Sequence record: DRR378314_1358 | Strand: one strand, 5' to 3' | Length of the DNA stretch: 33,552 bases | In this document: piece by piece, positions 1 to 33,552 of the stretch | Layout: the number at the start of each line of letters is the position of its first letter | Position numbering within the stretch: the stretch's first letter is position 1 | Made by a program: the position numbers and the translations under genes | Notes under the pieces: model-generated | The model's input: only the letters and a program-made list of their open reading frames with translations | Databases searched by the model: none | Told to the model about the DNA's origin: nothing

Positions 1-34
<34 letters not shown>

Positions 35-35
35 T

Positions 36-1076
36 CTAGCCTTTGTTCGCCAGCTGTCCACAAGCGGCATCAATGTCCTTACCACGGGACCTGCGAACGG
101 TTACGGTTATGCCATTGCGTTCCAAGGTGTTTTGGTACATTTCGACAGCTTTGTTGGAAGCCTGCTGAAACTCACCGTCATCAATGGGATTGTACTCGAT
201 GATATTCACTTTTGACGGCGCAAACTTGCAAAACTTGACCAAGGCATCGACAGCTTCTTGAGTGTCGTTAATTCCTTTCCAAACCACATATTCGTAGGTA
301 ATTCTGTTCTTGGTTTTGTTGTACCAATATTCCAAAGCTTCCCTCAAGTCTTTCAAAGGAAAGGTGGAATTAAAGGGCATTATGGACGTACGCACCTCAT
401 CAATGGCAGAGTGTAAAGAAACGGCCAAACCGAACTTCACTTCTTCATCCGCCATTTTTTTAATGATTTTGGGCACTCCCGAAGTGGAAACTATAATCCT
501 TTTGGGTGACATTCCCAATCCTTCCGGTGAAGTAATCTTTTCGATGGCCTTCAATACATTGTTGTAGTTCATCAAAGGTTCGCCCATACCCATAAAAACG
601 ATATTGCTCAGTGGTCGATCAAAATATAATCGGCTTTCATTGTCTATGGCCACTACTTGATCATAAATCTCATCCGGATTCAAGTTTCGCATACGCTTCA
701 AACGGGCCGTTGCACAAAACCTACAATCCAAACTACATCCCACTTGACTGGATACACAGGCGGTGGTGCGGGTGTCGGTTGGAATCAAAACGGATTCGAC
801 AATCAAACCATCATGCAGACGCACCGCATTTTTAATGGTGCCATCTGCACTGCGCTGTATTTGGTCCACCCGAATATGGTTGATAACAAAATGGTCCTCC
901 AACATTTTTCGGGTTTCCTTGGAGATATTGGTCATCGCATCAAAATCGTGGGCAGATTTCTGCCACAACCATTCGTACACTTGATTGCCACGAAATGCCT
1001 TATCGCCCTGATCCACAAAAAATTGTCGAAGCTGCTCTTTGGTTAATGCCCGTATGTCCTTTTTTCTGATTTCCAT
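36..1076 (-). CDS. rlmN: 23S rRNA/tRNA m2A methyltransferase RlmN (radical SAM)
   Basis: CVSSQVGCSLDCRFC radical SAM motif, MGMGEP, C-terminal DIDAACGQL; ATG at 1076 (GTG at 1079 also possible). Confidence 0.97.
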   Translation of the reverse strand: MEIRKKDIRALTKEQLRQFFVDQGDKAFRGNQVYEWLWQKSAHDFDAMTNISKETRKMLEDHFVINHIRVDQIQRSADGTIKNAVRLHDGLIVESVLIPTDTRTTACVSSQVGCSLDCRFCATARLKRMRNLNPDEIYDQVVAIDNESRLYFDRPLSNIVFMGMGEPLMNYNNVLKAIEKITSPEGLGMSPKRIIVSTSGVPKIIKKMADEEVKFGLAVSLHSAIDEVRTSIMPFNSTFPLKDLREALEYWYNKTKNRITYEYVVWKGINDTQEAVDALVKFCKFAPSKVNIIEYNPIDDGEFQQASNKAVEMYQNTLERNGITVTVRRSRGKDIDAACGQLANKG

Positions 1077-1094
1077 CACTTAAAGATAAGCAAG

Positions 1095-1129
1095 AAAAAA
1101 TCCCGTTGGCCATAAGGCGAACGGGATTT
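1095..1129 (-). terminator. Intrinsic terminator downstream of queA
   Basis: Minus strand AAATCCCGTT-CGCCTTATGGCC-AACGGGATTTTTT: stem followed by U-run. Confidence 0.75.
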
Positions 1130-1172
1130 ATTTATGAATTAGATACCTGTTGTACTTATAATCCCTTTCCGA

Positions 1173-1253
1173 GTCATTCGGAATTTATTTCGGAATCCCA
1201 TAAAGATTAATCCGAACCTACCATATGAGAAGCTGAAACGAGTTCAGGTTGAC
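1173..1253. repeat. GTCA-tagged inverted palindromic doublet (REP/REPIN-like, family B)
   Basis: Left arm GTCA-TTC-GGAATTTATTTCG-GAA-TCCCATA; right arm reverse complement GTCA-ACC-TGAACTCGTTTCA-GCT-TCTCATA. Confidence 0.7.
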
Positions 1254-1288
1254 GAAAGTTTTGTTTATGATAAATCTAGCTAATCAAT

Positions 1289-2338
1289 TTACAGAATCAA
1301 CATTGCGTCCCCGTAGGAATAAAAGCGATAGCCTTCCAAAATGGCCTGCTTGTACGCTTTTTTGATAAGGTCGTGACCCGCGAATGCAGAGACCATCATC
1401 AACAAAGTTGATTTTGGCAAATGGAAGTTTGTGATCATACAGTTCGCAATACTGAACTCGTATGGAGGGAAGATGAACTTGTTGGTCCAACCCTCGTGGG
1501 TATTCAAGGTATGCTCGGAAGATACTGCGCTTTCCAATCCTCTCATTACCGTTGTTCCCACCGCGCAAACTTTTCTTTTGTTCGCTTTAGCGTTGTTTAC
1601 GATTTCTGTTGCTTTTTCATCGATCACCAATTCCTCACTGTCCATTTTATGTTTGGACAGATCCTCAACCTCCACAGGGTTAAAGGTTCCCAAACCAACG
1701 TGCAAGGTTACTTCGGCAAATTCGATTCCCTTGATCTCCAAACGCTTCAATAAGTGCTTGGAAAAATGCAAACCTGCTGTTGGGGCAGCCACGGCACCTT
1801 CATGCTTTGCATAAATGGTTTGGTAACGTTCCTCATCATCAGGAGTAACTTCCCTTTTAATGTATTTTGGAAGCGGGGTCTCCCCTAGTTCTCTTAGTTT
1901 TCTTCTAAAATCAGTGTAAGAACCATCATAAAGGAAACGCAATGTTCTTCCCCTTGATGTGGTATTGTCGATCACTTCGGCCACCAAACTCTCGTCCTCA
2001 CCAAAGTAAAGTTTGTTTCCGATACGTATTTTTCTTGCTGGATCTACCAATACGTCCCAAAGACGCTGCTCTTGGTTAAGCTCACGCAACAAAAAAACTT
2101 CGATTCTAGCCCCTGTTTTTTCCTTATTACCAAAAAGTCTGGCAGGAAATACCTTGGTATTGTTCAAGACCATCACATCGTCTTCCTCAAAATAATCAAC
2201 TAGGTCTTTGAACATTTTATGTTCAATTTTTCCTGTATCCCTATGAACCACCATTAATTTGGATTCGTCCCTGTGTTCCGCAGGATATTCTGCCAATAGT
2301 TCTTTTGGCAATTCAAAATTGAAGTTCGATAATTTCAT
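1289..2338 (-). CDS. queA: S-adenosylmethionine:tRNA ribosyltransferase-isomerase QueA
   Basis: [12 protein letters not shown]-terminus, [39 protein letters not shown]; start moved to ATG 2338, downstream of the promoter. Confidence 0.97.
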
Positions 2339-2369
2339 GTGGATTTTTTTCGATATTTTTAAAGAATGG

Positions 2370-2401
2370 CAAATATACAACCTCGGGATAGCGGATGTCA
2401 A
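2370..2401 (-). promoter_or_regulatory. Bacteroidota housekeeping promoter for queA
   Basis: TTG-N21-TATATTTG, matching -33/-7 TAnnTTTG consensus. Confidence 0.7.
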
Positions 2402-2424
2402 GTAATTTGATGATTAAATGTGAT

Positions 2425-3654
2425 TTACAGTTCCACGATTCCGAAACCAAGGGTTTTCAGGTCGTTCCAAAAATCGGGGTAGGATTTGGAAACCACCTCT
2501 GCGTCATTGACCACAAAGTCTACTTTTAGAGCCAAAGGTCCAAAGGCCATTGCCATTCGGTGATCGTTGTAGGTATCGACTGCGACTTCGCCTTTAAGGT
2601 TTGAATGCGGTTGCAAGGTTAAACTTTCGGAATCAATATCCACCGTAGCTCCAAATTTGCCCAACTCGGTCTGCAATGCGGCCAAACGATCGGTTTCCTT
2701 TATCGGCAAGGTATGCAAGCCGGTAAGATGACATCCAACGCCCAAACCTAGACATGTAACTGCAATGGTCTGCGCAATATCTGGAGCATTGGAAAGGTCG
2801 TACTTCAAATATTCCGATTTGACTTCAGTTGTTTTTTTAAGAAGAATGGTATTTTTAGAAAACGTAGTTTCCACTCCAAAATCGTTATAGATTTTGGCCA
2901 AAATGCTATCGCCCTGCAAAGAACTTTGTTTGTACGAAGACAATTGAATCTCCGTGCCCACTTCGCACATGGCCACAATACTATAAAAATAACTGGCCGA
3001 ACTCCAATCGGATTCCACGACCAAAGTGGTATCGGCCACAGCTTGTTTTGGTGCTATGCTAATTTTGTTGCCTTCAAAGCTTGTTTGCACTCCGATTTGT
3101 TCCAAGAGCGCCAAGGTCATTTTTATGTAGGGGATGGAGGTTATTTTACCGATAAGTTCCAGCTCCAAACCATTTTCCAAACTGGGAGCAATCAATAGCA
3201 GAGCCGAAATATATTGACTGCTGATATTGGCTGGAAGCGAGACTTGACTTTTTTCCAACTTTTTCCCAGTGATTCTAAGCGGTGGGTATCCTGCTGTTTT
3301 TTCATATTGAATATCGGCACCTAGCGATTGAAGTGCTTTTACCAACACCTTAATCGGACGTTCCTGCATGCGCTGTGAGCCAGTCAACACCACTCTTTTT
3401 CCTTCTTGCGAAGCAAAATAGGCCGTTAAAAATCGCATGGCCGTGCCTGCATGATGAATGTCCACCACTCCAGTAGATTTGGTCAATCCCTTTTGCATTA
3501 CTTCGCCATCATCGGAATTGGAAAGGTTCTCTATTTTAATGTTCGGGAAAAGGGCCTGCAATAAAAGTGAACGATTGGTCTCGCTCTTGGAACCTGTTAT
3601 TGCAATACTTTTTCGAATTTTACTATCGCTGGGTGAAGTAAGCTGGAGTCTCAA
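2425..3654 (-). CDS. aroA: 3-phosphoshikimate 1-carboxyvinyltransferase (EPSP synthase)
   Basis: GSKSETNR, AGTAMRF, SSQYISALL, KETDRL, DHRMAM; TTG start at 3654 preferred because the ORF-track start 3681 lies inside the -7 box. Confidence 0.96.
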   Translation of the reverse strand: MRLQLTSPSDSKIRKSIAITGSKSETNRSLLLQALFPNIKIENLSNSDDGEVMQKGLTKSTGVVDIHHAGTAMRFLTAYFASQEGKRVVLTGSQRMQERPIKVLVKALQSLGADIQYEKTAGYPPLRITGKKLEKSQVSLPANISSQYISALLLIAPSLENGLELELIGKITSIPYIKMTLALLEQIGVQTSFEGNKISIAPKQAVADTTLVVESDWSSASYFYSIVAMCEVGTEIQLSSYKQSSLQGDSILAKIYNDFGVETTFSKNTILLKKTTEVKSEYLKYDLSNAPDIAQTIAVTCLGLGVGCHLTGLHTLPIKETDRLAALQTELGKFGATVDIDSESLTLQPHSNLKGEVAVDTYNDHRMAMAFGPLALKVDFVVNDAEVVSKSYPDFWNDLKTLGFGIVEL

Positions 3655-3678
3655 TGCCGTACTGTTTGAATGAATTGT

Positions 3679-3686
3679 CAAAACTA
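3679..3686 (-). promoter_or_regulatory. -7 promoter box for aroA
   Basis: TAGTTTTG, perfect TAnnTTTG, 24 nt upstream of the TTG start. Confidence 0.6.
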
Positions 3687-3723
3687 GAAAAAACAGCCCT
3701 AATGTCCCTTTAAGCAGGCAACT

Positions 3724-4050
3724 TTATTTGAGCTTTTTGTTATTTTGATGACGGTCGTGATCTCGTTTGGTCTTAATATCCAATTTTTTATCAAAAGCTT
3801 CCTGTAAATCTATCCCCGTTTGGTTGGCCAAACAGAGTACCACAAAAACAACATCGGCTAGTTCTTCGCCCAAATCCTTGGTCTTGTCGGACTCCTTTTC
3901 ACTCTGTTCCCCGTAGCGCCTTGCAATAATGCGGGCCACCTCACCTACCTCTTCGGTAAGCTGGGCCATATTAGTAAGTTCGTTAAAGTAGCGGACCCCG
4001 TGATTTTTAATCCATTCGTCAACGGCTTGTTGTGCGTTTTCTATGTTCAC
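3724..4050 (-). CDS. MazG-like nucleotide pyrophosphohydrolase (YpjD type)
   Basis: LTEEVGEVAR...LGEELADV EEXXE/EXXD motifs; GTG start at 4050. Confidence 0.9.
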   Translation of the reverse strand: MNIENAQQAVDEWIKNHGVRYFNELTNMAQLTEEVGEVARIIARRYGEQSEKESDKTKDLGEELADVVFVVLCLANQTGIDLQEAFDKKLDIKTKRDHDRHQNNKKLK

Positions 4051-4094
4051 CTTGCAAGTATTAAAATTTAGATACAAATGTAAGGACAACTTGC

Positions 4095-6056
4095 CTATTC
4101 CTTTTCCAGAACCAGATAAGTTTGGTTTTGGGTGGCTACGGCATTTCCAAAAAACTCTTTCACAAAATGATAACCCTCGCTAGAGTACTGTGGAAACTTA
4201 AGTTGGAATGAAAAAACCACCATAACATCGCCTTGCATTTCGCTGGTATTGAAACGCATTACCCCGCTTCCATCGGGCAGTCCTAAATTTATGGGCTCGG
4301 GCAATTCTTTGATTTTGTATCCTTCGGGTACTTCAATTTTGGCCATATAATTGAACTTTCTGAGGTAACCAAAATCAACGGGATAGTTTCTTGTTTCCGC
4401 TTTAAATGGATTGTCTTTGAAATAACGTATCAAAAATGGATTGAAGTAGATTGTTTCTGACGGTTCCAAGTCCTCCATTTCAAATGAAAAATGTTCCACC
4501 AAACTTTTTTCGTTCGATTGACCTTTCACAATTTCATAATCTTCAATGTAAAAGCCACCCGTATTATTTTTTTCCATCTCTTCCAAATACTCTTCTTCGG
4601 ACACTGATGCCAATTGGCTTCTTTTAAAATATGCATCGTACCCTTTGGAAACCTCATCGACTGTTCCTGTGGCCAAACCATTTTCCGGGTCCAACTTCAC
4701 CTGCAGCCTTATGGCCCTGCTATTTAATTTCTCCGGTATAATATCGTACCAATAGCTATCGCCATCCAAATCCATTACTCGACCGTAATAATTTAAGCAT
4801 CGATAAGGGAGCATACCAAAAGGCAATTGCTTGTCGGTGGCATCCAGTAGATATGTGGTTCCATCAATCTCCAATTTGGCCACTACATAATTAAAGTCTG
4901 ACATTACCGGGTGTGTCTTTTTGGGCAGTCCGTGCTTACGGGTCGACAAAACCATCAAATCTGTATCAATTCCGGAAGCATTCAGCAAATTGATCAATGT
5001 GATGTTTATTTCGGCAACATTGCCTACGCCTTCGTCAAATGCCTTTTTCACCTTATTATCCCTAAATATTCCAAACTTACCGTTCCACCTGTAATGGGAT
5101 TTAACAAAGTTATAGAGGTTTTTTGCCTTGGTAAGCTCGTCCTCCTTTCCAGAAATGATTTCCAAAGGAACATTCCGTTCAAAGTAATTTTTCTTTCGTA
5201 ATTGTCCCCCAATATCCCTATCGGTCCTAAACTCTTTGTCCACATCCTTCCAGGACTTGGTAAACTTTTGTGTAAGTCCATCGAACCCCTGATATTCAGA
5301 AAGTTCAAATTCCAATCGTGACCTATAATTGGAGGGTGCCAACATATATTCTTCATCAGCTTTAAAGGCAGGAACGTCCTTCATGACATACTTCAGCACT
5401 TCACAATCCGCTTGCTTTGATATTCCGGGAACACTAAAGCAATCCGGCTTTAGAGAAGCTTCGTTCACATCCAAAGGAAACTCCCCCAACAAGGTTCTAT
5501 TGTACTGGTAATTTCCTGGAATCTCGGCATTGTACTCCGTGTATATTTTAGGAATATGTTCTTGAAACTCCCATCCGTTTAGATTGTAAAAAAATGGAGA
5601 TTGTATTTCATAGGCATACTCCAAAATCGACCCTTCCTGCACATTGGGAAAGGTGAATCTTTTTTCTGACCAACGTTCGTTGACCTCTACATCATAAATG
5701 GTGCTCTGGATGACATTGTACTTAAGCCCGTCTGTATGTGTTATACCTGCAATGTCATTTACTATTTCCGTTTGGCTCTCGGAATGATAATATGGAATGG
5801 TGATATCTGCTTCCGAAAACCCCTCCTTGTCCAATACTTTTATCCTGGCATGATACTTTGTGATCAGCCTAACATATCCTCGGCGCACCTCAAAGTAGTT
5901 TTCGCCCTTTTCATATAGGTAAACGGCATGGGCGGTGGTGTCCTTTTCATACGTTTTAAATTCCGACTCAAAAAGGGAAAGTTGTCCAAAGTGCACTTTT
6001 TGTCCGAAGACCAGAACACATTGGAGCAATACCAATATCGTTACTATTTTTTTCAT
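4095..6056 (-). CDS. Secreted DUF3857 / transglutaminase-like protein, catalytic Cys and His replaced
   Basis: Signal peptide (VFG|QK), FTFPNVQEGSILEYAY DUF3857 motif, GNVAEIN / FNYVVA / LLDATD. Confidence 0.85.
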   Translation of the reverse strand: MKKIVTILVLLQCVLVFGQKVHFGQLSLFESEFKTYEKDTTAHAVYLYEKGENYFEVRRGYVRLITKYHARIKVLDKEGFSEADITIPYYHSESQTEIVNDIAGITHTDGLKYNVIQSTIYDVEVNERWSEKRFTFPNVQEGSILEYAYEIQSPFFYNLNGWEFQEHIPKIYTEYNAEIPGNYQYNRTLLGEFPLDVNEASLKPDCFSVPGISKQADCEVLKYVMKDVPAFKADEEYMLAPSNYRSRLEFELSEYQGFDGLTQKFTKSWKDVDKEFRTDRDIGGQLRKKNYFERNVPLEIISGKEDELTKAKNLYNFVKSHYRWNGKFGIFRDNKVKKAFDEGVGNVAEINITLINLLNASGIDTDLMVLSTRKHGLPKKTHPVMSDFNYVVAKLEIDGTTYLLDATDKQLPFGMLPYRCLNYYGRVMDLDGDSYWYDIIPEKLNSRAIRLQVKLDPENGLATGTVDEVSKGYDAYFKRSQLASVSEEEYLEEMEKNNTGGFYIEDYEIVKGQSNEKSLVEHFSFEMEDLEPSETIYFNPFLIRYFKDNPFKAETRNYPVDFGYLRKFNYMAKIEVPEGYKIKELPEPINLGLPDGSGVMRFNTSEMQGDVMVVFSFQLKFPQYSSEGYHFVKEFFGNAVATQNQTYLVLEKE

Positions 6057-6066
6057 ATCCGACCCC

Positions 6067-8073
6067 CTATGATTTCGCCAGAATTATTTTTTCTGATTCC
6101 TTCTCAATGATGTGACGGTAAAACTCTTTGAGGTCGGCATAATAATGTGCCGGAATTATAGGACTGTTCAGTGCCGTTTCCACGCTTGCACTTATTACAT
6201 TATGAGTGGCCGAAATATTAAACCTAAACTGGCCTAGATTCTCTGGCAATGCGACGGCAATAGGCTCAGGAATGGATTCAACCGCATACCCTTCTGGAAT
6301 ATTGATGGATATGATATACTTGTCCTGCCATGGATAGCCATAATCGATTGGGTATTCCCTTTTCTCCATTTTAAAGGGATTTTCCCTTGTGGTCAGGTGA
6401 AATAAAGGAGATAGGTAGATTTTACCACCAATATTTTCATAACCCACCTCTTTTTCAAATTCATAAGATTGAACAACTGGCTTATAGAGGTCTTTGGCAT
6501 TCTTAAGGTCAAAGTTTGAAATTTCTAAATCAACATACTTTTTTTCCAATTCATCCAAATAGGAATCTTCGGACCCACTGGTATAGTTGTTTCTAAAAAC
6601 AAAGGCGTTGTTGGCTGTATATTGCTGCCTATACTTTCCCCTGATAGACCCATCTTCATTTAAATCAACAACCATCATAATTGCATCCAAAGATTTGGTT
6701 TTCGGCATTAGGTTTACCTGACTGGAACTACCATCGTCACGAATCAACCTACCAAACCAATTTAAAGCGCGCATTGGCAAAACATCCGGTAGAGCGTTTT
6801 TATCCGTGGCATCAAACAACATAAAATCATTTTGAGTTTGAAGCCCTGCGACCACATAGTTAAATCCATTCCTCGTTGGGAAAATTGGTATTCCATGTGA
6901 TCGGGTACTTACCAATACGGGATTTGCTTCAAGACCTGCATACCGGAACATCGCTGTAAGCATTAGATTGATTTCGGCAACATTCCCAACTCCTTCTTTA
7001 TAAGCTTTTCTAACACCTTGACTGCATCCTACGCCAGTATAACCATCCCAGTTCATTTTAGATTTTACATGTTGAAAAATAGCGATTGCCTTTTCCTTAT
7101 CTGTTGACAATCCTGATATCAGCTGATCTACCTCATCATCAAAATAGTTTTCCCTGTTCAATTCATTTCCAAAATCATCATAATCGTATATGGACTTTGC
7201 CACATCCTCCCAAGTCAAGCTATAATTTTTATAAGGGCTGTTGGGAAAACGTGTTGATGCCAATTCGAACTTCATAGATGCCCTAAAATTATCGATATTA
7301 CTGGTATACTTTTCATCTAGCAAAGCTGGAATGTTAGACACGCCAATATTGTATACGTTTTCAAAAAAATCCAAGGAACCCGTTTTATGCGTGCTCTTGG
7401 CAGACCATCCCGATCCATCCGAACTTCTATAGGTAACATGCAAAGATCTATTTTCTTTGGACTGTTTAACTGATATGGGTTGGGTGCCTCTACTATATTG
7501 TTTAAAGATAAAGTACTCAGGGATGTTCAACTGTGCCTCTGCCTGGTCCACTGGTATATCATATTGGAGCCTAAACTCATCAATATGCCAGAACATGGGT
7601 GAAGTTATCTTGTACTCAATATCCAAAACACTGCCCTCCCGCACCTCTGGCATTGTAATGGATGCTTTGTTCCTGTATTTATTTACTTCCTCGATAAAAA
7701 CACCGTCCTTTTTAAGTTTTTGACTGACCACCTTCCCATTTTCCAGGTTAAATGTGTATCCTTTTACCGAACCAATGTCTTCTCTATCGCTACTGGAAAC
7801 ATATAGTGGTACTTGTAGGGTTGCCCAATCAAAGCCCTCTTTGTTATATATTTTGATGCGAAAGTGTACTTCCCGTATTTGTGACCAACCGGTTTCGGAT
7901 TGATAATTATATCTAACCCATTCTTTTTTATGAAGAATTGCCGCCTCGGCCTCTGGATAAGTGGCGTGCTGTTTGGCAGCTACCTCTTCCTTGGATACCT
8001 TTCCAAATTTAATCTCATTGGCGCTTGTTGCTTGCTGAACCAGCAAGAGCAGAAAAAACAGTCTTAATCTCAT
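6067..8073 (-). CDS. Secreted DUF3857 / transglutaminase-like protein, catalytic Cys and His replaced
   Basis: Signal peptide, TMPEVREGSVLDIEY, GNVAEIN / FNYVVA / LFDATD; clear paralogue of 4095-6056. Confidence 0.85.
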   Translation of the reverse strand: MRLRLFFLLLLVQQATSANEIKFGKVSKEEVAAKQHATYPEAEAAILHKKEWVRYNYQSETGWSQIREVHFRIKIYNKEGFDWATLQVPLYVSSSDREDIGSVKGYTFNLENGKVVSQKLKKDGVFIEEVNKYRNKASITMPEVREGSVLDIEYKITSPMFWHIDEFRLQYDIPVDQAEAQLNIPEYFIFKQYSRGTQPISVKQSKENRSLHVTYRSSDGSGWSAKSTHKTGSLDFFENVYNIGVSNIPALLDEKYTSNIDNFRASMKFELASTRFPNSPYKNYSLTWEDVAKSIYDYDDFGNELNRENYFDDEVDQLISGLSTDKEKAIAIFQHVKSKMNWDGYTGVGCSQGVRKAYKEGVGNVAEINLMLTAMFRYAGLEANPVLVSTRSHGIPIFPTRNGFNYVVAGLQTQNDFMLFDATDKNALPDVLPMRALNWFGRLIRDDGSSSQVNLMPKTKSLDAIMMVVDLNEDGSIRGKYRQQYTANNAFVFRNNYTSGSEDSYLDELEKKYVDLEISNFDLKNAKDLYKPVVQSYEFEKEVGYENIGGKIYLSPLFHLTTRENPFKMEKREYPIDYGYPWQDKYIISINIPEGYAVESIPEPIAVALPENLGQFRFNISATHNVISASVETALNSPIIPAHYYADLKEFYRHIIEKESEKIILAKS

Positions 8074-9971
8074 GATTCTTTTTTATTTAAAACGATTTTG
8101 GTATTGTCATATCGGGCAACTTTTTTTCTAAAGTCACGATAGAGTTTGTAATCTTCTTTGGAGTATTCCCCAGACTTGATCAGCAGTTTTCTTTTGTACA
8201 AGATCACTCCAGGTTCCTTTGGCTCTATCGAAACTATGTAGGAACCAAATTTAGTCTCTTCCTTAACCGGCATCATTAAAGTTTCCTGAGTGTATCCTTC
8301 GGGAAGATGAATAACAAACTCATCTTCATCTAAATAACCGCGCTTGATTACCAAGGGTCTTTTTCTGTTTCGGCACCTGTCCGGCACGCCCAAATTGCGA
8401 TTGGATATGTTGGGAGCCAGCAATAGTTTATCCCCTGCGCTGGTCAAATAATTTTTCACACTTAGCTCAACCTCTTCTAAAAATTCGATGTTATTGATGT
8501 CATTTTGATACTTGACTTGGTCCAAGGATAGATTTTGCACATAATTCCAATACGATTTATAGAACTTTTCCCGTTCCGACTTTGTGTCACTGGTCCTCCA
8601 ATATTTTTGATCGTATTGTGATCCTTTGGAAAGAATTTTCACTTTCCCCTTGACGCTCTTGTCTTCTGAAATTTTGAATTCTGCTTGGGTGAATTGATAA
8701 TTATCATCATCGGAATAGGCCTTTGTCCTCACCAATTCCCCACCTTGAGGGGTAACTTTCAAAACATTTCTGTTGTCGGTAAACGTACCTAGGTGATTGA
8801 CGGGTGTTTTTTGACTGGTACATTCCAACCAAACCTCCTCTTCCTCCAGCGGCACATTTAAAAAAACATGGTTGCCTTGCATGGACGGAAAGTCTTCATC
8901 AAAACTTTTCATTTGACCACCTGCATGCACAACGGTGTAGTAAGATTGGACCCCAACGGCACTCAACAGTGCCTTTGTATAATTGGTAAGTCCTTTACAA
9001 TCGCCATATTTTACACGGTCAACATCCAATGCGCTTATGGGCATCCATCCACCAATACCCAATTGTACACTTATGTATCGGGTATTTTCTTGAACATACT
9101 GGTAGACTATCCTTGTTTTTTCCAAGGGATCGGATACTCCTTTCACTAAATTTTTAACGTATTGAACGGTGCCATCATCCAACTCATCCCTTCCTTCAAG
9201 AAGTTCATCGTTCATCCATTTACCAAGTTCTTCCCACGATGTGGCTTTGCCATCAACTCCTTCGAGATGGAACTCGTCCAGTGCAATTTTTACTTGGGGC
9301 GCAAAATCTCGAAACGCAGGAGATAGCGGTTCACGCTCCAAAGCTTTTAAATTTTTGGCTTTATAGATGATACCGTTTGCAGTTTCCGTAATTTCTATTT
9401 CATAAGGTCCAAAATTCTGTTCCTTGTGCCTAAAAGGTATACCACATTCTACGGTAAAAGAGAACTCGCTTTTTTCTGTACCGACCCTATAATCATCCAA
9501 AAACATCCAATTAGGGGCAAATGCCGTGTTTGGAGTGGAATATTCCTTTGTGAATTCCACCGTATATGGATATTGTGTAGGGGTATATCTCAAGACCAAA
9601 ACACGTGAATCTGAATAAAGTGTGCCTCCACTAATGGCACTTTGATCTATGAAATCCCTTTTCTTTATTTTTTTGATTTCTTCTCCCTGCGCATTATAAA
9701 TAATAGCTTCAAGATCGGATACTTTATCATTTTTGTCATAATAAGCATAGGCTAGCACATGCTCATTCCCATCTTCGTTGAACACAGTGACAACTCTTTT
9801 GCTGTTCACTTCCATTTGGTCCCTGGATTCTATGATAACATCCATTTTATCCAAACGCACAATGGCATCTGCATTCTGTCGAACTTCCTTCGGAATGGTG
9901 TTTACATTATAGTTTTGAGAAAATGAAAAATGAAAGAGGAAATTAAGTAGGAAAAAGAAATAGAATCGCAT
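8070..9971 (-). CDS. Secreted DUF3857 / transglutaminase-like protein with intact Cys-His
   Basis: Signal peptide (SFS|QN), TRYISVQLGIGGW, YGDCKG, GNHVFL, WLECTS; 4-bp ATGA overlap with next gene. Confidence 0.87.
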   Translation of the reverse strand: MRFYFFFLLNFLFHFSFSQNYNVNTIPKEVRQNADAIVRLDKMDVIIESRDQMEVNSKRVVTVFNEDGNEHVLAYAYYDKNDKVSDLEAIIYNAQGEEIKKIKKRDFIDQSAISGGTLYSDSRVLVLRYTPTQYPYTVEFTKEYSTPNTAFAPNWMFLDDYRVGTEKSEFSFTVECGIPFRHKEQNFGPYEIEITETANGIIYKAKNLKALEREPLSPAFRDFAPQVKIALDEFHLEGVDGKATSWEELGKWMNDELLEGRDELDDGTVQYVKNLVKGVSDPLEKTRIVYQYVQENTRYISVQLGIGGWMPISALDVDRVKYGDCKGLTNYTKALLSAVGVQSYYTVVHAGGQMKSFDEDFPSMQGNHVFLNVPLEEEEVWLECTSQKTPVNHLGTFTDNRNVLKVTPQGGELVRTKAYSDDDNYQFTQAEFKISEDKSVKGKVKILSKGSQYDQKYWRTSDTKSEREKFYKSYWNYVQNLSLDQVKYQNDINNIEFLEEVELSVKNYLTSAGDKLLLAPNISNRNLGVPDRCRNRKRPLVIKRGYLDEDEFVIHLPEGYTQETLMMPVKEETKFGSYIVSIEPKEPGVILYKRKLLIKSGEYSKEDYKLYRDFRKKVARYDNTKIVLNKKES

Positions 9972-10053
9972 TCGTATAAAGGAAATGGTTAGTTTGGGAC
10001 CGGAAAAGTCTTTAATTTCCTACAATAAAGATAATTTTTTCGATAAAAAACAA

Positions 10054-10506
10054 TTATTCTTTGTTTTTTGTGTCTATGGATATGGTCACTGGACCATCAT
10101 TTAGGAGTTCCACTTTCATATCGGCACCAAAAACTCCCGTACCCACTTTTCTGCCCAATTTCCGTTCCAAAACCTGAACAAATTTCTCGTACATAGGTAC
10201 TGCAAAGTCCGGTTTTGCTGCCTTTATATAAGATGGGCGATTGCCTTTTTTTGTCTGTGCATGCAGCGTAAATTGACTGACCACAATAATATCTCCATTA
10301 ACGTCTTGAACCGAACAGTTCATCACATCGTTGTCATCATTGAAAATGCGAAGGTTCACAATTTTATTGGTCAGCCAATCAATATCCTCTTGAGTATCGG
10401 CATCTTCCACGCCCAATAGCACCAAAAGACCATTTTCAATGGAGGAAATGACTTTTCCATCTACCGTGACACTTGCTTTTGAAACTCGCTGTAATACTGT
10501 TCTCAT
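10054..10506 (-). CDS. dtd: D-aminoacyl-tRNA deacylase
   Basis: QRVSKASV, VSQFTL, KGNRPS, NDGPVT. Confidence 0.97.
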   Translation of the reverse strand: MRTVLQRVSKASVTVDGKVISSIENGLLVLLGVEDADTQEDIDWLTNKIVNLRIFNDDNDVMNCSVQDVNGDIIVVSQFTLHAQTKKGNRPSYIKAAKPDFAVPMYEKFVQVLERKLGRKVGTGVFGADMKVELLNDGPVTISIDTKNKE

Positions 10507-10512
10507 CTATTT

Positions 10513-11445
10513 TTATCTATATGGACTATTTTCTTCCCCAGTCAACATCTGAACATAACTCCGGTATCTGCTTGCCGCTATCTCATCTTTTTCCAAAGCA
10601 TCTTTTACCGCGCACTTGGGTTCATCCAAATGAAGGCAGTTATGAAACTTACATTCAGATTTCAAAGCAAAAAATTCTGGGAAATAATTTCCAATTTCAT
10701 GCTTCTCCATGTCCACAATACCAAAACCCTTTATACCTGGGGTGTCAATAATTCTGGCATCAAAGGAAAGGTCGTACATCTCGGCAAAGGTGGTGGTATG
10801 CTGCCCTTGCATATGCTGTTCGGAAATTTCAGCGGTTTTTAACTTTAGACCGGGCTCCAAGGCATTGACCAAGGTTGACTTGCCCACCCCGGAATGACCT
10901 GCGAACATACTGGTTTTGCCGAGCATCAATTTCTTAACCTTATCAATATTCCAACCTTTTTTTGCTTCGATTTGAATACAACTGTAACCAATTTTTGTAT
11001 AAATATCAATTAGATTATCAACCTCATATTTTTCTTCATTGCCATAAATATCCATCTTGTTGAAAAGAAGAACTGCAGGAATTTCATAGGCTTCTGCCGT
11101 TACCAAAAACCGATCGATAAAATTTGTGAATGTTGGTGGGTTGTTCAAAGTGACCAATAAAAAAACCTGATCAAGATTGGAAGCAATTATATGGGTCTGT
11201 TTGGAAAGTTTTACAGACTTGCGAACGATATAATTTTTACGTTCCCCAATTCCATGAATTATACCAAGCGTTTCATCCCCAATTGTTTCCAGTTCAAACT
11301 CCACATGGTCCCCAACTGCTACCGGATTGGTGCTTTTAATGCCTTGCGCCCGGAACTTCCCCTTGATACGGCATTCGTAAAACACTCCTTCCAAGGATTT
11401 TACGGTATACCAACTTCCCGTTGATTTATAAACAGTTCCGTCCAC
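10513..11445 (-). CDS. rsgA: Ribosome small subunit-dependent GTPase A
   Basis: Circularly permuted NKMD, GHSGVGKS, HTTT, DTPG; C-terminal CKFHNCLHLDEPKC zinc finger. Confidence 0.97.
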   Translation of the reverse strand: MDGTVYKSTGSWYTVKSLEGVFYECRIKGKFRAQGIKSTNPVAVGDHVEFELETIGDETLGIIHGIGERKNYIVRKSVKLSKQTHIIASNLDQVFLLVTLNNPPTFTNFIDRFLVTAEAYEIPAVLLFNKMDIYGNEEKYEVDNLIDIYTKIGYSCIQIEAKKGWNIDKVKKLMLGKTSMFAGHSGVGKSTLVNALEPGLKLKTAEISEQHMQGQHTTTFAEMYDLSFDARIIDTPGIKGFGIVDMEKHEIGNYFPEFFALKSECKFHNCLHLDEPKCAVKDALEKDEIAASRYRSYVQMLTGEENSPYR

Positions 11446-11498
11446 TATTTGTTCATATTTTGATTACAAAGTAACAACAATCTTCCTTTATCGTCCTA

Positions 11499-11506
11499 TA
11501 TCTTTG
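11499..11506 (+). promoter_or_regulatory. -7 promoter box for the 11541 ORF
   Basis: TATCTTTG, perfect TAnnTTTG, 34 nt before ATG. Confidence 0.6.
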
Positions 11507-11540
11507 TCAACAGTTCTAACAGTCAACAACTTAATCTATT

Positions 11541-11981
11541 ATGAAAAAAATTATTTTAGCTACCGTGGTAATGTTCGCAGCATCTTTTACCATGAATGCG
11601 CAACAGTACCATGTCGTTACCAGCGTTGAATCCATTGTGCCCAACGGATTGGGAAGGTCTAGAATTATTAATGCCTTGGAGGACAAGGATTATAAAGATT
11701 TTACAAGCGTACAAACAGAGGATGACAACACCCGAAACAAATCCAGTAGAAGTGAGATTCGTGTCAAGAATTTTGAGGAAACCAAGCTATTGAACTTCTA
11801 CAACATAGGTGGTATCCGTTTTCAGAACATTGCGGCAAACGATGCCGTAATCACTTCCATGATCAATGACATGGTTTCCAACGGATGGGAATTGGCCTTT
11901 GTGGTAAGCGGTGTTGAAAGTGAGGCTGGGAAAGGAGATGGACAAGGTATTTTTATAACCCGTTACATCTTTAAAAAGTAA
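11541..11981 (+). CDS. Secreted hypothetical protein, C-terminus resembles DUF4177 (GWEL...YIFKK)
   Basis: MKK-hydrophobic-MNA|QQ signal peptide, own promoter and terminator. Confidence 0.85.
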   Translation: MKKIILATVVMFAASFTMNAQQYHVVTSVESIVPNGLGRSRIINALEDKDYKDFTSVQTEDDNTRNKSSRSEIRVKNFEETKLLNFYNIGGIRFQNIAANDAVITSMINDMVSNGWELAFVVSGVESEAGKGDGQGIFITRYIFKK

Positions 11982-12004
11982 ATTCTTTCCAAATCCAAAA
12001 AAAC

Positions 12005-12036
12005 AAAAAAAGCCCTCCGGTATTGGAGGGCTTTTT
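12005..12036. terminator. Bidirectional intrinsic terminator
   Basis: AAAAAAA-GCCCTCC-GGTATT-GGAGGGC-TTTTT between convergent genes. Confidence 0.9.
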
Positions 12037-12052
12037 ATGACAACAAATTTTA

Positions 12053-12727
12053 TTAATCCTTAAAGTAGACTCTTCCGCCCACAAAAGTTTTTTTATGAAC
12101 GGTTTGCGGGTTGCCGTACACACTTACATCACCACCAGCTCTTACACTAATATCGACCAGCTCTGAAGCAAACACATCTGCTTCTCCTCCCGCTGAAATT
12201 TTAACATCGGTTGTGGAGGTCCTTAGTTCTCTCCCTTCAAAAATACCACCGGTATTGATAACTATCGTTTGGTTTTTTGCCAAACCTGAGGCTTGAACAA
12301 TACCACCCGTTACCGCACGTATATCGGCATAATCCACATCCATTCCAATTCGGATGGCTGCCCCTTCTTGGGCCCGAAGTTCAATTTTACTTTTCTTTAC
12401 CATCTCGTTACAGGTAATCTGGGCACCTTCGTTGCCATCGATAACGTCCAAATTGGTATAGTAGACTTCGATCATGGTGTCCTCGCCCTGGAACTTTTTG
12501 TCCAACTGCATTCTAAGTTTCAAGGTTCCATTTTTATTGGTCCATTTAATATCATGGACATTCCAGCCTTTGATCATGATTTTGTTCTCATCGGATTGGA
12601 TCAAATTGACTTCGATTAAATCAAAAACCTTGATTTTGTTGAATTCCCCGACTTCCTTATCAATGATTTGTTGTGAAAACATAACCAAGGGAAGCAAAAG
12701 AAAGCCTAGCGCGTATATTTTTTTCAT
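12053..12727 (-). CDS. Secreted head GIN domain (DUF2807) protein
   Basis: MKKIY signal peptide, EFNKIKV, repeated A/N-x-GG beta-strand pattern, VYGNP; ATG at 12727. Confidence 0.85.
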   Translation of the reverse strand: MKKIYALGFLLLPLVMFSQQIIDKEVGEFNKIKVFDLIEVNLIQSDENKIMIKGWNVHDIKWTNKNGTLKLRMQLDKKFQGEDTMIEVYYTNLDVIDGNEGAQITCNEMVKKSKIELRAQEGAAIRIGMDVDYADIRAVTGGIVQASGLAKNQTIVINTGGIFEGRELRTSTTDVKISAGGEADVFASELVDISVRAGGDVSVYGNPQTVHKKTFVGGRVYFKD

Positions 12728-12851
12728 GATAGAGTGTTTTTGTTCCACAAAGATGACCCCTTTCCCTGATTGTTACAGTTTTGAAACAAAAAACTATTTG
12801 CAGCCCTGGAATTTAACCAAAGTCACAAATAGTTCTTCAATAATCCTGATT

Positions 12852-12877
12852 AAAAAACTGATTGTCCGCAATCAACC
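12852..12877 (-). terminator. Probable terminator of the aromatic amino acid operon
   Basis: Minus strand GGTTGATTG-CGGA-CAATCAG-TTTTTT. Confidence 0.6.
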
Positions 12878-12935
12878 ATAATGCACTGACCCTTCCAGCA
12901 GTCAAAAAGTTATTGGGCCCAACGTCTTAAAAATG

Positions 12936-12961
12936 AGGTATCGACTGCGCTCGACCTGACA
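12936..12961 (-). repeat. YGTCA-tagged palindromic repeat, family A (intergenic)
   Basis: Reverse complement TGTCA-GGT-CGAGCGCAGTCGAT-ACC-T. Confidence 0.85.
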
Positions 12962-13009
12962 ACTTTTTGTTTATATGGTTGATTACGGAAATTCAACTAA
13001 AAAAAACGT

Positions 13010-14092
13010 CTATGCGTTGATGATTTTTTCTTGGTGGTTGATGGATTCCTGGTGAATGGCCTTGAACATTTTCAAGACAAATTCCTCGCTCAATCCACGT
13101 TGTTCACCTTCCAAGATCATATTGCCCAAAATGGCGTTCCAACGGTTGCTTTGGAGCACCGCTACGTTCTTCTGTTTCTTCAACTCGCCAATTCCATCGG
13201 AAACCTTCATTCGTTTGCCCATTAGATCGATCAATTGATTGTCCAAAATATCAATCTGAGCTCTTAGATTGCTCAAATTGTTCTGGTATTCGGCTTCCTC
13301 ATTGGTTTCCTTTCTTATGCGTAAATCTTTCATCATCTGAACCAAAGTTTTCGGGGTTACCTGCTGGGCAGCATCACTCCATGCATTGTCGGGATCGTAA
13401 TGCGTTTCGATCATCAAACCATCAAAGTTCAGATCCAAAGCCGTTTGCGATACATCAAAAACCATGTCGCGTTTTCCTGTAATGTGACTTGGATCGTTTA
13501 TGATGGGCAAATCAGGAAATTTGGTTTGCAACTCAATGGCCAATTGCCATTCCGGAATATTACGGTATTTGGTTTTTTCGTACGTGGAGAAACCTCTGTG
13601 AATCACGCCTAATTTTTCAATATTGGCGGAGTGCAAACGCTCCACGGCACCCAACCAAAGTGAAAGGTCTGGATTCACTGGGTTCTTTACCAAAACAATT
13701 TTATCGGTCCCTTCCAGGGCATCGGCAATTTCTTGAACAATAAATGGACTAACGGTAGAGCGTGCTCCTATCCACAACAAATCCACATCGTGCTCCAAGG
13801 CAAGGTCAACGTGTGCCCTGTTGGCTACTTCCGTAGCTGTTTTTAGACCTGTTTCTTCTTTTACTTTTTGCAACCACTTTAATCCAATGGCTCCAACTCC
13901 TTCAAAATTTCCTGGACGAGTTCTTGGTTTCCAGATTCCAGCACGGTAATAGCTCACATCGGTATCCTTGAGCTCGTGTGCTATTTTCAGAACTTGCTCT
14001 TCGGTTTCCGCGCTGCACGGACCAGCTACTACCAAGGGATGACCCAAATTCATGTCATCCAACCATTTTCTCATTTCCTTTTTGTTTTCCAT
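13010..14092 (-). CDS. Bifunctional DAHP synthase (type I-beta) / chorismate mutase
   Basis: AGPCSAE, KPRT, IGAR, DPSH, SDAAQQ; C-terminal LRAQIDILD...R..V..IG.LK AroQ-type mutase. Confidence 0.93.
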   Translation of the reverse strand: MENKKEMRKWLDDMNLGHPLVVAGPCSAETEEQVLKIAHELKDTDVSYYRAGIWKPRTRPGNFEGVGAIGLKWLQKVKEETGLKTATEVANRAHVDLALEHDVDLLWIGARSTVSPFIVQEIADALEGTDKIVLVKNPVNPDLSLWLGAVERLHSANIEKLGVIHRGFSTYEKTKYRNIPEWQLAIELQTKFPDLPIINDPSHITGKRDMVFDVSQTALDLNFDGLMIETHYDPDNAWSDAAQQVTPKTLVQMMKDLRIRKETNEEAEYQNNLSNLRAQIDILDNQLIDLMGKRMKVSDGIGELKKQKNVAVLQSNRWNAILGNMILEGEQRGLSEEFVLKMFKAIHQESINHQEKIINA

Positions 14093-14100
14093 AATACGCT

Positions 14101-14961
14101 CTATTTTTTTGTAAGTGGTATTCCTTTTAGTATTTGTTTTATTCTATTGGTATTGCTCATTTCTTGATGGACATTTTCAAAATCGTTGTCCAAAATCAGT
14201 TGCTTAAACCTGGTAAGGTTCTGAATATATTCTTCCAACGTTTCCACAACATTGTCTTTGTTTTGTTCAAAAATGGGAGTCCACATATCGGGCGAACTTT
14301 TTGCCAAGCGAACGGTGCTCTCAAAACCACTACCTGCCATGTCAAAAATATCACGCTCATTTTTTTCTTTCTCAATAACCGTCTTTCCCAACATAAAAGA
14401 GCTAATGTGTGATAAATGGGATACGTAGGCGATATGTTTATCATGTGCCTCCGGGTTCATGTACCGGATTCGCATGCCGATGTCCTGAAAAATGGCCAAC
14501 GCTTTTTCCTGAAGCTTGAAGGCTGTTTTCTCCACTTCGCAGATTATCATCGTCTTTCCCGTGTACAAACCTTCAAAAGCCGCTGTTGGTCCCGAAAACT
14601 CGGTACCTGCAATGGGGTGACAAGCCATGAAATTTCTTCGTTTGGGATGCTCTGCCACTTGTTCGCAAATCAATCTTTTGGTAGAACCTGCATCCATCAC
14701 TACGGTTTCATCTCCGGCAGCATCCAATATTTTTGGCAATTCTGTGACCAAAACATTTACCGGGATGCCTACATAAACCAAATCCGCTGCTGCCAAAGCT
14801 GAATAATCGCTCTTCTTGTCAATAATCTGAAGTTGTAAAGCTTCATCCAGATGGGCCTCACTTTTATCCACACCAATGATTTCCGCTTCGGGATGCAGTT
14901 TTTTTACATCCTTTGCAAAAGAACCACCAATCAATCCAACTCCTATGACGACTACTTTCAT
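14101..14961 (-). CDS. tyrA: Prephenate dehydrogenase
   Basis: GVGLIGGS, DAGSTK, HPIAGTE, HD...SHLSH, RLAKSSPDMW. Confidence 0.94.
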   Translation of the reverse strand: MKVVVIGVGLIGGSFAKDVKKLHPEAEIIGVDKSEAHLDEALQLQIIDKKSDYSALAAADLVYVGIPVNVLVTELPKILDAAGDETVVMDAGSTKRLICEQVAEHPKRRNFMACHPIAGTEFSGPTAAFEGLYTGKTMIICEVEKTAFKLQEKALAIFQDIGMRIRYMNPEAHDKHIAYVSHLSHISSFMLGKTVIEKEKNERDIFDMAGSGFESTVRLAKSSPDMWTPIFEQNKDNVVETLEEYIQNLTRFKQLILDNDFENVHQEMSNTNRIKQILKGIPLTKK

Positions 14962-14964
14962 AAT

Positions 14965-16107
14965 CTAAAATCTTTCTATGGCTTCTTTGATTTTATCTTC
15001 TTTCACACAAAGGGAAAAACGAATATAGCCTTCGCCATTGCTTCCAAAAATGGTTCCCGGAGCAATGAAAATATCTTTATCGTACAACACCTTGTCAATA
15101 AATTCTTCAGATGGTTCAGCTCCTTTGGGCAATTTGCACCAAACAAACATTCCCACCGCATTTTTATCGTAAGTACATCCCAATTTGTCTGCCAATTGGA
15201 ACATCAATTCCCGTCTTTTGGTATACACCTTATCCAAAGCTTCGAACCATTCCGGTCCACTTTGCAAGGCTGCGATAGCCCCTTTTTGAATGCCGTAAAA
15301 CATTCCGGAATCCATATTGCTCTTCACTTTTAAAACCGCATTGATGTGTTCCGCATTGCCCAGCACCATTCCCACACGCCAACCTGCCATATTAAAGGTC
15401 TTGCTCAAGCTGTTAAGCTCCAAGGTGCAGTCTTTGGCTCCTTCGATAGACAAAATACTGGTCGGGTTACTAGAGAGTACAAAGCTGTATGGGTTATCGT
15501 TCACCAGAAGAATGTTGTTGGCATTTGCAAAATCCACAAGAGACTTTAGCTGCTCCATCGTTGCAGTAGCTCCGGTGGGCATATGTGGATAACTGATCCA
15601 CATTAATTTCACTTTGGACAGGTCTTTCTTGGAAAGCTCCTCCAAGTCCGGAAACCAACCATTTTCCGCTTTCAAATCATAGGTAACCGGCACACCGCCC
15701 ACCAAATTGGTAACAGATGCATAGGTTGGGTAACCCGGATTGGGCAACAATACCTCATCTCCTTCGTTCAAAAAGGCCATACTAATGTGCATGATTCCTT
15801 CCTTGGAACCCATCAAAGGCAATATCTCCGCATTCGGATCTACCGATACTTCAAACTTTTGCTGATAGAAGTCGGCAATTGCCTCCCGTAACTGAGGTAA
15901 TCCTTGGTAGCTTTGATATTGGTGTGCCCCCGCCTCGATTATAGAATCCCGAAGCGTTTCCAACACCTGTGGCGATGGTGCCAAATCCGGACTGCCAATC
16001 CCCATATTGATAATGGGCTTGCCTTCGGCAATCAATCCTCTTACCTCTCGTAATTTTTTGGAGAAGTAGTATTCCTGAACGGTATTTAATCTATCTGCTG
16101 TTACCAT
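14965..16107 (-). CDS. Class I/II PLP-dependent aminotransferase, likely the aromatic transaminase of the operon
   Basis: GSKEG, PGYPTY, DNPY, SLSKTFNMAGWRVG; located in the pheA-tyrA operon. Confidence 0.88.
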   Translation of the reverse strand: MVTADRLNTVQEYYFSKKLREVRGLIAEGKPIINMGIGSPDLAPSPQVLETLRDSIIEAGAHQYQSYQGLPQLREAIADFYQQKFEVSVDPNAEILPLMGSKEGIMHISMAFLNEGDEVLLPNPGYPTYASVTNLVGGVPVTYDLKAENGWFPDLEELSKKDLSKVKLMWISYPHMPTGATATMEQLKSLVDFANANNILLVNDNPYSFVLSSNPTSILSIEGAKDCTLELNSLSKTFNMAGWRVGMVLGNAEHINAVLKVKSNMDSGMFYGIQKGAIAALQSGPEWFEALDKVYTKRRELMFQLADKLGCTYDKNAVGMFVWCKLPKGAEPSEEFIDKVLYDKDIFIAPGTIFGSNGEGYIRFSLCVKEDKIKEAIERF

Positions 16108-16934
16108 TACAACAATGCATTTTTATATTCTCCCAAAACCCTGAAATCTTCGGCCATGATCTGCAACAAAGATTTTGTTTTGGCAAAATGCTCATATTTA
16201 TCAAAAGTTACATCCACGAAAAAGGCATATTTCCAAGGGGTCTCGATTACAGGTAAGGACTGAATTTTAGTCATATTCATATTACAATCGCTCATTACGT
16301 TCAACACCGTGGCTAAACTTCCTCTTTTATGATCGGTTATAAATCGTAACGATGCCTTATTGATTTCCTCTTCTGGCAGCACTTTGTTTTGTTTTTTAAG
16401 GACAATGAACCGTGTGGAATTGTTCACAATGGTCTGGATGTTGTCCGCTATAATTTCCAAATCGTATAATTCGGCAGCCATTTTCGGAGCGATGGCAGCA
16501 ATGTGTTCCAGGTTTTCTTCATTGATGCGCTTCGCAGTCTCCGCGGTATCCACACTTTCTACCAATTTGATCTGTGGATGTGCCTTAAAAAATTCTTTGC
16601 ACTGCAATAGTGCCATAGGATGCGAATGTACTTCTTGGATATCATCAAAAGATCTCCCTTTCATCACCATTAGGTTATGGTGAATGTTGAGATAATGCTC
16701 CCCGATTACGTGGATATTATTATGATAAACCAGATTATAATTGGGAATTATGGAACCTGCGATTGAGTTTTCGATGGCCATAATACCTTTGTCTGCAGCA
16801 CCATCCAGCAAACTGTCGATAACGGCATCAAAAGAGTTGCATTCGAGCAAATCAATGTTTTGTCCGAAAAAATCCGTGGCCACTTGATGGTGGTTCGATC
16901 CTTTTATTCCTTGTATGGCGACTTTTAATTCCAT
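16107..16934 (-). CDS. pheA: Prephenate dehydratase with ACT domain
   Basis: IENSIAGSI, SHPMALLQC, NSTRF, TKIQSLP, YAFFVD. Confidence 0.95.
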   Translation of the reverse strand: MELKVAIQGIKGSNHHQVATDFFGQNIDLLECNSFDAVIDSLLDGAADKGIMAIENSIAGSIIPNYNLVYHNNIHVIGEHYLNIHHNLMVMKGRSFDDIQEVHSHPMALLQCKEFFKAHPQIKLVESVDTAETAKRINEENLEHIAAIAPKMAAELYDLEIIADNIQTIVNNSTRFIVLKKQNKVLPEEEINKASLRFITDHKRGSLATVLNVMSDCNMNMTKIQSLPVIETPWKYAFFVDVTFDKYEHFAKTKSLLQIMAEDFRVLGEYKNALL

Positions 16935-16937
16935 TGC

Positions 16938-17008
16938 AAAAAAAAAGCCCCGATTGTATCGGGACTTTATAAATTGGTTATACTTTAAACGTATCTACAA
17001 TAGTCCCG
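16938..17008 (-). promoter_or_regulatory. Transcription attenuator (terminator + antiterminator) of pheA operon
   Basis: Terminator AGTCCCGAT-ACA-ATCGGGGCT-T8 (16966-16938); leader segment CGGGACT (17008-17002) is complementary to its 5' arm AGTCCCG. Confidence 0.88.
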
Positions 17009-17066
17009 TGCCTCTTTGAAAAAAGAAGTAAAAATAAAAACGGTTCCAGAAATACGTGTTTGTCAT
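16995..17066 (-). CDS. Aromatic amino acid leader peptide MTNTYFWNRFYFYFFFQRGTGLL
   Basis: Read directly, ATG 17066 to TAG 16995; 6 Phe, 3 Tyr, 1 Trp in codons 5-16; precedes the attenuator and pheA. Confidence 0.9.
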   Translation of the reverse strand: MTNTYFWNRFYFYFFFQRGTGLL

Positions 17067-17282
17067 TTCGTTGTTAATTGTCGGCTAATTTAGGTATTCA
17101 ATCGGAAACACACAGACATTACCAAATTTTTTTTGATTTTTTTCAAAAAAGACATTTTCACTGCATATTATTTTACAGAAACCATGCTTTTTTAAGAATT
17201 CCTATTTCCGCGACTACTCCTGAGCATTTCTAAACCACATTTCCTAGATTTTGAAACCCAAGGATTAAACCATCTAAAAGTG

Positions 17283-17290
17283 TATTTTTG
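17283..17290 (+). promoter_or_regulatory. -7 promoter box for the 17312 ORF / gldA
   Basis: TATTTTTG 21 nt before ATG. Confidence 0.5.
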
Positions 17291-17311
17291 ATTCGACTCT
17301 AAGCCTTCACA

Positions 17312-17656
17312 ATGAAAAATGGAACGTATACTTTAAGAGAAAAGCCAAAATTTGAAATTGATTTGTCCGATAATTCCATTAAAATAGTTGATAAAAGCAA
17401 GGTTCAGTCAAGCTCATCATTTATACTTGATAAGATTGAAACATTTGAAATAAAAGAAAGAAGAACCAATTGGTTGATTACTATCCTTAGTTTTGTTGTG
17501 GAAATCTTTTCGAGTATTTCCGTTCCCGGAAAATATTCAGAAGGTTCACAATTGCTTATGGAATACGAAGGAAATACATTTAAGTATTATCTGAATGATT
17601 GTGACCTGAATCTTCTGAGTGAAATTCAAAACAAACTACAAAACATAACCCAATAA
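17312..17656 (+). CDS. Hypothetical protein, AT-rich, one central hydrophobic segment
   Basis: 114-aa ORF filling the gap before gldA, stop abuts gldA ATG (TAAATG). Confidence 0.7.
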   Translation: MKNGTYTLREKPKFEIDLSDNSIKIVDKSKVQSSSSFILDKIETFEIKERRTNWLITILSFVVEIFSSISVPGKYSEGSQLLMEYEGNTFKYYLNDCDLNLLSEIQNKLQNITQ

Positions 17657-18550
17657 ATGTCCATCACTGTACAGAACATCACAAAAACCTTTGGTTCGCA
17701 AAAAGCATTGAACAATGTTTCGTTTACCATAAACAAGGGAGAAGTCGTAGGTTTTTTAGGCCCAAACGGTGCCGGAAAATCCACCATGATGCGAATTTTG
17801 ACCACTTTTTATAAAGCGGACAATGGTAAAGCAGCTGTAAATGGTTTTGATGTGTTGGAGGCGGAAAAAGACGTTCAAAAAAGTATCGGGTATCTGCCAG
17901 AGCACAATCCACTATACTTGGAAATGTATGTAAAAGAGTATTTGGCCTTTAATGCAGATGTGTACAAGGTGGACAAATCCAAAATCAATGCTATTATTGA
18001 ACAGACAGGATTGTCACCCGAAGCCCACAAAAAAATTGGGCAGCTATCCAAAGGATACCGCCAGCGTGTAGGACTTGCCGCTGCGTTGCTTCACGATCCC
18101 GAAGTTTTGATCTTGGATGAACCCACCACGGGACTCGACCCGAATCAATTGATCGAGATCCGAAAACTGATCCGGGAAATCGGCAAAGAGAAAACCATTT
18201 TACTCTCCACGCATATTATGAAAGAGGTTGAGGCCGTTTGCGATCGGGTAATCATCATCAACAAAGGAAAACTGGTGGCCGACAAAAAACTGGAGGAACT
18301 TCGCGAAGCAGAGGAACAGATCATTGAAGTGGAGTTTGATTATCGTGTGGAAGAACAATTGCTGCAGCAAATGCCCAATGTTTCCAAGGTGAAGAATACC
18401 GGTGGTTTTGTTTATGAAATTACCTTCACTACTTCAAAAGATATGCGATCCAAAGTGTTCGATTTTGCTCACGACAATAAATTAAAAACACTCCAACTCA
18501 GCAGAAAAAACAAAAATCTGGAGAGCTTGTTTACCGAACTTACTTCTTAA
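17657..18550 (+). CDS. gldA: Gliding motility ABC transporter ATP-binding subunit GldA
   Basis: GPNGAGKS, IGYLPEHNPLY, LSKGYRQRVGLA, ILDEPT, C-terminal LESLFTELT. Confidence 0.9.
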   Translation: MSITVQNITKTFGSQKALNNVSFTINKGEVVGFLGPNGAGKSTMMRILTTFYKADNGKAAVNGFDVLEAEKDVQKSIGYLPEHNPLYLEMYVKEYLAFNADVYKVDKSKINAIIEQTGLSPEAHKKIGQLSKGYRQRVGLAAALLHDPEVLILDEPTTGLDPNQLIEIRKLIREIGKEKTILLSTHIMKEVEAVCDRVIIINKGKLVADKKLEELREAEEQIIEVEFDYRVEEQLLQQMPNVSKVKNTGGFVYEITFTTSKDMRSKVFDFAHDNKLKTLQLSRKNKNLESLFTELTS

Positions 18551-18614
18551 CCTTTCCCTGTTCTGTTTGATTTGACTAAGGTCTGAAATTGACAAAAAAC
18601 CGTTGAAAATATGG

Positions 18615-18622
18615 TACTTTTG
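18615..18622 (+). promoter_or_regulatory. -7 promoter box for the decarboxylase gene
   Basis: TACTTTTG 22 nt upstream of ATG 18645. Confidence 0.6.
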
Positions 18623-18644
18623 CGGTTCAGTAGAAAAAGGACCT

Positions 18645-20096
18645 ATGAAGAAGAATACCGCCAGATTGGAACTCTCCAAAGAAGAAATGAAAAGCTATGG
18701 GTATCAGATTATTGATGCCATCGTGGAACATCACGCTACGCAAGACCAAAAATTGCCCGTGGCTTTAGGCTCACGAGAAGAAATGGACTCTTTGTTTCTG
18801 GAGGAAGCTCCCGAACAAGGTGCCGATCCAACCCAAGTACTCGACTTCGTACTGGAAAAAGTGATGACCAACAGCGCCAATATGGCTCACCCAAAGTCAT
18901 TTTCTTTTGTCCCTGGACCTAGCAACTATGTGAGTGTTATGGCCGATGCGCTTGCAACTGGCTACAACATCTTTTCTGGAGGATGGGCTGCCAGTCCTGC
19001 AGCTGCCGAACTGGAAATTGTAACCATCCAATGGCTGTTGAAGATTTTTGGTTTTCCCAAGAAAAAAGGAGGTGGCATCTTTACCAGTGGAGGTTCCATG
19101 GCCAATCTTACCGCAGTTGTTACCGCCCGACGAATAAAATGTGGTGATGATTTTTCCAAAGCGGTCATTTATCTATCCGATCAAGCGCACTCATCCAACA
19201 TTAAAGCCATTCGGGTACTGGGCTTCAAAAAAGAACAGATTAGAATCATTCCTACGGACAGCGAACTCAAGTTTTCTGTAAACAAGTTGAAAAACTGCAT
19301 CGCCAAAGACAGATTGGAAGGTCTTTATCCATTCTGTTTGATTGCTACTGCGGGAACTACCAACACTGGAACGGTTGACCCATTGGTGGAATTGGGCAAA
19401 ATTTGCAAGAAAGAGGATATCTGGTTCCATATTGATGGTGCCTACGGGGGAGCGGCCATCCTATCCCAAAAAGGTAAGCAAGCTATGAAAGGGATTGAAA
19501 AAGCGGATTCCTTGACCGTGGACCCACACAAATGGTTTTTTCAGCCCTATGAAATGGGTTGCCTTTTGGTGCGGAACCACAAAAACCTTAGCCATACCTT
19601 CACCGAAAAGCCTGAATATTTAAGAGATATCGAGGGCAATACTTCTGAAATCAATTTTTATGACCATGGCATCCAATTGACCCGTAGGTTCAGGGCCCTA
19701 AAATTTTATATGTCCCTAAAAACTTTCGGTTTAAAAGAATTCCGAGACGCTATCACCTATAATATTGATTTAGCCGAAGAAGTTGAAACCATGTTGAGAG
19801 GCAGTAAAAGTTGGGAAGTCGTCTTCCCAGCAACCTTGGCGGTCATCAATTTTAGGTACAACCCCATAAGCAAAAATTATTCGGAGAAAGAATTGGACAA
19901 AATCAACCAATACATTTCTGGAAAGGTGGTGGACTCGCGCAAAGCTTTGCTTGTTACCACCATTTTAAATGGGCAGATTGTGCTACGGATGTGCCTGATC
20001 AATCCAAGAACCACTATGAAGGATGTGACCGATACGTTTGACCTCTGCAAAAAGTACGCACTGGAAATTGAGGAGGAGTTGGCAAGTAAGGTTTAG
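18645..20096 (+). CDS. Group II PLP-dependent amino acid decarboxylase (substrate unassigned)
   Basis: GGSMANL, AHSS, AGTTNTG, HIDGAYGG, DPHKW (PLP lysine). Confidence 0.9.
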   Translation: MKKNTARLELSKEEMKSYGYQIIDAIVEHHATQDQKLPVALGSREEMDSLFLEEAPEQGADPTQVLDFVLEKVMTNSANMAHPKSFSFVPGPSNYVSVMADALATGYNIFSGGWAASPAAAELEIVTIQWLLKIFGFPKKKGGGIFTSGGSMANLTAVVTARRIKCGDDFSKAVIYLSDQAHSSNIKAIRVLGFKKEQIRIIPTDSELKFSVNKLKNCIAKDRLEGLYPFCLIATAGTTNTGTVDPLVELGKICKKEDIWFHIDGAYGGAAILSQKGKQAMKGIEKADSLTVDPHKWFFQPYEMGCLLVRNHKNLSHTFTEKPEYLRDIEGNTSEINFYDHGIQLTRRFRALKFYMSLKTFGLKEFRDAITYNIDLAEEVETMLRGSKSWEVVFPATLAVINFRYNPISKNYSEKELDKINQYISGKVVDSRKALLVTTILNGQIVLRMCLINPRTTMKDVTDTFDLCKKYALEIEEELASKV

Positions 20097-21202
20097 GCCT
20101 TACTATCAAAAATAGCATCAATGGCCAGGTCCAATTCTATTTGGACTTTTGGATCGGTGCAATTAATCAGTATTGCAACCACCTTGTGATGTTCAGGATA
20201 TATAAAAAGATTGGTGTATGCGCCAACGCTACTTCCAACATGTCCTACAAATGCTCTGCCATGATCATCTTGGCTAACTTGAAACCCGAGGCCGTAGTAC
20301 GTTGGTTTACCATCTATGATTTGAGATGTCAATAATTCATCATAGGTTGCTGCCTTTAGCAATTTGCGCTCTAAAATGGCCTGTCCTAGTTGCGCCACAT
20401 CTTCACAGGTGGACAAATATCCGCCACCTGCTAATTTGTAAGCATTGTTTACCTGAACGGCCTTCTTAAAACTTAACGATGTTTTGGTGTAAAATTCTGC
20501 TTTGTTCACGACTTGTGAGTTTATCTTGGGCGTAGTCGAAAGACTCGAACTGACATTTTTTTGTGGTGGGAATGTATTTTTCAATCCCAAAGGCATCAAA
20601 ATACTATCCTTTACATGGTGTTGAAATGATATTCCGCTTGCTTCTTGCATAGCCAAGGACAACAAGACAAAATCAAAACTATTGTAGAGATAACTGGTTC
20701 CGGGCTCAAAAACTAAGGGGTCGTTTTTAAAAATTTCTATTCCCGATTTGATGGAATAATCTTGATTCAAGGCAAATTCCTTGCCCCGATACCCGCGAAT
20801 CCCAGCGGTATGACTTGCCAATTGACGCAGCGTGAAATCATATTTCTTTTTAGGATAATCGGGCACATAGGTGTAAAAGGATTCGTCCAAATACACGATT
20901 CCATCCTCCACCATTTTTCCCAAAGCCAATCCCGTGATACATTTAGAAATACTGGCAATGCGGAAAACCGTATGTTTTGGGTCAACTTGGATCCTCTTTT
21001 CCAAACCGGCAAAACCATATCCTTTTTGAAGCACCTTTTCACCCCTATCCAAAATGGTCACGGCCAAACCGGGCACTTTTTTTTCCGCTACCAGATTGTG
21101 AAAAAGGACATCCGCTTTTTCCAAGCCGTTTAATCCGCCCAATGGTTTGACTTTTGGAGGTGTTGAAAACAGATTTTTGATATGTGCGATAAGATTTCCC
21201 AA
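20093..21202 (-). CDS. Serine hydrolase, beta-lactamase/AmpC family
   Basis: FRIASISK (SxxK), LASHTAG, YLYNS (YxS), HVG; 4-bp convergent overlap with decarboxylase. Confidence 0.9.
   Translation of the reverse strand: MGNLIAHIKNLFSTPPKVKPLGGLNGLEKADVLFHNLVAEKKVPGLAVTILDRGEKVLQKGYGFAGLEKRIQVDPKHTVFRIASISKCITGLALGKMVEDGIVYLDESFYTYVPDYPKKKYDFTLRQLASHTAGIRGYRGKEFALNQDYSIKSGIEIFKNDPLVFEPGTSYLYNSFDFVLLSLAMQEASGISFQHHVKDSILMPLGLKNTFPPQKNVSSSLSTTPKINSQVVNKAEFYTKTSLSFKKAVQVNNAYKLAGGGYLSTCEDVAQLGQAILERKLLKAATYDELLTSQIIDGKPTYYGLGFQVSQDDHGRAFVGHVGSSVGAYTNLFIYPEHHKVVAILINCTDPKVQIELDLAIDAIFDSKA
20519..20555. repeat. Decayed, collapsed family A repeat doublet inside the serine hydrolase CDS
   Basis: GTTTA-TCT-TGGGCGTAGTCGAA-AGA followed by half copy CTCGAACTGACA. 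Confidence 0.65.
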
Positions 21203-21277
21203 ATCTTAGGTTTGAGTTTCGAAATTAACGAGAAATATTAATCTTGCTGAAGATTATTGCATTTGTTAAGAGCTGCA

Positions 21278-22081
21278 TTAGTCTTGGAAAATCAATCTTC
21301 CAGTAAACAACTCCTCCACATCCACTTCGGGTGGTGTATTGACACTGATTAAATCGCCTGTACCACGTAGTATACCTCTCAATTGTTGTTGCGGATTCAC
21401 AAAAACATCATTGGAGCCCCTGTGGTTGACATTCACATTTTCTGAAATTAGACGCTCCGCTTCAATTCTTGAATCCCCGGCAGCTACCGTAACATTGAAA
21501 TTTTCCGTATTTCCTCGCAACTCGAAATAGGCTATGCCATTCACCACGACTCTGACCGTGTTTGAATTCAAATTCAAATCAAACGAACCATCGGTTGTAG
21601 CGGCCTCTGGATTATTAAAACTTTCGGCTATCAAATTAATACTTGGAAAATTCAAGATACCATCACTGGAAATCAGCAAACCTGTACTGCTTCGGATTTC
21701 TGTAATGTTTGGAGAAGTAACGTACACCGTTGTCAATTCGTAATCCCTCACAAAGTTGCAACTGTTTTTATTTCTAAGCACTAGGCGATTATCCTCCACC
21801 ACAGCAGAAAAATCGTTTAAGAGATATTCACCTGTTTCCACTTCAACCAGTTGCTCATCACCTTGTTTTAAAACTACATTCAGGTTTTCAAAGACCGTAA
21901 TGGTTTCAAATTCGGGTACATCAACTGGCCGCCGCACCATATCGCCTGCATTTTGAAAACAATCTGGAACGTTGTCGCCATTGCAGGAAATCAGTATTAG
22001 AAATATTGCCAACAAAAAGTACCTCTCGACTGGGCTCGAGGTGACATTCTTTAACGGAAATAAACTTCTAAATTCTAACAT
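21278..22081 (-). CDS. Head GIN domain (DUF2807) lipoprotein
   Basis: Lipobox ILISC, PEFETITV, repeated S/G-x-G strands; N-region extended by a repeat. Confidence 0.85.
   Translation of the reverse strand: MLEFRSLFPLKNVTSSPVERYFLLAIFLILISCNGDNVPDCFQNAGDMVRRPVDVPEFETITVFENLNVVLKQGDEQLVEVETGEYLLNDFSAVVEDNRLVLRNKNSCNFVRDYELTTVYVTSPNITEIRSSTGLLISSDGILNFPSINLIAESFNNPEAATTDGSFDLNLNSNTVRVVVNGIAYFELRGNTENFNVTVAAGDSRIEAERLISENVNVNHRGSNDVFVNPQQQLRGILRGTGDLISVNTPPEVDVEELFTGRLIFQD
22020..22047 (-). repeat. Family A repeat inside lipoprotein signal peptide
   Basis: TACCTCTCGACTGGGCTCGAGGTGACAT, 27/28 identical to 24844-24871. Confidence 0.9.
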
Positions 22082-22088
22082 CTCTATA

Positions 22089-23189
22089 TTATAACCTGAT
22101 TCCTATTCCAAATTCGATGGCCTCTGCTTTTGCCCCATGTGATTTTAAAGTGACCGCTCCAAAAACCTTATCGCCAAAATATCGCTTCAACCCGATGCGG
22201 TTGTACATTCTGCCTTCAAAATCAAATGGATAGTACACGTAGTACCCCAATTGTGTCACCACACTTAGTTTGTTCACAAAAAGTTCATGGCCCAAGAACA
22301 AACCTACGCGTTTATAATCCGTATCGGCATCCACATCCAATTCTGGAAAGGAGATTGACTGATATCGAATCAATTCCTTTAGGAAATTGGAAAAGAATAC
22401 ATCTGTTCCCAACTGAATCGCACTTCGTTTCCCCAAACGTTTATCGGCATAGGCCGAAACAATGGCAAAACCATAACGACCCATATTGATTACGTCGCTC
22501 TCGTTGGCCCCTCCTCGGAGCACCAAATTATAGCGAATCGGTTCGGTAATCTTTTCTTTTGCTTTAGGGGCGAGGTATTCATAGGCCTCACCCTTGTTTA
22601 AATCGTAAGTGAGTCCAAAATTAAAGGCCAGCGTATTTGTTGATGTATTTGGGGCTTTAAAATTGGCGTTGGAATAATGCAGCAAGGATATTCCCGCTTT
22701 AAAACCCAATCCAGCCACTATATTCTCCTTATGATAGTTTAGCATTACCATGGTAGAACTCAACAGATGGCTCCCATAGGCGTTGTTCCTAAAGTTTTCA
22801 TTTTTATCGTACGGGTTGGTGTTGTATGAAACACCTTGTGCTATTCTGATTTGAAGGTTTCGCTTGAAAAAATAAAAATTATAATGTGCGTACAACCCGA
22901 AATGTTTGCCAAGGGTTGCATTGTTCATATCCTGATAAACAAAAGAAAAACCTGTATCTGGGTAACCCAAATCAGCTTCCCAATCTTGGTGACCGTAGCG
23001 TTTACGGTTAAATCCCAAAATAACACCTCCCGGATGATTGGTGATCAGGTGGGAAATATCGGGATTGTGCAACAGGATGGAACCATAGAACTGGCTGATA
23101 TCCAAAGTATATTTTTTTGGAACATCCCCCTCTTGTGAGAATCCACAGCAAAAACATAGCAGCAATACCAAATAAAGTAGGTGCCTCAT
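22089..23189 (-). CDS. Outer-membrane beta-barrel, acyloxyacyl hydrolase / PagL-like
   Basis: Signal peptide, HYSNA motif, alternating aromatic strands, C-terminal FGIGIRL. Confidence 0.75.
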   Translation of the reverse strand: MRHLLYLVLLLCFCCGFSQEGDVPKKYTLDISQFYGSILLHNPDISHLITNHPGGVILGFNRKRYGHQDWEADLGYPDTGFSFVYQDMNNATLGKHFGLYAHYNFYFFKRNLQIRIAQGVSYNTNPYDKNENFRNNAYGSHLLSSTMVMLNYHKENIVAGLGFKAGISLLHYSNANFKAPNTSTNTLAFNFGLTYDLNKGEAYEYLAPKAKEKITEPIRYNLVLRGGANESDVINMGRYGFAIVSAYADKRLGKRSAIQLGTDVFFSNFLKELIRYQSISFPELDVDADTDYKRVGLFLGHELFVNKLSVVTQLGYYVYYPFDFEGRMYNRIGLKRYFGDKVFGAVTLKSHGAKAEAIEFGIGIRL

Positions 23190-23209
23190 GGGGCGCTAAA
23201 GTAGGCAAA

Positions 23210-24163
23210 TTAAAAAAGTTCCTTGGCTATTGCCTCAACATTATCCGATTTTCCCATGGAATAATAATGCAGTACAGGAACACCCGCTTTCCTTAATTCC
23301 ATGGACTGCTGAATGGCCCACTCAATTCCGACTTGACGCACTGCCTTGTTGTTATCACAGGCCTCGACCGCATCAATAAGATCTTGTGGAAGATCTACTC
23401 GAAATACTTGTGGCAGTAATTGGAGGTGTCTTTTAACGGCAATGGGTTTTATCCCCGGGATAATCGGCACATCGATGCCCATTTCGCGTGCCTCTTTTAC
23501 AAAGGCGAAGAATTTCTGATTATCAAAAAACATCTGTGTCACCACATAATCCGCTCCTAAATCCACTTTTTGCTTCAAACGCTTTAAATCGGATTGCAAA
23601 GAGGGTGCTTCCATATGCTTTTCAGGATAACCTGCCACACCGATACAAAAACTGCTCAAATCACTGGATTCAATGGTATCGTGCAAATAATTGCCCTCGT
23701 TGATGTTTTGAATCTGCTCTACCAAGTCCGTGGCATATTGGTGTCCACCTTTGGTGGGCGTAAAATATTTTTCCTCTTTTCGGGCATCACCACGAAGCGC
23801 CATCACATTTTCAATTTCCAGATATTGACAGTCCACCAATAAATATTCGGTCTCCTCTTTGGTAAAACCACCACAAAGCACATGAGGTACCGTGTCCACA
23901 TTATATTTATGTTTCAATGAGGCACAAATGCCCAAAGTCCCTGGACGGGTACGAGTCAATTTTTTGTCCAACAGTCCATCTTTCTCTTTGTAGACATACT
24001 CTTCCCTGGAAGTGGTCACATCAATAAACGGAGGCTTGAACTCCATCAAAGGATCGATATTTTTGTACAACTCTTGGATACTCTTACCTTTTACGGGCGG
24101 CACTATTTCAAAACTGAAAAGGGTCTCTCCGTTTGCTTTTTTTATGTGGTCGGTAATTTTCAT
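23210..24163 (-). CDS. metF: Methylenetetrahydrofolate reductase
   Basis: SFEIVPP, ALRGD, VAGYPEKH, VTQMFFD, IIPGI, HYYSM. Confidence 0.96.
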   Translation of the reverse strand: MKITDHIKKANGETLFSFEIVPPVKGKSIQELYKNIDPLMEFKPPFIDVTTSREEYVYKEKDGLLDKKLTRTRPGTLGICASLKHKYNVDTVPHVLCGGFTKEETEYLLVDCQYLEIENVMALRGDARKEEKYFTPTKGGHQYATDLVEQIQNINEGNYLHDTIESSDLSSFCIGVAGYPEKHMEAPSLQSDLKRLKQKVDLGADYVVTQMFFDNQKFFAFVKEAREMGIDVPIIPGIKPIAVKRHLQLLPQVFRVDLPQDLIDAVEACDNNKAVRQVGIEWAIQQSMELRKAGVPVLHYYSMGKSDNVEAIAKELF

Positions 24164-24166
24164 TGG

Positions 24167-26923
24167 TTATTCATCAACAATATTGGGAGCCAGCCATTTT
24201 TGGGCCTCCTCCAGTTTCATATTTTTTCGTTCAGCAAAATCCTGAACCTGATCTTGCTTTATTTTTCCCAATCCAAAATATTTGGCCTGTGGGTGTCCAA
24301 AATAATAGCCGCTAACACTGGCAGCAGGCCACATGGCCAAACTATCGGTCAGCTTTACCCCTATTTTCTCTTCTACGTCCATCATATCCCAAATGGTGAG
24401 TTTCTCCAAGTGGTCCGGACAGGCCGGGTACCCTGGCGCTGGACGTATTCCTTGGTATTTTTCCTTGATCAGCTCCGTGTTGTCCAAGTTTTCATCGACC
24501 GCGTAGCCCCAATATTTGGTTCGCACTTCTTTATGCAGATACTCTGCAAAAGCTTCCGCAAATCTATCGGCCAAAGCTTTGATCATGATGGAATTGTAAT
24601 CATCGTGATTTTTTTCGAATTCAGCGGCCAATTCCTGTGTTCCAAATCCTGTACTTACGCAAAAGCAGCCTATGTAATCCTGAATCCCCGAATCCTTGGG
24701 GGCGATAAAATCTGCCAATGCGATATTGGGAACTCCTTCCCGCTTTTTCAACTGTTGGCGAAGTGTTCTAAAAATGAAGGTTTCTGCTTCATCCGTCATT
24801 TCGAGCGCAGTCGAGAAATCTGAAGAAGCTTTATTTTTCTCTCTACCTCTCGACTGCGCTCGAGGTGACATACGCACTTCTATATCATCCTCATCAATTT
24901 GATTGGCAGGAAACAGTCCAAAAATAGCTTTGGCCTTCAAAAGTTTTTCATCCAACACTTTTTTCAAAAGCTCTTTGGCATCGGCAAAAAGTTCTTTGGC
25001 TTGCTCTCCAACGACCTCATCGGTCAAAATATCGGGGTATTTTCCGTGCAAATCCCAGCTTCGGAAGAACGGGGACCAATCGATATAGTCCTCCAATTGG
25101 GTCAGGTCAAAATCTTCCCAAACTTCAATGCCCAATTGGTTTGGTTTTTTAATGTCCGATGGATTCCACTCGATTTGAAGCTTGTTCTTTCTGGCCTGTT
25201 CCAAGGTCAAATATTCCTTTTGCTTGCCGCGTTTCAAAAACTTATCCCTGAAACTCTCGTAATCCAGTTTGATGGATTTTTTATAACCCGCAGAAGTTTC
25301 ATCCTGAAGTAAATCCCCCACCACCGTTACCGCTCTGGACGCATCGTTCACGTGCACCACAGCTTGACTGTATTTCGGGTCGATTTTTACCGCAGTATGG
25401 GCCTTGCTGGTTGTGGCTCCCCCGATCAAAAGAGGCACATCAAAGTTCTGGCGTTCCATCTCCTTGGCCAAAAACACCATTTCGTCCAAAGAAGGGGTGA
25501 TCAATCCGCTCAAACCGATTATATCCACTTGTTCTTCCTTTGCCTTATTGATGATTTTTTCGGGCGGCACCATAACTCCCATGTCCACAATGGCATAGTT
25601 GTTACAGGCCAATACAACACTTACAATGTTCTTTCCAATATCGTGCACATCTCCTTTCACCGTTGCCATTAATATCTTTCCTGCCGGTTTTGACTTTTCA
25701 TCCTTCGCCGCTTCAATAAACGGGGTAAGGTAGGCCACGGCCTTTTTCATCACCCGAGCAGATTTCACTACTTGGGGCAAGAACATTTTTCCGCTTCCGA
25801 ACAAGTCCCCGACCACATTCATACCTGTCATTAAGTTGCCCTCGATTACGTGCAGGGGTTTGGCGGCCTGTTGACGGGCTTCTTCCACATCTTCAATGAT
25901 GTATTGGTCTATTCCCTTAACCAAGGCACGGGTAATACGGTCTTGTAGCGGCTCTTCTCTCCAAGTCAAGTCTACTTTGCTTTCCTTTGCTGTTCCCACA
26001 ACAGTTTCGGCAAACTCCAGTAAACGTTCGGTGGCATCGTCCCGCCTATCCAACAACACATCTTCCACATACTCCAGTAGATCTTTTGGAATGTCATCGT
26101 ACACCTCCAACATCGTCGGGTTTACAATCCCGATGTTCATACCCGCTTTTATAGCATGGAACAGAAAAGCTGAATTAATGGCCTCTCGGACAGGATTATT
26201 CCCTCTAAACGAGAAAGAAACATTGCTCACTCCCCCACTTACACTACAATACGGTAGATTTTCCTTTACCCAGCGGGTTCCCTCAATAAAATCGACGGCA
26301 TTTCGTCGATGTTCTTCCATTCCCGTGGCCACTGGGAAAATATTCAAATCGAAAATGATATCCTCTGGAGGAAACTTTACTTTGTTGACCAATACATCAT
26401 AAGACCGCTTGGCAATTTCAATCCGACGTTCCAAATCATCGGCTTGCCCAACTTCATCAAAGGCCATAACAATGACTGCGGCGCCATATCGCTTAATCAA
26501 TTTGGCGTGGCGGATAAACTCTTCTTCTCCTTCCTTTAGACTGATGGAGTTTACCACGCATTTACCCTGCACCACCTGAAGTCCAGCTTCGATGATTTCC
26601 CATTTGGAACTATCGATCATAATGGGCACTCGTGCAATATCGGGCTCGGAAACGATCAAGTTCAAAAACTTGACCATGGCTTTTTTACCATCGATCAGGC
26701 CATCATCCATATTCACATCGATGATCTGGGCACCACCCTCCACCTGATCTCGGGCAACATCCAAGGCTTCGTCGAACTTTTCTTCTTTAATGAGCCTCAA
26801 AAACCGCTTGGAACCTGCCACATTGGTACGCTCCCCCACATTGATGAAATTACTTTCCGGGGTAATGACCAAGGGCTCGAGGCCTGAGAGTTTTAAGTAT
26901 CGTTTTTCGTTGTTCGTTGCCAT
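24167..26923 (-). CDS. metH: Methionine synthase, pterin-binding + B12-binding + activation domains
   Basis: [53 protein letters not shown]; carries an in-frame repeat insertion. Confidence 0.96.
24795..24869. repeat. Family A inverted doublet (REPIN-like), 75 bp, in frame within metH
   Basis: GTCA-TT-TCGAGCGCAGTCGAGA ... TCTCGACTGCGCTCGA-GG-TGAC. Confidence 0.93.
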
Positions 26924-26927
26924 AAAC

Positions 26928-27935
26928 TTAAACTATGCTGGAGTCAAAAAGTTTTCTAGGTTCATAATCCTTTACCACATCGGCAATGGCCTTAATATGT
27001 TCTGGAGTGGTACCGCAGCATCCGCCGACAATGTTCACCAATCCTTTTTCCACATATTCTTTGATCTGGACGGCCATCTGCTCAGGCGTTTCGTCGTATT
27101 CGCCAAAGGCGTTGGGCAATCCTGCATTCGGGTGCGCCGAAATGGCATATGCTGATTTTGCTGAAACCACCTCCAAATGGGGCACCAATTGTTTGGCTCC
27201 CAAAGCACAATTGAATCCAACGGATAAAATGGGAATATGGGAAATGGAAATCAAAAAGGCCTCTGCCGTTTGTCCGGACAATGTTCTTCCCGAAGCGTCG
27301 GTAATGGTGCCGCTGACCATTACAGGCACTTCTATATTTCGTTCGTCTTTTACTTCTTCTATGGCAAAAAGGGCTGCTTTGGCATTGAGGGTGTCAAAAA
27401 TGGTCTCGACCAGTAGCAGGTCGACCCCACCATCCAGTAATGCCTCTACTTGTTGTTTGTAGGCTATTCGGAGTTCATCAAAAGATATGGCTCGGAAACC
27501 TGGGTCGTTCACATCTGGGGACATACTGGCCGTTTTGTTTGTTGGCCCTATACTTCCTGCTACAAATCTAGGTTTGCTTAGGTCTTTTTGCGTGAATTCC
27601 TGAGCTACCTGCTTGGCAAGCTTCGCCGATTCATAATTCAGTTCGTACACCAATTCTTCCATGCCATAATCGGCCATGGCTATGGTGGTACCGGAAAACG
27701 TATTGGTCTCGATAATATCGGCACCTGCTTCCAAAAATTTCCGATGGACTTCTTTAACGGCCTCGGGCTGCGTTAAGGACAACAAATCGTTGTTGCCCTG
27801 CAGATCGCTGGGCCAATCTTTGAATCCCTCTCCCCTAAAATCAGCTTCTTGGAATTTATAGCGCTGCAACATGGTGCCCATGGCCCCATCCAGTACTAAA
27901 ATTCGCTTCTTCAATATGTCTTCAATTTTTTCCAT
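26928..27935 (-). CDS. metH: Methionine synthase, homocysteine-binding domain (split metH N-terminal part)
   Basis: [48 protein letters not shown] at 27935. Confidence 0.95.
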
Positions 27936-28010
27936 AGTACAATTTCCCTTCAAAAAAAAGGATGTAGTGCAATCAAGAAAAGTGCGTAGGTACTGTGCTG
28001 AATACTTTAC

Positions 28011-28149
28011 GTTATCCTTCCCCTTACAGGTTAAACTTCCTAAAACGCCTTGAAAACCAGTTCAAGACAAGGGTAGAATGTAGCACCTTCTCGAAGTCGA
28101 GGGTTGCTAAGGCTTCACAGGGTCCAATCCCTCCACCTTTCTTGATAAC
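28011..28149 (-). ncRNA. SAM-I (S-box) riboswitch
   Basis: P1 GTTATC/GATAAC, ATCAAGA, kink-turn P2 GGTGGAGGGATTGGACCCTGTGAAGCC, AGCAACC...GGTGCTA-ATTC; directly upstream of metH-metF. Confidence 0.95.
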
Positions 28150-28177
28150 ACCATCAATTTATAAATGAACTGAACTA

Positions 28178-28209
28178 CAAAGAAACGGCACTCCTTAGTG
28201 AAAAGCAAA
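28178..28209 (-). promoter_or_regulatory. Putative promoter of riboswitch-metH transcript
   Basis: TTTG-N20-TTTCTTTG (one mismatch in -7 box). Confidence 0.5.
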
Positions 28210-28237
28210 AAAACCTTCCAAAATCGCTTTCGGAAGG
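28207..28237 (-). terminator. Intrinsic terminator of the sulfate-assimilation block
   Basis: CCTTCCGAAA-GCGA-TTTTGGAAGG-TTTTTTT. Confidence 0.85.
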
Positions 28238-28264
28238 CATTTTCACTTCTAAAACAAATAATAT

Positions 28265-29326
28265 TTAATTGATGCTTTGCACCACTTCTTTTTTTGCTTC
28301 TTTTTTAGAGCCATCAAATCCTTGTACACCTCCAACAGTGGTATATTTCATCACATATCGCTTATCTGGGTTGATGATTTGATAGGCAAATTGGCACATT
28401 ACGGCTGCTTCGTGGAATCCGGACAGAATCAACTTGAGCTTTCCTGGATACGTATTGACATCCCCAATGGCGAACACCCCTGGGAGATTGGTCTGGTAAT
28501 CTTTTGCGTTGTTCACCTTGATGGCATTTTTTTCTATTTCCAGTCCCCAATTGCCCAATGGGCCCAATTTTGGTGACAATCCGAACAAGGGAATAAAGAA
28601 ATCGGTTTCCACATACGATGCTTCCTTGTCTTCATCGTTGTACTTGATGACAACGGCGTGCAAATCTTCTTTGCCGTGGATTTCCTTTACCTCAGCCTTC
28701 GTGAACAATTGAATCTTGCCCAATTTGGCCAGTTCCCGTGCTTTTTCCACAGAGTCCAGTGCTCCTCGGAATTCATTTCTACGGTGCACCAAGGAAACTT
28801 CAGAAGCTACATCGGCCAAGAAAATGGCCCAATCCAATGCGGAATCTCCTCCCCCGGAAATCACCACTTTTTTATCACGGAACTGTTCTGGGTCTTTGAC
28901 CATATACTCAACTCCTTTGCTTTCAAAGAGCCCAATATTCGGAATCATTGGTTTTCTGGGCTCAAAAGAACCGAGTCCACCGGCAATTACAACAACTGGT
29001 GCGTGGTGCTGCGTTCCCTTGTTTGTGGTAACGATATAGGAACCGTCTTCTTGCTTGTCCAAGGTTTCCGCACGCTCTCCCAAGGTAAAACCAGGCTCGA
29101 ACGGTTTGATCTGTTCCATTAGGTTATCCACCAATGTACCTGCTAAAATTTCTGGGTAGGCTGGAATATCATATATAGGTTTCTTCGGATAGATTTCTGA
29201 GCACTGCCCTCCAGGCTGAGCCAGAGCATCGATTAAATGACATTTTAACTTGAGCAACCCTGCTTCAAATACAGTAAACAATCCTGTTGGTCCTGCTCCG
29301 ATTATAATGATATCTGTTTTGATCAT
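28265..29326 (-). CDS. Ferredoxin-NADP+ reductase, thioredoxin-reductase-like (YumC type)
   Basis: GAGPTG, YPKKPIYDIP, GGGDSALD, HRRNEFR, AIGD; no CxxC. Confidence 0.88.
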   Translation of the reverse strand: MIKTDIIIIGAGPTGLFTVFEAGLLKLKCHLIDALAQPGGQCSEIYPKKPIYDIPAYPEILAGTLVDNLMEQIKPFEPGFTLGERAETLDKQEDGSYIVTTNKGTQHHAPVVVIAGGLGSFEPRKPMIPNIGLFESKGVEYMVKDPEQFRDKKVVISGGGDSALDWAIFLADVASEVSLVHRRNEFRGALDSVEKARELAKLGKIQLFTKAEVKEIHGKEDLHAVVIKYNDEDKEASYVETDFFIPLFGLSPKLGPLGNWGLEIEKNAIKVNNAKDYQTNLPGVFAIGDVNTYPGKLKLILSGFHEAAVMCQFAYQIINPDKRYVMKYTTVGGVQGFDGSKKEAKKEVVQSIN

Positions 29327-29353
29327 AATTCTCCTTTTAAATAGTCTTGAAGT

Positions 29354-29379
29354 CCCCTTCGACTGCGCTCAGGGTGACA
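29354..29379 (-). repeat. Family A repeat (intergenic, inside operon)
   Basis: Reverse complement TGTCA-CCC-TGAGCGCAGTCGAA-GGG. Confidence 0.88.
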
Positions 29380-29400
29380 TAATTTGACCTGAATCTTGAT

Positions 29401-30177
29401 TTATATATTCTCTAGCAATTTTTTTCCCTGATGTTGATATTCGTTTTGAATATCCAATACTGTTTGACGGTGATTGACCACTTCGCCGATAACTATGATG
29501 GCCGGATTGGACAACTGCTGCTCCTTTGCCTTGTGCTCAATTGAAGCAACAGTGCCAATACCGATTTTTTCGTTTTCCGTAGTTCCATTCTGAATAATGG
29601 CGACTGGAATCTCTCTTTTTCCTTCTTCTTTGAAGAGTTCCATGATTTCCCCAAGTTTGGACATTCCCATGAGGATAATCACGGTGGCGTTGGATTTTGC
29701 CGCCAAGGCCACATCCTTTGACAATTTGTGTTCCTTGGTAGTTCCGGTAATGACCCAAAAACTTTCGGCCGCACCTCTTTTGGTCACGGGGATATTTTGG
29801 GAAGCCGGCACCGATACGGAGGATGAGATTCCAGGGACCACGGCCACTTCAATGCCATAACGTGATGCGTGTTCCATTTCTTCCGCTCCTCTTCCAAACA
29901 CAAAGGGGTCACCTCCTTTTAATCGGACTACTTGTAATCCATGGGTTGCACGTTCCACAATCAAATCGTTGATTTGTTCTTGTTGATAGGAATAGCATCC
30001 TTTGCGCTTTCCCACAAAGATTTTTTCGGCATTCGGGGCATACTCCAATAACTCTGTGGACACCAATGCATCGTACAAAACCACATCCGCCGTCTGCAAG
30101 GCTTTAACTCCTTTCAGCGTTATCAAATCCACATCGCCCGGGCCTGCACCCACTACTGTTAACTTTCCGCTATACAT
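29401..30177 (-). CDS. cobA: Uroporphyrinogen-III C-methyltransferase (siroheme synthesis)
   Basis: VGAGPGD, VLYDALV, RLKGGDPFVFGRG, VPGISS. Confidence 0.93.
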   Translation of the reverse strand: MYSGKLTVVGAGPGDVDLITLKGVKALQTADVVLYDALVSTELLEYAPNAEKIFVGKRKGCYSYQQEQINDLIVERATHGLQVVRLKGGDPFVFGRGAEEMEHASRYGIEVAVVPGISSSVSVPASQNIPVTKRGAAESFWVITGTTKEHKLSKDVALAAKSNATVIILMGMSKLGEIMELFKEEGKREIPVAIIQNGTTENEKIGIGTVASIEHKAKEQQLSNPAIIVIGEVVNHRQTVLDIQNEYQHQGKKLLENI

Positions 30178-32260
30178 GTTCCAACTCCATTTTTCTGAAC
30201 GCCTCCAACTTCTTCAATACGGTTTTTGCATCTTCCAAGTAGCTTTTTGCAAAGGCTTCGGATGGTTCGTTCTTGTTCAACTGAAGGGCTACTTCTCCAA
30301 ACCCGCCCTCGAAGGCTATTTTTCCTTCTTCCACATACAGCCTATCAAAATCCCTGATGATGCTTGCATGGGTATTGACCTTTACTTTTTCCGCCGTTAA
30401 TAATGCCTTGGCAGAATTCACAATGGATTGATAGGAGTAGTAAATACTTGCCGCCCATTTTCCTTCATTGATGGCCTCTTCTGCATTTTCTATCTTCTCT
30501 TGGCTTTCCAGGAACAAGGTGGCCACTAAGTCAACAATGACACCTGCACATTCCCCGATTCCTATCTCCTTTTTGTATTTTTCCTCATTGCCCCAATCGA
30601 TAAAATCGTCTTGGGTCAGATTGTCCACATCCGTTAAAGGTTTAAGGAAATCATAGAAATAAATCTGTCCTTTTTCCTCGTAATAATCGGTAAAGGATGA
30701 TCCGTTTCCGTTGGCTTCAAAATCATCCAAAATGAGACGCAAGGCTTGTGGACCTCTTTTACTTGGGATTTTGGCAACTTTATCGGCAAATCTTGCTTTA
30801 CCATCACCAAAATTTCCTCCTCCCAACAAAACCTGAAGGGCAGGCGCCACCAATTTATCCTTGGTTCTTACGGACATTCCTTGGAACCCGATGTGGGCCA
30901 TATTGTGCTGTCCGCACGCATTCATACAACCGCTAATCTTGATGACAACATCTGGATTTTTGATGTAATGTGGGTATTCGGCTTTAATAACCCGTTCCAG
31001 CTCATCGGCGATTCCTGTACTGCTGGCAATACCTAAATTACAGGTATCCGTACCTGGGCAGGCTGTGATATCCAACGCTTTATTATACCCTGCTTCGGCA
31101 AAGCCTAATTTCTTTAGTTCTTGGTAAAAGAAAGGAACCAATTCCTCCTTCACAAAAGGAATCAATATGTTTTGCCTGAGGGACAAACGAATCTCCCCAG
31201 CGGCATAGTCCTGTACCAGTTTGGCCAACTTACGAGCTTTGTCCGTATAGAAATCTCCCAAAAGTACTTTAATACCAATGGCCGCGTAGCCTTCTTGTTT
31301 TTGGGGAACCAAGTTGGTAGACTTCCATTGTTCGAAAGCTTCTTGGTCCTCTATGGAAACTTCCGGTGTTTCAACCTCAGCTACTTTTACTTCAGGATAA
31401 TCGGCAATATTGATCGGATAGGTTTGATGAGGCACAGCCAATTGTTCTTCTTGAAGCAATTTTTTGAAACCATCAAGTCCCAAATCTTTCAACAAAAACT
31501 TCATTCTGGCTTTAGCCCTACTCTTACGTTCTCCGTATCTATCAAACACACGGATAACGCCTTCCATCAAAGGAATAATTTTATCTGTCTGTAAAAAGCT
31601 GTACAGTTCATCGGCGTGACGCGGTTGTGAACCCAATCCACCGGCCAACATTACTTTAAAACCTCTCTCACCATTTTTTTCTTTGGCAATAAAACCGAGA
31701 TCGTGCATATAGGAAAGTCCTGTATCGGCATCACTCGCAGAAAATGAAACCTTGAACTTTCGTCCCATTTCCTGACCGATGGGGTTTCTTAAAAAATATT
31801 CGAAAACCGCTTGCGCGTAAGGAGAAACGTCGAAAGGCTCATCCACATCGATTCCTGCTGTTTCGCTAGCCGTTACATTACGAACCGTATTTCCACAAGC
31901 TTCCCGGATGGTTACTTCATCCCTTTCCAATTGTGCCCAAAGCTCAGGGGTACGTTCTAAATCCACATAGTGAATTTGAATGTCCTGACGGGTAGTGATA
32001 TGCAATCGTCCTCTGGAATATTCGTCGGAAACGTCGGCAATCCGGAGCAATTGATTTGAGCTTACCTTTCCGTAAGGCAACTTGATTCGAATCATTTGCA
32101 CACCTTGCTGACGCTGACCATAAACACCACGGGCCAATCGTAGACTTCGGAATTTTTCTTCATCTACATTTCCACCTTTGAACTCTCGGATTTTTTTATC
32201 CAATTCAATGATGTCCTTTTCTACAACTGGGTTTTCTATCTCTGTTCTAAAACTTTGCAT
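30170..32260 (-). CDS. Siroheme/[4Fe-4S] sulfite (nitrite/sulfite family) reductase with C-terminal HEPN-like domain
   Basis: TTRQDIQ, CGNTVRN, RKFK, ACPGTDTC and GCMNACG ligands; C-terminal helical extension; follows cysN. Confidence 0.9.
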   Translation of the reverse strand: MQSFRTEIENPVVEKDIIELDKKIREFKGGNVDEEKFRSLRLARGVYGQRQQGVQMIRIKLPYGKVSSNQLLRIADVSDEYSRGRLHITTRQDIQIHYVDLERTPELWAQLERDEVTIREACGNTVRNVTASETAGIDVDEPFDVSPYAQAVFEYFLRNPIGQEMGRKFKVSFSASDADTGLSYMHDLGFIAKEKNGERGFKVMLAGGLGSQPRHADELYSFLQTDKIIPLMEGVIRVFDRYGERKSRAKARMKFLLKDLGLDGFKKLLQEEQLAVPHQTYPINIADYPEVKVAEVETPEVSIEDQEAFEQWKSTNLVPQKQEGYAAIGIKVLLGDFYTDKARKLAKLVQDYAAGEIRLSLRQNILIPFVKEELVPFFYQELKKLGFAEAGYNKALDITACPGTDTCNLGIASSTGIADELERVIKAEYPHYIKNPDVVIKISGCMNACGQHNMAHIGFQGMSVRTKDKLVAPALQVLLGGGNFGDGKARFADKVAKIPSKRGPQALRLILDDFEANGNGSSFTDYYEEKGQIYFYDFLKPLTDVDNLTQDDFIDWGNEEKYKKEIGIGECAGVIVDLVATLFLESQEKIENAEEAINEGKWAASIYYSYQSIVNSAKALLTAEKVKVNTHASIIRDFDRLYVEEGKIAFEGGFGEVALQLNKNEPSEAFAKSYLEDAKTVLKKLEAFRKMELEHV

Positions 32261-32309
32261 AATCTATTTTTCCTATCTATTTTATAGAGTTATTTTAAAA
32301 AAACTCCCT

Positions 32310-32331
32310 TTCTTCTACCGAGGCAGAAGAA
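32310..32331 (-). other. Intergenic hairpin between cysN and sulfite reductase
   Basis: TTCTTCTGC-CTCG-GTAGAAGAA, U-run 6 nt later; weak terminator or stabilising stem. Confidence 0.4.
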
Positions 32332-32333
32332 TA

Positions 32334-33552
32334 TCAATCTATAAATCCTACGCCTGCTGTTGTGTTTGTTCGGCTGTCGATTATAATGAAGGAACCGTTG
32401 GTACGATGATCCTTGAACCTATCGTAAAAAATAGGTTTGTTCAGTCTTAAGCGAACTTTGGCTATATCGTTCATTTGAAGTGAAGTTACATTTTCTTCAA
32501 TTCCCGAATAATCCGGATGGATTTTATGCTCAATGGCATCTACCTTTGCCAATACTTTATTCACCCCATGTTGAACCACATATTTTCCACCAGGAGTAAA
32601 GCTATCGCTATCCATCCAAGATACTGTTGCAGTCAACTTTTTGTCCACGGTCGGCAAATCATCCGCCTTTACCAACATATCTCCCCTACTCACATTTACT
32701 TCATCTTCCAAAGTAATTGTTACAGAAGATCTTCGAGGTGCTGTTTTATATTGTTTATTATAAAAATAAATGTCCTTGATTTTGGAGCGGGTCATTGATG
32801 GCAACACTACTACTTCGTCACCAACACTGAGTTCTCCGCCATATACCTTTCCTGCAAATCCACGGAAATCGTGAAAATCTTCGATTTTTGGACGAATTAC
32901 ATATTGCACAGGGAAACGAGGGGTGCCGGTATTGTAAACATCCTTCTGGTCCAACGCCTCCAGATGCTCCAAGAGTGTTTGACCTTTGTACCAAGGGGTG
33001 TGTTCGGAGCGATCTACTACGTTATCACCTTTCAATGCACTTACTGGGATGAAGGTGATGTTTTGATCTTGGTAATCTCTTTTCCCCATCAATTCCTCGA
33101 AATCATCCTTAATCTTAGTATAAGTTTCTTCTGAAAAATCTACCAGGTCCATTTTGTTGATGGCTACAATTACATCTTTTACCCTTAAGAGGTTATTGAT
33201 GAAAAAGTGTCGGTGTGTTTGCTCGATTACTCCTTTTCGGGCATCTATCAAAATAATGGATGCCTGAGAAGTCGAAGCTCCAGTAACCATATTTCTTGTA
33301 TACTCCACGTGCCCGGGAGTATCGGCAATAATGTAACTTTTGGTTGGGGTAGAAAAGTAGATATGGGCCACATCAATCGTGATTCCCTGTTCTCTTTCTG
33401 CTACCAAACCATCGGTAGCCAAAGAAAAATCGAGATAATCGTATCCTTTTTGTTTACTGGTCTTTTCAATGGCCTCCAATTTATCGTCGGTCATTGATTT
33501 TGTATCGTACAGCAATCTTCCAATCAAGGTACTTTTACCGTCATCTACACTT
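32334..33552 (-). CDS. cysN: Sulfate adenylyltransferase subunit 1 (5' end outside window)
   Basis: SVDDGKSTLIGRLLYD at the window edge, EREQGITIDVA, DTPGH, NKMD; no CysC fusion. Confidence 0.95.
   Translation of the reverse strand, partial: SVDDGKSTLIGRLLYDTKSMTDDKLEAIEKTSKQKGYDYLDFSLATDGLVAEREQGITIDVAHIYFSTPTKSYIIADTPGHVEYTRNMVTGASTSQASIILIDARKGVIEQTHRHFFINNLLRVKDVIVAINKMDLVDFSEETYTKIKDDFEELMGKRDYQDQNITFIPVSALKGDNVVDRSEHTPWYKGQTLLEHLEALDQKDVYNTGTPRFPVQYVIRPKIEDFHDFRGFAGKVYGGELSVGDEVVVLPSMTRSKIKDIYFYNKQYKTAPRRSSVTITLEDEVNVSRGDMLVKADDLPTVDKKLTATVSWMDSDSFTPGGKYVVQHGVNKVLAKVDAIEHKIHPDYSGIEENVTSLQMNDIAKVRLRLNKPIFYDRFKDHRTNGSFIIIDSRTNTTAGVGFID

Follow-up and report, generated by a model that had tools for sequence, protein, structure and literature searches.

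An in-frame inverted doublet of dispersed hairpin repeats in the MetH loop of Flavobacteriaceae

The methionine synthase (MetH) gene in the stretch of DNA analysed here (33,552 nt, record DRR378314_1358, hereafter the window) carries an inverted doublet that is translated in frame within the activation domain, and each arm of this doublet represents a single copy of a hairpin unit, about 25 nt long, that recurs at dispersed sites. The repeat family is scattered in the genomes of marine Flavobacteriaceae, both between genes and in frame within genes. Our preferred reading, to which we give a probability of roughly 0.7, is that the doublet is a REP/REPIN-like or RPE-like pair of elements tolerated at a β-hairpin tip of MetH that is predicted to be disordered, which is a known kind of event. 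The insertion is old and common to several Muricauda/Flagellimonas lineages and is not private to one of them, and the MetH loop is structurally unstable over evolutionary time, as all five of its forms coexist in the genus. As far as MetH is concerned, the insert is most probably carried along neutrally and is not a working part.

The doublet and its host gene

The host ORF belongs to a split MetH and is intact, with all four Pfam domains present (Pterin_bind, B12-binding_2, B12-binding and Met_synt_B12; Table 1). The Met_synt_B12 match takes up 296 residues for a profile of 273 positions, and PF02965, the cobalamin-dependent methionine synthase activation domain, is matched over its full length (profile positions 1-273, E 3.5e-122). 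The match to E. coli MetH (1MSK, E 6.5e-106) is split in two by HMMER at the insert, where 33 query residues stand against 11 chain residues, and the loop of the E. coli enzyme is therefore short at this place, as a reading of the letters alone (the sequence-only reading) had stated. In an AlphaFold2 model, which is of moderate confidence only (mean pLDDT 75), the insert is bordered by strands at residues 81-86 and 115-119, and pLDDT falls below 50 at residues 94-110. The extra loop of about 26 residues is thus placed by the model at a β-hairpin turn of the activation domain and is probably disordered, in agreement with the loop location proposed before. A word search of the 40-aa insert stretch against longer proteins gave 20 matches from 32 candidates, all of them MetH, which is weak evidence that doublets in frame in exactly this form are not seen in other proteins.

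Table 1. Positions of the doublet, related hairpin units and neighbouring genes in the window
Feature	Position	Strand	Description
Inverted doublet	24795..24869	-	Two hairpin units, head-outward, plus spacer; 75 nt, translated in frame within MetH
Unit 1 (mRNA sense)	24845..24869	-	GTCA-CC-TCGAGCGCAGTCGAGA-GGT; peptide SPRAQSRG
Spacer between units	24821..24844	-	A/G-rich in mRNA sense
Unit 2, opposite strand	24795..24820	+	GTCA-TT-TCGAGCGCAGTCGAGA-AATC; peptide on the mRNA strand DFSTALEM
Solo unit, GTCA-GG-core-CC, 1 mismatch	12933..12962	-	Intergenic; TTTTT next
Decayed unit-within-a-unit composite (NVSSSLSTTPKINSQVVNK)	20504..20554	-	In frame, loop of β-lactamase-family serine hydrolase ORF 20093..21202
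Solo unit, 1 core mismatch	22018..22047	-	After PagL-like gene, overlaps 5' end of the longest DUF2807 ORF; T-run follows
Stem variant (TGTCACCCTGAGCGCAGTCGAAGGGGAC), identical 12-nt apex	29350..29380	-	About 30 nt upstream of ORF 28265..29326
metF (MTHFR)	23210..24163	-	Directly 3' of metH; Pfam
Host gene, MetH without homocysteine-binding domain	24167..26923	-	918 aa; pterin-binding, B12-binding and activation domains
Homocysteine S-methyltransferase-domain ORF	26928..27953	-	Other half of split MetH; Pfam
SAM riboswitch	28009..28151	-	Upstream of the operon; RF00162, 72 bits, E 3.6e-15

Read on the plus strand, the doublet runs from GTCA to TGAC over 75 nt. The repeat search placed its arms at 24795-24816 and 24848-24869, each of 22 nt, 91% complementary and with 31 nt between them. 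The inner 16 nt of the arms are perfect (TCGAGCGCAGTCGAGA and TCTCGACTGCGCTCGA), and the two mismatches are the two variable bases beside this core, TT in one arm and CC in the other. The doublet and its position in frame between DDIEV and TLRQQ are real, as the sequence-only reading had described them. A single unit is stop-free in five of the six reading frames and the whole doublet is open in three of six. No direct repeat of the kind left by target duplication surrounds the doublet, the flanks being GTGCGTAT and GGATGAAG.

In the mRNA sense (minus strand) the 95-nt stretch that holds the doublet folds at -46 kcal/mol, as compared to a shuffle mean of -23.4 (z = -6.8), and none of 200 shuffles was as stable, so the strong mRNA hairpin that had been proposed is possible. 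It is located within metH, some 630 nt before the stop codon, and thus away from the metH-metF junction. No U-tail follows the doublet and the terminator scan of the window does not call it. With Rfam 15 at the gathering score the doublet had no match and the SAM riboswitch was the sole match in the whole window; an E-value scan of 24700-24960 returned only sub-threshold matches to miRNA precursors and other generic hairpins.

A dispersed family of hairpin units

The unit is composed of a GTCA head, two variable bases, the core TCGAGCGCAGTCGAGA and two bases complementary to the variable ones, around an invariant apex, GAGCG(C/A)AGTCGA. All repeat counts given here cover the 33.5-kb window and 80 metH neighbourhoods. 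Four copies of the 16-mer are present in the window if up to 3 mismatches are allowed, as compared to 0.07 expected, and none of 100 shuffles reached four. For the 12-nt apex, with one mismatch allowed, the count in the window is five (0.12 expected). In the 80 metH loci (1.59 Mb), 35 arms with up to 2 mismatches were found in 20 loci and the exact apex in 23. The GTCA head is present in 27 of 35 aligned units. At stem pair 7-26 we counted GC 14, CG 11, UA 5, UG 2 and unpaired 3, and at stem pair 8-25 UA 18, CG 9, GC 2, UG 2 and unpaired 4. Overall 90.4% of the stem cells pair, against 25-50% when the partners are slid, and the covariation score of the stems was matched by none of 500 shuffles. 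The sequence-only reading had missed this dispersed repeat, units of which are present at the two solo sites of the window (12933-12962, 22018-22047) as well as in many further genomes.

Of the 43 exact-apex copies, 38 share the strand of metH and of the neighbouring genes that are read in its direction; many of these copies are orthologous. Ten of the 43 span no open frame of at least 150 aa and the rest lie mostly at gene ends, in a sample that is biased to one neighbourhood. One of the solo units of the window is called terminator-like by the terminator scan (22025-22040). The same nucleotides also recur in non-coding sequence and, elsewhere, in different frames, where they encode VSSSAVE or HPERSRR. 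A second doublet is intergenic (L042 6623-6693), and its spacer is unrelated to that of the metH doublet; the two are therefore not copies of one mobile doublet. Unit 1 is identical in L003, L009, L010 and L014 except for the base before the head, and the spacer differs across species while its length is constant among full doublets.

The clear mid-gene sites of exact-apex copies are the MetH loop and a loop of the serine hydrolase, which is the second gene of the window with a pattern like that of the MetH loop. In several lineages the copies within the hydrolase gene show decay. Composite forms in which units are nested inside units show that new copies land in old ones.

Our literature search for in-frame palindromic repeats, RAYT/REPIN systems and intragenic REPs in Flavobacteria/Bacteroidetes found no description of this family, which the supplementary lists of PMC3733652 and PMC6006769 may already include. 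When the 12-nt apex and its variants were searched as literature text, the matches listed were, by title, on unrelated animal and human biology and one Pseudomonas enzyme. The RepRanger paper names Flavobacterium only in its genome table.

Forms and age of the MetH loop insert

Alignment of 120 listed MetH relatives resolved classes that are empty or longer by 6, 17 or 26 aa at one loop, and the locus DNA agrees. The commonest form among these relatives is 26 aa shorter exactly at the insert loop, in line with the insertion that had been claimed relative to other MetH proteins. Within Muricauda/Flagellimonas five states of the loop occur: empty (EVDKDGETF), with one unit (+6 aa), with two units in tandem, with the inverted doublet (+26 aa) and with a doublet that is shortened. 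In the shortened class of the 120-relative alignment (30 rows), arm 2 is reduced at the protein level. The full doublets have a common frame, common flanks and a 7-aa spacer of residual similarity. The middle of the insert is hypervariable in the protein alignment, and arm 2 has uncompensated changes in L009 and L010. The single-unit form stands in a different frame and has different stem bases (GT/AC as compared to CC/GG), and therefore did not arise from the doublet by deletion alone. The empty allele of L012, which is sister to L009, can be read as a deletion between GAAGTG and GAAATG; its flanks are divergent, which suggests recombination.

The native loop site reads GTTGAC or GTTGTCA, which is suggestive as a target of GTCA insertion. 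Orthologous 'empty' sites of other units nearly always hold another hairpin, and in other genera unrelated palindromic families are found in the same MetH loop. One of these, CCTTCGG...CCGAAGG, was found nowhere but in the loops of the L038 and L042 MetH genes and thus gives no support for dispersal. A C-rich palindromic family was found at three different orthologous sites, with no convincing copy in the window. No insertion event between near-identical genomes was caught among the loci compared.

Third-position identity of metH between the window and L009, L010 and L014 is 0.51-0.53 gene-wide, and by part it is 9/9 in arm 1, 8-9/10 in arm 2 and 3/7 in the spacer. The 21-nt spacers are homologous, with 11-13 of 21 nt identical to those of the same three loci. 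The spacer has thus diverged at about the synonymous rate of the gene, and the arms are near-invariant at synonymous sites. The doublet state requires 10 changes on a 141-row FastTree (8 of them forced by starred branches) and 10 on a 57-row IQ-TREE. Constraining the 20 doublet carriers to one clade cost 903 lnL units and was rejected (p-AU 1.4e-49). The loop is empty in 66 of the 141 tree rows, near-identical backbones among them, and the basal rows P0072 and P0110 bear the doublet. The earlier view of the insertion as recent has to be given up, because this doublet, with its frame unchanged and its spacer homologous, is shared by lineages that differ at about 48% of the third codon positions of metH, and because it occurs in at least ten separate branches of the Muricauda/Flagellimonas MetH tree.

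Origin and persistence of the insert

By analogy with REP/REPIN elements, the units would spread as single-stranded DNA hairpins that are moved in trans by a HUH tyrosine transposase (RAYT), and landing would be preferred at or in existing hairpins. In REP/REPIN systems such a transposase is encoded by a cognate single-copy gene that the repeats flank. Such a preference would explain why different palindromic families are found at the same loops and intergenic spots, and also the nested units. The copies surviving within genes would be the frame-keeping and stop-free ones in permissive loops, and the long palindrome would then be repeatedly deleted or replaced through recombination. A Y1_Tnp domain was absent from the 28 window ORFs scanned against Pfam, and a crude HUH...Y pattern had no match in the window and the 80 metH loci, a blank that means little.

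RPEs, which Ogata and colleagues are said to have described in 2000 and 2002, are reportedly palindromic repeats that lie in frame in many protein genes, at sites compatible with the fold and the function, and are translated. RPE-1 is said to measure 100-150 bp and to be confined to Rickettsia. The MetH insert is like an RPE in being in frame within a host gene that stays intact. It is unlike RPE-1 in that the unit is of about 25 nt and that several repeat families use the same loop across genera, and a sequence relationship is not expected.

As a short (about 20-40 nt), multicopy, imperfect palindrome with a consensus, the unit resembles a REP, and its inverted doublets with a short spacer, at metH and at L042 6623-6693, resemble REP pairs and REPINs. 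Its conserved head, however, is GTCA, where the described REP superfamilies have GT[AG]G or CGTC. Di Nocera, De Gregorio and Rocco (2013, PMC3733652) described REPs of the GTAG/CGTC superfamilies as short palindromes that occur singly or as inverted dimers, for the most part between genes. Some lie within housekeeping genes, with the reading frame kept, and dimers or groups that code for 20-30 aa make up more than half of these intragenic copies. These authors regard intragenic REPs as tolerated and not functional, and they cite in-frame RPEs. The present family differs from these REPs in its head, its hosts among Flavobacteriaceae, and its invariant apex with a variable stem, and its host genes are MetH and a serine hydrolase, whereas that paper stresses DNA-repair genes. 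PMC6006769 places Bacteroidetes RAYTs in subclasses 2.4 and 2.6, with atypical REPs that lack GT[AG]G, and mentions REPs in frame inside tnpA_REP genes. An inverted REP pair, a variable spacer and long vertical persistence, which mark the REPIN-RAYT system (Bertels and Rainey 2011, PMC3116915), are features of the metH doublet too. Unlike REPINs, the two doublets found here have unrelated spacers and unequal arms, so that the doublet as the moving unit is not supported. Small non-autonomous palindromic elements able to add coding sequence have been described as MITEs in Coxiella burnetii (PMC5896051), and MITEs are given in PMC3733652 as 70-300 bp long with terminal inverted repeats and target duplications. 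The metH doublet has inverted arms as MITEs do, but it has no target duplication and consists of two autonomous-looking hairpin units.

It is also possible, though less likely, that the doublet is ancestral to the genus through a single insertion and that the other forms arose by deletion or by recombinational allele replacement, without re-insertion or hairpin targeting. The common frame, flanks and similar spacer of the full doublets, the doublets of the two basal rows, and the deletion-like empty allele of L012 with its recombinant-looking flanks are consistent with such a history. Against it stand the single unit with another frame and other stem bases, the unrelated palindromic families in the same loop of other genera, and the nested units, in which new copies have landed in old ones.

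Rather unlikely is the view that selection maintains the hairpin units for a function of the nucleic acid, be it binding by a host protein, a signal in the metH message that affects RNA processing, RNA stability or pausing, or an intergenic terminator, the copy in metH being useful. The arms, conserved at synonymous sites while the spacer drifts, the apex, invariant across genera while the stems covary, and the stability of the hairpin all speak for it, as do the co-orientation of 38 of 43 exact-apex copies with genes and the T-runs behind solo units after genes, one of which is terminator-like by score. The near-invariance of the arms over about 48% third-position divergence is unlike a neutral, decaying passenger and points to constraint or conversion, and the strand bias could come from selection at the RNA level instead of insertion bias. 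Most close relatives nevertheless lack the insert, including some with near-identical backbones, and the long hairpin is not maintained, given the uncompensated changes of arm 2 and its shortening in 30 rows. The decay of the hydrolase copies, the missing Rfam match and U-tail, and the doublet's failure to look like a terminator likewise weigh against such a function.

Very improbable is a functional addition to MetH by which the 26 residues, conserved as protein, would act for example as a docking or regulatory loop for a reactivation partner. The insert does sit in the reductive-reactivation domain (PF02965), and the arm peptides (SPRAQSRG and that of arm 2) are conserved among doublet carriers, but the synonymous positions are conserved as well, identical nucleotides turn up outside coding sequence and in other frames, the middle of the insert is hypervariable and of low confidence in the model, and the addition is absent from close relatives, other genera and E. 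coli. Long palindromes can form through template switching or duplication-inversion in replication, and hardly any weight is left for such a local origin outside any repeat family, which is already contradicted by the 16-mer copies in the window and in 20 of 80 loci. With the same head, this 16-mer recurs unchanged at unrelated loci and in other genera, and the bases at which the two arms differ are precisely those of the stem that vary among family members.

The reading of the doublet as a tolerated REP/REPIN-like or RPE-like pair may be extended, although we regard the extension as doubtful. Certain loops and intergenic spots in Flavobacteriaceae might be long-lived landing pads, at which later units of the same or unrelated families insert at, inside or in place of a settled unit, the units being held at the nucleotide level by a need other than that of the protein, for example by a hairpin-recognising enzyme or a host factor binding GAGCG(C/A)AGTCGA. 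If true, this would mean a hairpin-targeted and frame-tolerant turnover of repeats inside essential genes.

In-frame palindromic repeats are well known from Rickettsia, and existing catalogues deal mainly with GTAG/CGTC REPs. The present case extends them to marine Flavobacteriaceae that are free-living, to an enzyme of central metabolism and to a different repeat family. This one site, which may be empty, hold one unit, a tandem pair, an inverted or a shortened doublet, or bear another family altogether, makes an unusually rich natural series in which the arrival, persistence and loss of elements can be studied, as well as how proteins absorb them and whether the nucleotide conservation of the arms means function. 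The peptides encoded by the units and the ATG in ATGTCA can also mislead start-site calling and the assignment of domain boundaries in genome annotation.

The doublet and its place in MetH

The metH doublet is an old, tolerated, REP/RPE-like insertion and not a recent private one. Its two arms frame the GTCA...TGAC stretch (Table) and pair without mismatch over an inner stretch of 16 nt, TCGAGCGCAGTCGAGA. The translation of 26 residues sits between DDIEV(R) and (DEAETFIFR)TLRQQ of MetH, and the observation made in the sequence-only reading, of a 75-bp GTCA...TGAC with perfect 16-nt arms read between DDIEV and TLRQQ, was confirmed in every detail. The strong mRNA hairpin proposed there was also borne out, as the mRNA-sense fold of 95 nt around the doublet reached -46 kcal/mol, which 0 of 200 shuffles equalled (shuffle mean -23.4, z = -6.8). 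MetH is split here into two ORFs, one for homocysteine binding and one with the pterin, B12 and activation parts, and metF comes next.

The Pfam activation-domain match takes up 296 residues of the window MetH for a 273-position profile. The HMMER alignment to E. coli MetH (1MSK) breaks at the doublet, where 11 chain residues face 33 query residues, and the E. coli loop is indeed the shorter one, as the sequence-only reading had it. Among the 120 MetH relatives listed, the commonest form is 892 aa long and reads DDIEV-DKDG-ETFIF; the window protein has 26 residues more at this loop, where a gap of about 25 aa had been predicted. In an AlphaFold2 model of the activation domain (56-sequence alignment, mean pLDDT 75, pTM 0.77; protein numbering is domain numbering plus 599), the insert is flanked by strands 81-86 and 115-119, with a short helix at 88-95 and pLDDT <50 over 94-110. 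The model is only moderately reliable because of a second low-confidence stretch at 207-238, unrelated to the insert; it places the insertion in the turn of a MetH β-hairpin.

Features of the window, and related copies in fetched metH neighbourhood loci (L handles)
Feature	Position	Strand	Remarks
Solo unit	12933-12962 (16-mer 12939-12954, one mismatch)	minus	GG/CC stem bases
Nested composite	20504-20554	minus	decayed unit-inside-unit, in frame (NVSSSLSTTPKINSQVVNK), hydrolase ORF 20093..21202
Solo unit	22018-22047 (16-mer 22024-22039, one mismatch)	minus	directly after PagL-like gene
metF	23210..24163	minus	downstream of MetH ORF
MetH host ORF	24167..26923	minus	918 aa; pterin-binding, two B12-binding and activation domains
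Doublet	24795-24869		GTCA...TGAC, 75 nt
Doublet arms	24795-24816 / 24848-24869		22 nt each, 31 nt between, 91% complementary
Homocysteine S-methyltransferase ORF	26928..27953	minus	separate; upstream of MetH ORF
SAM riboswitch	28009-28151	minus	72 bits; ahead of split-MetH/metF operon
Stem variant of unit	29350-29380	minus	~30 nt upstream of oxidoreductase ORF 28265..29326, inside outer hairpin
Inverted doublet, intergenic	L042 (Maribacter MAG) 6623-6693		nearly equal arms
Unit at homocysteine-methyltransferase ORF end	L056 9258; L064 (Tamlana) 9951; L065 (Hyunsoonleella) 9673; L068 9134; L075 1457		
MetH-loop composite, ~90 nt	Polaribacter L055 (6518-6694), L057 (6243-6413)		

A dispersed hairpin family with a covarying stem

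Our results showed that the GTCA unit is a dispersed hairpin whose head and apex are conserved and whose stem covaries. The 16-mer has four matches in the window against 0.07 expected, and 80 metH neighbourhoods (1.59 Mb) held 35 arms with at most two mismatches, spread over 20 of these 80 loci. The aligned units read (T)GTCA, two variable bases, TCGAGCGCAGTCGAGA and then two complementary bases, and the GTCA head is present in 27 of 35. Stem pair 7-26 is GC in 14 units, CG in 11, UA in five, UG in two and unpaired in three, and pair 8-25 is UA in 18, CG in nine, GC in two, UG in two and unpaired in four. Variable-base cells pair in 90.4% of cases against 25-50% with the partners slid, and the covariation score was reached by 0/500 shuffles, counts which overstate the independent events because many aligned rows are orthologues. 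Six or more stem classes are nonetheless found at different sites, and the stem variant CCCT-GAGCGCAGTCGA-AGGG has the same 12-nt apex, GAGCG(C/A)AGTCGA. The two mismatches in the long hairpin of the doublet are exactly the variable stem bases (TT vs CC), and the doublet is therefore two separate units, placed head-outward. The intergenic doublet of L042 has a 23-nt spacer unrelated to that of metH. One unit is open in five of six frames, and the whole doublet in three of six.

The first solo unit lies between the genes for a DAHP synthase/chorismate mutase and a DUF2807 protein and is followed by TTTTT; none of the 80 metH loci aligned across this site. The second is followed by a T-run and scored as terminator-like. 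It runs into the longest DUF2807 ORF (21278..22081) and covers the first 20 codons of that frame; translation may really begin further down, ahead of a LISC motif of lipoprotein type. Gene ends, too, can consist of a unit: in other loci a unit forms the last codons (…VTLSAVEKSL-stop) of the homocysteine-methyltransferase ORF that immediately precedes metH. Single units in open frames are nearly always read as V-x-S-S-A-V-E, as in the MetH loop, in a hydrolase loop and at the 5' end of the DUF2807 ORF, and frames 2 and 3 are rare.

The Rickettsia RPEs are the classic in-frame palindromic insertion. PMC3733652, which also cites these RPEs, describes REPs inside genes, over half of these inserts being dimers or groups that encode 20-30 aa, and PMC6006769 describes REPs in frame within tnpA_REP genes and Bacteroidetes RAYT subclasses with REPs lacking GT[AG]G. 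The GTCA unit differs from the described intragenic REPs and RPEs in its head and host clade, in the invariant apex with a variable stem, and in that several families occupy the same loops. No description of the family was found in the literature searched, and the supplementary lists of both papers may already include it.

Age and turnover of the MetH site

MetH identity placed the window organism in Muricauda/Allomuricauda/Flagellimonas, in which the MetH loop has five forms: empty, one forward unit (VVSSSAVE, +6 aa), two forward units (MetH relatives P0009 and P0013), the inverted doublet (+26 aa), and a doublet whose middle is shortened (+17 aa, in 30 rows that make up one clade). On a FastTree of 141 rows, from which the loop columns were left out, the full doublet requires 10 state changes and the empty state 15, of which starred branches force 8 and 11 respectively; a 57-row IQ-TREE also gave 10 and 15. 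A single clade of 20 doublet-bearing rows, a group defined after the tree had been seen, was rejected at a cost of 903 log-likelihood units (p-AU 1.4e-49). Near-identical backbones differ in loop state: P0007 has the doublet in the midst of 17 empty rows, and of the sisters L009 and L012 only the first has it. The empty loop of L012 looks as if sequence between GAAGTG and GAAATG had been deleted, and its flanks look foreign. Despite their scatter on the tree the full doublets are homologous: they have a common frame and common flanks, and some similarity remains in their 7-aa spacers.

Between the window and L009/L010/L014, third-position identity is 0.51-0.53 over the whole gene without the insert, 9/9 in arm 1, 8-9/10 in arm 2 and 3/7 in the spacer, and the insertion is therefore older than the split of these lineages. 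The sequence-only reading had thus seen a real feature correctly and misjudged it in part, in calling it recent. On these identities the spacer drifts at about the gene's synonymous rate, with the arms held, and the doublet is unchanged in L003 (protein 98% identical). Such near-invariance at synonymous sites goes beyond what a neutral passenger predicts and keeps alive the reading that units retain a nucleic-acid function, e.g. host-factor binding or an RNA signal, to which 38 of 43 exact-apex copies on the gene strand and the T-runs after gene-end solo units, one terminator-like, also point. A role specific to metH is opposed by the 66 of 141 rows without insert, uncompensated arm 2 changes in L009 and L010, the arm 2 shortened at protein level in the 30-row class, and the decay of in-gene hydrolase copies. 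That the insert serves MetH as protein is unlikely, since identical nucleotides also occur in non-coding places and other frames and its middle is hypervariable.

Other palindromes at the same sites and a possible mechanism

In other genera the MetH loop holds a single GTCA unit (Croceitalea L053, MAG L075, Maribacter MAG L042), the C-rich palindrome GTCTCCCCCTTGGGGGGAGA (L022, L028, L029, L030), CCTTCGG...CCGAAGG (L038, L042) or the Polaribacter composite. The latter, an insert of ~30 aa, looks like a hairpin of the unit type with a second, AT-rich hairpin at its apex. One loop of the β-lactamase-family serine hydrolase varies as the MetH loop does, being empty (L002, L013), filled by a single unit (DVSSSAVENK; L006, L017, L008, L004, L016), decayed (L009, L011, L012, L014), filled by stem variants read in other frames (L028, L029, L038), or carrying a unit nested in a unit (L003, L010, window); the nested copies show directly that units insert into units. 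At two intergenic sites, one following the PagL-like gene and one ahead of the oxidoreductase ORF, the latter compared at orthologous spots in L001-L017, nearly every species has a hairpin, and its family changes.

Our results demonstrated in-frame residence of units in permissive loops, and both age and structural turnover at the MetH site. By analogy with REP/RAYT, and with the Bacteroidetes RAYT subclasses mentioned above, an HUH tyrosine transposase would move the units in the form of single-stranded hairpins, probably with existing hairpins as preferred targets, and the long palindrome would be lost again and again by deletion or replaced via recombination. No transposase was found among the 28 window ORFs, nor did a crude regex match one in the 80 metH neighbourhoods. 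The sulfite/nitrite reductase ORF of the window (30170..32260, minus strand) also matches a HEPN domain at its C-terminus (E 3e-6), which is an uncommon fusion.
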